Source: Candidatus Butyricicoccus avicola (lineage in GTDB: Bacteria; Bacillota; Clostridia; Oscillospirales; Butyricicoccaceae). Taken from it: a stretch of 64,000 nt of DNA. The translations under genes and the position numbers were made by a program. The stretch lies in NCBI GenBank assembly GCA_019119435.1, contig DWWZ01000154.1, positions 4,987 to 68,986 on the forward strand, written 5' to 3'. This document shows, piece after piece, positions 1 through 64,000 of the stretch (the first letter of the stretch is position 1; every line of letters begins with the position of its first letter). Under the pieces are notes generated by a model. The model saw only the letters and a program-made list of their open reading frames with translations, was not told the DNA's origin and searched no databases.

Positions 1-307
1 AGCCGTGCGTATCCCAGCCCGGCACATAGGGCGCCTGGAAACCGGCCATATTTTTGTAGCGGATGATGAAATCCTTGAGTACCTTGTTGAGCGCGTGGCC
101 CATATGCAGATTGCCGTTGGCATACGGAGGGCCATCGTGCAAAATGAAGATCGGCTTGCCCTCATTTTTTTTCATCAGCGCATGATAAAGCGCATTGCCT
201 CCCTGCTCCCATGCCTCCAGAAAACCGGGCTCTCTCTTGGGCAGGTTCGCCCGCATGGGAAAGTCGGTTTTTGGCAGGTTGATCGTTTCGTTATAATCCT
301 GCGGCAT
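1..307 (-). CDS. ileS: Isoleucine--tRNA ligase, N-terminal part (runs off window start)
   Basis: Manual minus-strand translation from ATG at 307: [23 protein letters not shown]...[22 protein letters not shown]...PGWDTHG, the class I HIGH region of IleRS; not in ORF track. Confidence 0.96.
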
Positions 308-340
308 TGTACCGTGTCCGTCCTTTCGTTGGTTTCTCTC

Positions 341-1156
341 TTAATCGTTCTCGGGTTTATAATCTGCGCCGAACTTCAACTCGCCAAAGTCAAATCGGGC
401 GGTCGCTTGCTCGTGCAGGCGCTGAGTGTCCGAGCTAATCCCATGCTGCCTGCTCGATGCAAGATTAATCTCCGAAATTGTAAACTTCTTTTCCTTTTGC
501 TGTTCGACATACTGTCTGGCATCCTGCGGCAATTCCACATTGCGCGGGATCTTCGCGGTCTGCTGCTCAGCCACAGCCGGTGCAGCCTCTGCCGGCTGCG
601 CAGCCATTGCGGACGCGGCGTCTATCGGCGCCTGCTCGGCCGGCTGCTGCTCCTGCGGCGCAATGTTTTCAGGCTCTGATGTGCTGGGCTCAGCCGGCTG
701 CAATTCCGGCGCGGCCGCCAGCTTGACCAGAATCTTCTGCTGGGCCTCATAGACAGCCGTCATCTTGCTGAGGAAATCCGCATTGTTCTTCTTTGCGATT
801 TCCAATCGCTGTTCTTCGGCGGCAATTTCCGCCTTCAGCTCCTTGACGCGTACCTCATACTTGGCCTTGGCCTCGTCAATGATCTGCTGCGCCTCGAGCT
901 TGGCCTTGTCCAGCGTCTCCTGCGCAATGCCCTGCGCCGAAACCAGTGCGCGGCGCATACCGTCCTCAACCGAGCGATACTCGTCGATCTTATCGACCAG
1001 CACCTTCATCTTTGCCTTGAGCGCGGCGTTTTCTTTTTGCATCGCAGCATAGTCCTCGGTGATCTGCTCGATCACCTCGTCAACCGATTTCGGATCATAT
1101 CCGTTAAACATTGCCTTTTCAAAGGTCAATGCCTGAATTTCCTGAACCGTCAGCAT
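341..1156 (-). CDS. divIVA: DivIVA domain protein
   Basis: MLTVQEIQALTFEKAMFNGYDPKSVD N-terminus, coiled coil, GGAGG RBS; position after sepF-yggT and before ileS. Confidence 0.9.
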   Translation of the reverse strand: MLTVQEIQALTFEKAMFNGYDPKSVDEVIEQITEDYAAMQKENAALKAKMKVLVDKIDEYRSVEDGMRRALVSAQGIAQETLDKAKLEAQQIIDEAKAKYEVRVKELKAEIAAEEQRLEIAKKNNADFLSKMTAVYEAQQKILVKLAAAPELQPAEPSTSEPENIAPQEQQPAEQAPIDAASAMAAQPAEAAPAVAEQQTAKIPRNVELPQDARQYVEQQKEKKFTISEINLASSRQHGISSDTQRLHEQATARFDFGELKFGADYKPEND

Positions 1157-1240
1157 AGTTTTTATCCTCCGAAATACATTGAAGTGATTCTCTTTCCTGC
1201 AAGGCAAAATGGCCGGAGTACCCCCAGCCACCTCACACTG

Positions 1241-1516
1241 TTATACGATCAGACTGTATAAGAGGCGTTCCACAAAGATCAGCGCGACGAACCCGCAGAG
1301 ATACGGAATATCGATCATCATGCCGCGGAACGCATTTACACGAGAAAACAGCGCACGAAACGGCAGGATGATCGGCTCAGTTGCCAGATACAACAGCTCA
1401 CTGATCTTGCTGCCGCGCGCCTGCGGGAACCAGGAGAAAATCGCCCGGGCGAACATTAGAAACTCAAACAGCCTAATAATCCGCGTTACCAAAAAAACAA
1501 AATAATAAGAAAACAC
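1241..1516 (-). CDS. yggT: YggT/YlmG family membrane protein
   Basis: RAIFSWFP...LYLATEPIILPFR...ID motif; ylm operon position. Confidence 0.9.
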   Translation of the reverse strand: MFSYYFVFLVTRIIRLFEFLMFARAIFSWFPQARGSKISELLYLATEPIILPFRALFSRVNAFRGMMIDIPYLCGFVALIFVERLLYSLIV

Positions 1517-1529
1517 GCTATTCCTTCAA

Positions 1530-1997
1530 TCAGATGTAGAGTCCGTTATTCTCCAGCTCATCAATCAGATCGCCGAGGATATCTACATTGTACGGGGTGA
1601 TGATAAACGTGCTGTTGGCGACCTTCTTGATCTTGCCTTCCTGGGCATAAGCGACACCGCTCAAAAAGTCCACCAGGCGACGCGCAACATCCTTGTTGGT
1701 CTGCTCCAGGTTGAGCACGACCGTGCGCTTCTCCTTGAGATGGTCTGCAATCTCAGCCGCATTTTCAAAGCGGTCCGGCTTGACCAGGACGACCGCGAGC
1801 TGCGCTGTCGTGTTGATATTTACAACATTGTTGCGGCGGCCGCTGTGCGACGAAGACGTGCTGTTATAAGAAGAAGACGTCTCAGCCGGCTGCTCAGCCT
1901 CCAGCTCTTCTTCGCGCTGCACAGGTGTGAAATCGTCGAAATCCTCTTCCATGTCCTCGCCTTTTACCCAATCGAGAAAACCCTTGATCGATGCCAT
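1530..1997 (-). CDS. sepF: Cell division protein SepF
   Basis: VVLNLE...ARRLVDFLSGVAYA..G.IKKV...FIITP motif. Confidence 0.95.
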   Translation of the reverse strand: MASIKGFLDWVKGEDMEEDFDDFTPVQREEELEAEQPAETSSSYNSTSSSHSGRRNNVVNINTTAQLAVVLVKPDRFENAAEIADHLKEKRTVVLNLEQTNKDVARRLVDFLSGVAYAQEGKIKKVANSTFIITPYNVDILGDLIDELENNGLYI

Positions 1998-2036
1998 ATT
2001 TCCAAAACTCCTTTGTGGATAACTTTAATTCTTTTT

Positions 2037-2783
2037 TTACTGGATCTCCCTTGTCGGATCTGCATTCATCGGATAGGGTCGCTTGCCAAAGATGGCCGTG
2101 CCAATGCGGACGATATTGGCGCCGCAGGCAATGGCCTCTTCAAAGTCGGCAGTCATTCCCATCGATAAATAGTCCATAGATACATTATCGTATTTTTTTG
2201 CCGATATGTCAACAAATAGTTGATGCATTTCTGCAAAATAACGCGAACTTTTGTCCATACCTGTCGGAATTGGCGGGATTGCCATCAAGCCGCGGATGCG
2301 AATAGAATGCAAACTTGAAAGTGCCTCCAATGCCGTGCCGAGATCCTCCACAAAAAAACCACTTTTGGCCGCTTCTCTTCCAATGTTGATTTCCAGCAGG
2401 ATATCCTGGCACACAGCATGCTTTTTGGCTTCCTTGTCAATGCACTGTGCCAGTTTCAGCGAGCTGACAGATTGGATCATTGAAACTTTTCCAATCAAAT
2501 ATTTGACTTTATTGGCTTGCAGGGTCCCGATGAACTGTAGGTCAGCACCTTCATAGGCACCCTGTTCATACTTTTGCAGGAGCTCCTGAACCCGATTCTC
2601 CCCACAGGCGGTCAGGCCCGCCTGGATGGCCGTCCGGACTCGTTCAGCATCATTCATCTTGGTTGCCGCGACCAAATGGATGTCTGCCGGGTCCCGGCCT
2701 GCGGCGCGGGCTGCCTGCGCGATCCGGTTTTGAACGGCATGGAGCCGTTCCACAAGTGCACTACGTTCTGTCTCTGTCATCAT
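2037..2783 (-). CDS. yggS: PLP homeostasis protein YggS/YlmE
   Basis: LVAATK, GENRVQE, FIGTLQANK, GLMAIP, LSMGMTAD, VRIGTAIFG motifs. Confidence 0.95.
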   Translation of the reverse strand: MMTETERSALVERLHAVQNRIAQAARAAGRDPADIHLVAATKMNDAERVRTAIQAGLTACGENRVQELLQKYEQGAYEGADLQFIGTLQANKVKYLIGKVSMIQSVSSLKLAQCIDKEAKKHAVCQDILLEINIGREAAKSGFFVEDLGTALEALSSLHSIRIRGLMAIPPIPTGMDKSSRYFAEMHQLFVDISAKKYDNVSMDYLSMGMTADFEEAIACGANIVRIGTAIFGKRPYPMNADPTREIQ

Positions 2784-4024
2784 GATGAAATCACCTTCAA
2801 ATTATTGGAACCGCTGGGATGGACGACAACTTCATCGTTCAGCAGCAAATATTTCTGCGTCGTTCCCTTGGGGACGATGTAGTACTCCTCCCCTTTATAG
2901 GCATTTTGTACGTCGATCTGTTTGAACCTGGCGATATTGCCTGTCAAAATCAGCACACCGGTGTTGCCGTTTTCATCCATCGTAATCGCGGACACTGGAA
3001 CGCGCAAGCCCGCATGGGTAGCAAGGACAATGTCGACCTCCTGCTGGCGGATCGATACCAGCTCTCCGCTTACGATCTCGCTGGAAAAGACCACGAGGGA
3101 TTCCCCGGTCTGCTCGTCCGTATTGATCGCTGTGACCTCCGCCGCCGCGTCGGCTGCGATTTGCGAGAACTTGAGCGTCACGTCCTGTCCTACCTGAAGC
3201 CTCGCCGCATCGTCCGCGCCTAAAATGGTCGCAAACTCCCAGGTGAACCCTTTGACGACCTTGCCGAGCTTGCCCTGCGGCGCTGTGACCTGCTGCGTGG
3301 TCAGCTGCTTGAAGGTCTCCGGCTGCATGGTCTCCACTTTTTCCGGTGTCAAGATGTCCTCATAACCGTCTACGACCTCGGAAAAATATCCAGATGCCGG
3401 CGCACTGATCGTGTTGCTGCGGCCATACGCCTTGCCGGCAAGAGTCTTCTGTTCATTTTGAAGGGCAACGATTTCTGAGCGGATCGCGCCGACATCCAGC
3501 GAAGATGCATTCCGACGCAGCGCAAGCTCACGCAGTTCGGTCGCCGTCTCGTAGGCATCTTCCGGCATACCGTCCTCGGTCTGTTCGGCCAGCTGCTGCA
3601 TCTGCCGGACGATCTGTTGGTCGGTCTTAGTCGTATCGCTCATATAATTATCTGCCGACTGCAGCGCCGTATTGAGAAGGCTGAGCTCGTCCTCAATCTC
3701 CTCCAGGCGGCGGCTGGCCTCCATGATACTCTCATCGGCATAAACAACGGCAAGCGCCGCCGAGTCCTGCACCTTTTCCCCGTTTGAAACGATATGCTTG
3801 ACCGAACTGCTGGACGTCCCATCGGCAATCGCCTCATCGCGCACGAACCATCCCTCCGCCGAGATCGCATCGTCCATAGTCACATAGACCGCAGGCGTCG
3901 TCTCGATGTTGGCGGCCAAGGAGTGGATGCACTGCACGACCAGATACACCACAGCAAACACTGCAAGCAGCACAATCAGGACGTTCGTGGGGCTGATTCG
4001 CTTCCAAATAGGTTGTTTTCCCAC
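2780..4024 (-). CDS. HlyD-like membrane fusion/periplasmic adaptor family protein
   Basis: N-terminal TM anchor, lipoyl half-motifs (VSNGEKV; ISAPASGYFS) around a coiled coil. Confidence 0.65.
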   Translation of the reverse strand: MGKQPIWKRISPTNVLIVLLAVFAVVYLVVQCIHSLAANIETTPAVYVTMDDAISAEGWFVRDEAIADGTSSSSVKHIVSNGEKVQDSAALAVVYADESIMEASRRLEEIEDELSLLNTALQSADNYMSDTTKTDQQIVRQMQQLAEQTEDGMPEDAYETATELRELALRRNASSLDVGAIRSEIVALQNEQKTLAGKAYGRSNTISAPASGYFSEVVDGYEDILTPEKVETMQPETFKQLTTQQVTAPQGKLGKVVKGFTWEFATILGADDAARLQVGQDVTLKFSQIAADAAAEVTAINTDEQTGESLVVFSSEIVSGELVSIRQQEVDIVLATHAGLRVPVSAITMDENGNTGVLILTGNIARFKQIDVQNAYKGEEYYIVPKGTTQKYLLLNDEVVVHPSGSNNLKVISS

Positions 4025-4041
4025 AATCTGAATCTCCTTGT

Positions 4042-4287
4042 TTAGCTTGACGCACGCTCCTCCCTACGGGTATAAAATTCCACCCGCTGGCTTGGGATCA
4101 TGGTCGAAATCGCATGTTTGTAAACCATCTGCTGTCTGCCGTCGCTCTCTAAAATCACGATGAAGCTGTCAAACCCACGGATGATGCCCCGCATCTGATA
4201 CCCGTTCATCAGAATAACCGTGATTACCTGAGCCTGCTGGCGGACGACATTCAAAAAGGCGTCCTGCAAATTAATATCGTTTTTCAC
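4042..4287 (-). CDS. hfq: RNA chaperone Hfq
   Basis: NLQDAFLN...LMNG...FDSF...VYKHAIST; directly downstream of miaA. Confidence 0.97.
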   Translation of the reverse strand: MKNDINLQDAFLNVVRQQAQVITVILMNGYQMRGIIRGFDSFIVILESDGRQQMVYKHAISTMIPSQRVEFYTRREERASS

Positions 4288-4322
4288 AAGATATACCCTC
4301 CATATTATGTAAATTCATGGAT

Positions 4323-5264
4323 TCATTGTATACCTTGAGACGCAAGATAATCTGTCGAACGCTGAAACACCTCTGCAAAATCCGCATCCGCGTCATATGT
4401 CAGCCAATGGACCTTAGGGTCCCGCCGGAGCCAGGTCAACTGGCGCTTGGCATAGTTGCGTGTGCGCCGCTTAAGTGTCTCGATGCAAGTCTCGAGCGGG
4501 CTGTTTCCCGCAAAGTAATCCGAGAGCTCCTTGTAGCCGATAGCCTGTGCGGCCGTACCGCACAGCTTCCCGTCCCGAAAGAGCCGCTCTGCCTCCGCAA
4601 GCAGCCCGTCTTCCATCATCTGGTCGACCCGACGGTTGATGCGCGCGTACAGGATTTCCCGGTCAGATGGGCACAAGCCAATTTTTATCGCATTGTACCG
4701 GGGTTCCGGCCGTTTGTTCTGCGCATTGAAGGTATCGATCGGCATACCGGTCTGTTCAAAGACCTCAAGCGCACGGATCACGCGCTTGAGATTATTCGGG
4801 TGCAGCCGTGCTGCGGCGACCGGATCGACACGCATAAGGCAGGCGTGTACAGCCGTATTCCCCTGTTCGCGCGCCATTCTTTCATACTTCTCCCGGATGG
4901 AACGGTCGGTCTCGTCCCCCGGGAAATCACTGCCCTGGATCAGGGCATCCAGATAGAGCCCGGTCCCGCCAACTACGATCGGGATTTTGCCGGATGTCAG
5001 CAAGGTCTGTGCACAGGCATCCGCCATCTGGACGTAGCGCGCGACCGAAAACGCCTCACCCGGATCAACGACGTCGATCATATGATGGGGGACCATAGCT
5101 TGCTCAGCCGCTGTGGGCTTTGCCGTGCCGATGTCCATCCCACGATAAATCTGCATGGAGTCCGCCGAGATAATCTCTGTGCCGCGCGCCTTTGCCAGCG
5201 CGATCGAGAGCGCGGTTTTCCCGCTGGCTGTCGGACCGGTAATACAAATTAGCTGATTGTGCAT
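4323..5264 (-). CDS. miaA: tRNA dimethylallyltransferase
   Basis: GPTASGKT, DSMQIYRGMDIGTAKP, VGGTGLY, YAKRQLTW; start placed at MHNQL after GAGGAGG. Confidence 0.97.
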   Translation of the reverse strand: MHNQLICITGPTASGKTALSIALAKARGTEIISADSMQIYRGMDIGTAKPTAAEQAMVPHHMIDVVDPGEAFSVARYVQMADACAQTLLTSGKIPIVVGGTGLYLDALIQGSDFPGDETDRSIREKYERMAREQGNTAVHACLMRVDPVAAARLHPNNLKRVIRALEVFEQTGMPIDTFNAQNKRPEPRYNAIKIGLCPSDREILYARINRRVDQMMEDGLLAEAERLFRDGKLCGTAAQAIGYKELSDYFAGNSPLETCIETLKRRTRNYAKRQLTWLRRDPKVHWLTYDADADFAEVFQRSTDYLASQGIQ

Positions 5265-5274
5265 GGCCGCCTCC

Positions 5275-7329
5275 TCACTGGTTGACGCGCTTGAACATCT
5301 TGTCCAGCTCATATTTGGTCAGACGTACGGTCACCGGCCGTCCATGCGGGCAGCACACGACGTCGGGGTCTTGCAGCACGCGGTTACAGAAATCCTGCAT
5401 TTCCGGCAGAGACGTGGTCATGCCTGCCTTGATAGCCGCCTTACAGGATACTGTATGGATCAGGTCATCCAGCCGGTCGGGCACGGGGACTCGGTTATTC
5501 ATCAGTTTGTCCGCCATCTCGCTCACGGTCTCCTGGACAGCGGCGCAATCCAGATACGCCGGGATCGCGCGCACGACAAAGCTGTTCTGGCCGAATGGCT
5601 CGATATCAAACCCAATGCTGCGGATCTGTTCGATCTGCTCGCACAGTGCTGCATACTCGGTAGCCGTAACTTCGGCTACAACGGGGGTGAGCAGTGTCTG
5701 CTGCTCGATATCGACCTGCGCGCGCAGGCGATTGAAGATCATGCGCTCGTGCGCCGCATGCTTGTCAATCAGCAATAAGCCCGTTTCATCTTCGGCGACG
5801 ATATACGTGCGAAAAGCCTCGCCGAGCACACGTGCGCCACCCGTGGGGACTGCCATGATATCTGGCTGTTGCTCCTGCCGCGGCGGATCGGACACCTGCG
5901 GCTCTGGCTTACGCATGGCATCCGGGACAACCAGCTGAGGCAGGTAGTCCCAGTCCAAGCCCTCCTCGTCATCGGCATCCACATAGGGTTTCTTGGGCCG
6001 GTTCTGCTGCAAAGAGAGCTTATCTTTCGGGTAGAGCGAGTGCACCTTGACCGTACGCCCCAGCATGGCATAGGAGTCGGTCACCGGATAGCGCTCTGGC
6101 TTTTTCTCCGGCTCTGCAGGTGCGCCAGCGGGCTGCGACGCGGGGCGCTGCGATGTCCTGTCTTCCGTTTTTGCGGACTGTACAGCGGGCGCGGCCTGCA
6201 TGCGTGCCGCCGGTATCGGCTGCGCCTGCCGCTCTTCCTGCGCCTGTTGCGGCACGGTCAAGGGCTGCTGTTCGCCGGTGATCTGCTCCTGCGGCGTTGC
6301 TTTTTTGTCCTGATGCGCCCGGATCTCCGGAATGTTGTCGTCCTGTTCGAGCGCATTCTTGCACGCGGCATAGACGACCTCGAACACAGCCTTTTCCTCG
6401 GCGAACTTGACCTCTGTTTTGGCCGGATGCACATTGACATCCACCATGTGCAGCGGTATCGTCAGGAAAATCGCGCATGACGGGTACTTCCCGGTGATAA
6501 TCCGGTTGCGGTAGGCCTCTTCCAGGGCCGCCTGCATCACCCGTGATTTGATATAGCGGCCATTGACAAAAAAGTGCTGCATCGAGCGGTTTGGCCTTCC
6601 TGCATGCGCCTTTGTGATATACCCCTTAGCCGACAGACTGCCGCGCGAAAACACAGGCACCTCGATGAGGTTGGAAGTCATGTCCTTTCCAAAGACCGAA
6701 AAGACTGGCGCAATCAATTTGCCATTGCCCGGTGTAGCGAACACCTGTCTGCCGTCGCGCAGCATGGTAAACGCGATCTCCGGATGAGACAGCGCCGCAT
6801 GCTGCACAACGCCGACGACATAGCCTGCCTCGGTAAAGTCCTTGCGCAGGAACTTCATACGGGCCGGCGTGTTGTAAAAGATATCCCGGATGATCATTGT
6901 CGTTCCCTCCGGGCAGCCGGCATCTTCATTCTCTGTGATTTCTCCGGCTTCCAGGTGTAGATGCACTCCGGCCAGCGTACCCGCCTGCTTTGTGAACAGG
7001 TCAATGCGCGAAACTGCCGCGATCGCCGCAAGCGCCTCGCCGCGGAACCCCAGGGTACCGATGGCGGCCAGGTCTTCTTCCGTACGCAGCTTGCTGGTCG
7101 CGTGCCGCCGGAAGGCAATCGGTGCGTCCTCGGGCGCCATGCCGCAGCCATTATCGGTAATCCGCAGATAGGAGATCCCGCCGTGCTCGATCTCTATGGT
7201 AATCTGGGTCGCACCGGCGTCAATGGCGTTTTCCACCAGCTCCTTGGCGACCGAGGCAGGCCGCTCCACCACCTCGCCCGCCGCAATCAGGTCGGCCAGA
7301 TGGTCGGATAATTCATGGATGACCGGCAT
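5275..7329 (-). CDS. mutL: DNA mismatch repair endonuclease MutL
   Basis: IAAGEVVERPAS, GFRGEAL, DKHAAHER, SCKAAIK, CPHGRP. Confidence 0.98.
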   Translation of the reverse strand: MPVIHELSDHLADLIAAGEVVERPASVAKELVENAIDAGATQITIEIEHGGISYLRITDNGCGMAPEDAPIAFRRHATSKLRTEEDLAAIGTLGFRGEALAAIAAVSRIDLFTKQAGTLAGVHLHLEAGEITENEDAGCPEGTTMIIRDIFYNTPARMKFLRKDFTEAGYVVGVVQHAALSHPEIAFTMLRDGRQVFATPGNGKLIAPVFSVFGKDMTSNLIEVPVFSRGSLSAKGYITKAHAGRPNRSMQHFFVNGRYIKSRVMQAALEEAYRNRIITGKYPSCAIFLTIPLHMVDVNVHPAKTEVKFAEEKAVFEVVYAACKNALEQDDNIPEIRAHQDKKATPQEQITGEQQPLTVPQQAQEERQAQPIPAARMQAAPAVQSAKTEDRTSQRPASQPAGAPAEPEKKPERYPVTDSYAMLGRTVKVHSLYPKDKLSLQQNRPKKPYVDADDEEGLDWDYLPQLVVPDAMRKPEPQVSDPPRQEQQPDIMAVPTGGARVLGEAFRTYIVAEDETGLLLIDKHAAHERMIFNRLRAQVDIEQQTLLTPVVAEVTATEYAALCEQIEQIRSIGFDIEPFGQNSFVVRAIPAYLDCAAVQETVSEMADKLMNNRVPVPDRLDDLIHTVSCKAAIKAGMTTSLPEMQDFCNRVLQDPDVVCCPHGRPVTVRLTKYELDKMFKRVNQ

Positions 7330-7348
7330 ATATTCCGCCTCCTTCCTG

Positions 7349-9943
7349 TCAGCTCAACATTTGTTTGAGTTCATAGAGCGCAGTCATCGCCTCAATCGGC
7401 GTCATGGTTTCGATCTGCATGGCGCGCAGGCGCTCCGCAACAGCATTCGTCCCGAGATCAAGCATCGAGACTTGGGCGCTCTCCGGTTCATCGATGGCGC
7501 GCACCTCAATGCGCGGCGCTTCGGTCTCCAGATCGGCCAGGATGCGCTTGGCACGCTTGATGACAGCGCTCGGGACGCCGGCGAGCCCGGCGACCTCAAT
7601 GCCATAGCTGTCATCCGCGCCGCCGCGGACAATCTTGCGCAGGAAAGTGATATTGTCCCCGCGCTTTTTGACTGCAATATTGTAGTTTTTGATGCCATCT
7701 ACCAGCTGTTCCAACGAGGTCAGCTCATGATAATGGGTGGCAAACAGGGTGCGCGCACCGATGCGCTTTTTGTCCGCAACATACTCGACGACTGCCCGCG
7801 CAATCGACATGCCGTCGTAGGTCGAGGTGCCGCGGCCGATCTCATCCAAGATAATCAGGCTGTTGCGCGTTGCGCCGCGCAGAATATCGGCGACCTCGCT
7901 CATCTCGACCATAAAAGTCGATTGCCCGCTGGCCAGATCGTCGGAGGCGCCAACCCGCGTATAGACCCGGTCCACAATACCGATCCGCGCCGAGGAGGCG
8001 GGCACAAAGGAACCCATCTGTGCAAGAATCGTGATCAGTGCGACCTGGCGCATGTAGGTAGATTTGCCCGCCATATTGGGCCCGGTAATGATAGCAACCC
8101 GGTTGTCATCCTGATCGAGCAGGGTGTCGTTCGGGATAAACATGCTGCCGTGCAGCATCTTTTCCACAACCGGATGGCGGCCGTCTTTGATGTCGATCCG
8201 CCCGGAAAAATCCACTTCCGGACAGACGTAGTGTTCGTTCGCTGCGAGGTCGCCCAGCGCTGCGAGCACGTCCAGATTGGACAGGGCGTGCGCCGTGCGC
8301 TGGATGCGATGCACCTGGCTGGCGACGCGCTCACGCACCTGACAGAACAGGTCATACTCCAGCGCGGTCAGCCGTTCCTGCGCGCCAAGCACCTGGCCCT
8401 CCAACTGCTTGAGCTCGTCGGTAATATAGCGCTCACAGTTGGCAAGCGTCTGTTTGCGGATATAGTGCGGCGGTACCGCATCTAAATTGGCCTTGGTCAC
8501 TTCCAAGTAATAGCCAAAGACACGGTTATAACCGATCTTCAATCCCTTGATCCCGGTCGCCTCGCGCTCGCGCTGCTCAATCTCGGCAATCTTGCCCTTA
8601 CCGCCCGAAGCCAGGCCGCGCAGCTCGTCCACCTCCTGCCGGAACCCCGTGCGGATGATGCCACCCTCCCGGACCGAAACCGGCGGTTCCTCGACGATCG
8701 CTGCCGCGATCAAGTCACAGATATCTTCGAGCGGGTCAATCCGCTCATTGAGCTCATGTAAAAGCGGGATATTCTGGATTTCACCCAAGAGAGCCTTGAT
8801 GGCCGGCAGCCGGGCCAGCGAGGTCTGCATAGCCCGCAGGTCTCGGCAGTTTGCCGTGCCATAGACTACGCGCCCGATCAGGCGCTCGATATCGAAAAGC
8901 TTGTCCAGCTCCTCTGCCAGGTTGGCGCTCAGGAGCGGATCGTCGCATAGCGCGCCGACTGCCTGCTGCCGCTTTTGGATATGCAGTGGATTGAGCAAAG
9001 GCTTTTCCAGCCACTGTCGGATCATGCGTGAACCCATGGCGGTCTTGGTGCGGTCAATGACCGAAAGCAGCGATCCCTTCTTCTCCTTGGTACGCATGGT
9101 CTCGCACAGCTCCAGGTTGCGGCGGGCGGTCAGGTCAAGCTCCATATACTCGCCCTGCTGATAGAGGTGCAGCGTATTGAGGCCTTCCAGGCTGGACTTC
9201 TGCGTATCTTCTAGGTAATACAGCAAGCCGCCCAGGGCGCGCAGCACGATCTCATTCTGTGCCAATCCGTTGCGCTCCATGGCCTCATTGCCAAAGCATG
9301 CCTCGACCGCGCTCTGCGCTTTGTCGGGCGCAAACGCCTCCTCCGGCAGCGGCGAGAAGATCGATTCGGCGCGCTCCTTGAGGAAGCCTTGTAGCGACTG
9401 GTCGGTCACGGACTCACCGCCCAGCAAGGTCTCCCGCGGCAGGAAGCGCCCGATTTCGCTGAGCAGTTCACCTGCCGTCCGCGTCGCGGTCGCATACACC
9501 TCACCGGTCGAGATATCTGCAAAGCACACACCTCCATCCCGGCCCTGGGTATACAGGCAGCACAGGAAATTGTTCCGGTTCTCATCCAGCATGGAAGCAT
9601 CGATCACCGTGCCCGGCGTGACCATGCGCACAATCTCGCGTTTGACCAGGCCCTTGGTGGACTTTGGATCTTCGACCTGTTCACAGATCGCAACTTTATA
9701 TCCCTTGCGGACCAGGCGGCCGATATAGGACTCGCTCGCGTGATAGGGCACGCCGCACATGGGCGCGCGCTCCTCCTGCCCGCAGTCACGGCCGGTCAGC
9801 GTCAGCTCCAACTCGCGCGAGGCCAGCAGCGCGTCGTCATAGAACATCTCATAGAAATCGCCAAGGCGATAAAACAAAATATAATCGCGGCACTTCTGTT
9901 TGATCTCGAAGTACTGCTTCATCATGGGCGTAAGTTCTGCCAT
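7349..9943 (-). CDS. mutS: DNA mismatch repair protein MutS
   Basis: TPMMKQY, RLGDFYEMF, GPNMAGKST, DEIGRGTST, SYGIEVA. Confidence 0.98.
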   Translation of the reverse strand: MAELTPMMKQYFEIKQKCRDYILFYRLGDFYEMFYDDALLASRELELTLTGRDCGQEERAPMCGVPYHASESYIGRLVRKGYKVAICEQVEDPKSTKGLVKREIVRMVTPGTVIDASMLDENRNNFLCCLYTQGRDGGVCFADISTGEVYATATRTAGELLSEIGRFLPRETLLGGESVTDQSLQGFLKERAESIFSPLPEEAFAPDKAQSAVEACFGNEAMERNGLAQNEIVLRALGGLLYYLEDTQKSSLEGLNTLHLYQQGEYMELDLTARRNLELCETMRTKEKKGSLLSVIDRTKTAMGSRMIRQWLEKPLLNPLHIQKRQQAVGALCDDPLLSANLAEELDKLFDIERLIGRVVYGTANCRDLRAMQTSLARLPAIKALLGEIQNIPLLHELNERIDPLEDICDLIAAAIVEEPPVSVREGGIIRTGFRQEVDELRGLASGGKGKIAEIEQREREATGIKGLKIGYNRVFGYYLEVTKANLDAVPPHYIRKQTLANCERYITDELKQLEGQVLGAQERLTALEYDLFCQVRERVASQVHRIQRTAHALSNLDVLAALGDLAANEHYVCPEVDFSGRIDIKDGRHPVVEKMLHGSMFIPNDTLLDQDDNRVAIITGPNMAGKSTYMRQVALITILAQMGSFVPASSARIGIVDRVYTRVGASDDLASGQSTFMVEMSEVADILRGATRNSLIILDEIGRGTSTYDGMSIARAVVEYVADKKRIGARTLFATHYHELTSLEQLVDGIKNYNIAVKKRGDNITFLRKIVRGGADDSYGIEVAGLAGVPSAVIKRAKRILADLETEAPRIEVRAIDEPESAQVSMLDLGTNAVAERLRAMQIETMTPIEAMTALYELKQMLS

Positions 9944-9966
9944 GTGTTTTCCTTCTTTTCTCGGTC

Positions 9967-11394
9967 TCATTCGCTTTGTCCAAACAGGCAGCGCAGGGAG
10001 GTTTTTTCAATTGTGACAAAGGCAAACTCGCCGATGCGCAGGTTCTCCCCAGCGCAGCAGACCAGCAGCCCGCCTTCCGTGCGCGCGGTCAAGGGGTATT
10101 CTGTCCCCTTGCTCGTGCCGTCCACCAAAACGCGCAGCCGGCGGCCTTGATAGGCGTCCTGCCGGGCCTGGACGGTCTCGTCCTGGGTCTTGAGCAGGCG
10201 CTCAAAGCGGGCCTGTTTGACCGTGTGCGGCGTGTCGTCCGGCATCTGCGCGGCCGGCGTACCGCTGCGCTTGGAATATAAAAAGGTATACAGCATGTCA
10301 AAGCCGACCTCCGCGACCAGCTGCCGCGTCTGCTCAAAGTCTTCCTCGGTCTCGCCGGGGAACCCGACAATGATATCGCTTGACAGCGTCATATCCGGCA
10401 TCCTGCTGCGCGCATAGGCGATCAGATCCCGATAGTGCGCGGCCGTGTAGCCGCGGTTCATGCGCTTTAGAATGCGGTCGCTGCCCGACTGAAAGGGCAG
10501 ATGCAGCTGCTTTGCGACCTTGTCGCAGGCCGCCATGGTGTCAAACAACTTGTGCGAGGCGTCTTTCGGATGGCTGGTCATAAACCGCAGGAGGAAGTCC
10601 CCAGGTACAGCGTTGAGACGCACGAGCAGGTCAGAAAAATCGATGGGATTGTCCAAGTCCTTACCGTAGGAGTTGACGTTCTGTCCCAAAAGCGTGATAT
10701 CCTTATAGCCTTCGGACACAAGCTGTTCGAGCTCACGCACAATCTCTTCGGGCGTGCGGCTGCGCTCCCGGCCGCGAACATAGGGGACGATGCAGTAGGT
10801 GCAAAAATTATTGCAGCCATACATGATCGACAGCCACGCCTTGACCCCGCCGTCCCGCAGGACAGGCAGTCCCTCGGCGATATAACCGGCTGCGTCGCCG
10901 CTCGTGTCAAAAATGCGCTTGTCCCCGGTCAGCCGGCGGTAGAGCAGTTCCGGAAAGCGCCAGAGCGCATGGGTGCCAAACACCAGGTCAACCTGTGGAT
11001 AGCTCTTCTTGATTTTCTCCGGCATGTGCTCTTGCTGTACCATGCAGCCGCATAGGCAGATCGTGACATCCGGGCGCGCCTTCTTTAGGTGGGACAGCGC
11101 CCCGACATTGCCGAGCGCCCGGCTCTCGGCATGTTCCCGGACCGCGCAGGTATTGATAACAATGACATCCGCGTCCTCGGTCCGGTCGGTCTTTTCATAG
11201 CCCATCTCATCCAGCATACCCGCAATCCGCTGGGTATCGGCCTCATTCTGCTGGCATCCAAATGTCTGCGTGAAGGCGCGCAGCTTGCGGCCGCGCACCT
11301 GGGCTTTCTCTTCGTTCATCCGGGCGATGAACTGCATATATTCATACTGATGTGCAATCTGTTCTTGCGAAACGACTGTCTTATTGTTTGCCAT
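9967..11394 (-). CDS. miaB: tRNA methylthiotransferase MiaB
   Basis: TFGCQQN, NTCAVRE, GCNNFCTYC radical SAM motif, C-terminal TRAM domain. Confidence 0.95.
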   Translation of the reverse strand: MANNKTVVSQEQIAHQYEYMQFIARMNEEKAQVRGRKLRAFTQTFGCQQNEADTQRIAGMLDEMGYEKTDRTEDADVIVINTCAVREHAESRALGNVGALSHLKKARPDVTICLCGCMVQQEHMPEKIKKSYPQVDLVFGTHALWRFPELLYRRLTGDKRIFDTSGDAAGYIAEGLPVLRDGGVKAWLSIMYGCNNFCTYCIVPYVRGRERSRTPEEIVRELEQLVSEGYKDITLLGQNVNSYGKDLDNPIDFSDLLVRLNAVPGDFLLRFMTSHPKDASHKLFDTMAACDKVAKQLHLPFQSGSDRILKRMNRGYTAAHYRDLIAYARSRMPDMTLSSDIIVGFPGETEEDFEQTRQLVAEVGFDMLYTFLYSKRSGTPAAQMPDDTPHTVKQARFERLLKTQDETVQARQDAYQGRRLRVLVDGTSKGTEYPLTARTEGGLLVCCAGENLRIGEFAFVTIEKTSLRCLFGQSE

Positions 11395-11415
11395 GTAACG
11401 TCCTTTCCGGAAAAC

Positions 11416-12084
11416 TTATCGGAATGCCTGCATGCGGTCGTTATACACGCACAGGCGATGATATGCGGCGCCCGCGATCTCATATTGCGGCAAATATTGG
11501 GCAATTGCACGGGTTAGGTATTCCGGGCTCATATTGTTGTTGCCCGCGGCTGTCACCGCCTCGGCCACAGCCTGTCCGTCCTGTTCGGCCAGCGAAAAAC
11601 CATGCATCAGCTCCCGCATGTTGACCGTCTTCTCCCCACGCTTGGACCGCTTGACGATCTCGACGGTGTCGCGCGCAAACAAAGCCTGCACGTCCTGCAC
11701 AAAGCCCGCAGGGATGCCGTCCGCAAAGGACCAGGTAATACGGTACTTGGACCAGGCGATATCCCGCAGCGGCATACCGCCGTCAGTGAGCGGATAGATC
11801 TCGATGGCGCGCAGTCCCTCCGGGAATACATCGTTGAGCGCCTCAACGGCATTGACCGGAACGGCTTCTGAGAGCAGATTAAAGTCCAAAAACTCATACT
11901 CGCCCGAATAACCCGTCGACAGCGGCAGCGCAACCGAAACATAAGCATGCTGGTTAAAGCCCTCGGTAAACCAGAGCGGCATTTGACAGCGCGCCATAGC
12001 GCGCTGCATTGTGTGCATAAGGTCTAGGTGCGAGATATATTTTGCGCGGCCTTCCTTGGCAAAGCGCATCCGAGCTTTAAACAC
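11416..12084 (-). CDS. Radical SAM-associated protein (TIGR03936/DUF2344-like)
   Basis: RFAKEGRAKYISHLD...FTEGFN motif; overlaps upstream radical SAM gene. Confidence 0.88.
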   Translation of the reverse strand: MFKARMRFAKEGRAKYISHLDLMHTMQRAMARCQMPLWFTEGFNQHAYVSVALPLSTGYSGEYEFLDFNLLSEAVPVNAVEALNDVFPEGLRAIEIYPLTDGGMPLRDIAWSKYRITWSFADGIPAGFVQDVQALFARDTVEIVKRSKRGEKTVNMRELMHGFSLAEQDGQAVAEAVTAAGNNNMSPEYLTRAIAQYLPQYEIAGAAYHRLCVYNDRMQAFR

Positions 12085-13915
12085 AGCACTTCCCTCCTTC
12101 CAACAGGCGATTTGCGCCGCAGCCTGCGCACTGCTGCATGCAGTCGGGCGTCACAACAGCTTCGCGTGAGCGCTCCCATTCACGCTTGAGGTGGTTTTTG
12201 AGCGTACCGCAGCCGATATGGTCCCACGGAAAGACTTCATCGAGCGGGCGCTGGCGATAGGCATAGAACTTGGGGGCGAGCCCGCACGAGGCGAAAGCGT
12301 CCATCCACTTTTCGTATGAGAAGCACTGATCCCAGCCGTCAAACTTGCATCCATTCTTCCAGGCGGCATAGATCGCCGCACCCTGGCGGCGGTCTCCGCG
12401 CGCAATGACGCCCTCCATCACAGAGGTCTCGGCGTCATGCCAATTGTACGTGACGTTCTTGGTGCGCATGATCTTTTTCATGTAATCCTGCTTGCCGCGG
12501 AATTCTTCCAGCGAGTTCTGGGCATCCCACTGAAACGGTGTCTGCGGCTTGGGCACGAAGCACGAGGCCGACGCCGTAATCTTGACACCGCGCTGGCGGT
12601 TGTCCGTGTTCATACGCCAGCAATAGGCGACCTTTTTACAGATCTCAGCAATGCCGTCGAGATCTTCCGAAGTCTCAGTCGGCAGGCCAATCATAAAATA
12701 GAGCTTGACGTTATTCCAGCCGCCCTGGAACGCGATCTCGCAGGCGTGCAGTACGTCGTCCTCGGTGATATTCTTATTGATAACGTCGCGCAGGCGCTGG
12801 GTCCCCGCCTCGCAGGCAAAGGTCAGGCCGCTCTTACGTACTTTCTGTACGCGCTGCATGAGCTCCGAACTAAAGCTGTCCGCACGCAGGGAGGGCAGAG
12901 ACAGGCTGATATGCCGCGGCTCGCAGTAATCCAGCATGCACTCGGTCAGTTCGCTCAGCTCGCCATAGTCGCTTGTGGACAGCGAGGAGAGCGAGATCTC
13001 CTCATAACCCGAGTTTTTGAGCACGGCTTCGGCCTGCCGCATCAGAGTCTCCTTGGACTTGCGGCGCAGCGGGCGGTAGGTATGGCCGGCCTGGCAGAAA
13101 CGACAGCCGCGCGGGCAGCCACGGAATAGCTCGATCATGGCGCGGTCAAAAACGATATCGGTCGAGGGAACGACGAAGGACTCTGGATAATACATGGCAT
13201 CCAAGTCCAGTACGATGCGCTTCTGCACAAAAGCCGGGGCGCCCTTTTGCGGCGTGACCGCCGCAATGGTGCCGTCTTCGTGATAGCTGACCTCATAAAG
13301 CGCGGGCACATACATGCCGGGGATCTTCGCCGCCTCGGCAAGGAAGTCCTCCTTGGACAGGCCGCGCTGTACCGCGCTCTGATACAGCCGGGTCAGATCC
13401 AGCATGATTTCCTCGCCGTCACCGATCATAAACAGGTCAATAAAGTCGCATAGCGGCTCGGGATTATAGGCACACGGGCCGCCAGCCACGACGAGGTTTT
13501 TAAGGCCCTTGCGGTCCTTTGCCAGGACGGGTACGCCGCCAAGATCCAACATATTGAGGATATTGGTAAAGGACAGTTCGTATTGCAGGGTAAAGCCGAT
13601 GATGTCGAAATCTGAAAGCGGGTCGCCGCTCTCCAGGCCATAGAGTGGGATACCGGCCCGGCGCATCTCGTCCTCCATATCGATCCACGGGGCAAAAACG
13701 CGCTCACACCAGATGTTTTCCTGGTCATTCAGCAGGCCATACAGGATGCGCGAGCCGAGATGCGACATTCCGACCTCATAGACATCGGGAAAGCAAAAGG
13801 CAAAGCGCAGATCAATGTTGTTTTTATCTTTGGTCACAGATCCCCACTCGCCGCCGACATAGCGCGCCGGCTTTTGCACGCGGGGCAGAATCTGTTCCAG
13901 AGCAGTGTGCAGCAT
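12077..13915 (-). CDS. B12-binding radical SAM protein (TIGR03960-like)
   Basis: VQKPARYVGGE, FPDVYEVGMSHLG, RGCPRGCRFC. Confidence 0.9.
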   Translation of the reverse strand: MLHTALEQILPRVQKPARYVGGEWGSVTKDKNNIDLRFAFCFPDVYEVGMSHLGSRILYGLLNDQENIWCERVFAPWIDMEDEMRRAGIPLYGLESGDPLSDFDIIGFTLQYELSFTNILNMLDLGGVPVLAKDRKGLKNLVVAGGPCAYNPEPLCDFIDLFMIGDGEEIMLDLTRLYQSAVQRGLSKEDFLAEAAKIPGMYVPALYEVSYHEDGTIAAVTPQKGAPAFVQKRIVLDLDAMYYPESFVVPSTDIVFDRAMIELFRGCPRGCRFCQAGHTYRPLRRKSKETLMRQAEAVLKNSGYEEISLSSLSTSDYGELSELTECMLDYCEPRHISLSLPSLRADSFSSELMQRVQKVRKSGLTFACEAGTQRLRDVINKNITEDDVLHACEIAFQGGWNNVKLYFMIGLPTETSEDLDGIAEICKKVAYCWRMNTDNRQRGVKITASASCFVPKPQTPFQWDAQNSLEEFRGKQDYMKKIMRTKNVTYNWHDAETSVMEGVIARGDRRQGAAIYAAWKNGCKFDGWDQCFSYEKWMDAFASCGLAPKFYAYRQRPLDEVFPWDHIGCGTLKNHLKREWERSREAVVTPDCMQQCAGCGANRLLEGGKCCV

Positions 13916-14106
13916 GACAATCCTCCATTTCGTATACGGAATTTATTATATTACGAATCGGTTCCGAGTGCAATTCAAATCGAGAAAAAACGGGTTTTCA
14001 AAATCAAGATTGTCATTTTAAGCCAAATCTGGCGCCAATCATCCGCCCATTTTTTCAGCAGGCGCACAGAACCCGACGGGCTTATGGAACGGCAAGAGGG
14101 AGACGC

Positions 14107-14484
14107 CTACGCATCTCCCCCGGTTTCTTCCTGTACATGTTCCATCCCCTGCTGCAAGATGGCCCCAATATGGCCGTCGCACAGGGTGTAATAGACCGTC
14201 TTTCCCTCCTTGCGCCCCACAACCAGCCGCACCTGCTTGAGGAAGCGGAGCTGATGAGAAATTGCAGACTGGGTCATCCCCAATAGGTCCGCAATGTCAC
14301 AGACGCACAGTTCATGGATGGCCAGCGCAGATAAGATGCGCAGGCGCGTTTTATCCGAAAATGCCTTAAAAAAGTCTGACGCCCGCAGCGTAGTCTGCTC
14401 GTCCGGCATCCGGCATTTGACCTGCTTTACCGCCTCGCAGTGGACGCAGTCCTCTTCGCAGCGTAACAGATTGTCCTTGTCCAT
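14107..14484 (-). CDS. ArsR/SmtB family metal-sensing repressor (CadC/ZiaR-like)
   Basis: FKAFSDKTRLRIL, ELCVCDIA, SAISHQLR, C-terminal DGH...HVQE; start at MDKDN after GAGGTG. Confidence 0.9.
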   Translation of the reverse strand: MDKDNLLRCEEDCVHCEAVKQVKCRMPDEQTTLRASDFFKAFSDKTRLRILSALAIHELCVCDIADLLGMTQSAISHQLRFLKQVRLVVGRKEGKTVYYTLCDGHIGAILQQGMEHVQEETGGDA

Positions 14485-14717
14485 GCGTTTCACCTCATAC
14501 TGTGTGTGAAATGCCCTACAAAGGGCGATATCTCTATTATACACGATTTATGCTGCTTTTCCAGATATTTTTCCAGGCAATGTCGTGTAAAGGTGAATGC
14601 CCTTCCACATTTAGTGTGTTTTTTTTGGGGATTTGTTTTTAGATATCCCACGTTTTGTATAATTAACTATGAGATTTTTTTGCGGCGCAGAAGAAATACT
14701 GCGCCGCAGGCAATATT

Positions 14718-15629
14718 TTATTTTGATTTCATTCCTTCGGCCGCATCGTTTGTAAGGACCTCCTTCAGGCCCGCGGCCAGACCTGCCAATCCCTGGATCT
14801 CCGACGGGATGATGATCTTGGTCGCCTTGCCGTCCGCTGCCTTGGCAAATGCCTCCAGCGCCTTGAGCCGGATGATCGGGTCGGTCGGTGCGGCCTGATT
14901 GAGCATCTGGATGGAGTCCGCCAGCGCTTTCTGCACCGTCAGGAGCGCTTCGGCCTCGCCCTCCGCCTCCTTGATCTTGGCCAGGCGGGTTGCCTCCGCA
15001 CGCAGTACCATGGACTCCTTCTCGCCCTCCGCGACCAGGATCTTGGACTGCTTTTCGCCTTCTGCGGTCAGGATGGCCTCGCGGCGGTCGCGCTCGGCTT
15101 TCATCTGCTTTTCCATGGATTCCCGGATCGCAGTCGGCGGAATGATATTTTTCAGCTCCACACGGCCGACTTTAATGCCCCATGGATCGGTGGCTTCATC
15201 CAAGATGGAGCGCATTTTGGTATTGATGATGTCGCGGCTGGTCAGCGTTTGGTCCAGTTCCAAGTCGCCAATGATGTTGCGCAGCGTGGTCGCCGTCAGA
15301 TTCTCAATGGCCGCCATAGGATTTTCGATGCCGTAAGTATAGAGCTTCGGATCGGTGATCTGGAAATACACAACCGTATCAATCTGCATTGTAACGTTGT
15401 CTTTGGTGATAACCGGCTGCGGTTCAAAATCCACCACCTGCTCCTTGAGCGTGACCTTGCGGACAATACGTTCAAACAGCGGGATCTTGACATGCAGACC
15501 GGTGTTCCACGTCCCCTGATACGTGCCAAGCCGTTCTACGATATAGGCATGTGCCTGTGGGACGATGACAATATTTTTGGCCACAATGATCAGCACAATC
15601 AGGGCCAGGATAATCCAGAAAATAATCAT
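14718..15629 (-). CDS. SPFH/band 7 domain protein
   Basis: VERLG, VITKDNV, TTLRNIIG, SRDIIN, WGIKVGRVE, MEKQMKAER. Confidence 0.93.
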   Translation of the reverse strand: MIIFWIILALIVLIIVAKNIVIVPQAHAYIVERLGTYQGTWNTGLHVKIPLFERIVRKVTLKEQVVDFEPQPVITKDNVTMQIDTVVYFQITDPKLYTYGIENPMAAIENLTATTLRNIIGDLELDQTLTSRDIINTKMRSILDEATDPWGIKVGRVELKNIIPPTAIRESMEKQMKAERDRREAILTAEGEKQSKILVAEGEKESMVLRAEATRLAKIKEAEGEAEALLTVQKALADSIQMLNQAAPTDPIIRLKALEAFAKAADGKATKIIIPSEIQGLAGLAAGLKEVLTNDAAEGMKSK

Positions 15630-15645
15630 AAGCTGCCTCCTCGTT

Positions 15646-16107
15646 TCATACCTGCTTCATCTGCGTAATCGGCTCGACAATGGCTTTTACGCCGACGATC
15701 TCGCGCACCCGGACTGTCTCGCCCGCGGCAATCGGCACGCCGTCGGCCGAACGCGCCGTCCAGTACTGCCCCATCACCTTGATCTCGCCTGTGGCCTGCG
15801 TATTGTCGATCGCCCGTGTGACAATCGCCTGCTCCCCCAGAATGCGGTCCGCGTTGGTCGCTGCCCCCTTGGGTTTGAGCACCCGCCGTGCAAACGGACG
15901 CACCAACAGCAGGAAAATGGTGGAGACGATCAGGAACACGATCCACTGCGTCGGGATGGACATCCCCAGCGAGGCCGCCACCAGGCCGCCTAGGCCGCCG
16001 ATTGCAAACCAGACGGCGTTTAAGTTGAGGGAAACGGCCTCGATCACAAGCGCCGCCACAATCACAAGAATCCAGCAGGCGCTGTCTGACAGCCAGATCG
16101 TTGACAT
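15646..16107 (-). CDS. NfeD family protein
   Basis: Hydrophobic N-terminus plus OB fold (GEIKVMGQYWTARS); usual partner of SPFH. Confidence 0.9.
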   Translation of the reverse strand: MSTIWLSDSACWILVIVAALVIEAVSLNLNAVWFAIGGLGGLVAASLGMSIPTQWIVFLIVSTIFLLLVRPFARRVLKPKGAATNADRILGEQAIVTRAIDNTQATGEIKVMGQYWTARSADGVPIAAGETVRVREIVGVKAIVEPITQMKQV

Positions 16108-16277
16108 GGCATAAGCCCTCCTTTCCCTATCTGCCGGGCATTTTGATATCCTGTATTATCTTACCCGCCCGGCTATCGTTATTATACTGTATGTCTTCTA
16201 AAAAGTCTATCGCCCTGGACGATTGCTACCAAATTGTCATCCTTTCCGCCCCTACTTACCCATGCCGTCCCATCCCG

Positions 16278-16322
16278 AAAAAGAAGAGGCAATGCCCGTC
16301 CGCAGACAAGCATTGCCTTTTC
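16278..16322 (-). terminator. Rho-independent terminator of groESL
   Basis: AGGCAATGC/GCATTGCCT stem followed by a U-rich tract on the minus strand. Confidence 0.75.
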
Positions 16323-16355
16323 TCAATTACATCTCTAGCTGTGATTGGCCTGTTA

Positions 16356-18008
<1,653 letters not shown>

Positions 18009-18028
18009 TTAAGGGATATTCTGATGGA

Positions 18029-18316
<288 letters not shown>

Positions 18317-18350
18317 CTATTCCTCCTAAAAGATTAGAATACAAGATCAC

Positions 18351-18377
18351 TTAGCACTCAAAGTACCTGAGTGCTAA
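18351..18377. promoter_or_regulatory. CIRCE element (HrcA operator)
   Basis: Perfect TTAGCACTC-N9-GAGTGCTAA upstream of groES; TTGCGT-17-TATTAT promoter just upstream on minus strand. Confidence 0.97.
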
Positions 18378-18466
18378 TCCGGTTATTATAATACATCAAG
18401 TCCCCTGGAAACGCAAGTGCTTTTTTGAAGAAATTAACAAAAAATTTGTGAAAATTTTGTGAATGC

Positions 18467-19651
18467 TCAGCCGTGTTTCGGTTTTCTTTGGGTTGGCACT
18501 TTCCCATCTTCCCTGCCAAATAACTTTCGTGCCGCTGCCGGTTTGAAATACATGTACAGATCGCATTTGATCATCCCGTTATAGAGCTTGCGCCTCTTGT
18601 CCGCCCGGTATCCATAAAAACGCTCAAATTCTTCGTCCGAGGTGAGATAATACTGCCGTAGGCTGCTTTTGCCCAGCGTCCTGCCCATCGCGCGGTAGAG
18701 TGCCTGTGCACTCTCATGATCCAGCAGGCGCTCGCCGTAAGGCGGATTGGCAAAGAGAACACCGCTGTCCGGATAGTCCCGTGCCGCAGCGTCTGCCTGC
18801 TCAAACCGGATCCATCGTGCCACACCCGCCTTTTTGGCGTTTTCCTGCGCGAGCTGAACGCAAGCGGGATCGATATCGCTGCCATACAGCACGGGCGCGG
18901 CATCGGTGCGCACGGCCGCAATCGCCCGCTCGCGGGCTTGCTTCCATCGCTCGGCCGCAATCCATGTCCATTTTTCCGCGTCGTAGCTGCGCATGAGCCC
19001 GGGCGCGCGGCCCAAGGCAATCATCGCCGCCTCAATCGGGATGGTGCCCGACCCGCAGAAGGGATCGATGAGCGTATCCCGCCCGCGCCAGCGGGCTAAT
19101 TTGACCATAGCGGCTGCCAGCGTCTCACGCAGCGGCGCTGCATTGGCATTGGCCCGATAGCCACGCTTGTGCAGGCCCGCACCTGAGGTATCCAGGTAGA
19201 TCTCGGCGATATCGTGCATGATGGAAAACTGTACCTGATACCGCGCGCCGGTCTCCTCAAACCAGTTCACGCCGTAGCGTGCTGACAGCCGGGTGACAAT
19301 CGCTTTCTTGATAATCTTCTGGCATCCCGGTACGCTGTACAGTTTGGAGTTCAGCGCATGGCCCTTGACCGGGAACTGTCCATCTACCGGCAGGAGATCC
19401 TCCCACGCAATGGCTTTTACCCCTTCAAACAGCTGATCAAAGGTTTCTGCCCGAAAGGAAGCCAGGCGGATGAGCACCCGCTCGGCGCAGCGCAGATTCA
19501 TATTCGCCCAGATAAGCGTATCTTCATCCCCGGAAAAGAGCACCCGCCCATTTTCCGCACGCACATCTTCCAACTTCCCGCCAAACCGCAGTTCATCCGC
19601 CACGATCCCTTCCAGCCCAAATAGGGTTGGGCAGCAAAATTCTAACTTCAT
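18467..19651 (-). CDS. THUMP-domain rRNA methyltransferase (RlmL/YpsC-like)
   Basis: LHKRGYR, APLRETLAA, DPFCGSGT, NPPYGER. Confidence 0.9.
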   Translation of the reverse strand: MKLEFCCPTLFGLEGIVADELRFGGKLEDVRAENGRVLFSGDEDTLIWANMNLRCAERVLIRLASFRAETFDQLFEGVKAIAWEDLLPVDGQFPVKGHALNSKLYSVPGCQKIIKKAIVTRLSARYGVNWFEETGARYQVQFSIMHDIAEIYLDTSGAGLHKRGYRANANAAPLRETLAAAMVKLARWRGRDTLIDPFCGSGTIPIEAAMIALGRAPGLMRSYDAEKWTWIAAERWKQARERAIAAVRTDAAPVLYGSDIDPACVQLAQENAKKAGVARWIRFEQADAAARDYPDSGVLFANPPYGERLLDHESAQALYRAMGRTLGKSSLRQYYLTSDEEFERFYGYRADKRRKLYNGMIKCDLYMYFKPAAARKLFGREDGKVPTQRKPKHG

Positions 19652-19786
19652 CGTTCCACCTCATGTCGTAGTATCTTTATAATAGCCTTTATGGCCTCCA
19701 TATACCTGCAAAAGAAAGGCTCCTGTCGCCAGACAAGAGCCCATCGTCTTTTCTGTTCCCCATCATACCCTTTCCGCCCGAGAAAG

Positions 19787-21340
19787 TCAATAGAACAGCA
19801 TAAAATCATGCGCGGGACGCCCGCGGATGGACAGATACCGCTCTAGACGGATGTCGAACAGGCGCAGGAAGCATAGGTACAATATCACCGAACAGCCAGC
19901 GGCGCACACCAGCCCAAGCCATTGCCCGCCCAGCCAGCCGATAAAAAATGAGTAAAAGATCCGGGTCCACAGCCACACGGCAAACCCACATAGGAGCGGC
20001 GCGCCCAAAAAACGCTGCAGGCGGATGACCAGCGCCTGGCAGGCCACAAGCCGCGTGAGATTGCACAGGGAGACACACAGGGGCGCAATGCACTGTGCGG
20101 CCAGATAACCATATACCCGCAGGTGCGGCTGGCCCGCCAATACGTAGACAAGCGCCAGCTGCAGCGCCTCCCCGGACAGGGCCGAGGTCACAGAAAACTG
20201 CTGTTCGCCGATCCCGTTGAGCAGGCAGGCCGTGATCATCTGATAGTAGCATAGGACCGCCGAAAGCCCGATGAGCCAGAAATATGCCGTGGGCACCGCC
20301 CGATAGAAAAATAGGCGCGCAATCACCGGCGCCAGCGGCAGCAAGAGCGCGGTGGCCGGAATCCCGACAATCCCGGTTGCAAACAGGCTCTGGGAGGTAA
20401 AATGCTGCAGCTGCTTGCGGCTGCGGCGGGAGGCATACCGGCTGGCCTGCGGCATGGCGACCGTACAGAGCGAGGACAAGAGCGCAATGGGCAGCAACAT
20501 GATCGGGGACGCAATCCCTGAGACAATGCCCAGAGCCGAAATCGCCTCGGTCCGCGACAGGCCAGACGCCACCAGCCGAGCGGGCAACACGACCGAACCC
20601 GCCGAGGCAATGCCATTGGTCAAAAGGGCCGAAGCGGACACCGGCAGCACGATACGCCAAAAGGGGTCTTCCCCGGATGGCGGCGGGCAGACCGGCGGCA
20701 GCCGTAACCCGTGATACATCCGCACCATGATGAGCGCACTGATGCACTCGCTGATGGCCATACCGGTAAAGATCAGGACGGCAATCCGCCCGAGGTCCGC
20801 CGTCTGCTCAAAAGACAGGAGGGCAATGGTCGCCCCGATGCGCACGATCTGTTCGGTCAGCTCACTGACCGCAGCATTGTCCACCCGGTTAACACCGATC
20901 ATGGTGGACTTGAGCACATTTTCGATGCCGGTCAGCAGAATGCACACCAGCATCATCGGCATGGCGGCCACCGTGCGGTGGTCGCCCAGAAGGGACGTGC
21001 CAATCCAGTCTCGGAACAACAGCAGCACCGAGCTCGCGCACAGGAAGAAACACAGGAACGTCCGAAACGCCCGCCGGACGAGCCGGCCGATGGCGCCCGC
21101 CCGCCCCTGCGCACTCCACTGCGCAGACAGGCGCGTGCAGGCCATCGTGATCCCGGACAGGCTAGCGGCATGGATAACCGTATAGGCAGAAAAGGCCAGG
21201 CGATAAACGCCAAGGCCCTCTGCGCCCGCAAAACGGCTGAGGAAAATCCGGTATACAAAACCCAAAAGCTGCAGGCCGATATTGGAAACACAGAGCAGCA
21301 GCAGCCGTTCCATAAAACTATCGCACTTCCGCATGCACAC
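19787..21340 (-). CDS. SpoVB/MurJ-like MOP flippase
   Basis: LLGFVYRIFLSR..GAEGLG.Y N-terminus, many TM helices; near queA-tgt as spoVB is in Bacillus. Confidence 0.75.
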   Translation of the reverse strand: MCMRKCDSFMERLLLLCVSNIGLQLLGFVYRIFLSRFAGAEGLGVYRLAFSAYTVIHAASLSGITMACTRLSAQWSAQGRAGAIGRLVRRAFRTFLCFFLCASSVLLLFRDWIGTSLLGDHRTVAAMPMMLVCILLTGIENVLKSTMIGVNRVDNAAVSELTEQIVRIGATIALLSFEQTADLGRIAVLIFTGMAISECISALIMVRMYHGLRLPPVCPPPSGEDPFWRIVLPVSASALLTNGIASAGSVVLPARLVASGLSRTEAISALGIVSGIASPIMLLPIALLSSLCTVAMPQASRYASRRSRKQLQHFTSQSLFATGIVGIPATALLLPLAPVIARLFFYRAVPTAYFWLIGLSAVLCYYQMITACLLNGIGEQQFSVTSALSGEALQLALVYVLAGQPHLRVYGYLAAQCIAPLCVSLCNLTRLVACQALVIRLQRFLGAPLLCGFAVWLWTRIFYSFFIGWLGGQWLGLVCAAGCSVILYLCFLRLFDIRLERYLSIRGRPAHDFMLFY

Positions 21341-21460
21341 GCCCCCTTCACTCTCCTTGCAAGTATACGGGGGCCGCAGACAAAAAAGACCGCACGGGGC
21401 TGATTTTGCACCGTGCGGCCGTTGTGCGGCGTATAAAAGCTTGCGCCAGCTATTTTGCTC

Positions 21461-22603
21461 TTAAATACGGCGGGCCAGCTTCTCGCTGTACTCCGCCCGG
21501 AACGCCTCAAATGTGCCGTTGTCCAGGGCCTCCCGGATCTTGACCATCAGATGGTTATAGAACCACAGGTTGTGCTGGACCAAGAGCCGCTGAGACAGCA
21601 TCTCGCCCGCCTTGAGCAGATGGCGCACATACGCGCGCGAGAAGCGGCGACAGGTCGGGCACTGGCAGCCCTCCTCGATCGGGCGGTCATCCGTCTGATA
21701 CTTGGCATTGTGGATGTTCATAATGCCGTTCCAGGTGAACAGGTGGCCGTGGCGGGCGTTGCGGGTGGGCATGACGCAGTCAAAAAAGTCAATGCCGCGC
21801 GCCGTACCCTCGATGATGTTGGATGGCGTGCCGACCCCCATGAGGTAGCGCGGCTTGTTCTCCGGCGCGTGCGGTAGGACGACGTCCAGGATATGGTACA
21901 TGGTCTCGGTGCTCTCCCCCACCGCCAGGCCGCCAATGGCATAGCCCGGCAGGTCGAGCTGTGCGATCTGCTCCATATGGGCGATGCGCAGCTCGTCGTA
22001 AGTGCCGCCCTGATTGATGCCAAACAGCATCTGATGGGGATTGACCGTGTCCGGCAGGCTGTTGAGGCGTGCAAGCTCGGTCTTACAGCGCATGAGCCAG
22101 CGCGTGGTTCTGTCGCAGGAATCCTTGACATAGGCATAAGGGGCAGGGTTCTCAATGCACTCGTCAAACGCCATAGCGATGTCCGAGCCCAGGTTAGACT
22201 GGATGCGCATGCTCTCCTCGGGGCCCATAAAGATCTTGCGGCCGTCCACATGCGAATTGAAGGTCACGCCCTCCTCGCGGATCTTGCGCAGGGAGGCAAG
22301 CGAGAAAACCTGGAAACCGCCCGAGTCGGTCAGCATGGGGCCATCCCAGCGCATGAACTTGTGCAGGCCGCCCATCTGCCGAACAATGGCGTCGCCCGGG
22401 CGGACGTGCAGATGATAGGTATTGGAAAGCTCGACTTGGCAGCCCAGCTCCTTCAGATCAAACGCATCGACCGCGCCCTTGATGGCGCCGGCTGTGCCGA
22501 CATTCATAAAAACCGGCGTCTGCACCAGACCGTGTGCGGTCATAAACTCACCGCGGCGTGCGCGGCCTTCGGTCTTTTTGATATGGAATGTTCCAATCTC
22601 CAT
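21461..22603 (-). CDS. tgt: tRNA-guanine transglycosylase
   Basis: TPVFMNVGT, TDSGGFQV, YLMGVG, FDCVMPTR, CQCPTC. Confidence 0.98.
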   Translation of the reverse strand: MEIGTFHIKKTEGRARRGEFMTAHGLVQTPVFMNVGTAGAIKGAVDAFDLKELGCQVELSNTYHLHVRPGDAIVRQMGGLHKFMRWDGPMLTDSGGFQVFSLASLRKIREEGVTFNSHVDGRKIFMGPEESMRIQSNLGSDIAMAFDECIENPAPYAYVKDSCDRTTRWLMRCKTELARLNSLPDTVNPHQMLFGINQGGTYDELRIAHMEQIAQLDLPGYAIGGLAVGESTETMYHILDVVLPHAPENKPRYLMGVGTPSNIIEGTARGIDFFDCVMPTRNARHGHLFTWNGIMNIHNAKYQTDDRPIEEGCQCPTCRRFSRAYVRHLLKAGEMLSQRLLVQHNLWFYNHLMVKIREALDNGTFEAFRAEYSEKLARRI

Positions 22604-22630
22604 GTTGTCACCTCTCGAATGTAAATCTTC

Positions 22631-23659
22631 TCACAAAAATAGTGTACTGTCTCCAAAGGAAAAGAACCGATATTCGTTCTCGACTGCGACCTTATACATA
22701 TCCAGCACCCGCTCGCGGCCGGCAAAGGCCGAGATCAGCATCATAAGCGTGCTCTCCGGCAGGTGGAAATTGGTAATGAGATGGTCGATGCACTTAAACC
22801 GGTAACCCGGATAGATGAAGATATCGGTCCAGCCGGACTGCGCACGCACGGTGCCATCGTCCGCCGCGATGGTCTCCAGCGTACGGCAGGCTGTGGTGCC
22901 GACCGCAAATACGTCGTGGCCTGAGGCGTGCGTCTCGTTGATCGTGCGCGCGGTCTCCTCGTCCATAACATAGAACTCCGAATGCATAATGTGGTCGGTG
23001 ATCTCCTCTTCCTTGACCGGGCGGAAGGTGCCAAGGCCGACGTGCAGCGTGACAAAAGCGGTCTTGACACCCTTGGCGCGGATCGCATCGAGCAGCTCGG
23101 GCGTAAAATGCAGGCCGGCCGTGGGCGCGGCCGCCGAGCCGGGCGTCTTGGAATAGACCGTCTGATATCGCTCCGGGTCGTCCAGCTTTTCCTTGATATA
23201 GGGCGGCAGGGGCATGGTGCCGAGCTTGTCCAAAAGCTCGAGGAATACGCCCTCATACTGGAAGCGGATCATACGGTTGCCGTCCTTGGGGTTGACCGAC
23301 TCGACAACACCGGTCAGCAGGCCGTCGCCAAAGGACAGCTTGACGCCCTCGCGGGTCTTCTTGCCCGGCCGGGTCAGGCATTCCCATATGCCGTCGCCGT
23401 GGTCGGTCAACAGGACGACCTCGATCGGCGTAGTGCGCCCCTCTGCGCGGCCCATGAGGCGCGCCGGGATGACGCGCGAATTGTTCATCACCAGGCAGTC
23501 GCCCGGCTTGACATACTCGATGAGGTCGTGAAAGTGCCGGTGGGACAGGGCGCCGGTCTTGCGGTCCATGACCAGCATGCGTGAGCTGTCGCGCTGTTCC
23601 AGCGGATGCTGCGCAATCAGGCGCTCGGGCAAATCAAAATAAAAATCACTTTTTTTCAT
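22631..23659 (-). CDS. queA: SAM:tRNA ribosyltransferase-isomerase
   Basis: [40 protein letters not shown]. Confidence 0.98.
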
Positions 23660-23790
23660 ATCAGCTAAAATCCCGGGCGGGCCGGCCCGGATGCCTCCTT
23701 TGTCTGTTCTCTCGTAAAATCAAAGGCCCCGCCGGAGCGCGGCGGCGGCCTTGCAGGCCCGGACGCCGTCGCTTTTTCCGCAATCCCTTC

Positions 23791-23819
23791 TTGACAAAAC
23801 GCAGCCTGTGCAATAGAAT
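23791..23819 (+). promoter_or_regulatory. Sigma-A promoter of the asd-dapA-dapB leader
   Basis: TTGACA-17bp-TAGAAT. Confidence 0.75.
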
Positions 23820-23883
23820 AAAGGCATATATTTATACTTTATCATTTGCACTTTACCTCGCAAAACGAAGACGAAATTTCCTT

Positions 23884-24074
23884 CAGATAGAGGCGCGGTG
23901 TTCATCAGTATCGTCTGGGAGGGGCCGCAACCCCATTGACCACACGAAAAAGGGGCCACCGCCGAAGGTTTGCCCGGCGTTGCGGCGCGGCGGCCTGGAC
24001 GGCCCGGAAAAGATCCCGCCGTCTGTCACTGCATAGCACCCGATCAAAACGCTGTGCCGGTGGAGCGCTGTCTT
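23884..24074 (+). ncRNA. Lysine riboswitch (L-box) aptamer
   Basis: AGAGGCGC start, AGTA, GCCGAA, CTGTCA, GGAGCGCT end; P1 agatag/ctgtct; upstream of lysine biosynthesis genes; CCGGTT/AACCGG+T7 terminator at 24122-24144. Confidence 0.92.
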
Positions 24075-24202
24075 GGATGGTTGGGACAAGAATCCTGTCT
24101 TTCCATTATAGTGAGTCTATGCCGGTTTTTCAACCGGTTTTTTTCATATCTGCCTGGAATTTCGTCCAAACGGGGAACGGTGACAGGAGGCTCTCTAAAA
24201 TC

Positions 24203-25282
24203 ATGAAGCAGTATCAGGTAGGCATTGTGGGCGCGACCGGCATGGTCGGCCAGCGCTTCTCGCTCCTTTTGGAAAATCATCCCTGGTTCCACGTTGTGGC
24301 CCTCGCAGCCAGCGGCCGCAACAAGGGCAAGACGTACGCCGAGGCCGTTGAGGGCCGCTGGAAGATGGCCCGTCCGATCCCTGCGTCCATGAAGGACATG
24401 GTGCTTTTGGACGCGACCGCGGACGCCGAGGAACTGGCCGCACAGGTCGATTTCATCTTCTGCGCCGTGGACATGAAGAAGGATGAGATCCGTGCACTGG
24501 AAGAGCGCTATGCAAAGCTCGAGTGCCCGGTCATCTCCAATAACAGCGCCAACCGTCTGACCCCGGACGTCCCCATGATCATCCCCGAGATCAACGCCGA
24601 CCACGCAAAGATCATCGACGCACAGAGAAAGCGCCTTGGCACCAAGCGCGGCTTTATCGCGGTCAAGTCCAACTGCTCGATCCAGAGCTATGTGCCGGCG
24701 CTGTCGGCGATCTGGGACCTCGGCATCGAGGAGGCGGCTGTGTGTACCTACCAGGCGATCTCCGGCGCAGGCAAGACCTTTGAGACCTGGCCCGAGATGA
24801 TCGACAACGTCATCCCTTACATCGGCGGCGAGGAGGAAAAGTCCGAGGTAGAGCCCATGAAGGTATGGGGCCATATCGAGGGCGACCGCATCGTACCGGC
24901 GACTTCCCCCAAGATCAGCGCACAGTGCCTGCGCGTGCCGGTCGCGGACGGCCACATGGCGGCTGTCTTCGTCAAGCTCAAAAACAAGGCATCCAAGGAG
25001 GAGATCATTGCCAAGTGGCGCGCCTTCTCCGGCCGTGCGCAGGAACTGCACCTACCCTCTGCCCCTGAGCATTTCCTGACCTACTTCGACGAACCCGACC
25101 GTCCGCAGACCAAGCTCGACCGTGACCTGGAAGGCGGCATGGGCGTCTCCATCGGCCGGCTGCGCGAGGACTCGATTTTTGACTATAAGTTTGTCAGCCT
25201 GTCGCACAACACCCTGCGCGGCGCGGCCGGCGGCGCGGTCCTGATGGCCGAACTGCTGTGCGCCGAAGGGTATCTGGATTAA
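24203..25282 (+). CDS. asd: Aspartate-semialdehyde dehydrogenase
   Basis: GATGMVGQRF, SNCS catalytic Cys, QAISGAG, HNTLRGAAG; start after AGGAGG. Confidence 0.96.
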   Translation: MKQYQVGIVGATGMVGQRFSLLLENHPWFHVVALAASGRNKGKTYAEAVEGRWKMARPIPASMKDMVLLDATADAEELAAQVDFIFCAVDMKKDEIRALEERYAKLECPVISNNSANRLTPDVPMIIPEINADHAKIIDAQRKRLGTKRGFIAVKSNCSIQSYVPALSAIWDLGIEEAAVCTYQAISGAGKTFETWPEMIDNVIPYIGGEEEKSEVEPMKVWGHIEGDRIVPATSPKISAQCLRVPVADGHMAAVFVKLKNKASKEEIIAKWRAFSGRAQELHLPSAPEHFLTYFDEPDRPQTKLDRDLEGGMGVSIGRLREDSIFDYKFVSLSHNTLRGAAGGAVLMAELLCAEGYLD

Positions 25283-25303
25283 ACCACAAGGAGGAAACAT
25301 TTT

Positions 25304-26194
25304 ATGAAGAAGCCCGTATTCACCGGCGCAGGCGTCGCCATTATCACCCCGTTTACCTCCACCGGTGAGGTCAACTATGACGAGTTCAAGAAGATTCTCG
25401 ACTATCAGATCGACCACGGGACCGACGCAATCATCATCGTCGGCACGACCGGAGAGTCCTCGACCATGACGCTCAAGGAGCACGCCGAGGTCGTTGACTT
25501 TGGTTGTTCCTATGTCGCAGGCCGTGTGCCGGTCGTCGCAGGCGCAGGCTCGAACGACACCGCCGCGGCGGTTGAGCTGACCCGCGAGGCAGCAAAATCG
25601 GGCGCGGACGCCGTCCTGTCGGTAACCCCGTACTATAACAAGACCACCCAGCGTGGCCTGATTGCGCACTTCCAGGCGATTGCAGACTGCAGCGACTGCC
25701 CGGTCATCCTGTACAACGTGCCCAGCCGTACCGGCCTGTCCATCTCGCCTGAGACCTACAAGGTGCTGTCCGAGCATCCGAATATCAATGGCTCTAAGGA
25801 GGCCAGCGGCAATTTCTCCCTGCTGGCTGAGGCCATGCACCTGTGCGGCGACAACATGAACTTCTGGTCGGGCAACGACGACCAGATCGTCCCGCTCATG
25901 TCCATGGGCGGCAAGGGCGTCATCTCGGTCCTGTCCAACGTCGCCCCGGCCCAGACCCACAAACTGACCCAGCTGTGCCTGGAGGGCAAGTTCGACGAGG
26001 CCAGTCGCCTGCAGATCGATTACATGCCTCTTATCAAGGCGCTGTTCTGCGAAGTCAACCCCATCCCGGTCAAGAAGGCCATGGAGCTTTTGGGCTGGCA
26101 GGTCGGCGACGTGCGCCTGCCGCTGGTCGGCGTGACTGCGGAGCACGAAGCACTGCTGCGCCGCGAACTCGACAAGATGGGCTGCAAGATCTGA
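25304..26194 (+). CDS. dapA: 4-hydroxy-tetrahydrodipicolinate synthase
   Basis: GTTGES, PYYNK, LYNVPSRTG, KEASG, NPIPVK. Confidence 0.97.
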   Translation: MKKPVFTGAGVAIITPFTSTGEVNYDEFKKILDYQIDHGTDAIIIVGTTGESSTMTLKEHAEVVDFGCSYVAGRVPVVAGAGSNDTAAAVELTREAAKSGADAVLSVTPYYNKTTQRGLIAHFQAIADCSDCPVILYNVPSRTGLSISPETYKVLSEHPNINGSKEASGNFSLLAEAMHLCGDNMNFWSGNDDQIVPLMSMGGKGVISVLSNVAPAQTHKLTQLCLEGKFDEASRLQIDYMPLIKALFCEVNPIPVKKAMELLGWQVGDVRLPLVGVTAEHEALLRRELDKMGCKI

Positions 26195-26205
26195 GGTGAG
26201 TATCC

Positions 26206-26967
26206 ATGCCTAAAATCGTCCTCTCCGGATGCAACGGCCGCATGGGCCGTGTCATCACCGAAATCTGTGCCGCAAAGCCCGACATGCAGATCGTCGCAGG
26301 CTTTGACCTAAACACCCAGGCACTGGCCGATTATCCGGTCTTTGCGCACCCGGCAGATTATACCGGCCCGTGCGACGTGGTCATCGACTTTTCCAACGCC
26401 GCGCTGACCGAAGACCTGCTGGCCTACTGCAAGGCCCGCAAGCTGCCCGTGGTCATCTGCACGACCGGCCACTCGCCCGAGCAGGTCGCCATGATTGAGG
26501 CGGCCTCCAAGGAGATCCCGGTATTCCGCTCCGGCAATATGTCGGTCGGCATCAACCTGATGATGGATCTGCTCAGAAAGTGCGCGTCCGTCCTGGGCGC
26601 CGACTACAATGTCGAGGTCGTCGAGGCGCACCACAACCAAAAGCTGGACGCGCCGAGCGGCACCGCCCTCATGCTGGCCGATGCCGTATCCGAATCCCTG
26701 CCCTATGAGGCGGCGTACGTCTATGACCGCCACGAGCGCCGCGAAAAGCGCCCGCCGCACGAGATCGGCATCCACTCAATCCGCGGCGGCACCATCGTCG
26801 GCGAGCACAGCGTACTGTTCTGCGGCCGTGATGAGGTCATCGAGATCAAGCACTCTGCGCTCTCGCGCGAGGTCTTTGCCACCGGAGCCGTGCAGGCCGC
26901 GGCCTTCCTGGCCGGCAAAACCGCCCCGGGATTGTATAATATGAGCCACGTCATTGCTGCACAGTAA
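26206..26967 (+). CDS. dapB: 4-hydroxy-tetrahydrodipicolinate reductase
   Basis: GCNGRMG, EAHHNQKLDAPSGTA, RGGTIVGEH. Confidence 0.97.
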   Translation: MPKIVLSGCNGRMGRVITEICAAKPDMQIVAGFDLNTQALADYPVFAHPADYTGPCDVVIDFSNAALTEDLLAYCKARKLPVVICTTGHSPEQVAMIEAASKEIPVFRSGNMSVGINLMMDLLRKCASVLGADYNVEVVEAHHNQKLDAPSGTALMLADAVSESLPYEAAYVYDRHERREKRPPHEIGIHSIRGGTIVGEHSVLFCGRDEVIEIKHSALSREVFATGAVQAAAFLAGKTAPGLYNMSHVIAAQ

Positions 26968-26988
26968 TATTTTTTATCGCGCTGATAC

Positions 26989-27020
26989 GAAAAATCCGGA
27001 GAAAATCTCCGGATTTTTTC
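26989..27020 (+). terminator. Terminator of dap operon
   Basis: AAAATCCGGAGA/TCTCCGGATTTT stem plus T run. Confidence 0.8.
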
Positions 27021-27159
27021 ATTTTCCTGTATAAATTGTGCCGCTTTTTCGGCCGCAAGTAAAATTCCACAAAATTTTGCGTAGACTTACCGCACCTTTT
27101 GTGGTATAATCACCATAAAATCTTACTTATTCTTACATCCTAGGAGGTATCCCTTTTTC

Positions 27160-28446
27160 ATGGACAGTAGCCACATAGTCCCGATCATCGCCATCGTCCT
27201 GCTCATCGTCTTTTCGGCCTATTTCTCGGCCACCGAGACTGCATTCTCTTCGCTCAACCGCATCCGCCTGAAGAACATGGCGTCGGATGGCAATAAGCGT
27301 GCTCAGCTCACGCTCAAGATTGCAGACCAGTACGACCGCCTGCTGTCAACCATCCTGATCGGCAACAATATCGTAAATATCTGCTCCACGTCCATCGCCA
27401 CCGTGGTCTTCATCGCCTGGCTTGGCCCCTCGATCGGCCCCACCGCCTCGACCGTTATCATGACCATTGTGGTCCTGATCTTCGGCGAGATCTCACCCAA
27501 GAGCCTGGCAAAGGAATCGCCCGAACGCTTTGCCATGTTCTCGGCCCCCATCCTCCGCATCTTTCTGACCATCCTCGCGCCGCTCAACTTTTTGTTCAGC
27601 CAGTGGAAAAGGCTGCTGTCGCACTTCTTCCCCTCTGACGCAGAGACCGGCATCACCGAGGACGAACTGCTGACGATCGTGGACGAAGCGACGAGCGACG
27701 GTACCTTTGACGAGCAGGAGAGCGATCTCATCCGCTCAGCCATCGAATTTAACGACCTGGACGTCATCGACGTATTCACGCCCCGCGTCTCGGTCTGTGG
27801 CATCGAGGACACGGCAACGAACGACGAGATCAGCGCGGTATTCCGTGAGACCGGCTTTTCCCGTCTGCCGGTCTACCACGACAACATCGACCACATCGTT
27901 GGCATCCTGCATGAGAAGGACTTCTATAACCATGTGATCGCCGAACAGCAACCGGTTGCAGCCGTGCTGCAAGCGCCGCTGTATATCGCCCCCTCGCTGC
28001 AGATCTCTGACCTGCTCCGCCTGTTCCAGAAGAGCCAGACCCATCTGGCGATCATCACGGACGAATATGGCGGCACGGCGGGTATCGTCACGATGGAGGA
28101 TATCTTGGAAGAGCTGGTCGGCGAGATCTGGGATGAACACGATAAGGTGGAGCCTGAGATCGAGCAGCTATCCGAGACCGTATACCGCGTGCGCGGTGAG
28201 ACCCGTCTGTCCAAGCTGTTTGACGAGCTCGACCTGGACACGCCGGAAACCGATCTGACAACGGTCAACGGCTGGCTGATGTCACAGCTCAACACCACCC
28301 ATGAAAACCAGGTCTTCTCCTACGATGGCCTGCGCTTTACCATTGAGCAGACCAATGGGCGCTATATCGCTTTTGTCCGCGTCGAGCGCGTCGCAGAAGA
28401 CGCGCCGGAGGCCGACGAATCGCACAGCATGGAGGAAGACAAATAA
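27160..28446 (+). CDS. HlyC/CorC (CNNM-CBS) family transporter
   Basis: FSATETAFSS, TILIGNNIVN, FGEISPKS, CBS pair, DEYGGTAGIVTMEDILEELVGEI. Confidence 0.93.
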   Translation: MDSSHIVPIIAIVLLIVFSAYFSATETAFSSLNRIRLKNMASDGNKRAQLTLKIADQYDRLLSTILIGNNIVNICSTSIATVVFIAWLGPSIGPTASTVIMTIVVLIFGEISPKSLAKESPERFAMFSAPILRIFLTILAPLNFLFSQWKRLLSHFFPSDAETGITEDELLTIVDEATSDGTFDEQESDLIRSAIEFNDLDVIDVFTPRVSVCGIEDTATNDEISAVFRETGFSRLPVYHDNIDHIVGILHEKDFYNHVIAEQQPVAAVLQAPLYIAPSLQISDLLRLFQKSQTHLAIITDEYGGTAGIVTMEDILEELVGEIWDEHDKVEPEIEQLSETVYRVRGETRLSKLFDELDLDTPETDLTTVNGWLMSQLNTTHENQVFSYDGLRFTIEQTNGRYIAFVRVERVAEDAPEADESHSMEEDK

Positions 28447-28456
28447 ACCTACACAA

Positions 28457-28500
28457 AAAGAGACAGCCCCCGGCCTATCGGCGCCAGGGGCTGTTTTTTG
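28457..28500. terminator. Bidirectional terminator
   Basis: ACAGCCCC/GGGGCTGT stem with A- and T-runs between convergent genes. Confidence 0.75.
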
Positions 28501-29004
28501 TCATTTGAGCAGGGCAAAGAGGATACTATCGGTCAGCCTGCCGTGCTTGTATACACGGTTGCAGAAATAGCCCTCCCGCTGAAAACGATTCTTTTCCAAG
28601 ACCCGGATGGAACCCGGATTGCTCGCGAGGACCTCGGCCTCGATGCGCACAAGGGGCGTTTCCCGGAATGCCTGCGCGCACAGGTCATGCACCACCTGGG
28701 TGGCAATCCCCCGGTTCCAGTAGGCCTCTCCCAGCCAGAACCCGAGCGCGGCGTTTTTGCAGTAAACGTCGTCGCCAAAGTCCAGCGTAACACCGCCGGC
28801 CACCGTGCCATCGACCTCGATCGCACGCACCCAGGCGCGGTCGCAGTGGGTGCGCAGAGCGCGGTTGATAAAGAACTGTGCGTCCTCCTGGGTGTAGGGA
28901 TAGGGGAAGGTATTGCGCAGATTGTCCGATACCCGGCGGTTGTTTGCCTGCGCGGCCAATGCGGCCGCATCCTGTGGCTTCCAAGTGCGAATGTTGACTG
29001 TCAT
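28501..29004 (-). CDS. RimJ/RimL-type GNAT N-acetyltransferase
   Basis: FPYPYT, LGFWLGEAYWNRGIAT, NPGSIRVLEKN; start MTVNI after GAGGGA. Confidence 0.88.
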   Translation of the reverse strand: MTVNIRTWKPQDAAALAAQANNRRVSDNLRNTFPYPYTQEDAQFFINRALRTHCDRAWVRAIEVDGTVAGGVTLDFGDDVYCKNAALGFWLGEAYWNRGIATQVVHDLCAQAFRETPLVRIEAEVLASNPGSIRVLEKNRFQREGYFCNRVYKHGRLTDSILFALLK

Positions 29005-29053
29005 TTTGAAATCCCTCATTTCCGAAAACGTCTGGTGACGGGATGAGGGGATC

Positions 29054-29375
29054 AAAAAAGCCCTCGTCCCTTGACTACTGTGCAAGGACGAGAGCAGACG
29101 GCTGCTTCGTGTTACCACCTTCACTTTATCCGCACCTCACGGATACGGACCTCTGCGGGTACGGAGCGGCGCCAAAAGGCGGACGGCTCGATATCCAGGC
29201 GCTGTAATGGGCACACCCATCGTATCCTCAGTGCATCCGCGGGCGGTGCAGGTCGGTACGCGGCTCCAAGGCCATTTTCCGGACGCGCCTCCAGTCCCCG
29301 TTCCACCAAAGCCGGGGCTCTCTGCGCTTTCAGCCGCGCCGTACTTTCCTTTTCATTGCCTTTTCTATCTTTTCA
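29054..29375 (-). ncRNA. T-box leader, predicted Met (AUG) specifier
   Basis: Minus strand: TTGACA-17-TATACT promoter (29414-29386); Stem I with AAGTA, AGAGA, GGTGGAA; specifier loop GAAAAUGG; T-box AAGGTGGTAACACG (29121-29108); terminator plus T run. Confidence 0.9.
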
Positions 29376-29424
29376 GATTGTTTTTAGTATAACACAGGCG
29401 CGCAATTTTGTCAACCACAGGTCC

Positions 29425-30321
29425 TCACACGCCCTGCCCGTCAAACGCCGGGATAAAGCTCTCGCTGATGGACTCCCCATCTTGCAGGAAACCTGCAAGG
29501 CCCAGGTCCGAAAACAAATGCACGGCGTCCTCATACTCGCTGTCCGTGATCTTCCGATCGAGCTCGGGATAGGCCTCCATGCCAAACGGGGTGTACTGCC
29601 GCATAAGGCTGACCAGGATGCGGTCGCCAAAGTGTTCGGCCAAATACCGCAGGACCTGCGCCGTATCCCCTGCCAGGCCGGGCAGCATGAGATGGCGCAC
29701 GACCGTGCCGCGCGTCATCAGGCCGGCGGCGTCAAACTGCGGTGCCCCGGTCTGCCGCACCATCTCTGTGAGCGCCTCGCGGGCAACGTCCGGATAGTCG
29801 GGCGCGCCCGAGTACAGGCCGGCATAGTAGGTGCTGTAATACTTGAAATCGGGCAGATAGATATCGACCAGTCCGTCCAGCAGGCGCAGGGTTTCGACCG
29901 TCTCGTAGCCGCCGCAATTGTACACCACCGGGATGCGCAGGCCGTCCCGCCGCGCCATGCGCAGCGCGCGGCAGACCGAGGGGGCATAGTGCGAGGCGGT
30001 GACAAGGTTAATGTTGTGTGCGCCCTGCGCCTGCAGTTCCAGAAAAACCGCGGCCAGGCGCGCCGGTGTGACCGGGCGGCCGCGCACGGCCGTCCGGCGG
30101 CTGATCGTGCGGTTTTGGCAAAAGACGCAGCCCAGCGTGCAGTGTGTAAAAAATACCGCACCCGACCCGCGTGTGCCCGAAATCGGCGGCTCCTCCCAGG
30201 CGTGCAGCGCAGCCCGGCCGACGTACATCGTATCCGACGCGCCGCAGAACCCGCGTGCGCCCGCTGTGCGGTCCACACCACAGGCGCGCGGGCACAGTGT
30301 ACAGTGCTGATAGGCCTGCAT
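29425..30321 (-). CDS. Radical SAM protein, PflX-like
   Basis: CTLCPRACG, EEPPISG..GSG.VFF, CTLGCVFCQN, VRHLMLPG. Confidence 0.88.
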   Translation of the reverse strand: MQAYQHCTLCPRACGVDRTAGARGFCGASDTMYVGRAALHAWEEPPISGTRGSGAVFFTHCTLGCVFCQNRTISRRTAVRGRPVTPARLAAVFLELQAQGAHNINLVTASHYAPSVCRALRMARRDGLRIPVVYNCGGYETVETLRLLDGLVDIYLPDFKYYSTYYAGLYSGAPDYPDVAREALTEMVRQTGAPQFDAAGLMTRGTVVRHLMLPGLAGDTAQVLRYLAEHFGDRILVSLMRQYTPFGMEAYPELDRKITDSEYEDAVHLFSDLGLAGFLQDGESISESFIPAFDGQGV

Positions 30322-30490
30322 AGACGACTCCCCTTTCCTCTCTGTGTCGTGTCTGCCTCCCATCTTACCACATCTCCCGTCGTTTTACAACGGGTGGCCA
30401 GGATCGTCGGGCAAAGCGGCTTTGACGAACGGGGACGGACGTAGTACAATGGAAAGGAACGGAACCGAACCCCCAAGGGAGGAATTTTCT

Positions 30491-31537
30491 ATGCGATATG
30501 TCATCTCGGAATATGCGCACGACGCTTGCCCGCTGCTGCGCGATTTCCTGATCTACCTGACCACCATCCGCGGCAAATCACCCAAGACGGCGTTTGAATA
30601 CTTTCTCGACCTGCGCCTGTTTTTGCGCTTCATCAAAATTAATCGCGGTCTTGCGCCGCGCGACGTCCCGCTCGAAGAGATCTCCATCTTCGATGTGGAC
30701 GAGGCTCTGCTGCGCACCATACGCCTCAAGGATATCTATGACTTCCTGACCTATATCGGCGAGCAGCGCCCGACCCAGGCCAACAGCCCCTCGACCGACT
30801 ACGGCCTGTCCCCCATCTCCCGCGCGCGCAAGGTATCGTCCCTGCGCTCCTTCTTCCGCTACCTGACCGACAAGGTCCATGTGCTCGACTCTAACCCGGC
30901 TGGCGGCCTGGAGCTGCCAGCAAAGCCCAAGGAGCTGCCGCGCTACCTGACGACTGACGACTCCATCCACCTGCTCGAGAGCATTGAGGGCAAGTACGCC
31001 GAGCGGGATTACTGCATCTTGACACTGTTTTTGAACTGCGGCCTGCGCGTATCCGAGCTGGTCGGCCTGAACCTGACTGACGTGCGCGACGGCACGCTGC
31101 GCGTACGCGGCAAGGGCAACAAAGAGCGTATGCTGTACCTCAACGAGGCGTGCGAGGACGCCATCGCCCAGTATCTGCCCACGCGCATCACGCCGCATGA
31201 GGCCGACCGCAACGCCCTATTCGTCAGCCGCAACCGCAACCGCATCAACACCCAGACGGTCAAGTGGCTGGTCAAAAAGTACATCACGGCCGCCGGGCTC
31301 GACCCGACCAAATATTCTGCCCACAAGCTGCGCCACACGGCGGCCACACTCATGTATCAAAACGGCGTGGATATCCGCACCCTGCAAAGCGTGCTGGGGC
31401 ACGCACGGGTGGACACCACCATGATCTACACGCACATTGCCGACCAGCATGTGCGCGAAGCCTCCGAGCGCAATCCGCTGGCGCACATGACGCGCGGCAA
31501 GCTTGCTGCAAAAAAAGAGGAATCTGAGGATTCGTGA
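30491..31537 (+). CDS. Tyrosine recombinase, XerC/XerS-like
   Basis: ARKVSSLRSFF, GLRVSEL, GKGNKER, HKLRHT, LGH, TMIYTH; TTGACG-17-TACAAT promoter. Confidence 0.9.
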   Translation: MRYVISEYAHDACPLLRDFLIYLTTIRGKSPKTAFEYFLDLRLFLRFIKINRGLAPRDVPLEEISIFDVDEALLRTIRLKDIYDFLTYIGEQRPTQANSPSTDYGLSPISRARKVSSLRSFFRYLTDKVHVLDSNPAGGLELPAKPKELPRYLTTDDSIHLLESIEGKYAERDYCILTLFLNCGLRVSELVGLNLTDVRDGTLRVRGKGNKERMLYLNEACEDAIAQYLPTRITPHEADRNALFVSRNRNRINTQTVKWLVKKYITAAGLDPTKYSAHKLRHTAATLMYQNGVDIRTLQSVLGHARVDTTMIYTHIADQHVREASERNPLAHMTRGKLAAKKEESEDS

Positions 31538-31579
31538 TAGGAGCGCTCCCCGTGCATCCAAAAAAGCCATTCCCGCAAG

Positions 31580-31738
31580 TTAAACCGCCCCAGTAAAACC
31601 GAACAATCGCCAAAAGCCCCCTAATGTAGGAAAATAGAACTACGTTAGGGGGCTTCGTATGTCCGGGAAAAGCTGAATGCTTCATATTTCCCTACATAGG
31701 TGTCTCTTTGTGCTGTCCGTATAATTTGGGGCGGTTCA
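31580..31738. mobile_element. Internally deleted IS3-family element / MITE-like remnant
   Basis: Ends TAAACCGCCCCAGT / TGAACCGCCCCAAA (rc); CAAG on both flanks; internal hairpin then ATG TCC GGG AAA AGC TGA stub; no transposase. Confidence 0.7.
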
Positions 31739-31775
31739 CAAGAGGAAACGGCTTTTTTGATCTGCCGGGCGCCGC

Positions 31776-32957
31776 TCAGCCGCGCATCGTCTTGACCGGG
31801 TCCAAGTGCGCCGCATGCAGGGCGGGCGCAATGCCCGACAGAATGCCGCAGGCCACAGCCACGCCAAAGCAGCCCGCCGTCAGGCTGGGCGAAACCGCAA
31901 TCGGATAGCCTGTCCACTGGGCGGCAAGCAGACAGAGGATCTGTGCAAAGGCTATACCGCAGGCCGCGCCCAGCGCGCAGATGATCGCCGCCTGCAGGAG
32001 GAACAGCCAGAACACATCGGTCTGCCGTGCTCCGATGGCCCGGTAGATCCCGATCTCCTCCCGCATGTCGTGTGCCGCCGACAGCATGCCGCCCGCCACA
32101 GCCCCCAGCGCGACCACCATCGAGATGCCGGCCACGAGCAGGAACACCCACACTGCCTTCTGCGCGAGGTCGTCCACGGTACTGAGGTATCCGCTCAAGT
32201 TCTGCACCCCAATCGTGCTGCGCAGGCCGAGCGGCCCTTGGGCGACCGCGCTGAGCTGCCGCTTGACCGTCTCGGTATCCCCCGTACACGACAGGAGCAC
32301 CTGGTCGGCTGCCTGGTTGGCATCCGTCAGGAGCGCATAGGGCAGGTAGATGACGGTCGGCACCGCCGACCCGGCAATGCCGGACAGGAGCTGGGTCTGA
32401 TCGCGGATGACACCAATGATCTCGAAGATCTGCTCCTGACCGGCAACCGTCAGATAGAGCCGCTGCCCGGTCACGTTGGTCCGCCCATAGAGCTGCTCGG
32501 CCAGCGACTGGCTGACGACCACGCGGCGGACCATACCGGAGGCCTCGCCTGCAGTAAACAGGCGCCCGGCCAGCAGTTCGACATCCAGCACCTGGCCCAT
32601 CTGCTCATTGACGCCGAACAGCAGCGCACTTCCGCTGTGAAAGCCATTCTGGTAGCTTCCTGTCTGGTATTTGACCGGCATGGCCGCCTGGACGTCCGGG
32701 CAGGAATCCATCACCGTCTCGGCAAAAGCCGGCGTCAGCGCCTCGCCTGCCGCCGCATCCTCCAGATAGCAGGTCATGCCGCGCAGGCCGAGCGAATGGA
32801 TCGCCGTGTGCATCTCATCCTGTGCCACCTGTCCGACCGCGCCGATGACCGAGATGGCGCACACGCCGATGGCCACCGTGCAGCCGCACAGCAAGCTACG
32901 CACGCCGCCCCGCCGCACCTGGCCAAAGGCCAGCCGCACAAGGTCAGCCGCCCGCAT
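31776..32957 (-). CDS. MacB/FtsX-type ABC transporter permease
   Basis: RSLL...IGV, GRLF, REEIGIYRAIGA, PALHAAHLDP. Confidence 0.88.
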   Translation of the reverse strand: MRAADLVRLAFGQVRRGGVRSLLCGCTVAIGVCAISVIGAVGQVAQDEMHTAIHSLGLRGMTCYLEDAAAGEALTPAFAETVMDSCPDVQAAMPVKYQTGSYQNGFHSGSALLFGVNEQMGQVLDVELLAGRLFTAGEASGMVRRVVVSQSLAEQLYGRTNVTGQRLYLTVAGQEQIFEIIGVIRDQTQLLSGIAGSAVPTVIYLPYALLTDANQAADQVLLSCTGDTETVKRQLSAVAQGPLGLRSTIGVQNLSGYLSTVDDLAQKAVWVFLLVAGISMVVALGAVAGGMLSAAHDMREEIGIYRAIGARQTDVFWLFLLQAAIICALGAACGIAFAQILCLLAAQWTGYPIAVSPSLTAGCFGVAVACGILSGIAPALHAAHLDPVKTMRG

Positions 32958-33918
32958 CCCAGCGCACCTTCTCCCCATCCGACAGCTCGATGTTCCCATC
33001 CGCTACCACCAGGTCACCCGCTTCCAGCCCGGACGTGACCTGCATACCCTGGCTGAGCTGGTAACCGGTCTGGATCTCCTGCCGCCGTACCGTGCCGTCC
33101 GTCTGACAGACAAAGACATACGGCTGCGTGTCCTCCTGCCGCACAGCGGCATAGGGCACAGTGACAGCGTCCCGCACGGTATCGGTAAACAGCTTGACGT
33201 CCACGGTCGTGCCCGGCATCAGGCCGGTGTCTGCGTCGCTGATATCTAGGCTGCACCGCACGACCGCCGACTGCGTGCCGCCGGTCAGGCTGAAGGTCTG
33301 AACCGCATAGGGGGCGATCTCGGTCAGGCTGGCCGAAAATGTCCGGCCGGTCTGCGAGACAGGGGTGATATTGGCGCGCTGGCCGACCGCCAGGTCGGCG
33401 GCGTACAGTTCGGGCACCTTGGCCTCCACCGTCAGGCGGGAGAAATCCCCCAAGCGCACGGCCGTCACCCCGGGCAACAGCAGGTCGCCTACCTCGGGCA
33501 GCTGAGCGACCGTGCCGTCCATGGACGCGCGCACAATCGGCCCGCTCTCCTCTGCCTGGCCGGGCGCCGCGTTGGCGCTCTGCTCCAAAAATGCCTCGGC
33601 CGCCCGGCCGGCCTCATCCACGGCCTGTGGGTAGCTCACCCGCAAAAGCGCCTGCCCCGCAGTGACCGTGTCGCCCAGCGACACATAGCACGCCTCCACC
33701 CGGGCAGGCGCATAGACAAACTCCTGGCTCTCCCGCGCGGCGCGCACGGTGCCCTTGACCGAGATGCTGTTATAGATGTCCTCCTGCGCCGCCTGGACAA
33801 CCGGGACGGCCTTGGGCGGCACGGGCTCGGTCAGGACCGATAGAACCCACAGGCCAAGCACAATGCCGGCCGTGGCCACAAGCATCCAGCGGTATCGCCT
33901 GTCGCGCATACACATCAT
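32944..33918 (-). CDS. MacA-like efflux periplasmic adaptor subunit
   Basis: N-terminal TM, VSLGDTVTAGQAL, LMPG, VPYAAV, VTSGLEAGD. Confidence 0.82.
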   Translation of the reverse strand: MMCMRDRRYRWMLVATAGIVLGLWVLSVLTEPVPPKAVPVVQAAQEDIYNSISVKGTVRAARESQEFVYAPARVEACYVSLGDTVTAGQALLRVSYPQAVDEAGRAAEAFLEQSANAAPGQAEESGPIVRASMDGTVAQLPEVGDLLLPGVTAVRLGDFSRLTVEAKVPELYAADLAVGQRANITPVSQTGRTFSASLTEIAPYAVQTFSLTGGTQSAVVRCSLDISDADTGLMPGTTVDVKLFTDTVRDAVTVPYAAVRQEDTQPYVFVCQTDGTVRRQEIQTGYQLSQGMQVTSGLEAGDLVVADGNIELSDGEKVRWDAGG

Positions 33919-33942
33919 TCCCTCCGCAAACAATCTCGCAGT

Positions 33943-33972
33943 CAGTTTGCGGCAGAACCCAGATTTTTATGC
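33943..33972 (-). promoter_or_regulatory. Putative sigma-G/sigma-F forespore promoter
   Basis: GCATA-18bp-CAAACTG on the minus strand upstream of the adaptor gene. Confidence 0.5.
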
Positions 33973-33986
33973 GCGGCGGCCAAGGA

Positions 33987-35348
33987 TCACAGGACGGCCT
34001 TGAGCGCCTCGCGCACCGACCGCACCTGGACCACGTTCATGCCTTCGGGCAGGTCGCCCACCTCTTGCTCGGGCATGATGCAGGTGTGAAAGCCCAGGCG
34101 ATATCCCTCCCAGATGCGCTGCGAGGCGCAGCTGACCGCGCGCAGCTCCCCGGTCAGGCCGACCTCGCCAAAGCTCATAACGCCCTCAGGCAGGGGCTTG
34201 TCCCGAAAGCTCGAGGTGATGGCAAGCACCATGGGCAGGTCGGCCGCAGGCTCATCCAGGCGCATGCCGCCCACCACATTGACATAGGCGTCGCTGCCCG
34301 ACAGGAACAGCCCGGCGCGCTTCTCCAAAATGGCGAGCAGCAGCACCATGCGGTTGTAGTCCACGCCCGCAGCCGTGCGGCGGGGCACGCCAAACTGGGT
34401 CTTTGCCACGAGCGCCTGTACTTCGGCCAAAAGCGGGCGGCTGCCCTCCATGACACAGGCGATGCAGTTGCCCGAGGCGCCGGTCGGATGCCCGGCCAGC
34501 ATGGCGGCCGACGGGTTTTGCACCTCCAAAAGGCCGCGGTCGCTCATCTCAAACACCCCGATCTCGCTGGTCGCGCCAAAGCGGTTCTTGGCCGCGCGCA
34601 GGCAGCGGAACGGCCCGGTCTGTTCGCCCTCAAAGTAGAGCACGCAGTCGACCATGTGCTCGAGGATCTTAGGCCCTGCCAGGGTACCCTCCTTGTTGAC
34701 ATGGCCGACGATGAAGATGGTGACGCTGCGGCGCTTGGCATACTGCATAAGACTCATCGCGCACTCCTTGATCTGGGTCGTGCCGCCCGGCGCGGCGGTC
34801 AGGTCACGCCGGTATACGGTCTGGATGGAATCGATGATGAGGATATCGGGCGCGAGCAGGTCGGTCTCCTGGATGATCTCGTCCATGTCGGTCTCGGCCA
34901 GCACAAACAGGCCGGGCGCGCGGATGCCTAGGCGGCTGGCGCGCAGCTTGATCTGGCGCAGTGACTCCTCGCCGGATACATAGAGCACCTTGGCCGAGCG
35001 GCACATCTCCTGGCACATCTGCAAAAGCAAGGTGGATTTGCCGATTCCCGGCTCGCCGCCGACCAGAACGAATGAGCCGTGCACGGCGCCGCCGCCAAGG
35101 ACGCGGTCCAGCTCACCGATACCCGAGTGGAAACGCTCCTCGGCCGCCGAGTCGATCTCGTCGAGCAGGCGCGGCTTGGTATGGGTCCGCTCGCGGGCAG
35201 CCTCCGGCAGCACACCGCGCGTGGCGGTCTCCGGTTTGACCTTATACTCGCTGAGCGTGTTCCAGGCCCCGCATGACGGGCACTTGCCGTACCACTTGGG
35301 GCTTTCATAGCCGCAGTCACTGCACAAAAAAATAGTCTTCTGTTTCAT
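33987..35348 (-). CDS. radA: DNA repair protein RadA/Sms
   Basis: CSDCG..SPKWYGKCPSC, GEPGIGKST, KNRFG, GEVGLTGE. Confidence 0.97.
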   Translation of the reverse strand: MKQKTIFLCSDCGYESPKWYGKCPSCGAWNTLSEYKVKPETATRGVLPEAARERTHTKPRLLDEIDSAAEERFHSGIGELDRVLGGGAVHGSFVLVGGEPGIGKSTLLLQMCQEMCRSAKVLYVSGEESLRQIKLRASRLGIRAPGLFVLAETDMDEIIQETDLLAPDILIIDSIQTVYRRDLTAAPGGTTQIKECAMSLMQYAKRRSVTIFIVGHVNKEGTLAGPKILEHMVDCVLYFEGEQTGPFRCLRAAKNRFGATSEIGVFEMSDRGLLEVQNPSAAMLAGHPTGASGNCIACVMEGSRPLLAEVQALVAKTQFGVPRRTAAGVDYNRMVLLLAILEKRAGLFLSGSDAYVNVVGGMRLDEPAADLPMVLAITSSFRDKPLPEGVMSFGEVGLTGELRAVSCASQRIWEGYRLGFHTCIMPEQEVGDLPEGMNVVQVRSVREALKAVL

Positions 35349-35370
35349 ATACTTCCTCCGAATGGACCGC

Positions 35371-36081
35371 TTATGCCTGCAGGTAGCCCGCAAGGATGCA
35401 GGCGGCAAGCTGGGTCTGATAGCTGTCCCGGCACAGGTCGGCCTCCTCCTCCGGGTTGGACAGGAAGCCGCACTCGACGATGACGGCCGGGCAGGTCAGC
35501 CGCCGCATCAGATAGATGCTGTCCCCGGCCGGCTTGGCCGCGCGGGTGTTTCCGTTGTCGATGCCCTGGATGAGCGCCGCCTGGATGGCCTCGGCCAGCA
35601 CGCGGCTGTCCGGGTCGGCTGCGCCGTAAAACACCTGCGCGCCGAAATACTGGGACTGTTCGAACTTATTGAGATGGATGCTGACAAAGACCGGGTTCTC
35701 GGTCTTTTCACAGATGTGCGCACGGGCCTGGATATCCGCGACCTTGTTCTCGCGCACGGTGCGCCCGGGCTCATAGTCCAGCGCGCCTTCGTCCGTCCGG
35801 GTCAGCACGCATGGCACGCCGAACAGCCCGGCCAGGTCGCGCGTCTTGCCCGCGATAGACAGGTTAATCTGCTGCTCGGTCACGCCGTTTGGGCTGACAG
35901 CGCCGCCGTCAAACCCGCCGTGCCCGGCATCCAGTACCAGCGTGTGCGCGCTCTGCTGCGCGGAAAACACGCCGGTCCAGCCCATAGGGTGCAACTGATC
36001 GGCGATCAGCAGCCCTAGGAGCGCAAACGCCAGGTAAAACGGCCAGCGCTTGGCAAAATGATGCAAAATTCTATGCCGCAA
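35371..36081 (-). CDS. cwlD: N-acetylmuramoyl-L-alanine amidase, CwlD-like
   Basis: N-terminal TM, LDAGHGGFDGGA, E..INL, SIHLNKF, GAQVFY, VECGFLSN; TTG start after GGGGAGG; sigma-E-like motif upstream. Confidence 0.78.
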   Translation of the reverse strand: MRHRILHHFAKRWPFYLAFALLGLLIADQLHPMGWTGVFSAQQSAHTLVLDAGHGGFDGGAVSPNGVTEQQINLSIAGKTRDLAGLFGVPCVLTRTDEGALDYEPGRTVRENKVADIQARAHICEKTENPVFVSIHLNKFEQSQYFGAQVFYGAADPDSRVLAEAIQAALIQGIDNGNTRAAKPAGDSIYLMRRLTCPAVIVECGFLSNPEEEADLCRDSYQTQLAACILAGYLQA

Positions 36082-36190
36082 ACTCTTCGCCTCCCCCTCT
36101 GTAGTTAAGGGTATGGCGCGCCGGGGGCGGATATGTTGCAATCGTTTTTATTATAGCACAGCCGCAGCCGCTTTTGAACGGCCCCGGCTT

Positions 36191-36245
36191 TGTCGAAATT
36201 TGTCGAACGATTTCATTTGAAATCCGACCCCGGGCGTGATATCAT
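36191..36245 (+). promoter_or_regulatory. Tandem Spo0A boxes plus sigma-A promoter
   Basis: TGTCGAA at 36191 and 36201 (0A consensus TGNCGAA); TTGAAA(36217)-17bp-TATCAT(36240) with TG extension. Confidence 0.65.
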
Positions 36246-36249
36246 AAAA

Positions 36250-36365
36250 TTGTTCCAAAAACAGGGTTTTCTTCCAAGATTTTCCCTGTTTGCAGAATAT
36301 CGCGCGCTCTGCGATTTGGGTAAAGGCGTCCCCGGCAGTCCAGCTGCCGGGGACGCTTTTTTGCT
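36250..36365 (+). ncRNA. Candidate stand-alone sRNA
   Basis: Own promoter; hairpins AAACAGGG/CCCTGTTT and ATCGC/GCGAT; strong terminator GCGTCCCCGGCAG/CTGCCGGGGACGC+T7; no ORF with RBS. Confidence 0.55.
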
Positions 36366-36478
36366 TTCCCCGCACGGGACGCCGGAAAAACTGCGCCCGG
36401 CGCTTAAATTTTGCAGGCGATTGTGGTATCATATCCATAAAACGTTGAATCCCACAATCTTAGGAGGCATCCCCTGCG

Positions 36479-36910
36479 ATGGAAATTCAGATCAAGTATT
36501 TTACAGACAAGATCGAGCGGCTGCGCTATATCGACGGCAAATCGGACTGGATCGACCTGCGCGCCGCCGAGGACGTGCAGCTTGCGGCCGGAGAATTCCG
36601 GCTGATCCCGCTCGGCGTGGCCATGCAGCTGCCTACCGGCTATGAGGCGCATATCGTGCCGCGCAGCTCGACCTTCAAGCAGTTCGGCATCTTGCAGACC
36701 AACAGCATGGGCGTCATCGACGAGAGCTACTGCGGCGACACCGACCAGTGGTTCTTCCCGGCCTACGCCGTGCGCGACACCGTCATCCACACGAACGACC
36801 GCATCTGCCAGTTCCGCATCATGGCCCATCAGCCGGCCCTGACCTTCCGCGAGGCCGCACGGCTGACACGCCCCGACCGCGGTGGGCACGGCAGCACCGG
36901 GCGGGCCTAA
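36479..36910 (+). CDS. dut: dUTP diphosphatase (trimeric, YncF-like)
   Basis: [29 protein letters not shown]. Confidence 0.95.
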
Positions 36911-36983
36911 CATGGCCGCGGCCGGCGTGCACACATTGTGTCCCGCCCGCTTATACTGAGGTATGAGAGGAGTGTGATACACC

Positions 36984-37130
36984 GTGATCTGCCGCCGCTA
37001 TCTGATCGGCATGTTCTGTCTGGGGCTTGGCATTGGGGCCGTCCTCGGCGGGCTGATCCCGCTGTCGCTGCTGCTCGTCCTGTGCGGCGCCGGGCTGATC
37101 GCGCTGGGCGTCATACTACTCGCACAGTAA
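36984..37130 (+). CDS. 48-aa hydrophobic membrane peptide upstream of spoVM
   Basis: GAGGAG RBS, GTG start: MICRRYLIGMFCLGLGIGAVLGGLIPLSLLLVLCGAGLIALGVILLAQ; stop abuts spoVM RBS. Confidence 0.6.
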   Translation: MICRRYLIGMFCLGLGIGAVLGGLIPLSLLLVLCGAGLIALGVILLAQ

Positions 37131-37142
37131 GGAGGGAGCATC

Positions 37143-37223
37143 ATGAAAGTCGTGATCTGGAAAAGCCCGCGCTGCCTTGCCGGCATGCTCCGCCGGATGT
37201 TCGGCATCCAAAACGATACCTGA
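37143..37223 (+). CDS. spoVM: Stage V sporulation protein M
   Basis: GGAGGG RBS; MKVVIWKSPRCLAGMLRRMFGIQNDT, 26 aa with Pro9 and amphipathic helix as in B. subtilis SpoVM. Confidence 0.88.
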   Translation: MKVVIWKSPRCLAGMLRRMFGIQNDT

Positions 37224-37252
37224 GAAAAAGCAGGGGCCTGGCCCCTGTTTTT

Positions 37253-37281
37253 TCATATCCGCCTGCCTGCCGCATATACAT
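37253..37281 (+). promoter_or_regulatory. Putative sigma-E promoter of sipL-spoIVA
   Basis: TCATAT-14bp-CATATACAT. Confidence 0.6.
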
Positions 37282-37313
37282 AGAGCAGAAGCGGCAAAAA
37301 GGAGGAAACCGAC

Positions 37314-38810
37314 ATGGAACTAATCCGCACCGATCTGCAATACTATGAACCGACCCATACACTGCACAGCATGTTCACCGAAAGCACCGACGCCATCGTG
37401 CCCGACGCCGAGCCCGATATCGGCCATATCCTGTGCGCCTACGCCTCGGTGACCGTAAAGGACGAGCTGCCGCAGAGCGACCGCATCCTGCTCTCCGGCA
37501 ACGCCAGCGTGACCGTGCTCTACCGCCCGGACGGACAGGACGCCATCCGTTTGCTGCAAATCCCGCTCAGCTTTGCGCACATCGAGGAGACACCGGGCAT
37601 CCTGCCGGACAGCCCGTGCTTCCTGCGCTGCCAGGTGGGCAGCGTGGCCGCCCGCGCGGTCAACTCCCGCAAGGTGAACGTGGCCGTCACCTTTGTGCTT
37701 GAAATCGATGTCTTTGCCGAGAGCGGCCTGACCCTGACCGAGGAGATCGACCCGCAGGGGGAAGCGCTCGAGCTCTTGTACGGCCAGCAGACCGTATCCC
37801 TCCTGTGCTACGCCGCCGCGCGTGAGTTCACCGCGCTGGACGACCTGGAACTGCCGGGGGCGCAGGGCCTGCGCCTCATCTGCGCGCGCGGCGCGCTGCG
37901 CCCGGCCGCCTGCCAGCCCAGCCCCGATCAGCTCACGCTGTCGGGCGAGGCCCTGCTCTGGCTCCTGCTCATGGACGACACGGGCGCGCTCGTCACCATG
38001 ACGCAGGCCATCCCCTACACCCAGGTGCTGGACGCGCCCGGCCTGCGCGGTTCGCTGCCCACCTGCGCGCGGCTGGCCCTGCGCAGCTTGGACTGCATGC
38101 TGCGCGAGGATGGGGTACTGTCGGTCGGGCTAGGCGTGCGCGCGCTTGTGACCCAGCAGGCCGAGCAGACCATCCAAGTCATCCGCGACCTCTATCACCT
38201 GCACCGTGAGCTGCACTGCGACACGCGCGAGGTAACGCTGTGTACCTATGCAGCAGACGCGCCCTTTCAGCTGGAATCGGCCGTCCAGATGCCGGTCGGC
38301 CGCGCAGCCGCCGAGATCCTGTCCGCAGACGGTACCTGCCTCTCGGCCGAGGCGCACGGCGGCGCGCTCGAGGCGCAGATCCAGGTCTGCCTGCTTTACC
38401 GCGACCCCACGGGCGCCGTGTGCGCCGAAAGCCAGCCGCTGACCGTCCCGCTCGCCGCCACAGGACTTCCAGAAGGCGCCGCGCCGCAGGACCTATCGGT
38501 CCAGCTATCGGCCGCGCCGGGCGGCGAAGGCAGCGTATCATTACGGGTGACGGCGACCGGCAATCTGGTCACCCAGGCACAAATCCCGATCCGCGATATC
38601 ACAGCGCTCTGCGCAGACGCGCCGCGGCAGCCGGCCGACCAGCCTGGCACCACGCTGGTGCTGCGGTATATCCACACGCCCACGCCGCTCTGGGAGATTG
38701 CCAAACAGTATGCCTCGACCGCCCAGGCCATCCGGCAGGCCAACGCCCTGCCCGAGGGAACCGAGACCGCCGCAGACACCATGCTGCTCATCCCAGTGTA
38801 TGCGCAGTGA
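37314..38810 (+). CDS. sipL: SPOCS (DUF3794) + LysM spore coat protein, SipL-like
   Basis: DAIVPD.EPDI..IL SPOCS start, SRKV, C-terminal LysM (LWEIAKQY...I..AN); next to spoIVA. Confidence 0.8.
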   Translation: MELIRTDLQYYEPTHTLHSMFTESTDAIVPDAEPDIGHILCAYASVTVKDELPQSDRILLSGNASVTVLYRPDGQDAIRLLQIPLSFAHIEETPGILPDSPCFLRCQVGSVAARAVNSRKVNVAVTFVLEIDVFAESGLTLTEEIDPQGEALELLYGQQTVSLLCYAAAREFTALDDLELPGAQGLRLICARGALRPAACQPSPDQLTLSGEALLWLLLMDDTGALVTMTQAIPYTQVLDAPGLRGSLPTCARLALRSLDCMLREDGVLSVGLGVRALVTQQAEQTIQVIRDLYHLHRELHCDTREVTLCTYAADAPFQLESAVQMPVGRAAAEILSADGTCLSAEAHGGALEAQIQVCLLYRDPTGAVCAESQPLTVPLAATGLPEGAAPQDLSVQLSAAPGGEGSVSLRVTATGNLVTQAQIPIRDITALCADAPRQPADQPGTTLVLRYIHTPTPLWEIAKQYASTAQAIRQANALPEGTETAADTMLLIPVYAQ

Positions 38811-38829
38811 CCGAGAAGGGAGACAACAG

Positions 38830-40308
38830 ATGGAAAACAAGGGACTTTACGAGCAGATCGGCGCGCGCACGGGCGGCGATATCTATATTGGTGTCGTCGG
38901 CCCGGTGCGGACCGGTAAATCCACGTTCATCAAGCGTTTTATGGAAAACATGGTCATCCCGCGCATTGAAAACGTCTATAAGCGCGAGCGGGCCAAGGAT
39001 GAGCTGCCGCAGTCGGGCTCCGGGCGGACGATCATGACGGCCGAGCCCAAGTTCGTCCCCGAGGAGGCGGCCGAGATCACGCTCGCACCCGGGCGTACCT
39101 GCCGGGTGCGCCTGGTCGACTGCGTCGGCTATCTGGTGGACGGGGCGCTGGGCAGCATGGAGGAGGATGCGCCGCGCATGGTCACAACGCCGTGGCGCGA
39201 TGCGCCCATCTCCATGGCTGAGGCCGCCGAGCTTGGCACCAAGAAGGTCATCGAGGACCACTCAACCATCGGCCTTGTGATCACGACCGACGGCTCCTTC
39301 TCCGACCTGCCGCGCGAGAGTTATGCGGCGGCGTGCGGCCGCGTGATCGAGGAACTGCAGGCCATCGGCAAGCCGTTTTTGACCCTGGTCAACACCACAG
39401 ACCCGCACAGTGCGTCGGCGCAGGCCGTGGTCGATGCGCTGCATGAGCGCTACGGCGTATCGGCCCTGCCGGTCAATTGCCTGACGCTCGACGAGCAGGC
39501 CATGCGTGCCATCTTGACCGAAGTGCTCTATGAGTTTCCCATCCAGCAGGTATCGGTCAGGCTGCCGCGCTTTATCAGCGTACTCGAACCCGGCCATCCG
39601 GTCCAGACCAGCGTCTATGACAGCCTGCGGCAGAACGGTGCAGCCGCCCACAAGATGCGCGACCTTGAGCCCATGGCGCACGCGCTGTGCGCGAACGAAT
39701 GGGTGACCGACGCGCGCATCACGGGCATGGATCTCGGCACCGGCCACGCCCGGCTGGCAGTCGATATCCCGAACGCCGTATTCTATCAGATCGTGACCGA
39801 ACAGACCGGCATCCAGATGCAGGACGAGGCCGACCTGATCCCGGTGCTGACCCGGCTGTCTGCCACCGCCCGGGAATATGAGCGCATCGCGGGCGCCCTC
39901 GAGCAGGCCAACGCCACAGGCTATGGCGTCGTCATGCCGCGCCTGGAGGACCTGAGCCTGGCGCCGCCCGAGATCATCAAGCAAGGCGGGCGCTACGGTG
40001 TCAAGCTATGTGCCTCGGCCGCCTCGATCCACCTGATGAAAGCCGAGATCAAAGCCTCGGTCACCCCGATCGTGGGCACCGAAAAGCAGTCCGAGGAGCT
40101 TTTGCACTATCTGCTGGGAGAATTTGAGGGCGCACCCGAAAAGATCTGGGAGACCAATATCTTCGGCAAGCCGCTGTCCGAGCTGGTCAGCGAGGAGCTG
40201 TCCGGCAAGCTCTCCCGTATGCCCGAGGACGCACGAGAAAAGTTCCGCGAAACGCTCGAACGCATTATCAATGAGAGCACCGGCGGCCTCATCTGCATCC
40301 TGCTCTGA
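38830..40308 (+). CDS. spoIVA: Stage IV sporulation protein A
   Basis: IYIGVVGPVRTGKSTFIKRF, DELPQS, EPKFVP, GGLICILL. Confidence 0.98.
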   Translation: MENKGLYEQIGARTGGDIYIGVVGPVRTGKSTFIKRFMENMVIPRIENVYKRERAKDELPQSGSGRTIMTAEPKFVPEEAAEITLAPGRTCRVRLVDCVGYLVDGALGSMEEDAPRMVTTPWRDAPISMAEAAELGTKKVIEDHSTIGLVITTDGSFSDLPRESYAAACGRVIEELQAIGKPFLTLVNTTDPHSASAQAVVDALHERYGVSALPVNCLTLDEQAMRAILTEVLYEFPIQQVSVRLPRFISVLEPGHPVQTSVYDSLRQNGAAAHKMRDLEPMAHALCANEWVTDARITGMDLGTGHARLAVDIPNAVFYQIVTEQTGIQMQDEADLIPVLTRLSATAREYERIAGALEQANATGYGVVMPRLEDLSLAPPEIIKQGGRYGVKLCASAASIHLMKAEIKASVTPIVGTEKQSEELLHYLLGEFEGAPEKIWETNIFGKPLSELVSEELSGKLSRMPEDAREKFRETLERIINESTGGLICILL

Positions 40309-40480
40309 CCAGGCCGCCCGCCATTTTCCGGGAAATACCCGATGCCTGTTGCGCCGCCGGGAAAGGCTTTTCCCCTGCGGCGCTGCGGCGTTTTGCCGGC
40401 AAGGTCTGCGCCTTGCCCTTGATTTTTGGCGTCCAGTACGGTATGATAGGGACGATCAAAGCACAGAGGAGCGATATGCG

Positions 40481-40978
40481 ATGCGCAAGCAAGTCTTTAT
40501 CATCAACGGGCAGGGCGGTGTCGGCAAGGACACCATCTGCGCCTGTGCCGCGCGCTACTTCCGGGTGCGCAATGTCTCATCCATCACGCCGATCGTTGAG
40601 ATCGCAAAATTTGCCGGCTGGGACGGGGAGAAAACCTTGAAGGCGCGCCGGCTGCTGGCCCAGCTCAAAGAGGCTTTCACGGCCTTTAACGATCTGTCCT
40701 TCCGCTACTGCATGGACGCCTACGAGGCGTTCTTACAGAGCGATGACGAAATCCTCTTTCTGCATGTACGGGAACCGCGGGAGATCGAGCGCCTGCGCCG
40801 CGCCATTGGGCCGTCCTGCCGCACCTTGCTGGTACGCCGCCCCGATCTGGCCGCCCGCCAATATGGCAACCAGGCCGACGATGGAGTCGGGGCCTATGCC
40901 TATGACCTCTATTTCGACAACGAACCCCCGCTCGATACCCTCCCCGAACGGGTGAAAAATTTTTTCCAAAATATTTGA
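40481..40978 (+). CDS. P-loop protein, possibly nucleotide monophosphate kinase-like
   Basis: IINGQGGVGKDT Walker A, GWDGEK...R, HVREP.EI. Confidence 0.6.
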   Translation: MRKQVFIINGQGGVGKDTICACAARYFRVRNVSSITPIVEIAKFAGWDGEKTLKARRLLAQLKEAFTAFNDLSFRYCMDAYEAFLQSDDEILFLHVREPREIERLRRAIGPSCRTLLVRRPDLAARQYGNQADDGVGAYAYDLYFDNEPPLDTLPERVKNFFQNI

Positions 40979-41067
40979 TTCCCTTGCTTGACATTCCCTT
41001 TCTCCTGTGATATTATATACAAGCTGAGTTCATCAAGCAGATAGAACGCAGGTCATAAAATAGATAT

Positions 41068-41143
41068 CCGGGTGTAGCGCAGCTGGTAGCGTGCTTGACT
41101 GGGGGTCAAGAGGCCGCAGGTTCAAGTCCTGTCACTCGGACCA
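41068..41143 (+). tRNA. tRNA-Pro(GGG)
   Basis: Acceptor CCGGGTG/CACTCGG, anticodon arm CTTGA-CTGGGGG-TCAAG, GGTTCAAGTCC T-arm, encoded CCA; TTGACA promoter upstream. Confidence 0.97.
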
Positions 41144-41446
41144 AGAAAACCGCCTTTTTCGTAAGAAATTGGCGGTTTTTTTGCATATGAAGTTCAGAGT
41201 TGAAAACGCCAACCTGCAGCTTGTTCTTTATTTGTTCTTTATTGCCGCAAAACGCAGAAAACAGCATTTTCGATTGTGCGCAAAATCGTGTCAAAATCAA
41301 TTACAATCGCGTTTATACACGATAAATTGTTATAGAAATCATAAATTTGATAACACCCCAAACGAATATACAGTCAATGACATTTACTATCAAACTCTCG
41401 TGATTTTCTTTTCGATTGCTGGTTAATTGTTGCCATGATCATTTCG

Positions 41447-41589
41447 GCGTTTTGCCGATTGTATTTCCCTTGCACTTTGGTATAATAGGGGCGGTTGGTG
41501 TAAGGTCCAACCGCCCCTTTTGGGATTGGGTCTGCGGGTTGCTTTGACGTGCTACCGCAGGCCCTTACTTATGCCTTGCCCTTGCTGTC
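41447..41589 (+). repeat. Copy 1 of ~143-bp direct repeat (promoter plus two hairpins; putative sRNA)
   Basis: Near-identical to 43166-43309; TTGTAT..TATAAT, GGGGCGGTTGG/CCAACCGCCCC, GGGTCTGCGG/CCGCAGGCCC. Confidence 0.9.
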
Positions 41590-41961
41590 GCGGACGATCT
41601 GCGCGGCCGCCCCGCGCTTTCTAAACCGGTGGGATGCCCGGGATACATCCCCAGCTTCTTGATTCGCCGCCTTCGGCAATCCAGCCCCCCTGCCCGCGCA
41701 TCCGCTATGCTTTTTCCATGGCACTTTTCTGTTCTTTTCGAGCTTCCCGATATTGAATCTTTTCCCATATCCTGTTATAATATTTAAAAAGTTATAGATT
41801 TCTGTATGCCTTTATGGTCAAATTTAACAAAATCGATTGAATTTTTTATAATCTGTAACCCTGCATAGCAAATTCCGCAGCGCATCCCCGTGCCGCAGGC
41901 TTTTGTCCGCGCCGCGGGGCGCAAAATAGATTCAGTTTCCAACAAAGTAGGAGGGATTGCC

Positions 41962-43071
41962 TTGAAAAAGCAAATCTTATGTGGTACTGCTGCAGCATTA
42001 TGCCTGCTCGCGGGGACGGCCAAGGCAGATGTGACAGCCGTTCGGAACAACAGCCAATTGAACGTGAACGACGAGTGGGGATATTACCTGGATGTCTATA
42101 ATATCGGGGGGGCCAACTATTACAAGTTACGTGATATTATCTGCATTATGAACGGATGGCATGTCCCGGTCGGTTTGGAATACAACCAGAGCGCAAACCG
42201 GATTGATATCATTACCGGTGGGACCTACCAGATTCTTGGGACGGAATTACAGGCAACCGGGCAAAAGGCAACAGCCACCGCGCGGGAATCTGATATCCAG
42301 GTGTATGTGGACGGAAAACGGATGTCATTTGACGCCTATGAGATTGACGGCAGCACCTACTTTAAGCTGCGTGATCTGGCCGGACCGATTGGATTTGACG
42401 TGCAATATGATGCGGCGCAAGGCCAAGTCGCAATATACCCGGATAACAACGGCTTCAAACTTTTAGAGTACATGAACGATACCTATGGGACAAACCTGAC
42501 GCCTGCCGATGCGCCCAAGGACACCACGCCGCAATTTGATACGACCACCAAGGGGATGGATATCAAGACGGCCCTAAACCAGGCGCCGCTGAACCCCAAA
42601 AAGACCAAACTCGACGATCTGAACCAGTTGATCGAACAGTTTATGGCCGAATATTTTACGCCGGATATGGACACCTACACCAAGGCAAAGGTGACATACG
42701 ACTATATTATCAAAAATATGACCTACGGGACTCCGGATTTTGCGTTCGACACTTCGCCGGAGGGCAACGCGGGCTATATGTTCTTGACCCATCGCGGTGT
42801 GTGCGACCATTATTCTGCGTTTTTTGCGGCGATCATGCGGTATGTTGGGCTGGATATGCATGTGGTCAATGGCTCGACCCATGCGGCAAGCGGCGGCATG
42901 ACAGGGCATACTTGGACAACCGCCAGGATCAATGGCCTAGATTATGTGTTCGACCCCCAGATTGATCAGAACATCGGCGGAAAAAGCAATCCTACCTACT
43001 ATCGCTTTGGCAAACCCTATAGCGAACTCCCGGGCAAGTATGAGCCGTATGCATATAACGATTTTGAATAA
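41962..43071 (+). CDS. Secreted protein with Cu-amine-oxidase-N-like (stalk) repeats and transglutaminase-like domain
   Basis: TTG start after GGAGG; signal peptide; two Y.I.G..YxKLRD repeats; GVCDHYS, HTW, DP triad. Confidence 0.8.
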   Translation: MKKQILCGTAAALCLLAGTAKADVTAVRNNSQLNVNDEWGYYLDVYNIGGANYYKLRDIICIMNGWHVPVGLEYNQSANRIDIITGGTYQILGTELQATGQKATATARESDIQVYVDGKRMSFDAYEIDGSTYFKLRDLAGPIGFDVQYDAAQGQVAIYPDNNGFKLLEYMNDTYGTNLTPADAPKDTTPQFDTTTKGMDIKTALNQAPLNPKKTKLDDLNQLIEQFMAEYFTPDMDTYTKAKVTYDYIIKNMTYGTPDFAFDTSPEGNAGYMFLTHRGVCDHYSAFFAAIMRYVGLDMHVVNGSTHAASGGMTGHTWTTARINGLDYVFDPQIDQNIGGKSNPTYYRFGKPYSELPGKYEPYAYNDFE

Positions 43072-43165
43072 TCGGACGGCCCGGCGAAGGGCGTTCCGCG
43101 TAGGAGGCTGTCTCCAGCAGGCGATTTCCCGCTGTGCCTATCCGCAGTAAGCCGTCCTGATTTTA

Positions 43166-43309
43166 GCGTTTTGCCAATTGTATTTCCCCTACAGGATGCT
43201 TTATAATAGGGGCAGTTGGTGTAAGGTCCAACCGCCCTTTTGGGATTGGGTCTGCGGGTTGCTTGCTACTGCTGCCGCAGGCCCTTACTTATGCCTTGCC
43301 CTTGCTGTC
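43166..43309 (+). repeat. Copy 2 of ~143-bp direct repeat
   Basis: Same promoter and stems as copy 1; differences mostly in the promoter spacer and hairpin-2 loop. Confidence 0.9.
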
Positions 43310-43387
43310 ATGGGCAGGCCGGGCGATGCATCTGGCCTGTGCGGCATGAAATCGACCCGAAAGACAAAAACGAGGAGGGTTTACCCG

Positions 43388-44824
43388 ATGAGAAAAAAAG
43401 TGCTTGCCTTTGCAGTTGCGGCAGTCCTATCCATAAACGCTGCCGGCGCAGCCTCGCTGGTGGTGGACGGCGCGCAGGTACAGGCCGATGTCCCGCCGAT
43501 GATCGTCGATGGCCGCACGCTGGTCCCTGTGCGTGCGCTCTTCGAGTCTCTGGGTGCGACCGTAGACTGGGACGATGCCACCCAAACCGTGACGGCCGCC
43601 AAGGAGGGTACTGTCATCTCCATGCAGATCGGCAGCACGGCCGCTTCTGTGAACGGCGCTGCTCAGGTATTGGATGTCCCCGCCCAGACCATCGAGGGTC
43701 GCACGATGGTTCCGGCGCGCTTTGCCGCAGAATCGCTGGGCGCGCGCGTGCTCTGGGACAACAAGACACAGTCTGCGTACATTATTACCCCAGAGCATAA
43801 GTCTCTGGTCGTGGAATATCTGGACGTTGGGCAGGCCGACAGTATGCTGCTGTCCAGCAATGGCGAATATATGCTCATTGACGCCGGCAACAACGAGGAC
43901 GGCGACGATGTAGTTGAGTACCTCAAGAATGCCGGCGTGCGCACGCTCAAGTATGTCGTCGGCACCCATCCCCACGAGGATCATATCGGCGGTATGGATG
44001 ATGTCATCAACGCCTTTGATGTGCAGAATGTCCTGCTGGCCGATGCGACCTCCAATACGCAGACCTATTCCGATGTGCTGACCGCACTGGAAAACAAGAG
44101 CCTGACTGCGGTTGTTCCCGAGGTGGGCGCGACGTTCCCGCTCGGCGATGCCAATGTCACTGTGCTCGCCGCGCAGCCTGCCGAGGATCTAAACAATACG
44201 TCCATCGTCCTGCGGGCGACCTACCAGAACACCTCTTTCCTGTTCATGGGTGACGCGGAAGCCGAGGTCGAGGAGGCGATCCTGCAATCCGGCGCTGACA
44301 TCCAGAGCAATGTGCTCAAGGTCGGTCATCACGGTTCGGATACTTCGACGACCAGCAGTTTCCTTTCGGCAGTTTCCCCGGATGCGGCGGTGATCTGCTG
44401 CGGCGCTGGCAACAGCTATGGCCATCCGTCTCAGGCGACGCTGGACAAGCTCGCAGGCATCCCGGTCTGGCGCACCGATCTCAATGGCACCATCTACGCC
44501 ATGACCGACGGCGAGACCTGCCGGATCACGGCAAACAAGAGCGTTTCGGCTGCCCCGACCAAACAGCCGGATGCCCTGACCGAATCCCCTGTCCCGTCAG
44601 CGCCCGAAACCGCCGCGCCCTCCGCCCCATCGGTTTCCACGCCGTCCGGGCCGGAAACGGTACCCTCAAATCCCGCCACCGAGACCCACGCCAACGTCTA
44701 TGTGACCAAAACCGGTAAGCGGTACCATTATGACAGCCATTGCAACGGCGGCACCTACTATCCCAGCACGCTCGCTGACGCGCTGGCGCGTGGGCTGACA
44801 CCGTGCAACAAATGTGTCAAGTAA
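43388..44824 (+). CDS. Secreted stalk-domain + ComEC-like MBL-fold hydrolase with C-terminal Cys/His metal-binding module
   Basis: Signal peptide; GRTLVPVR stalk repeats; LDVGQAD, THPHEDHIGG, GDAE, KVGHHGS, YGHP; VYVTKTGKRYH...C...PCNKC. Confidence 0.88.
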   Translation: MRKKVLAFAVAAVLSINAAGAASLVVDGAQVQADVPPMIVDGRTLVPVRALFESLGATVDWDDATQTVTAAKEGTVISMQIGSTAASVNGAAQVLDVPAQTIEGRTMVPARFAAESLGARVLWDNKTQSAYIITPEHKSLVVEYLDVGQADSMLLSSNGEYMLIDAGNNEDGDDVVEYLKNAGVRTLKYVVGTHPHEDHIGGMDDVINAFDVQNVLLADATSNTQTYSDVLTALENKSLTAVVPEVGATFPLGDANVTVLAAQPAEDLNNTSIVLRATYQNTSFLFMGDAEAEVEEAILQSGADIQSNVLKVGHHGSDTSTTSSFLSAVSPDAAVICCGAGNSYGHPSQATLDKLAGIPVWRTDLNGTIYAMTDGETCRITANKSVSAAPTKQPDALTESPVPSAPETAAPSAPSVSTPSGPETVPSNPATETHANVYVTKTGKRYHYDSHCNGGTYYPSTLADALARGLTPCNKCVK

Positions 44825-44864
44825 ACGGCTTGACAACTTCACAGAAAGCGGCTATACTGAAAAC

Positions 44865-44957
44865 ATAAAAAAGGGCGCGTTGCCGGTAGACGGTTATGCC
44901 CTCAAAATTTTTTGATCGAAATGACCGCTAAGTTTGAGAGGCTTGGGCGGTCATTTT
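44865..44957 (+). ncRNA. Putative type I antitoxin antisense RNA
   Basis: TTGACA(44830)-17-TATACT(44853); terminator AAATGACCGC/GCGGTCATTT overlapping the stop of the opposite-strand peptide. Confidence 0.7.
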
Positions 44958-45025
44958 GCGTATGTAACGAAAATGAGAGCAACCAGTGCTGTAAACAGCA
45001 TGATGCGCAAAATCTTCTCATACAC
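44951..45025 (-). CDS. Putative type I toxin (24-aa holin-like hydrophobic peptide)
   Basis: AGGGGGTG RBS, GTG start: MYEKILRIMLFTALVALIFVTYAK; own promoter TTGAAA(45180)-17-TATCCT(45157). Confidence 0.7.
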   Translation of the reverse strand: MYEKILRIMLFTALVALIFVTYAK

Positions 45026-45181
45026 CGCGTTCACCCCCTTCCGGGTTGGATTGGGGAGAACTTCACCTCCTTCCCTTGAAGGATGGAGGGCAAATAACCG
45101 CCTACCGCTGGCACGGCAGCGCGCTGAAAAATAATTTTTTTCCTGCTCAACAGGATATCACAATTTGGAATAAATTTCAAC

Positions 45182-45211
45182 AAAAGCCCTCGGTTTCAGC
45201 CGAGGGCTTTT
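45182..45211. terminator. Terminator
   Basis: AAAAGCCCTCGG/CCGAGGGCTTTT. Confidence 0.8.
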
Positions 45212-45300
45212 GCAGACAGGTGTCTCCCGCTCAGCGATTGATTGTGCCAATCGGGACATGCTGTCCATAGGGATGCCGCCCCACCCGAAGGACCTCAAGG

Positions 45301-46242
45301 TCATCCAGCATCCCCCATATACCTGGCGAGATATTCCTCCAATTTTTCCATATATTGCGCGTACATCCGGTTGTCGTTCTGCAACCCGTGCCCGGAGTGC
45401 GGGAATTCAAAATAGTCGTATGGCACATGGTTTGCTTCCAAGGCCGCGATAAGCGGTTGGACGCTCAAGATGGGGCACACTTTATCGTGCTTCCCATACG
45501 CCAAGAGGGCAGGCACAGAACGCTCGTCAATCCAGCGGTCGGCGGAGATCGGCTTGACGGTCTCCAGGTATTCCCCGGAGCGGATCATTTCCGGCGTGAT
45601 CGCCGTGCCGGACATCGTGCCAAACAGGTTTGCGGCCGCTTCCGGGTTTTTGTCCAGGCCATAGTTCGTCCAGTCCTCAAAATGAAAGCTGGCTGGGCCG
45701 ACCATCTCGAACACCATCTTGACCGGGATGGGGGCCGTACCGGCGTCCCGGTAGGCGTAGACCAGCGCCAGCGTGCCGCCCGCGCTGCCTCCGGCGACCG
45801 CCATCCGGTCCAGCGGATAGCCCAGCTCCTCGGCCGCGGCGACCACATGGGGCATCGCATTTTTCACGTCCATGGTCTGCGAATAGACACTTACCGTGGG
45901 ATTTTCCTGGCTAAACAAGGTGTAGTTGATGCCGGCGGTCACATACCCTTTGGCGCATAGCCATTTCAAAATACCTGCATCGCCGCGCTTGTCTCCACTG
46001 GTAAAGCCCCCAGCATGGAGATAGACGATCAGTCCATAGTGCTCCTTCGTATGCCCGGCAGGGACATACAAATCAAACCGATTTGCTTCCCCGTCCCCAT
46101 AGGCAAGGTCGGTGTAGACCGTCCCGACCGAATCGTCCCAATCCACGGTATACTTGCCGTGGAACGGGTCGGCTGTCATCTTGACCGCTGCGGACCCGAG
46201 GAATGCGGCGAGAAACGTCCCAACATAAATCAGCCCCCACAT
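45301..46242 (-). CDS. Alpha/beta hydrolase (esterase) with N-terminal membrane anchor
   Basis: HAGGF oxyanion motif, GGSAG nucleophile elbow, D and H near the C-terminus. Confidence 0.85.
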   Translation of the reverse strand: MWGLIYVGTFLAAFLGSAAVKMTADPFHGKYTVDWDDSVGTVYTDLAYGDGEANRFDLYVPAGHTKEHYGLIVYLHAGGFTSGDKRGDAGILKWLCAKGYVTAGINYTLFSQENPTVSVYSQTMDVKNAMPHVVAAAEELGYPLDRMAVAGGSAGGTLALVYAYRDAGTAPIPVKMVFEMVGPASFHFEDWTNYGLDKNPEAAANLFGTMSGTAITPEMIRSGEYLETVKPISADRWIDERSVPALLAYGKHDKVCPILSVQPLIAALEANHVPYDYFEFPHSGHGLQNDNRMYAQYMEKLEEYLARYMGDAG

Positions 46243-46268
46243 AAGCCTCCCCTTTCTTTTTGTCCGTT

Positions 46269-46403
46269 TCACAGGAAATTCCCTCCAAACAGCGTGCCGC
46301 CCAGCAGCAGGTTCATGGCGGCCCGGACAGCCAGACGCCCCAGCACAACGGCGGCGACGGCCACCGCCGCCAGGACGAGCAGCCGCTTCGGCAGGATCGG
46401 CAT
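46269..46403 (-). CDS. 44-aa hydrophobic peptide
   Basis: AAGGAGG RBS; MPILPKRLLVLAAVAVAAVVLGRLAVRAAMNLLLGGTLFGGNFL. Confidence 0.5.
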   Translation of the reverse strand: MPILPKRLLVLAAVAVAAVVLGRLAVRAAMNLLLGGTLFGGNFL

Positions 46404-46466
46404 GAGATCCCCTCCTTGACATTTTGTTGGGACGATTGTATCATAATGCATATCGATGGGTCAATC

Positions 46467-46485
46467 GTCTCATCAAAAATGAGAC
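46467..46485. promoter_or_regulatory. Putative TetR operator
   Basis: GTCTCAT-N5-ATGAGAC palindrome between divergent TetR and hydrolase genes. Confidence 0.55.
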
Positions 46486-46510
46486 AAACGGGGAGGATTT
46501 GTATCAGGCC

Positions 46511-47023
46511 ATGCGTGCAAGCAACCAGGAAAAGAACAGCTATGTCCGCCGCCAGATCCTGCATACGCTGCTGGAGATGATGCGCGAACAGGAATTCCAG
46601 GACATCGTCATCAGCAGGCTGACCGCGCGCGCCGGGGTCGGCCGGGCTTCTTTCTACCGGAACTTTACGGGCAAAGAAGACGTGCTGCGGCAGGAGGCCG
46701 ACCGCCTGGCAAGGGAATGGCAGCAGCAGTATGACCGGCAGGCGCACGCTGCGCCGTCCGAAGTGCTCGTCAGCCTGTTGGACTTTTACAAGGCCCATTC
46801 CGCCTTCTACCTCGCGCTATACCGGGCCGGGCTGTCCGAGATCGTGCTGGGCACCCTTTTGGAGCAGGCAGAGGTCTCGCCCGACCTTCCAAACGCCGTG
46901 GCATACCTGCGCGCTTCGGTCGCCTATATGATATTTGGCTGGGTCGTCGAGTGGATGAAGCGGGGCATGCCGGAAAGCGGCACCGAATTGGCAAAAATGA
47001 TCGCAGACGCACAGGCGCGATGA
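46511..47023 (+). CDS. TetR/AcrR family regulator
   Basis: ISRLTARAGVGRASFYRNF HTH; EWMKRGMPES C-terminus. Confidence 0.9.
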   Translation: MRASNQEKNSYVRRQILHTLLEMMREQEFQDIVISRLTARAGVGRASFYRNFTGKEDVLRQEADRLAREWQQQYDRQAHAAPSEVLVSLLDFYKAHSAFYLALYRAGLSEIVLGTLLEQAEVSPDLPNAVAYLRASVAYMIFGWVVEWMKRGMPESGTELAKMIADAQAR

Positions 47024-47099
47024 TGCGTGGCCGGCCGCAGCGGACGCGCCGCTGCGCCAGCCGGGCCGCACAGGCCAATCGGAAAGGAGAGCTGCCCAA

Positions 47100-47642
47100 A
47101 TGGCAAAGATCAAGTCCATCCTTTTTGCAGCCGGGATCCTGCTGCTCATCGGGGCGGCCGCCTGCCTCTATCTGGGCCTGCGCGGCCTCGCCGGGGTGCG
47201 GCCCGCGGCCGCCTACGTTGACCAGGGCGTGCACACCTTTGTGCCAAGCGCGGTTTACCCGGTCCAGGTGGAAAACCACGCCACCGGGCGGGACAAGCGC
47301 AACCACCCCACCCGGACCGTCTACATGGTCGCCTACCGCGCCACGGACGGCAGCGGCTATACCTATCGGTCTGCGGCCGGTGCGGCCGAGCAGACCGCCC
47401 GGCAGATCGTAGCGGCCGGCGAGCCGGTCACGCGGCGGGTGCTGTCCGTCCCGCAGGACGGCGTCTCTGTCACGGTGGAGGCCGACCAGACGGCGCAGTC
47501 CTATGTGGCCGGGCAGCGGAAAACCTATGGCGCCATGGCCGGGGCCTCGCTGGCATACCTGCTGATATGGGCCGCCGTCCATGTGGGCGTGGCCTATCGA
47601 AGACGCCGGCAGGGCCGGCACAGCAAACGAACAGGAGAATGA
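47100..47642 (+). CDS. Hypothetical membrane protein (2 TM)
   Basis: AAGGAG RBS; hydrophobic segments at both ends; overlaps next start. Confidence 0.65.
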   Translation: MAKIKSILFAAGILLLIGAAACLYLGLRGLAGVRPAAAYVDQGVHTFVPSAVYPVQVENHATGRDKRNHPTRTVYMVAYRATDGSGYTYRSAAGAAEQTARQIVAAGEPVTRRVLSVPQDGVSVTVEADQTAQSYVAGQRKTYGAMAGASLAYLLIWAAVHVGVAYRRRRQGRHSKRTGE

Positions 47643-48475
47643 CAATGCAATCGATCTTACTGATTGGACAATCCAATATGGCCGGGCGCGGCTTCCTGCA
47701 CCAGGTCACGCCCATCTGCGACGAGCGGATCTGGATGCTGCGCAACGGCAGATGGCAGATGATGGCCGAGCCCATCCATTTCGACCGGTCGGTCGCCGGG
47801 GTCGGGCCGGCGGCCTCCTTTGCGCAGGCGTGGTGCGCGGCGCATGCGGGCGAGCAAATCGGGCTGATCCCCTGCGCTGAGGGCGGCAGCTCGATCGACG
47901 CGTGGAGCCCCGACGGCATCCTATTCCGCCATGCCGTCAGCGAGGCGCGATATGCCATGGATCAGAGCACGCTGATCGCGGCCTTATGGCACCAGGGGGA
48001 AAGCGACAGCTACGGCGGGCGATACCGGCAGTATGCGCAAAAATTGGACGGCATCGTCCGTGGGCTGCGCCAGGCGCTGGGGACGCCCGACCTCCCGTTC
48101 CTGATCGGCGGGCTTGGCGACTACCTGGGAAAGTCCGGGTTCGGCCTGGGCTGCGTGGAATATGCGCAGATCAATCAGGCGGCCATGCGCTATGCCACGC
48201 AGGCAGAAAACTGCTATTTTGTGACCGGGGAATCGCTGTATCCCAATCCCGACGGCATCCACATCAACGCCGAATCCCAAAGGCGGTTCGGCCTGCGGTA
48301 CTTTGCCGCCTACCAGTCCCGGTCCCATGTGACCGCGCCGCTGCCGGAGGAAGCGCAGACGGTCCAGGCGCTTTCCGCCCGGGCACACACGCCGGCAGAG
48401 CAGCAATACCTTGCGCTCGAACAATTTACACGCGGGGAGATGTCCTGGGAGGCCGTACAGGCCTACCTTCGGTAA
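47639..48475 (+). CDS. Sialate O-acetylesterase / CE6-type SGNH esterase
   Basis: LIGQSNMAGRG, PCAEGGS, WHQGESD, DGIH. Confidence 0.88.
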   Translation: MTMQSILLIGQSNMAGRGFLHQVTPICDERIWMLRNGRWQMMAEPIHFDRSVAGVGPAASFAQAWCAAHAGEQIGLIPCAEGGSSIDAWSPDGILFRHAVSEARYAMDQSTLIAALWHQGESDSYGGRYRQYAQKLDGIVRGLRQALGTPDLPFLIGGLGDYLGKSGFGLGCVEYAQINQAAMRYATQAENCYFVTGESLYPNPDGIHINAESQRRFGLRYFAAYQSRSHVTAPLPEEAQTVQALSARAHTPAEQQYLALEQFTRGEMSWEAVQAYLR

Positions 48476-48559
48476 TCCCCCGCCCCAAACCAGGCCCCCG
48501 GAGCCCTTGCGCCCCGGGGGCTTTTCTTGTCCGGGCGGCCCGCAGGTATCACGCCCGCG

Positions 48560-48979
48560 TCACAGTGCCTTTTCCATCCAGATATGCGGGCAATGCTCCT
48601 CCAGCTCGACGGCGCCGTAGGCCGTGTAACCCAGCTTCTCATAAAACGGCCGGGCCTGCACCTGAGCATGCAGGGCGATGCGGCGGCCCTGCCGCTGCCG
48701 CACAGCCCGCTCGGCGGCGCGCAGCAGCGCGGCCCCGACGCCCTTCCCGCGATAGGCCTTGACCACCGCGATGCGTCCGACGAGATAGGTATCGCACCCC
48801 GGCGCCCGGTAAAAGCGGCCGGCCGCGATGGGAACCTCCCGGTCGCACAGCACCAGATGGCTTGCGCGCGGGTCAATCTCGTCAAACTCATCCCGGAAGC
48901 CCTGCTCGTCCATAAAGACCGCCCGGCGGATGGCTGCGGCCTGCGGCGGCAGCCCGTCGTCGTATAAATATACCTGCAT
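48560..48979 (-). CDS. GNAT acetyltransferase (ElaA/YjcF-like)
   Basis: IRRAVFMDEQG..DEFD, GRIAV...RGKGVG, AQ..A.PFYEKLGY. Confidence 0.88.
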   Translation of the reverse strand: MQVYLYDDGLPPQAAAIRRAVFMDEQGFRDEFDEIDPRASHLVLCDREVPIAAGRFYRAPGCDTYLVGRIAVVKAYRGKGVGAALLRAAERAVRQRQGRRIALHAQVQARPFYEKLGYTAYGAVELEEHCPHIWMEKAL

Positions 48980-49288
48980 GGAACATCTTCCTCCTTCACA
49001 AGAAACCAAAAAGGCATCCAAAAGCCAACCTTATAGCGCAGGCTGCGCCGTACCTACGGTTTGCTTTTGCATGCCTTTTGGGCGGCACGATCCGGTGACC
49101 GGCCGCCAGCATGATCTATTTTTTTCTGATTATACCAGGCCATGCGGCGGAAGTCAACCGCCTTAGGGGCCGCCCCATCGCCCGCGCGGGCCTGTGACAA
49201 GGGCTGTGCAGAAAAACAGGAGATATCGCGCACACTTCCGGGACGCTTTCTATGCTATACTGAAACCAGAAGGATAGGAGATGATACC

Positions 49289-50186
49289 ATGCTGCTGTTC
49301 AGCGAATACCTGCGCGAGCTTTTGCAGGCCAAGGGCATGACCGTTTCGGCGCTGTCCCGGCTGGCCGGCGTCGAGCGGACCGCGCTGTCCAAGGCCCTGG
49401 CCGGACAGCGCGTGCTGCCCTACGACGCCCTGGACGAGCTGATCTACCACCTGCGGCTGACGCCCGGCGAGGAGGAGCGCCTGCGCACCTATTACGACGC
49501 GCAATTTGAAAAGGAGGGCATCCGGCGCGCCCGCGAGCGGGTGGGGCGGCTGTTCTCCGACCTGGCCGAGCTGGACTTCTCGGCGCCGGCCTTTGAGGAG
49601 ACCCGGCTGCTGATGAACCTGGCGCAGTACGCCGGGACGCGGGCCATCTATGCCGGCGTGACCAACGTGCAGCCGCTTTTGCGCATCGTGCTGACCGAAG
49701 AGCTGTCCCACCCGAATGCCCGGATCGAGCTGACCGTGCCCCCGACCGACACCTTTTTGGGCGATGAGCTGCTGCGCCGCTATCTCGGCGGCCAGATCAC
49801 CGCCGAGGTCAGCCAGATCATTGCCTTTGACGCCTCGGGCTCGGCCGAGGACAGCAACCTGCACAACCTCTCGTGCTTTTGCCGCATCTTCCCCATGTGC
49901 CTGCTGTCCCGGCGGCACTACCACCCCTATTACTACTACGCCGACGGCGCGGCCGCGCGCTACACCGATCCCTTCCCCTATTTCCTCGTCACCCACTCGT
50001 GCGTGGTCTGTCTGTCGGACGACGGCGGGCGCGCAATGCTGCTGCGCGGCGAGGACCAGGTCGCGTGCTACCACCGGCACTTCCAGGCGCTGCGCGCCCA
50101 GTGCTACAGCCTCATCCAGTACACGTCCGACCCGGTCGAGGTGCTGACCGTCTACGACGGCTGCACCGAGAAGGACGGCTTTTACC
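49289..50186 (+). pseudogene. XRE-HTH regulator-like protein, 3'-truncated (frame runs on to 50401 as apparent junk)
   Basis: FSEYLRELL...LSRLAGVERTALSK...G.R HTH; sequence degrades after EKDGFY where another frame takes over. Confidence 0.6.
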
Positions 50187-52301
50187 CGGACGATCTACGC
50201 CGACCTCGAGCTGTCCTGCGACACCGGCACGGTCAACCTGCCGCACATCACACTGGGCGATTACACGCCCCAGGAGACCGTCCTGCGCGCGGCCGACGGC
50301 ACCGAAACCCCGGCCGCAGGCGCCACGGCATTGCAGCCGGGCCAGACGCTGGTCTACCGCTATGTCATCCAGCTCGGGCAGGACCTGCCCCTGCTCTTTG
50401 AGAGCAACCTGCTCGAAGGGATGCTGACCGAACAGGAGCTGGACGTCCAGACCCACACGCGCAGCATCACCAAGTTCAAGCTCTTTGCCGGCGACTTCGG
50501 CCTGACCGAGATGGGCGTCTTTTTGAAGACCCTGCCCACGCTGAACCCGGACGACGCCACGGCCTTCTGGCAGTTTATCTACAACACGGACAGCACGCCT
50601 GACGCTGGCAATATGTATTACCGTCTGCTGACCGGCGACCTGAACGAATACGACGGCACCATGGAGGAGCTGCGCATCTGGATCGCGTCCATGTTCCAGG
50701 CCGTGCGCGCGCGGATGAACTGCTATGTCAAGGAGTCCAGCGAGACGGTCGGCCTGCTGTCCGACGGCCTGGTGGACTACCTGTGGGGCAAGCTGAAGGC
50801 CAACGGCCTGACGGGCGAGGACGACCTGCGGGAGTACGCCCTGAAGAAGATCCTAAATGGCGTGCGCGACACCTTCCTCTCGATCGAGGACCTGCCCTCG
50901 TCAGCCGTCAGCAGCTTGCAGGACATCACGCTCTCGGTCAAAACCCTCCAGTCGGCCAAAGCGACCATAAACCGGTTCATCAGCAACATGCAGGCCGGGC
51001 TGCGCGCGGCGGGCCTCGTGCTGGAGAGCGAATATACGGCGCGCTACGCCTACTTTAACTATTACCTCAATCACCGCATCGACTATGCGCATCCCGGCGA
51101 CGCAATCTTCCGCCTGCTCTTGGACAGCGCCGCGCTCGACCTGCAAAACCGGTACTGGACGAGCGAAGCGCTCGACACCATCACATGGATTACGGGCACG
51201 GACAGCTGGGTGAACCACACAGACACCATCGAGCGCTGGGCCGAGACCCTCTACCAGTTCGAGGTCATCGCTCTCAACTATGACACCGGCGAGGAGCCCG
51301 GCGGCGAGGAGCCCGGCGGCGAAGAGCCCGGCGGTGAGGAGCCCGGCGGCGAGGAGCCCGGCGGTGAGGAGCCCGGCGGCGAGGAGCCCGGCGGCGAAGA
51401 ACCGGACGATGAGGAGCCGGACGAGGAGGAGCCGGACGCGGACGACGACAAGCCGTCCGGCAGCGGTTCGGCCAGCCATTCCCGGCCGTCCCGCCAGGAA
51501 GATACAGCCACGGACGAGGACGCGCCCCAGCGCATTACGGTCTCGGATGACAGCGTGCACGGCGCGGTCACGGCCGATGTGCAGGACGCGGCGCCCGGCG
51601 ACCTTGTGACCATCACGGTCACGCCCGCAGCCGGCTATGTGCTGGACACCCTGCGCGTGACCGACGCCGCCGGCAGTCCGGTCGCGCTGACGCTGGCCGA
51701 CGGGCAATACACGTTCGTCATGCCCGACGCAGCCGTCACCATTGAGAGCACCTTCCGCGCGGCGGGCGCCGCCTTTGCCGACGTGCCGGCGGACAGCTAC
51801 TTCTACGCCCCGGTGCAGTGGGCGGTCGCAAACGGTATCACGAGCGGCGTCCGCGCGGACGCCTTTGGCCCGGAACTCGGCTGCACCCGCGCCCAGACCG
51901 TCACCTTCCTGTGGCGCGCGGCGGGCTGCCCGGCCCCGTCGACGGAGGCCTCCCCCTTCGCCGACATCAGCCCGGACGACTATTTCTATGACGCGGTGCT
52001 GTGGGCGGCCGAGAGCGGCATCGTATCGGGCACCGGACCTGCGGCCTTCAGCCCGGACGCGGCCTGCACCCGCGCCCAGACCGTCACCTTGCTGTGGCGC
52101 AGCGCCGGCGCACAGCAGCCGGCAGGCACGGCAGCCTTTGCCGACATCGCGCCCGACGCCTACTGCGCGCAGGCCGTCCAGTGGGCGGCCGAGAACGGCA
52201 TCGCGGCGGGCACGGCGGCCGATACCTTCAGCCCGGACGCGGGCTGCACCCGCGCCCAGACCGTCACTTTGCTGTACCGCGCCCTGACCGGCGCGCCGTG
52301 A
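50187..52301 (+). pseudogene. SLH-domain surface protein lacking N-terminus/signal peptide
   Basis: Frame open from ~50187 (RTIYADLELSCD...) with no RBS or signal peptide; EEPGG repeats, InlB-B-like repeat (YTFVMP), three SLH motifs (TRAQTVT). Confidence 0.65.
51291..51440 (+). repeat. 15-bp coding tandem repeat (EEPGG x7 plus 3 degenerate units)
   Basis: GAGGAGCCCGGCGGC units read directly. Confidence 0.95.
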
Positions 52302-52479
52302 CGGCCCGGAGCAAACGGGTTTGCACCACAACCGCCAGAAAAGGCGTGGCCCACCGGCCACGCCTTTTTCTGTGCGCAAAAAAAAATTGCGCCGCCCAAT
52401 CAGGCGGCGCTTTTTTTGATTCCGGTCCCCGCCAGGTCCCGGCGCGTGCCGGGGCTGGCCCCAGGGAATCGGACAGGGT

Positions 52480-53829
52480 TTACAGGCGGTCGCGGGCGGT
52501 CGTGAGCATGCGGGCGTACACCAGCACGAACGCGAAGAAGAAGCCCGAGGTGACCGTGAACAGGATGTGGCCGGCGACGGCCAGGTAAGCGACCGTGATG
52601 CCGAGCGATACGAACGCGCCGAACACCAGGACGTTCCAGTTCTTGACCATGCGCATGAGGAACTGCACGCCGTAGCGGATGTACATCTGGGTCATGGCCA
52701 CAAAGCCGAACACGCCGTACAGCAGGCCGACGTCAAACAGGTCCATCTCGATGATGTGGCCCTGCGAGCCGCGGCCGACGCCGAACAGCCAGGCGATCGG
52801 GCCTGCGGCCTTGAAGTCTGCCAGGGTCGCCGCAAGCTTGTTCCAGCGGCCCGAGATCAGGCTGCCGCCCTCCTCGTTGGCCGCTTCCTGCATGGCATTC
52901 ATGCTCTCCTTGAGCATGTCCATGATGCCGCGGCCCGCGCCGCTCAGCAGCAGCGACATCCCATTGAAAATCAGCGCCACAATCACCGTGATCACGGCCA
53001 GGATGGCCGCCCGCCGCAGCATCTCGCGGCTGCCGCGCACGGCCACGGCGACGGCATACACCAGCATGACGGCCGACTCGCCGAGCATGGCGATGAGCGC
53101 GGTCTTGGTGCCGATGAGCATGAGGCAGACGATGCTCATGGCCGGGCCCAGGCTGTACAGCAGCATGCGGCCCCGGGTGAACTGGCGGCGCGGGATGAAC
53201 AGGAAATAGGCGATGGCCAGGGGCAGCAGGATCATCAGGGCGCCCGTGATGTCATTGCCCGAATAGTAGAAGCCGCGCACGCCGCGCGCGCCGAAGCGGT
53301 CATAGTAGGTGCTGTATCCGATGCGCAGGACGTACGGGATGAGGATGCCGAGCGAAAAGATGATGGTCATGCCGTTGACGTAGGCGTGCACCTTTTCGAT
53401 CAGGCGATCCTGCGACAGTTCCGCGCGGCGGAACACGTTGAGGTAGACCATCGCGACCGCGACGTTGTACGCAAAGCGCGCAAAGAACGTCACGTCCAGC
53501 GAGAGATTGACGCCGCCGGTCCACAAGAACTCGGACAGGACCGACATGGCCCAGGCCGCGCCCATGGGCAGGGCGGTCAGGATGGAGCGCCGGTCGCGCA
53601 GCAGGAGCACATACACCACCATGACGACGAGCACCAGCATACGCACGATGAGCGCGGGCGTGGTCGTCATGCCGCCGCTGTTGGTCAGCTCGCGGTAATT
53701 GAGCGCCTCCATGCCGGCATAGCCGCGGGTCAGCATCCAGATGTACAGACCGTTTACAATGTCCAAAACGGGATTGAACAAGAGATATAGCCAGAAGAAC
53801 TTCTCCAGGCCTTTTAGGGATTTCTGCAT
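52480..53829 (-). CDS. O-antigen ligase/Wzy-like membrane protein
   Basis: Many TM helices, GFYYSGN, IGTKT, LFGVG...IEMD.FD...YG..G, LAVAGH. Confidence 0.75.
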   Translation of the reverse strand: MQKSLKGLEKFFWLYLLFNPVLDIVNGLYIWMLTRGYAGMEALNYRELTNSGGMTTTPALIVRMLVLVVMVVYVLLLRDRRSILTALPMGAAWAMSVLSEFLWTGGVNLSLDVTFFARFAYNVAVAMVYLNVFRRAELSQDRLIEKVHAYVNGMTIIFSLGILIPYVLRIGYSTYYDRFGARGVRGFYYSGNDITGALMILLPLAIAYFLFIPRRQFTRGRMLLYSLGPAMSIVCLMLIGTKTALIAMLGESAVMLVYAVAVAVRGSREMLRRAAILAVITVIVALIFNGMSLLLSGAGRGIMDMLKESMNAMQEAANEEGGSLISGRWNKLAATLADFKAAGPIAWLFGVGRGSQGHIIEMDLFDVGLLYGVFGFVAMTQMYIRYGVQFLMRMVKNWNVLVFGAFVSLGITVAYLAVAGHILFTVTSGFFFAFVLVYARMLTTARDRL

Positions 53830-54062
53830 CCGTTCACTTCCTTTATCCGTTGTTTGCCGTTTCATCTTATCACATCCGCCGCCTTTTTACAAGCCTGCGG
53901 GCGGCCTTTCCGGTTTTTTCGTGCAATCTGCCCGCCCGCGCGGCGCCGGCCGCGGGCCGCCCGGAAAAAGTTTCATTTTCGGCCTGTATCTGGACATTTT
54001 CCCAGGTTTATGTTACTATAATAGAGAGAAAATATCCATTTTATACCCAAAGGAGGAGTTCT

Positions 54063-55661
54063 ATGAGCCCACCCCTGCTGCTCATGGGGATTGTCATCCT
54101 CATCTGCATCGTGCTCAACCGCCTGATCCAGCGGCTGGCCGTCCCTTCCCTGCTCATCTTTATCGCCCTTGGTATGGTGTTCGGCGAAAACGGCCTGTTC
54201 CGCATCCATTTTGACGACTATCAGGTAGCGAACATCATCTGTTCGGTGTGCCTGATCTTCATCATGTTCTACGGCGGCTTTGGCACCAACCTAAAGGCCG
54301 CCCGGCCGGTGCTTGCAAAGTCGGTCGTGCTGTCCACGCTGGGCGTTATGCTGACGGCCGGCCTGACCGGCCTGTTCGCCCATCTGGCCCTGGGGCTGCC
54401 GCTGTACGAGAGCCTGCTCATCGGCGCGGTCATCTCCTCGACCGACGCGGCCTCGGTCTTTAACATCCTGCGCACCGGGCATCTGTCGCTCAAGTACGGC
54501 TCGGCCTCGCTGCTTGAGGTGGAATCGGGCTCCAACGACCCGATGTCCTACATGCTGACTGTCATCCTGGTGTCGGTGATGTCGGGCGCGTCGGTGTCTG
54601 TGCCCCGGATGCTGCTGTCGCAGGTCGTGTTCGGCGTGCTGTGCGGCGTGGTCATGGGCAAGCTGGCCGTGCTGCTGCTCTCGCGCCTGACCTTTTCGGA
54701 CGATCACGGCCGGACCATCCTGGTCTTTGCCGTCGCTATCATCGCCTACGCCCTGCCCGACCTCATCGGCGGCAACGGCTACCTGAGCGTCTACCTGTGC
54801 GGCATCCTGATGGGCAATGCGAGCGTTTCGCAAAAGCGCTACCTCATCCACTTCTTTGATGTGGTGACCGGCGTGTGCCAGGTGATGATCTTCTTCCTGC
54901 TCGGCCTGCTCGTCACGCCCGCCGAGCTGCCCGCCGTCTTCCTGCCGGCGCTGTGCATCATGGCCTTCCTGACCTTCATCGGCCGGCCGGCCGTGGTCTC
55001 GGCCATCCTGCTGCCCTTCCGCTCGCGGCCGGGGCAGATCGGCATCGTCTCGTGGGCCGGCCTGCGCGGCGTCGCCTCGATCGTGTTCGCCATCTATGCC
55101 GTGCTGGGCGGCGTGACCATGACCTACAACCTGTTTAACCTGGTCTTCTGCATCGTGCTATTGTCCATCGCCTTCCAGGGCACGCTGCTGCCGTGGGTGT
55201 CGCGCAGGCTGAACATGATCGACCCGGCCGAGGACGTGTCCAAGACCTTCAACGACTACCAGGAGGACAACGACGTCGACTTCATCAAGGTGCATATCGC
55301 GGACGGCCATCCCTGGATCGGCAAGTCGCTGGCCGAGCTGGCCCTGCCGCACAACCTGCTGGCCGTGATGATCGCCCGGGACGGCCGGAACCTCGTGCCC
55401 GACGGGCAGACCGTGCTGGCCGACGGCGACCTTCTGGTCTTTGCCGCGCGCGCCTTTGAGGACCGCGAGAACCTGTCGCTGCGCGAGGTGCCCATCGACA
55501 AGGGGCACAAGTGGAACGGGCGGTCGCTGCGCGAGATCTCCACGCCCCAGCAGACCCTGGTCATCCTCATCCAGCGCGGCGCGCACACCATGATCCCGGA
55601 CGGCGGCACGCGCATCCAGACCGGCGACGTGCTTGTGCTGGCCCAGCCGGGCAAGACCTGA
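54063..55661 (+). CDS. cvrA: K+/H+ antiporter CvrA/NhaP2 with two RCK-C domains
   Basis: SSTDAASVF, LEVESGSNDP, WAGLRG; two TrkA-C repeats. Confidence 0.9.
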   Translation: MSPPLLLMGIVILICIVLNRLIQRLAVPSLLIFIALGMVFGENGLFRIHFDDYQVANIICSVCLIFIMFYGGFGTNLKAARPVLAKSVVLSTLGVMLTAGLTGLFAHLALGLPLYESLLIGAVISSTDAASVFNILRTGHLSLKYGSASLLEVESGSNDPMSYMLTVILVSVMSGASVSVPRMLLSQVVFGVLCGVVMGKLAVLLLSRLTFSDDHGRTILVFAVAIIAYALPDLIGGNGYLSVYLCGILMGNASVSQKRYLIHFFDVVTGVCQVMIFFLLGLLVTPAELPAVFLPALCIMAFLTFIGRPAVVSAILLPFRSRPGQIGIVSWAGLRGVASIVFAIYAVLGGVTMTYNLFNLVFCIVLLSIAFQGTLLPWVSRRLNMIDPAEDVSKTFNDYQEDNDVDFIKVHIADGHPWIGKSLAELALPHNLLAVMIARDGRNLVPDGQTVLADGDLLVFAARAFEDRENLSLREVPIDKGHKWNGRSLREISTPQQTLVILIQRGAHTMIPDGGTRIQTGDVLVLAQPGKT

Positions 55662-55727
55662 GCACAGGCCTTCCGACAAAAAGACCGCTCCCCGTAGGGA
55701 GCGGTCTTTTTGTCTGCGTGGGACGCG

Positions 55728-56300
55728 CTATCGGTTTTGGAGCCAGGCGCGGGCGCGGCCGACCAGCTCGGCCGTCTTGAAGCGGAAGGTCGTCTTCTGG
55801 CACAGGCTGCCGGCCGGCGCCTCGGCGGCGTCGGTGCACAGCGGCGGGAAGACCACGCACCACCAGTTTTTGCCCTGGGCCGCGCCCAAACGGATCTTGA
55901 GGCCGGTGTACTCGCCCGCCGGCAGGGCGAAGGTGTCATAGGTGCGGGTCGGGTAGTACTCGCCCGCGAGCTGGGCCGACAGGCTGTACGGCGCGCCCTG
56001 CGCGTCCAGGACGGCCTGCGCCGCGTCGGTGATGCCCTGTAGGTTGTCCCGCAGGATCTGCCGGACCGCTTCCGGCGAATCCGCCCCGTCCAGGAGCGGC
56101 TCGGTGACCGCGAGCACGCGGTCGCGCACGCGCAGCTTGATCTGCTGGTCGGCCGCGCTGTCCGAGTTGGCAATCACATGCAGGCGCACCAGCCCATCGG
56201 CCAGCGTCTGCTGGCCCAGCGCGGCGCAGGCGGCGTAGGCAAAGAGCGCGGCCAGCAGCAGCGCCAGCGCAAGCTCCATCGGTTTCCATCGGATCGTCAT
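55728..56300 (-). CDS. spoIIR: Stage II sporulation protein R
   Basis: VRLHVIANSDS..DQ..KL.VRD, G.NWWCVVFPPLC; sigma-F-like GTTTG..GGTCCATACT upstream. Confidence 0.95.
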   Translation of the reverse strand: MTIRWKPMELALALLLAALFAYAACAALGQQTLADGLVRLHVIANSDSAADQQIKLRVRDRVLAVTEPLLDGADSPEAVRQILRDNLQGITDAAQAVLDAQGAPYSLSAQLAGEYYPTRTYDTFALPAGEYTGLKIRLGAAQGKNWWCVVFPPLCTDAAEAPAGSLCQKTTFRFKTAELVGRARAWLQNR

Positions 56301-56402
56301 GGTCTATCCCATCCTCTCGCTTGGTTGTCTGACAGCAAGAGTATGGACCAAAAAACCGCGCGGCAAACCTATGGCACGTCAATTTTTTTGCGTACCGGGC
56401 GC

Positions 56403-57275
56403 TTACCGCCCCCAGCCGGGCTGCATGCGGGTCAAATGGGTGTCCGGGAAGTCTCGCCGCAGGGCAGCATACGCCTTGTGGGCCTTGTCCTCGGACCGGA
56501 ACAGGCCGAAGGTGGTCGGGCCGCTGCCGCTCATGGCCGCGCCGTCCGCGCCGCAGGCCAAGAGGACGTCCTTGATCTGGCCGATCTCGGCGTGTGCGCG
56601 CGCGGTCACGCGCTCCATGACGTTGTACAGCCGGTGGCACACGCCCGCATAGTCGCCCGCCTGCAGGGCGCGCAGCACCCCGGCCGTGTCCGGCCGCTCG
56701 GGCAGGTCGCCGCCGTTCATCTGGGCGTAGACCGCGGCGGTCGAGACCGAAAAGCCCGGCTTGCACAGGACCGCCCAGCAGTCCGGCATGGGCGGCAGGG
56801 GCGTGAGCACCTCGCCGATGCCCTCGGCCAGCATGGTGCCGCCCACAAGGCAATAGGGCACGTCCGCGCCCAGCGCCAGGCCCATGCCGCACAGCGCGTC
56901 CGTGGACAGGCCGGCGCCGTAGAGCGTATCCAGCGCGCGCAGGACGGCGGCGGCGTCCGTGCTGCCGCCGGCAAGGCCGGCCGCGACCGGGATGCGCTTT
57001 TTGAGGGCAATGTGCAGGCCGTCGCAGGCCAGACCGGTGCAGGCAAAAAAGTGCTCGGCCGCGCGCACGGCCAGGTTGCGCCCGTCGGTCGGGACAAAGG
57101 GCTTGTCACAGGCGAGCGTCACGCCGCCCGTCCCCGTGCGCGTCACGGTCACGTCGTCGTGCAGGCCGACCGACTGCATGACCATGCGCACGGTGTGGTA
57201 GCCGTCCGGCCGGCGGCCGGTCACGTCCAGCGTCAGGTTGATCTTGGCGTATGCCGAGAGGGTGATAGCATCCAT
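56403..57275 (-). CDS. ispE: CDP-ME kinase
   Basis: AKINLTL, KRIPVAAGLAGGSTDAA, GADVP, MSGSGPT. Confidence 0.97.
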   Translation of the reverse strand: MDAITLSAYAKINLTLDVTGRRPDGYHTVRMVMQSVGLHDDVTVTRTGTGGVTLACDKPFVPTDGRNLAVRAAEHFFACTGLACDGLHIALKKRIPVAAGLAGGSTDAAAVLRALDTLYGAGLSTDALCGMGLALGADVPYCLVGGTMLAEGIGEVLTPLPPMPDCWAVLCKPGFSVSTAAVYAQMNGGDLPERPDTAGVLRALQAGDYAGVCHRLYNVMERVTARAHAEIGQIKDVLLACGADGAAMSGSGPTTFGLFRSEDKAHKAYAALRRDFPDTHLTRMQPGWGR

Positions 57276-57297
57276 AAAAACAGCGCCTCCTTCTGGG

Positions 57298-58095
57298 TCA
57301 GAGCGGATAAGCCTCGGCCTTGCGGCCGCGGAACACGGTCAGGTGGTCAAAGCCCAGCGCGCGGAGGTAGTCGCGGTAGACTGCGGCGCCGCGGCCGATG
57401 TCCGCCGCGCGGTGCGCGTCGCTGCCAAAGCTGACTCGCTCGCCGCCCAGCCGGCGGTACTCCTCCAGAATCCAGCGGTCGGGCCCCGGTCGCTCCATCC
57501 AGCTAAACAGCGTGGCCGCGTTGCACTCGATGGCGTAGCCGCGCGCGACCGCCTCGCGCAGGACGGGCAGGATGTGCTCCATAAAGTTATCGAACGAGGG
57601 GTGGTTGCCCGGGCGCTTCATGACGCGCAGCGGGTAGTCCAGGTGGGCCAGCACGTCAAAGCCGCCGTACTGCTCCATGCGCACGACCTCGGCAAAGTAA
57701 TCGCGCAGCAGGGCGTCGCAGTCCAGGTGGTCGTAGTCGTGGTCGTAGAGGTCAAGATCGTTCGGCATGGCGTGCAGCGAGCCGATGACGACGTCGAACG
57801 GATAGGCCGCGAGCAGCGCCTCGGCCTGGGCCGGGTTCGCGTGCGGCTCGCCCAGCTCGACGCCGAACAGGAGATCCACCTGCCCGGCAAACTGCGGCCG
57901 GGCCGCGCGGATATCGCGCGCGATGGCCGTGAGGTCGCAGCGGATGGGTGCTGCACGGCGGAACAGGTCGTAGTGGTCGGTGACGGCCAGCGTGTCAACG
58001 CCCGCAGCCGCGGCGGCCTCAGCCATGTCGGCGATCTCGGCCGGCTCTTGGTCGGCGTCAAAGGAATATTTGGAGTGGGTGTGCAGGTCTACCAT
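57298..58095 (-). CDS. PHP-family histidinol-phosphatase (HisJ/HisK-like)
   Basis: DLHTHS, TDH, GVELG, IGSLH, HLD, GSDAH. Confidence 0.85.
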   Translation of the reverse strand: MVDLHTHSKYSFDADQEPAEIADMAEAAAAAGVDTLAVTDHYDLFRRAAPIRCDLTAIARDIRAARPQFAGQVDLLFGVELGEPHANPAQAEALLAAYPFDVVIGSLHAMPNDLDLYDHDYDHLDCDALLRDYFAEVVRMEQYGGFDVLAHLDYPLRVMKRPGNHPSFDNFMEHILPVLREAVARGYAIECNAATLFSWMERPGPDRWILEEYRRLGGERVSFGSDAHRAADIGRGAAVYRDYLRALGFDHLTVFRGRKAEAYPL

Positions 58096-58233
58096 CGGTC
58101 ATGCCCCTTTCCAGGCTTGTGCATTTTTTCCGTATCCAGTATAGCAAAAATGGACGGCGATGGCAACCGGGGCGGACGGCGCAAAAAAAAGCCCCTGGGG
58201 CCAAACCCCAGGGGCGAAAAACACAGTCTTGGC

Positions 58234-59442
58234 TTACTTTGCAGCAGCCTCGTTGACCAGGCGCTCGGTATCCTGCGCGATGACGAGCTCCTCGTTGGTC
58301 GGGATGACCAGCACGCGCACACGCGCGTAGTCGATGGAGATATCCATCTGACGGCCGCGGAACTTGTTCTTCTCCGGGTCGATCTTGATGCCGAGGTACT
58401 CCATGTGCTCGCAGACATCCCAGCGGACCGAGCGGTCGTTCTCGCCGACGCCCGCGGTGAAGACGATGGCGTCCACGCCGCCCATGGAGGCGATGAACGA
58501 GCCGATGATCTTCTTGACCGAGACATTGAACATGTCCTTTGCCAGCGCGGCGCGGACGTTGCCCTCTGCGATGGCGGCATCCAGGTCACGGAAGTCGGAG
58601 GAGACGCCCGAGATGCCCAGCATACCGGACTTCTTGTTCAGGATATCGATGACCTGATGGGCGTCGATCTTCTCGTGCTCTGCCAGGAACTCGATGATGG
58701 CCGGGTCGATGTTGCCCGAGCGGGTGCCCATGGGCAGGCCGTCCAGCGGGGTGAAGCCCATCGAGGTATCGACCGACTTGCCGCCGTCGATGGCCGAGAT
58801 CGACGAGCCGTTGCCGAGGTGGCAGGTGATGATCTTGAGGTCCTCGATCGGGCGGCCCAGCATCTCGGCGGCCTGACGGGATACGTACTTATGCGAGGTA
58901 CCGTGGAAGCCGTAGCGGCGGATCTTGTACTTCTCGTAATACTCGTAGGGGATGGCGTACATGTAGTTCTTGGCCGGCATGGTCTGATGGAAGGCCGTGT
59001 CGAATACCGCGACCTGCGGCACATCCTTGCCCATGACCTCCTCGCAGGCGTGGATGCCGATGAGGTTGGGGGTGTTGTGCAGCGGTGCGAGCGGGATGCA
59101 GGCCTCGATGGCCTTGATGACCTCGTCGTTGATGAGGACAGAGTCCGCAAAGTACTCGCCGCCGTGTACGACACGGTGGCCGACCGCGTTGATCTCGGAC
59201 ATATCCTTGATGACGCCCCACTTCTCGTCGAGCAGGATGTCGATGACCGCCTTGATGGCGTCGGCGTGGGTGCTCATGGGCACGTCCGCCTTGTACTTCT
59301 CGTCCGAGCCGCCCTGGTGGGTCAGCTTGCCGTCGATGCCGATTCGCTCGCACAGGCCCTTGGCCATAACGGTCTTGGTGTCCATGTCGAACAGCTGATA
59401 CTTCAGGGAAGAACTGCCTGCGTTAATAACCAGTACTTTCAT
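58234..59442 (-). CDS. ackA: Acetate kinase
   Basis: [34 protein letters not shown]. Confidence 0.98.
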
Positions 59443-59630
59443 CCTTCATAACTCCTTGCTGTGTTTTTGTTTGCGATTTGCCACATACCGCGCTCGGTGT
59501 TTCTGCGCAAAGATGCAAAAGAAATTTGCAAGAAACAACAAATATGTGTACAATAATCCATATAGTCTTATTGTACACCACCCTGCGCAAATGTACAACA
59601 TCTATTTCCGGATTTTTTTGGAGGGCGCCT

Positions 59631-60839
59631 ATGAAAATTTGCGGCATCGTTGCAGAATACAATCCATTCCACGCCGGGCACGCCTATCACTGCGCCGAGA
59701 CGCGGCGCCGTTTGGGCGCGGACACCGCGATCGCGGCGGCCATGTCGGGCAACTTCGTGCAGCGGGGCGATTTTGCAATTTTGGAAAAGTACCGGCGCGC
59801 GGCCATGGCCGTGCAGTGCGGCGTGGACCTTGTCGTTGAGCTGCCGCTGGCCGCGGCGCTGTCCTCGGCCGAGGGCTTTGCGCGGGGCGCGGTCGGCGTG
59901 CTGGACGCCATGGGCTGTGTGACCCACCTGTCGTTCGGCTCGGAGTGCGGCGACCTGGACGGCCTGCGCCGGGCGGCCCGGTGCAGCCGGGCGGCCGTGC
60001 GCCGCCACATGGACGCCGGCCACTCCTACGCCGCAGCCATGCAGCGGGCGGTCGCGGACGAGGACCCGGCCGCGGGCGCGCTGCTGGCCTCGCCCAACAA
60101 CACGCTCGGCATCGCCTACTGCGCGGCGCTGGACGCGGCGGGCAGCGCCATCCGGCCCCTGACCGTGCGCCGCGCGGGCGCCCCGCACGACAGCGCCCAG
60201 TTCCACGCGCGGCCGTCGGCCTCCTTCCTGCGGCGGGCCGTGCTGGACGGCGGCCTGGATGCCTGCCGCGCGGGCATGCCCGCGGCGGCCTATGCCGTGC
60301 TCGCGGCCGAGCTGGCGCGCGGCGGGGCGCCCGCGCGCGCGGCGGCGTGCAGCCAGGCCATGCTGGCGCACCTGCGGCGGCTCACGCCCGAGGCGCTCCT
60401 GCGGTACGCCGGCGGCAGCGACGGGCTGCACCACCGGCTGCACGCGGCCATCCGGGACGGGACGTCCTTTGCCGGCATCTGCCAGGCCGCGCAGACCCGG
60501 CGCTATCCGCTCGCGCGCGTGCGGCGCGCCCTCCTGCGCGCCTATCTGGACGTGCCGGCCGATGACCCGGTGCAGCCGGCCTACCTGCGCGTGCTGGCCA
60601 TCGGGCCGCGCGGCCGGGCGGTCCTGCGCGCCATGCGGCACAGCGCCCGCCTGCCGGTCATCATAAAGCCCGTGCAGGAAAAGCGCCTGCCGGACGCCCT
60701 CCAGGCCGGCCTGCGGCGCGACGCGCTGGCCGACGACCTCTATGCCCTGGCCCAGCCGGCCGAGGCCCTGTGGGCCGGCGGCGGGCACTACCGGCAAAGC
60801 CCCTTCGTCTGGCAAGGGCAAGCCCCCACACCGGTGTGA
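59631..60839 (+). CDS. tmcAL: tRNA(Met) cytidine acetate ligase (YlbM)
   Basis: GIVAEYNPFHAGH, MSGNFVQRG, SFGSE, PNNTLG..Y, SAS.LR. Confidence 0.9.
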   Translation: MKICGIVAEYNPFHAGHAYHCAETRRRLGADTAIAAAMSGNFVQRGDFAILEKYRRAAMAVQCGVDLVVELPLAAALSSAEGFARGAVGVLDAMGCVTHLSFGSECGDLDGLRRAARCSRAAVRRHMDAGHSYAAAMQRAVADEDPAAGALLASPNNTLGIAYCAALDAAGSAIRPLTVRRAGAPHDSAQFHARPSASFLRRAVLDGGLDACRAGMPAAAYAVLAAELARGGAPARAAACSQAMLAHLRRLTPEALLRYAGGSDGLHHRLHAAIRDGTSFAGICQAAQTRRYPLARVRRALLRAYLDVPADDPVQPAYLRVLAIGPRGRAVLRAMRHSARLPVIIKPVQEKRLPDALQAGLRRDALADDLYALAQPAEALWAGGGHYRQSPFVWQGQAPTPV

Positions 60840-60863
60840 GGGGGCTTGCTCTTTTTTTTGCGG

Positions 60864-62378
60864 TCAATCCAGGGTGTAGTCCAGGTCGTCCTCGCCGCTG
60901 TCGTACCATTCGATGTACAGGTACGGGTTGTCGTCATAGGCGTCGTCAAAGTCTACGCCGTACAGGTAATAGTCCTCATATTCGTCGTCGTAGGCGTCAT
61001 AGACCTCAAAATAGAAGTCCCATTCGCTGCCGTCGGCGTCGAGGTCAAAGTCCTCCGAGACGTAGTCGCCGTCCTCGACGTCGCCCGAGGACACCGTGTA
61101 CCAGTCGTCCCCGTCGGCCGGGCTGGCCTCGATGTAGGTGAGCGTATAGTCCTCGCCCAGGTCATTATAGATGCGGGCGGTGACCTCGGACGCGGTCTCA
61201 TCCAGCTCGATGGTGTTGTCGTCCAGCACGCGGTAGGCCTCGTCCTCGTCGGTCACCACGATCGCGGCCTCGTCCGACGCGCCGGTCAGGCTGATGCCCT
61301 CCACCCACGCCTCGGTCTCGTCGGCGTCGTCATAGACTAGGTACAGGTCCCACAGGTGGTCGTCGTCCGCCGCGTCCAGCGTCACGCGCAGCCAGTCGCC
61401 CTGCGCCAGCGTGCGCTCGTCATGTGCCTCATAGACCAGGCCGTCGTAGTCATCCGGGTCCTCGCCCGACGGATACAGGTAGGCTTCCGCGATGTCGTCC
61501 ACGCCCGACTCGTTATACAGGGAAACCTTCAGGCCGTCCTCCATGTCGGGCACGGCCGCGTCGTCCGGGCCGTCATAGCCGCCGTCGTCCTGGATGGCCA
61601 CCTCGAAGGCCTCGTCCACGCCGGTCAGGTCCAGGTCCTCATAGGTCTCGCTGCCGCCGTCGGCGTAGGTCACGCGCAGGTCGATCTCCGGGTCGCCGTC
61701 CAGGTCCAGCCACAGGTACTCGGTCTCGTCGTCACCGAGCAGGGCGCTTTGCAGCACATTGGCCGAGTAGTCTGACGCGCCGGCGGCCGACCACTTGACC
61801 GCGTCGATATCCTCGCCGGTCTCGTTGGTCAGGATGAGCAGGGTGTCGCCCGCAGGGCCCTCGTCGTCCTGCGCAGGGGCCGGGTCGGGCGTCGTGATGC
61901 TGTAGGTGATGTAGACCTGCTGGGTGGCGTTGTTCCACGAGCAGGTGACGCCCGAGAACAGCTCCAGCGCGCGGATGTGCACGAGCGTGCGGCCGTCCTC
62001 GGTCAGGCGGGGCGCGACCGCGAGCGTGCGGGTCTGGCCGTACTGGTTGATCGCGGTGGCTGAGCCGATGGTCAGCGTCCAGGTCTGGCTCCCCAGCGTG
62101 ATGGCGATGGTCTGGGAGGCCGCATCCCAGGCCAGCGTGCCGCCCATGGCTTCCACCACCCCGCGCAGCGGCAGCAGCGTATAGCCCGGGCTCTCCACGA
62201 CCGGCGTCGTGCCCTGGGCGTCAATGGCCGCCGACGTGCCGTTGTTCGTCAGGTAGGGGCTGCCCACGGTCAGGGTCATCGAGCCGCTCACCTGCGCCGC
62301 CAGGGCGGCCGGGCCGGCCGATGCCGCAATAAGCGCCGCCGCGGTCAGGACCGTGATGGTTTGTTGTTTGTGTAGCAT
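60864..62378 (-). CDS. Secreted stalk-domain protein with highly acidic repeated beta domains
   Basis: Signal peptide, TLLPLR/GRTLV stalk repeats, three ~100-aa units starting NETGEDI/NESGVDDI/NDLGED. Confidence 0.8.
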   Translation of the reverse strand: MLHKQQTITVLTAAALIAASAGPAALAAQVSGSMTLTVGSPYLTNNGTSAAIDAQGTTPVVESPGYTLLPLRGVVEAMGGTLAWDAASQTIAITLGSQTWTLTIGSATAINQYGQTRTLAVAPRLTEDGRTLVHIRALELFSGVTCSWNNATQQVYITYSITTPDPAPAQDDEGPAGDTLLILTNETGEDIDAVKWSAAGASDYSANVLQSALLGDDETEYLWLDLDGDPEIDLRVTYADGGSETYEDLDLTGVDEAFEVAIQDDGGYDGPDDAAVPDMEDGLKVSLYNESGVDDIAEAYLYPSGEDPDDYDGLVYEAHDERTLAQGDWLRVTLDAADDDHLWDLYLVYDDADETEAWVEGISLTGASDEAAIVVTDEDEAYRVLDDNTIELDETASEVTARIYNDLGEDYTLTYIEASPADGDDWYTVSSGDVEDGDYVSEDFDLDADGSEWDFYFEVYDAYDDEYEDYYLYGVDFDDAYDDNPYLYIEWYDSGEDDLDYTLD

Positions 62379-62559
62379 ATCGCACCTCATTTCTTGTGTC
62401 CCGATGGGAACCGTGTCACTTTGTAACCGAATTGTTACTTTCAGGATAGCAATATATTGTGATAAATCGGTGAACAAACAGAGGACAAACCATGGATTTT
62501 TTGTGAACATGCGCACATATTTTGCTTGACTTTTGGATTGCGGGCGGATACAATAGAGC

Positions 62560-62786
62560 CGTATTGAAAGACAGAAATGGAGCTGAGAGAATGAAGCATA
62601 CTTCCTGCTGACAGGCGTGCAACCGAGTGTTTTTCCGGGCGGCAAACCGCCCGGCCTTGTGATGCGCGCATAGCGGGAAGTCCTTCTCTCTCCGGCTGGC
62701 CCTGGGTCTGCGCGCGCGCCGCGCTGCCTCCCCGAGCTTTTCCCAACGTGCCGCAGGAATGGATCTTCCCGCGGCACGTTTTTTTC
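62560..62786 (+). promoter_or_regulatory. Ribosome-mediated transcription attenuator of the ABC-F gene
   Basis: Terminator AACGTGCCGC/GCGGCACGTT+T run; alternative pairings 62600-62610 / 62671-62683 / 62761-62772. Confidence 0.65.
62591..62611 (+). CDS. Putative leader peptide (MKHTSC)
   Basis: GGAG upstream; lies in the ABC-F leader after a TTGACT-17-TACAAT promoter (62526-62554). Confidence 0.55.
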   Translation: MKHTSC

Positions 62787-62820
62787 CCTGACGCATACAA
62801 AGGAGGCTGGACCCAATCCT

Positions 62821-64000
62821 ATGTCACAGATCACGATATCCCATCTCACATTTGGCTATGACGGCAGCGCGGAGAACGTCTTTGACGATCTGACGCTGAC
62901 GCTGGACACCGACTGGCGGCTGGGGCTGATCGGCCGCAACGGGCGCGGCAAGACCACGCTGACCCGGCTGCTGGCCGGCGAGCTGACCGGGCGCGGGCGC
63001 ATCTCGATGCCCCTGCCCTGCCGCCGCTTCCCCTGCCCGGTCGCCCACCCCGAGCGTCCAACCCGCGCCGTGCTGCAGGAGGCCGCGCCCGCGGCCGCCG
63101 ACTGGCAGATCGCGTGCGAGGCCGGGCGCATCGGCCTGCCGGAGGCGGCGCTCGACCGGCCGTTTGCCACGCTCTCGGGCGGCGAGCAGACCCGCGCGCT
63201 GCTGGCGGCCATGTTCCTCGCGCCGGACGCCTTCCTGCTCATCGACGAGCCGACCAACCACCTGGACGCGGCTGCCCGCGCGCAGGTGGCCGCCTATCTC
63301 GCGCGGCAGCGGGGCTTCCTGCTGGTCTCGCACGACCGCGCCTTCCTCGACCGGTGCGTGGACCACATCCTGGCCCTCGGCCGCACCGGCCCCCAGCTGC
63401 AGGCGGGCAACTTTTCCAGCTGGTGGCAGAACCGGCAGCGGCAGGAGGCCCACGAGCGGGCCGAGAACCAGCGCCTGCGCGGCGAGATCGACCGCCTGCA
63501 GGCGGCCGCCCGGCAGGCCGCGGCGCGCTCCCACGCCATCGAGCAGGCCAAGTTCGGCGGCAAGAAGGAAAACGGCCTGCGCCCCGACCGCGGATTCATC
63601 GGGCACAAGTCGGCCAAGATGATGAAGCGGGCCAAGGCCATCACGGCGCGCACCCAGGCGGCCGCAGCCGAGAAAGCCGGGCTGCTCCGGGAGGTCGAGC
63701 GGACCGACCGGCTGGCCCTGGCCCCGCTGCAGCACCACGCGGCACGGCTGGTCGAGGTGCGGGACGGGTATGTCCCGCTGGGCGGGCGGCAGCTGTGCGC
63801 CGGGCTGCGGCTGGAGGTCGGGCCGGGCGACCGCGTCGCGCTTGCCGGGCCCAACGGCGCGGGCAAGTCTACGCTCCTGCGGCTGCTGGCCGGGCAGGCG
63901 GTGCCATACACCGGACAGGTCGTGCGTGCGCCCGGCCTGCGGGTGTCCTATGTCCCGCAGGACACCGGCGGGCTCTCGGGCACGGTGCAGGACTATGCGG
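62821..64000 (+). CDS. Lsa-like ABC-F ribosomal protection protein (partial, runs off window end)
   Basis: Manual translation: MSQITISHLTFGYDGSAENVF...DTDWRLGLIGRNGRGKTT, LSGGEQTR, IDEPTNHLD, SHDR, GHKSAKMMKRAK linker, second Walker A GPNGAGKST; not in ORF track. Confidence 0.88.
   Translation, partial: MSQITISHLTFGYDGSAENVFDDLTLTLDTDWRLGLIGRNGRGKTTLTRLLAGELTGRGRISMPLPCRRFPCPVAHPERPTRAVLQEAAPAAADWQIACEAGRIGLPEAALDRPFATLSGGEQTRALLAAMFLAPDAFLLIDEPTNHLDAAARAQVAAYLARQRGFLLVSHDRAFLDRCVDHILALGRTGPQLQAGNFSSWWQNRQRQEAHERAENQRLRGEIDRLQAAARQAAARSHAIEQAKFGGKKENGLRPDRGFIGHKSAKMMKRAKAITARTQAAAAEKAGLLREVERTDRLALAPLQHHAARLVEVRDGYVPLGGRQLCAGLRLEVGPGDRVALAGPNGAGKSTLLRLLAGQAVPYTGQVVRAPGLRVSYVPQDTGGLSGTVQDYA

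Follow-up and report, generated by a model that had tools for sequence, protein, structure and literature searches.

T-box riboswitches nearly always control an aminoacyl-tRNA synthetase (aaRS), a biosynthetic gene or a transporter, a rule that is used to annotate unknown genes, and the products of the controlled genes normally help the cognate tRNA to become charged again. The described leader closest to the one analysed here is the Met T-box (RF00230) of the methionyl-tRNA synthetase (MetRS) gene metG in the Butyricicoccaceae, which has the same leader lineage and architecture: a Stem I with an AUG specifier, a UGGU bulge and a terminator/antiterminator switch. GNAT acetyltransferase genes are also on record behind T-boxes. 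SAG0442 and SAK_0545 of S. agalactiae lie behind a Val T-box (Wels et al. 2008, supplementary file 1, PMC2494555), likewise as the first gene after the leader, and their position has never been explained. On the side of the enzyme, RimL and the C-terminal domain of MccE are of the same Pfam family type as the acetyltransferase studied here. Both detoxify a broad range of aminoacyl-adenylate analogues by acetylation of the alpha-amine, which relieves aaRS inhibition (PMC3817062, PMC4964394). In MccE, residues 453 and 466 stack on the adenine, and S553 and E572 form the catalytic pair (PMC4964394). Small GNATs such as PAT/Bar, MnaT/YncA (methionine sulfoximine, sulfone) and ArsN detoxify amino-acid antimetabolites by N-acetylation, like the role proposed below. 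B. subtilis YdaF (1nsl) and a B. anthracis GNAT (3fbu), both uncharacterised RimL-like enzymes, share the length and fold of our protein; to our knowledge, no T-box linkage of YdaF or 3fbu has been reported.

This work describes a Met T-box in front of a stand-alone GNAT gene in Candidatus Butyricicoccus avicola. The window, i.e. the whole stretch of DNA that was analysed, comprises 64,000 nucleotides of contig DWWZ01000154.1. There is nothing unusual about the regulatory element itself, unlike its cargo and the traceable inheritance of a synthetase's leader. In contrast to the metG Met T-box, the window leader has a GNAT gene as its only cargo, and the metG of the window genome is not under a T-box. 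SAG0442 and SAK_0545 head operons of 3-4 genes behind a Val specifier, whereas the window GNAT gene is monocistronic, predicted to be Met-specific, conserved across genera and traceable to metG. Our literature search, the coverage of which was incomplete, returned no description or explanation of either a Met T-box with a stand-alone GNAT or a GNAT-metG operon; the T-box-GNAT pairs found in the literature were listings in supplementary tables only.

The window assembly is an 80%-complete genome of 1.9 Mb with seven T-boxes. Genera of the Butyricicoccaceae are labeled g1 (Butyricicoccus) and g2, g3, g5, g15 and g19 (other genera). A model built from 17 leaders, R1, was searched against 151 genomes of the family; the RNAalifold consensus behind R1 is not the canonical T-box fold, and R1 served as a sequence/structure probe only. 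The features of the locus are listed in Table 1.

Table 1. Features of the T-box-GNAT locus and its flanks, numbered by window position
Feature	Position	Strand	Remarks
Sigma-70-type promoter of the leader, TTGACA-17-(TG)TATACT	29386..29414	-	11/12 positions match the consensus; expectation from shuffles of the region, 0.5 such sites
T-box leader: Stem I (K-turn, specifier loop, AG bulge, distal GGUGGAA loop), Stem II/III region, antiterminator	29081..29365	-	RF00230 match and alignment with 16 orthologous leaders
Specifier codon AUG (predicted Met)	29273..29275	-	Next come purine G29272 and the closing-helix strand CCUU
T-box sequence AGGUGGUAAC	29111..29120	-	UGGU bulge predicted to pair with the tRNA NCCA end, U opposite A73
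Leader terminator hairpin CUCUCGUCCUUG / CAAGGGACGAGGG and U6	29054..29094	-	Mutually exclusive with the antiterminator
GNAT N-acetyltransferase gene P0001	28501..29004	-	167 aa, PF13302; GAGGGA ribosome-binding site upstream
Bidirectional intrinsic terminator	28463..28494	.	Ends both the GNAT gene and the convergent CNNM gene
Convergent CNNM/CBS/CorC_HlyC transporter gene	27160..28446	+	Flank, outside the unit; synteny within Butyricicoccus
Radical-SAM gene	29425..30363	-	Upstream flank; position beside T-box-GNAT conserved in g1 and g5

A preliminary description of this DNA, made from its letters alone, had reported a promoter, a complete T-box and a single GNAT gene as its cargo, and each of these was recovered. 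The promoter is near-consensus and carries a TG extension, the full RF00230 model is matched with the specifier, bulge and terminator/antiterminator all located, and one GNAT ORF under the leader is followed by a terminator and the convergent CNNM/CorC gene. The Infernal search that the description had proposed yielded a full-length match with AUG at the specifier. In a permissive scan, the leader scored 77.6 bits against the covariance model (E 4.1e-17, model positions 1-219), and its E-value in the whole-genome search was 3.1e-17. The score is below the Rfam gathering score of 93 bits because about 50 bases are inserted in the Stem II region, and a scan of the whole window at that threshold did not list the leader; for the orthologous leaders that precede the same GNAT gene, scores reach 95.6-110 bits. 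The leader terminator hairpin has 12-13 bp followed by U6 and is present in the MFE and centroid structures alike. The 5' arm of this hairpin and the 3' side of the antiterminator overlap, CUCGUCCUU being common to both. Taken together, leader, promoter and terminator very probably form a transcription-attenuating T-box that reads uncharged tRNA-Met, as predicted from the sequence.

Some other elements of the window were annotated along the way. A lysine riboswitch (23880-24078, plus strand; RF00168, 82.2 bits, E 6e-20) is followed on its 3' side by a row of plus-strand genes that includes dapB (26206-26967; TIGR00036, E 1e-60), an ordinary Lys-controlled dap operon. A tRNA gene is located at 41068-41140 (plus strand; RF00005, 63.2 bits). 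Divergent from the radical-SAM gene lies a gene for a XerC/XerD-like tyrosine recombinase (30344-31537, plus strand), and such a recombinase adjoins the locus in B. pullicaecorum too (89-93% identity, L042 and L043).

The predicted Met assignment of the leader rests on the specifier register and on the presence of metG behind the leader in relatives, the latter being the strongest evidence. The covariance-model alignment places AUG with high posterior probability in a specifier loop GGAAA-AUG-G that is closed by AAGG/CCUU. GAAAAUGG is invariant in 17/17 orthologous leaders, which come from four genera; at the closing pair, ten of them have G-C, five A-U and two an A.C mismatch. This invariance and the G-C/A-U closing pair fix the register to AUG and exclude UGG, in line with the Met specifier that had been proposed from the window alone. 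As AAUGG holds all three triplets, a shifted register with UGG (Trp) or AAU (Asn) as specifier was considered, in which case the leader would sense a different tRNA, and the trpS-type leader of the window genome indeed uses UGGU as well. This shifted register is scarcely credible and was rejected: the covariance alignment sets AUG, the position that follows UGG takes part in a pair that covaries in five leaders, the real Trp leaders of the genome read GAA-UGG-A, both tRNA-Trp and tRNA-Asn carry G73, and metG is found under the same leader in relatives. The preliminary description had further argued for Met from the pairing of UGGU with an A73 discriminator. One half of that argument stands, as both elongator-type CAU tRNAs of the window genome carry A73. 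The other half does not: UGGU fails to separate Met from Trp here because the trpS-type leader has it too, despite the G73 of tRNA-Trp, so that the discriminator is weakly informative for Met.

Homologues of the GNAT are encoded by 46/164 genomes of the family; the one of Butyricicoccus pullicaecorum DSM 23266 is 75% identical to the window GNAT. A T-box was detected upstream of the gene in 16/19 of the first loci scanned and in 1/11 of the further family loci. Conservation of the pairing among relatives, which the preliminary description had left to be checked, was found in 12 assemblies of three genera (g1, g5 and g19); in a thirteenth (G076, g5), a strong leader is present, the contig ends 143 nt after it and the position of the GNAT gene lies beyond. 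In these three genera the arrangement is stand-alone: the T-box is followed by the GNAT gene and then by a terminator or unrelated genes. With G076 as the one exception, strong leader matches coincide exactly with GNAT orthologues (4/11 g1, 5/13 g5 and 4/5 g19 genomes). In g1 and g5, the order radical-SAM gene, T-box, GNAT gene is syntenic, with radical-SAM genes that are 65% identical. Six Butyricicoccus genomes have the radical-SAM gene without the unit; other genes follow it there, and no remnants of the leader or the GNAT gene were found.

The second arrangement is seen in g3, where the T-box precedes, in this order, an alpha/beta hydrolase gene, the GNAT gene, a CPBP protease gene and metG (PF09334, E 1e-112), the hydrolase and protease genes occurring in some species only. 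GNAT-metG operons are limited to a subset of g3. In most g3 species the leader directly precedes metG at about 100 nt, with no GNAT gene in between, and a Met leader heads metG in g2 too. In all five genomes checked for it, metG is a single-copy gene. In g1, g5 and g19 it is far from any T-box (none of the four single metG genes checked there has one), and the window genome's own metG has no T-box within 1.5 kb upstream. A SAM-I riboswitch as alternative Met control was not found in the 80%-complete window assembly. Outside the two T-box-linked GNAT clades, no T-box was present near GNAT homologues in 11 family loci (40-44% identity), and such a leader was found beside 0/24 GNAT loci from other families of the order and 0/7 from other phyla.

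A tree of the leaders separates all the Met leaders of the family, as one group, from the Leu, Trp and Phe leaders of the window genome. Those of g3 make up a single tight clade, with GNAT-containing operons interspersed among GNAT-free ones, and the leaders of g1, g5 and g19 form a clade that follows the genera. The window leader is a member of the Met leader set of the Butyricicoccaceae, in which metG stands under the orthologous leader in g3 with or without an inserted GNAT gene; in Butyricicoccus, g5 and g19, leader and GNAT gene make up an independent accessory unit. The protein tree resolves two T-box-linked GNAT groups, each well supported (0.999), of which the g3 group clusters with T-box-free family homologues (0.92) and not with the g1/g5/g19 group. 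The two linked clades are not sisters, which would fit two separate origins of the linkage or its loss on several occasions. The preliminary description had offered replacement of an original met gene as an alternative and had named metG behind this leader in relatives, as the sign of a recent replacement, among the findings that would refute its own reading. metG is indeed found there (g3 and g2), but it reflects the operon history above: a recent replacement is unsupported because the stand-alone unit is conserved, syntenic in two genera and gained or lost as a whole, with an invariant specifier and T-box sequence.

The GNAT gene might have been inserted by chance into the metG leader operon and have kept the leader after metG moved, as a passenger or relic with an unrelated function. 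The leader does belong to the metG lineage, the GNAT gene comes and goes between leader and metG among g3 species (MetRS 92-99% identical to the reference), and 8% of T-boxes are reported to lie before genes whose function is unknown or unrelated (Wels et al. 2008, PMC2494555). We nevertheless regard a chance passenger as quite unlikely. In three genera the leader is intact, its specifier, T-box sequence and terminator are invariant and the GNAT gene is its only cargo; leader and GNAT gene are never apart in g1, g5 and g19; and the locus is syntenic across two genera. Furthermore, the non-sister position of the linked clades hints at repeated recruitment, and another PF13302 GNAT is encoded inside a Met-biosynthesis T-box operon.

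P0001 matches PF13302 (Acetyltransf_3, RimJ/RimL type) with 80.5 bits against a gathering score of 25.4 (E 2.5e-22). The equivalog models were missed by a wide margin, with 23.6 bits against a cut-off of 184 for RimL (NF007539, L7/L12 serine acetyltransferase) and 22.1 bits against 190 for RimJ (NF008072, S5 alanine acetyltransferase); by these scores, the GNAT is not RimL or RimJ itself. ESM Atlas and NCBIfam return generic GNAT names only. The solved structures closest by sequence are YdaF (1nsl, E 6e-8) and 3fbu (E 1e-7), at 22-26% identity. The AF2 model (pLDDT 96.2) has GNAT topology and is matched best by the MccE C-terminal domain (Z 22.7, rmsd 1.9 A over 165 residues, 18% identity), with which RimL and 3fbu tie (both Z 22.6), followed by YdaF (21.6) and RimJ (20.7). 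The MccE and RimL matches together span rmsd 1.8-1.9 A over 164-165 residues at 18-21% identity. The fold match is generic for PF13302, as SpeG, RimJ and AAC(6') score just 2-3 Z units lower. PAT/ArsN-type acetyltransferases appear at Z ~18.5, below RimL and MccE; in sequence, the Acetyltransf_4 family of PAT/Bar, MnaT/YncA and ArsN matches P0001 weakly (E 1e-7). In the homologue alignment, S132 is nearly invariant and E144 invariant, which makes them candidates for a Ser/Glu pair of the MccE type.

With PF13302 being the RimJ/RimL family, RimL and RimJ among the best weak equivalog matches, RimL and YdaF among the top structural matches and the gene linked to a translation gene, metG, P0001 could be an N-alpha-acetyltransferase of proteins, as RimL and RimJ are. 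It would then act on a ribosomal protein, MetRS or a translation factor and tune translation when tRNA-Met charging falls. The preliminary description had listed a ribosomal protein among the conceivable substrates. We consider such a role unlikely: the equivalog scores are far under their cut-offs, the distribution is patchy even inside one genus, Met-specific control of such an enzyme has no obvious reason, and TetR-coupled relatives are unusual for a housekeeping ribosome modifier. These relatives are T-box-free family homologues from two genera that are directly followed by a TetR regulator gene (L025:915-1478, minus strand; L030:1963-2532, plus strand). Of two other T-box-free homologues, one follows an SdpI/YfhL-like gene (L029) and one adjoins a HIT-domain gene (L034). 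TetR, SdpI-like, HIT and CPBP/Abi neighbours are the usual company of small-molecule resistance genes. Each is a weak hint; together, this gene context suggests small-molecule or antimicrobial defence and not housekeeping ribosome modification.

A tRNA substrate had also been mentioned in the preliminary description, and some GNATs are toxins that acetylate aminoacyl-tRNAs, as is the case for PacT (PMC9561280). The PacT homologues 8gxf and 8gxk, deposited as 'GCN5 family' and 'RimJ/RimL family', are weak sequence matches of P0001 (E 1e-6 to 3e-5). A toxin of the AtaT, TacT or PacT type would acetylate Met-tRNA and, after a drop in charging, deepen growth arrest. We judge this highly improbable, given that no antitoxin ORF lies beside the GNAT gene (there is no small ORF between leader and GNAT gene or after the latter, where the terminator follows directly), that the gene is co-transcribed upstream of the essential metG in g3, and that positive feedback without an antidote would be lethal.

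The reading that we favour is that the Met T-box induces a GNAT which inactivates a methionine antimetabolite or an inhibitor of MetRS; taken as a whole it is a tentative proposal, with a chance somewhat short of even. A MetRS inhibitor, or methionine starvation, would raise the level of uncharged tRNA-Met, which would cause read-through of the leader and synthesis of the GNAT. The enzyme would N-acetylate, and so inactivate, a small-molecule competitor at MetRS, be it a methionine antimetabolite or a mimic of methionyl-adenylate, and once the inhibitor is acetylated, charging of tRNA-Met would recover. A MetRS competitor would be the most likely substrate because T-box cargo normally restores charging and the fold resembles RimL and MccE, whose relief of aaRS inhibition would fit the regulatory logic. 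For the substrate class by itself, for which we lean on T-box regulon logic and the fold, the proposal is possible but a shade more tentative still. The accessory, patchy distribution of the leader-GNAT unit counts in favour of detoxification. Against it, P0001 is 18-21% identical to MccE and RimL, and its fold is generic for PF13302. The sub-threshold RF00230 score of the window leader and the non-sister position of the two linked GNAT clades also weigh against the proposal. P0001 misses the RimL equivalog cut-off and has no microcin-like cluster nearby. MccE and RimL are expressed from an antibiotic-synthesis operon or constitutively, whereas the GNAT gene is controlled by a T-box. We know of no well-established natural adenylate mimic directed at MetRS in the gut.

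A third arrangement with a distant paralogue leaves room for a metabolic by-product as the substrate instead. In g15 (L092, G101, minus strand 1-2602), a Met T-box with GAAC-AUG-G is followed by an aspartokinase gene, a gene for a 190-aa PF13302 GNAT and a Cys_Met_Meta_PP enzyme gene, with MetA just downstream on the same strand. Since T-box cargo is often biosynthetic and this GNAT gene of the related family lies between aspartokinase and the Cys/Met PLP enzyme, P0001 might be an enzyme of methionine biosynthesis or salvage that acylates homoserine or a pathway intermediate or by-product such as homocysteine; the preliminary description had likewise thought of a methionine precursor or analogue. 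A metabolic enzyme of this kind is very unlikely. MetA (PF04204) is encoded in the window genome and in 4/5 relatives tested, the g15 operon included, and two Cys_Met_Meta_PP enzymes are present as well; there is therefore no acyltransferase gap for the GNAT to fill, and its candidacy as a substitute homoserine O-acyltransferase was rejected. The g15 GNAT, moreover, is only 33% identical to P0001, over residues 58-145.

Returning to the inactivation of a MetRS inhibitor, its boldest version is that the T-box would serve as a sensor of aaRS poisoning. MetRS blocked by a methionyl-adenylate mimic or antimetabolite would trigger a dedicated RimL/MccE-like GNAT that destroys the inhibitor, in a circuit that senses the state of the target, was recruited from the metG leader and was possibly assembled twice in the family. 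We put this forward as a doubtful extension. If the GNAT does remove a MetRS inhibitor or methionine antimetabolite, this would be a new logic of inducible resistance in which the state of the drug target is sensed, and a hint that such compounds circulate in the gut. Independently of the substrate, the comparison of genomes links an uncharacterised RimL/MccE-like acetyltransferase to the charging of tRNA-Met through three arrangements, namely alone, with metG and, for the distant paralogue, inside a met biosynthesis operon, and the case documents that a riboswitch can outlive its first cargo. It also offers a cultivable organism, B. pullicaecorum DSM 23266, in which the search for the substrate is a well-defined problem.

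Two further observations concern the Met leaders of the family in general. The alpha/beta hydrolase between the Met T-box and GNAT-metG has 248 aa (Hydrolase_4 / Abhydrolase_6; L020:758-1501, plus strand, also L024 and L026) and occurs in three g3 species, while the CPBP/Rce1-like intramembrane protease between GNAT and metG is encoded at L023; both count as additional, variable cargo of the metG leader. The Met leaders of a second class, with GAAC/GAAG-AUG-G-UCU (L088-L107), are absent from the window genome, in the 80%-complete assembly of which the leader before the GNAT gene is the only Met-type leader. This second class heads metNIQ-type ABC transporter genes (L089), the g15 operon with the aspartokinase gene described above and a gene of the Na+/H+-antiporter family (L088 and L107).

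Follow-up and report, generated by a model that had tools for sequence, protein, structure and literature searches.

The analysed window, a 64-kb stretch of DNA from Candidatus Butyricicoccus avicola, carries two direct copies of a module in which a promoter is followed by two hairpins and, on the opposite strand, by the end of a reading frame. The question raised by this locus is where such a module comes from, what it would specify and why it is found in this genome with no gene of its own. An initial annotation, made from the letters alone, had viewed the copies as short antitoxin-like RNAs left behind by a small gene since lost.

Organisation of the two module copies

The copies were delimited by repeat finding and pairwise alignment at 41432-41589 and 43151-43309, and their repeat segments were reported as families D1-D3. 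They are repeats of some 160 bp that share 88% identity (E 4e-46, BLAST within the genome) and have no further counterpart in the 1.9-Mb assembly (80% complete); a covariance model of the family also returned only two matches in the window, both on the + strand, at 41458-41570 (69.4 bits) and 43177-43290 (65.0 bits). A REP- or MITE-like dispersed repeat, with many scattered copies, was rejected because this genome has two copies and relatives have one to four per genome, in only 27 of 151 genomes.

All the elements of the duplicated module listed in the initial annotation were recovered at the sites given for them (Table 1). The promoter of copy 1 has a 16-nt spacer with a TG at 41478-41479, two bases upstream of the -10 hexamer, and the predicted start site near 41493 falls within the 5' arm of hairpin 1. 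Hairpin 1 of copy 2 does contain the single substitution noted earlier, a G-to-A change at 43214 that supplies the mismatched base and is also the predicted +1, and a second defect had been overlooked, namely the absence of one C from the 3' arm. The hairpin-2 loops are 17 nt long in each copy and differ in sequence, and the tail that follows is TTACTTAT in both (41565-41572 and 43285-43292). Folding of both strands beats that of shuffled sequences, with z from -2.9 to -5.4. On the minus strand, the frames of both copies close with ...DSKGKA-stop, in agreement with the ORF list, and the 13 family-like residues of the copy 1 remnant (41572-41610) correspond to positions 29-41 of the 41-aa ORF profile described below. 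Reading frames called across the module, such as the 51-aa frame at 41569-41724, are non-genes.

Table 1. Coordinates of the module copies and neighbouring features, numbered along the window.
Feature	Position	Strand	Basis or detail
Copy 1, whole (shared flank, promoter, two hairpins, ORF remnant)	41432-41610	+	Repeats; alignment with L092, L111 and L018
Copy 1 promoter	41459-41486	+	-35 TTGTAT 41459-41464; -10 TATAAT 41481-41486
Copy 1 hairpin 1 (family hairpin B)	41488-41517	+	11-bp stem, 8-nt loop; fold
Copy 1 hairpin 2 (family hairpin A)	41528-41564	+	Predicted intrinsic terminator with U-rich tail 41565-41572
Copy 1 predicted small RNA, ~79 nt, both ends inferred	41493-41571	+	-10 plus 7 nt to end of U-tract
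Copy 1 small-ORF remnant (last 13 codons and stop)	41569-41610	-	ORF list; 41-aa family profile
Copy 2, whole	43151-43309	+	Repeats; alignment; BLAST; covariance model
Copy 2 promoter, 18-nt spacer	43178-43207	+	-35 TTGTAT 43178-43183; -10 TATAAT 43202-43207
Copy 2 hairpin 1 (A·C mismatch; 3' arm without one C)	43209-43237	+	Alignment; fold
Copy 2 hairpin 2 (43248-43284) and U-rich tail (43285-43292)	43248-43292	+	Other loop allele
Copy 2 small-ORF remnant (last 6 codons and stop)	43289-43309	-	ORF list; alignment
tRNA-Pro (GGG), left edge of island	41068-41143	+	ARAGORN; Rfam
Gene 1: secreted, transglutaminase-like core	41962-43071	+	Pfam
Gene 2: secreted, copper-amine-oxidase N-terminal-like domain and metallo-beta-lactamase fold	43388-44824	+	Pfam

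Both copies, each ahead of one of the two secreted-enzyme genes, reside in an island whose GC content is 42-53%, against 63-70% in the flanks. Two flanking segments, 41348-41394 and 44828-45180, match phage DNA and keep the order they have in L016. What accompanies the module elsewhere, namely an intact ORF, a repressor gene and further phage genes downstream, is absent from the window; the island is a patchwork prophage end at tRNA-Pro. Genes 1 and 2 were rejected as regular phage cargo, no similar gene being found beside any other module read. The same island also holds a separate hydrophobic-peptide locus that resembles a type I toxin.

Database and literature searches

At the gathering score, Rfam 15 returned only a lysine riboswitch and the tRNA-Pro from the whole window, and a permissive scan of 41000-43700 gave no match over either copy. 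Sixteen relatives with intact modules yielded tRNA and tmRNA only, and a permissive scan of L054 and L018 yielded nothing significant; the Rfam scan advised in the initial annotation thus ended with no described RNA family that fits the module. The small ORF belongs to no family in Pfam and PHROGs, where it gave chance-level matches only. Module DNA had no match in the INPHARED phage collection, and its sole match in PLSDB, a 26-nt exact one in three Enterococcus faecalis plasmids, was dismissed as chance since the surrounding sequence is unrelated and contains no module (covariance-model score 9.8 bits at best). A description of the module was not found in the literature searched.

The lost small gene and its phage context

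The gene that is missing here is present elsewhere. Among Oscillospirales genomes and viral contigs, an intact 41-aa ORF accompanied by the module was found at 57 genome loci and on 65 IMG/VR viral contigs of 30-45 kb, and in these >120 loci the module always sits after the ORF. The family ends in ...DSKVKA, compared with ...DSKGKA in the window remnants, and the same-genus contig L007 and L008 have an intact ORF that terminates beside the module. The proposal that each copy is antisense to sequence flanking the 3' end of a small gene lost from this locus is borne out by these pairs, and the suggested kinship of the peptide tail with small ORFs on gut-Clostridia mobile elements proved correct. 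An ORF profile search found no intact small ORF in this genome (80% complete assembly); when the flanks of the best 22 family matches were inspected, three lacked one, namely the two in the window and one in G118. The Gly codon of ...DSKGKA, derived and common to both copies, suggests that they go back to one common relic.

The 41-aa ORF encodes a hydrophilic, acidic peptide (GRAVY -0.41, pI 4.8), with no 15-residue window above 0.11 in hydrophobicity and no membrane segment, and its AlphaFold model is a two-helix hairpin (pLDDT 87.6). It is the first gene of the phage early operon and is preceded by back-to-back promoters, the gene divergent from it being HTH_26 or Phage_CI_repr, i.e., a Cro/CI-type repressor gene. 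Small helical ORFs of at least four unrelated families are found paired with the module. In several loci a tRNA or tmRNA lies ~1 kb from the module, and the carriers include at least one Rep3 plasmid-like element; the records of the relatives are named Butyricicoccus, Agathobaculum, Flavonifractor, Oscillibacter, Anaerotruncus, and others. This gene content points to the immunity/early region of temperate phages, beside the repressor gene, as the native site of the module. The idea that the module promoter serves the repressor gene, in the manner of lambda pRE, is weakened by the promoter candidate which the repressor gene has of its own.

Promoter, hairpins and the predicted RNA

Conservation was assessed over 84 distinct modules. 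On the strand corresponding to the + strand of the window, the -35 element begins with TTG in all 84; the spacer measures 17 nt in 78 and 16-18 nt in every one; and the -10 element keeps its first T, second A and sixth T throughout (84/84 each) and its fifth A in 82/84, with variable middle positions. A TG extension is present in 47/84, and the -35 of the window, TTGTAT, is weak. The promoter is retained where no Shine-Dalgarno (SD) sequence is nearby, as in modules of the window type, and in L054 a promoter scan flags it opposite the early operon. The -35 and -10 region overlap both strands of an anti-SD/SD helix in most phage copies, so that their conservation could in part be due to the other strand. 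The pattern as a whole is that of a putative sigma-A-type promoter on the + strand, directed against the early operon.

The hairpins covary strongly among homologues, as would be expected had the initial annotation read them correctly: all 21 pairs vary on both sides (12/12 in hairpin 1 and 9/9 in hairpin 2), and paired cells reach 95.4%, compared with 42-55% in slid controls, a figure equalled by 0 of 500 shuffles. A MAFFT alignment that was not fitted to the structure gives 87% paired. The two strands differ sharply in hairpin 2, where the + sense has 40 G·U cells against 0 A·C, and alignment-free folding gives 213 G·U pairs in the + sense versus 3 on the other strand, an asymmetry that could partly mirror the G+T-rich composition of that strand. 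The corresponding folding energies are -21.4 and -15.8 kcal/mol, the 8 nt after the hairpin 2 stem contain 5.5 T in the + sense versus 0.4 in the other, and in L054 a terminator scan flags hairpin 2 in the + strand sense. Hairpin 2 and its U-tract would form an intrinsic terminator on the + strand only, giving a short, discrete RNA.

With the start and the 3' end inferred from consensus spacing, the predicted RNA has a family median of 78 nt (range 74-90), and the promoter and + strand-only terminator agree with the short RNA of ~75-80 nt envisaged from the letters. Its predicted overlap with the 41-aa ORF is confined to the stop codon. Taken together, the promoter, the covarying hairpins and the strand asymmetry predict a discrete RNA of ~78 nt that would be convergent to the phage early operon.

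Pairings on the early-mRNA strand

Two pairings are carried by the opposite strand in most phage copies. One joins the hairpin 1 loop to a complementary heptamer 14 nt downstream and reaches 6 bp or more in 73/84 modules, with a compensatory change in L033; the other joins the 3' foot of hairpin 1, as an anti-SD, to the SD of the next gene and reaches 6 bp or more in 61/84, the sequences of the two partners changing together. Some module classes, namely the window type, L035, L059, L063 and L090, have no SD or anti-SD nearby. Covariation extends to the lower stem of hairpin 1, which precedes the predicted start site (31 G·U versus 19 A·C); this argues that the opposite-strand RNA is also structured and that the module is not solely a small RNA gene. 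The loop-to-heptamer pairing is lost in copy 1. This loss and the damage to hairpin 1 in copy 2 are compatible with plain decay.

Alleles in phages and a sister strain

The spacer block of copy 2 resembles the allele of L111 and L018, and its hairpin-2 loop is 1 nt from that of the phage contig L092. At 43214 the sister-strain contig L198 carries G, its hairpin 1 includes the extra C, and it differs from copy 2 at six consecutive positions, 43265-43270, by which its hairpin-2 loop becomes the other allele. The locus occurs at 99-99.7% identity in two other samples, and the junction between copy 2 and gene 2 is also seen in the sister strain. The diverged hairpin-2 loops remarked upon initially are real alleles that the copies share with different phages. 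A simple local duplication followed by loop drift was rejected as the whole story because the spacer and loop blocks form a mosaic of matches to different phage alleles and because, in the sister strain, the other loop allele is present as one block of six bases.

Proposed origin and mode of action

The two copies are probably orphaned relics of a phage module, specifying a predicted antisense RNA of ~78 nt, that is carried by temperate phages of gut Oscillospirales and at least one Rep3 plasmid-like element. Intact elements have, in order, a repressor gene that carries a promoter of its own, an early promoter diverging from it, the 41-aa ORF and then the module. The antisense transcript is predicted to start inside hairpin 1, whose upper part would remain at its 5' end as a stem-loop, and to end at hairpin 2 and the U-tract, exactly at the stop codon of the ORF; it would be complementary throughout to the interval that separates the small ORF from the next early gene. 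Given the two pairings on the mRNA strand, it would most likely act by duplex formation and refolding, or else by promoter collision, and the outcome may be to set the expression of the downstream early genes. The RNA genes of the window, relics within a low-GC island, look intact and have no cognate target in the assembly, and copy 2 may now also supply a promoter and leader for gene 2.

Alternative explanations

It is quite possible, though short of probable, that the copies are plain debris, i.e., two decaying prophage-end fragments, one maybe a local duplicate of the other, that have no present function and whose intact look would come from their young age only. Each copy has a defect, the cognate target is absent from the assembly, the derived Gly codon in both suggests a common relic, and the surrounding island is a patchwork of phage pieces. 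The defects, however, spare the promoter hexamers, upper hairpin 1, hairpin 2 and the tail, and the locus has been kept at 99-99.7% identity in the two other samples; furthermore, two of the three modules without an intact ORF among the best 22 family matches are the window copies themselves.

Somewhat doubtful, and compatible with a phage-relic origin, is a co-option of the copies as promoter and attenuating 5' leader for gene 2, and possibly gene 1, through read-through past hairpin 2. Each copy points toward a gene, and the U-tract of the window is interrupted (TTACTTAT), so that termination is expected to be leaky and read-through likely. A promoter scan found no other candidate in the 80 nt that separate copy 2 from the gene 2 start codon, a junction that is retained in the sister strain, whereas gene 1 has two better and closer candidates of its own at 41753-41781 and 41824-41852. 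Gene 2, for its part, has an ortholog of 89% identity in the same-genus genome G038 that lacks the module, the other loci read never pair the module with such genes, and in intact elements the gene downstream in this direction is the repressor gene, with its own promoter. On the promoter scan, a leader role is possible for gene 2 only.

It is unlikely that the module acts on the ORF strand only, as a structured intercistronic spacer of the early mRNA from which no small RNA is made. The spacer would then be an RNA stabiliser or processing site combined with a translational operator that hides the next SD, and the antisense promoter would be a by-product. The loop-heptamer and anti-SD/SD pairings are widespread and their partners co-vary, the lower stem of hairpin 1, which precedes the predicted antisense start, is among the covarying parts, and the -35 and -10 flank coincide with the two strands of the SD helix in most copies. 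What this leaves unaccounted for is the TTG, 16-18 nt, TAnnnT arrangement in 84/84 modules, including the classes without SD or anti-SD nearby, a -10 that varies only where sigma-70-type promoters tolerate it, and the confinement of the hairpin 2 G·U pairs and U-tract to the antisense strand.

A similarly improbable reading has the host keeping the orphan RNA genes as decoy immunity RNAs, each with its own allele of the variable blocks, promoter spacer and hairpin-2 loop, that would match a different lineage of incoming phage or plasmid of this family. If so, the orphan RNA would pair with the early mRNA of the invader and shut down its early operon, and continued swapping of alleles by recombination with invaders would explain the six-base block between strains that are 99% identical.

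Last, the idea that the copies are orphan antitoxin RNAs of a type I toxin-antitoxin system, their small toxin gene lost, is very improbable: a small ORF and a convergent RNA at a common hairpin do recall pAD1 par and txpA/RatA, and a locus for a type I toxin-like hydrophobic peptide lies in the same island, but the ORF, by its GRAVY value and AlphaFold model, is not a hydrophobic membrane-active toxin, being acidic, hydrophilic and predicted to be a soluble two-helix hairpin; it opens an operon beside a Cro/CI-type repressor gene instead of standing alone, the predicted RNA, complementary to its 3' flank, would overlap its stop codon only and not its ribosome-binding site or coding region, and the small helical ORFs paired with the module fall into at least four unrelated families, so that the 'antitoxin-like' label of the initial annotation finds no support.

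Comparison with known systems

The OOP RNA of phage lambda is ~77 nt long. Transcribed from pO and terminated at tO, it overlaps 52 nt of the cII coding sequence (PMC5869508). The module resembles oop as a predicted short RNA whose own promoter sits where the next gene begins and whose direction is convergent to the early operon, the rightward one in lambda (PMC5869508), with an intrinsic terminator hairpin placed where a small early gene ends and complementarity to the intergenic region. In contrast, the two have no sequence or Rfam relationship; the module RNA would cover the stop codon only and not 52 nt of a coding sequence; its partner is a 41-aa two-helix first early gene and not a cII-like activator; and its promoter is interleaved with an SD-hiding helix and a loop-heptamer pairing on the mRNA strand. 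Lambda oop lowers the expression of the overlapped mRNA in an RNase III-dependent manner.

The par locus of pAD1 (RNA I/RNA II-Fst) and the txpA/RatA and bsrG/SR4 loci of Bacillus subtilis are type I systems with a 3' overlap. They share with the module a small ORF and a convergent RNA that meet at a terminator hairpin, as well as their occurrence on mobile elements and in prophages; the module differs in that its ORF is not a hydrophobic toxin and heads an operon, and in that the overlap is minimal.

Sequence variants of P1/P7 c4 define different immunity specificities. The module is akin to P22 sar, P1/P7 c4 and P4 CI RNA as a predicted small phage RNA directed at early transcripts, and the c4 variants would be an analogue of its allelic loops. 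The c4 and P4 CI RNAs are processed from longer transcripts and have separate targets, while the module is a self-contained promoter-terminator unit lying exactly antisense to its target; an immunity role here would be by analogy. Plasmid copy-control RNAs such as pT181 RNA I, pIP501 RNA III and R1 CopA offer a further parallel, a stem-loop RNA binding a stem-loop of the nascent mRNA and switching its folds, for which the candidate alternatives in the module are the lower stem of hairpin 1 and the anti-SD/SD helix. Those RNAs control rep genes via attenuation or leader-peptide coupling, whereas the switch of the module is deduced from complementarity.

Significance

The module would be a regulatory RNA element, so far unannotated and missing from Rfam, in the region that controls lysis versus lysogeny in temperate phages of gut butyrate producers, a group whose phage regulation is, to our knowledge, almost undescribed. 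Its relics account for a puzzling repeat of this genome. The evidence is unusually clean, with >80 distinct sequences, full covariation and a clear strand asymmetry, and since cultured lysogens exist, the module is directly testable. The orphan copies, with alleles that differ between strains, may offer a handle on the retention by bacteria of phage antisense RNAs as immunity determinants.

Two module copies and a lost small gene

The duplicated module described in the initial annotation was recovered as two direct copies with all the listed parts. The 1.9-Mb assembly (80% complete) contains no further copy, a covariance model matched only these two in the window, and a scan of Rfam, as proposed at the time, returned no family for either of them. 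In each copy, the -35 is TTGTAT and the -10 a perfect TATAAT, with a spacer of 16 nt in copy 1, where a TG extension is also present, and of 18 nt in copy 2; the two hexamers are followed by a GC-rich hairpin 1, a short U/G-rich linker, hairpin 2, and a U-rich tail. The stem of hairpin 2 is identical between the copies and its 17-nt loops differ, while hairpin 1 of copy 2, beyond the A at 43214, lacks one C of its 3' arm that had previously gone unlisted.

On the minus strand, both copies close a reading frame with ...DSKGKA-stop, regarded earlier as the end of a small gene since lost. A search of the taxonomic family located the module in a same-genus genome (L007) and an other-genus genome (L008), directly behind an intact opposite-strand ORF ending in ...DSKVKA. 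A second search, with this small ORF as the query, returned 57 loci in Oscillospirales genomes (recorded as Butyricicoccus, Agathobaculum, Angelakisella, Oscillibacter, Flavonifractor, Flintibacter, Anaerotruncus, and others) and 65 further loci on IMG/VR viral contigs, mostly of 30-45 kb, so that the lost gene is indeed found elsewhere intact and paired with the module. The 41-aa ORF is highly conserved (alignment A2) with a variable first codon (ATG, GTG, or TTG), belongs to no Pfam or PHROG family, and encodes an acidic, hydrophilic peptide predicted to fold as a two-helix hairpin; the same two RNA hairpins lie behind it in 84 distinct sequences. Its last 13 codons are kept in copy 1 and its last six in copy 2, and a profile of the family detected no intact member in the genome. 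The Gly codon common to both copies is absent from the intact ORFs listed, which suggests that the copies stem from one common relic, later patched by recombination.

Features located in the window
Feature	Position	Strand	Description or basis
Lysine riboswitch	23880-24078	+	Rfam RF00168, 82 bits
tRNA-Pro	41068-41143		
Module copy 1	41432-41589		direct repeat unit of ~160 bp; repeat search and alignment
Predicted RNA, copy 1	about 41493-41571	+	promoter and terminator
Gene 1	41962-43071	+	secreted protein
Module copy 2	43151-43309		direct repeat unit of ~160 bp; repeat search and alignment
Predicted RNA, copy 2	about 43214-43291	+	promoter and terminator
Gene 2	43388-44824	+	secreted protein
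Third conserved locus	44828-45200		
Promoter candidate of third locus	44830-44858	+	near-consensus
Peptide ORF of third locus	44951-45034	-	27 aa, hydrophobic

Promoter, hairpins, and the predicted RNA

With all modules oriented as the + strand of the window, the -35 TTG is kept in 84/84, the spacer measures 17 nt in 78 and 16-18 nt in all 84, and the -10 retains T1, A2, and T6 throughout (84/84) and A5 in 82/84, its two middle positions being variable; a TG extension is present in 47/84. Such a pattern of conservation is that of promoters. Both hairpins covary among the homologues: in the structure-fitted covariance-model alignment of 81 modules, paired cells make up 95.4% and 21/21 pairs have changed on both sides, with 0/500 shuffles coming close and slid registers reaching 42-55%, and in the unfitted MAFFT alignment 87% are paired, with double changes in 22/28 pairs.

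Hairpin 2 contains 40 G·U cells and no A·C cells in the + sense. When the strands were folded singly, G·U pairs numbered 213 in the + sense versus 3 in the other, the + sense being on average 5.6 kcal/mol more stable, and the 8 nt after hairpin 2 hold a mean of 5.5 T versus 0.4. The G·U asymmetry and the U-tract, itself the complement of the stop codon of the small ORF, thus point to hairpin 2 as an intrinsic terminator for a + strand transcript only. From promoter to terminator, the predicted RNA would measure 74-90 nt (median 78) and would start within the 5' arm of hairpin 1; exactly at this predicted +1 stands the A that distinguishes copy 2. The core of the initial annotation, which placed a short RNA on the + strand, antisense to the lost gene's 3' flank, is well supported by this comparative evidence.

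Pairings on the early-mRNA strand

Most phage copies show two further pairings on the strand of the early mRNA. In one, the hairpin 1 loop GCCUUAC can pair with a GUAAGGC located 14 nt downstream, with at least six contiguous pairs in 73/84, a compensatory double change in one relative (L033), and a shifted register in window-type elements. The other would join the 3' foot of hairpin 1 to the Shine-Dalgarno region of the gene that follows, over at least 6 bp in 61/84; its two partner sequences vary in step, also in cases where the Shine-Dalgarno sequence is farther off. Although the antisense start is predicted downstream of the lower stem of hairpin 1, this stem also covaries, and both G·U and A·C cells occur in it. 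The early mRNA may switch between this lower stem and a helix hiding the Shine-Dalgarno sequence, a balance that the antisense RNA would shift by pairing with hairpin 1 and all of the sequence on its 5' side; cleavage of the duplex or promoter collision is equally possible in place of refolding. Part of the promoter conservation could also serve structure in the mRNA strand, as the -35 and the -10 flank coincide with the two strands of the Shine-Dalgarno helix in most copies. However, classes without a nearby Shine-Dalgarno sequence, the window type included, still keep the promoter, and a real promoter is therefore favoured.

GUAAGGC is found three times per element (e.g., in the relatives' loci L054:2940-3250, L033, and L018). 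One site is the hairpin 1 loop in the antisense RNA, another lies 14 nt past hairpin 1, and the third is the extreme 5' terminus of the small-ORF mRNA, where 69 of the 78 distinct upstream regions have GTAAGG. All three sites are changed together in L033, and window-type elements bear a shifted version at all three. These occurrences could reflect long-range RNA pairing or a common binding site.

Relatives and shuffling of alleles

When 151 genomes of the family were searched with the covariance model, 27 of them contained matches, 39 in all. Among the 22 best matches with flanks read, 19 adjoin an intact 35-45-aa helical ORF ending at the terminator, drawn from at least four families; the other three comprise one without such an ORF and the two window copies. 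On a 36.8-kb viral contig (L196/L202), a module nearly identical to copy 1 lies behind an unrelated 44-aa helical ORF. Module and ORF are thus shuffled independently of each other, with the breakpoint at the terminator/stop codon. The 5' UTR of L196/L202 is the same as that of L018.

The nearest relatives of the window copies are L018/L007, a Rep3 replicon, and the viral contigs L092, L111, and L196/L202. The promoter spacer and the hairpin-2 loop are the two blocks in which the copies differ: copy 1 combines the spacer type of L092 with the loop type of L111, and copy 2 the spacer type of L111/L018 with the loop of L092 (one mismatch). A metagenome contig of the same species (L198, corresponding to window 42476-47191) is 98.9% identical over 4.7 kb and carries module 2 at the same junction with hairpin 1 intact; compared over window 43214-43270, six consecutive hairpin-2 loop bases are those of the other allele, against a background divergence of ~1%. 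Drift or point mutation was thus rejected for the loop difference, since a six-base block over such a background looks like an allele swap by recombination, the loops being exchangeable.

A second, divergent module (51 bits) was seen on the viral contig L101 (2852-2971, minus strand), separated from the first by 1.2 kb. It precedes another early gene, and before it there is no small ORF reaching 35 aa; more than one module per phage is therefore possible. The 26-nt exact match of window 41452-41477 to three Enterococcus faecalis plasmids (LR962011, LR962018, and LR962848) concerns an unrelated stretch without the module and is probably due to chance.

The tRNA-Pro island and the downstream genes

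The GC content is 42-53% at 41200 to 43200 versus 63-70% in the flanks, which include a gene read as spoIVA. Window 41348-41394 matches phage DNA ~1.4 kb beyond the small ORF in L111 (also in L082, L083, and L092), and 44828-45180 matches the locus adjoining a block of Cro/CI-like gene, small ORF, and module in L016 (also in L172, L156, and L046). The order and orientation of L016 are those of the window's minus strand, so gene 2 would occupy the place taken there by the repressor gene and the 5' portion of the ORF. Gene 1 is preceded by its own, better promoter candidates; no candidate lies in the stretch from copy 2 to the start codon of gene 2, and copy 2 may thus now drive that gene, whose ortholog in the same-genus genome G038 is 89% identical and lacks the module.

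Window 41099-41241 (the 3' part of tRNA-Pro, a terminator, and 60 nt of flank) recurs at 92% identity in G038:C33 (L150), about 2 kb from the gene 2 ortholog, and ARAGORN detected no complete tRNA in the 19 kb around it. This looks like an att-type partial tRNA copy, and gene 2 may therefore travel with a tRNA-Pro island.

Right after gene 2 lies a third conserved locus, unrelated to the module, in which the peptide ORF, preceded by a Shine-Dalgarno sequence and followed by a hairpin, faces the promoter candidate. It is 72-73% identical to the L016 locus, recurs in L172/L156 and L046, and has no counterpart in Rfam; in appearance it is a type I toxin-antitoxin pair of the same prophage end.

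Layout in intact elements and comparison with known systems

Immediately 5' of the small ORF, in divergent orientation, is a 70-85-aa Cro/CI-type HTH gene, with a ribbon-helix-helix gene instead in some loci; back-to-back promoter candidates separate the HTH gene from the small ORF, many small early genes follow the ORF and module, and a tRNA or tmRNA gene is often found ~1 kb away. The divergent repressor-type gene, the back-to-back promoters, and the early genes behind mark the small ORF as the first gene of a phage early operon, with the predicted RNA a separate convergent unit just behind it.

The antitoxin label of the initial annotation found no support, and the arrangement differs from that of a type I toxin-antitoxin pair: the peptide is acidic and hydrophilic rather than hydrophobic, its ORF heads an operon, and the predicted RNA overlaps it at the stop codon only. 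The closest analogue of the predicted RNA is the oop-type antisense RNA of phages. In lambda, the oop promoter is located where the next gene starts, and transcription runs leftward, against the pR operon, to a terminator hairpin at the 3' end of the gene before it (PMC5869508), a layout that the module shares.

The expression and function of the module RNA are predictions from sequence. It is improbable that the window copies serve as immunity RNAs, and their being plain relics is a serious possibility. The module itself would constitute a new RNA family, one in which promoter and mRNA structure are interleaved in an unusual way.
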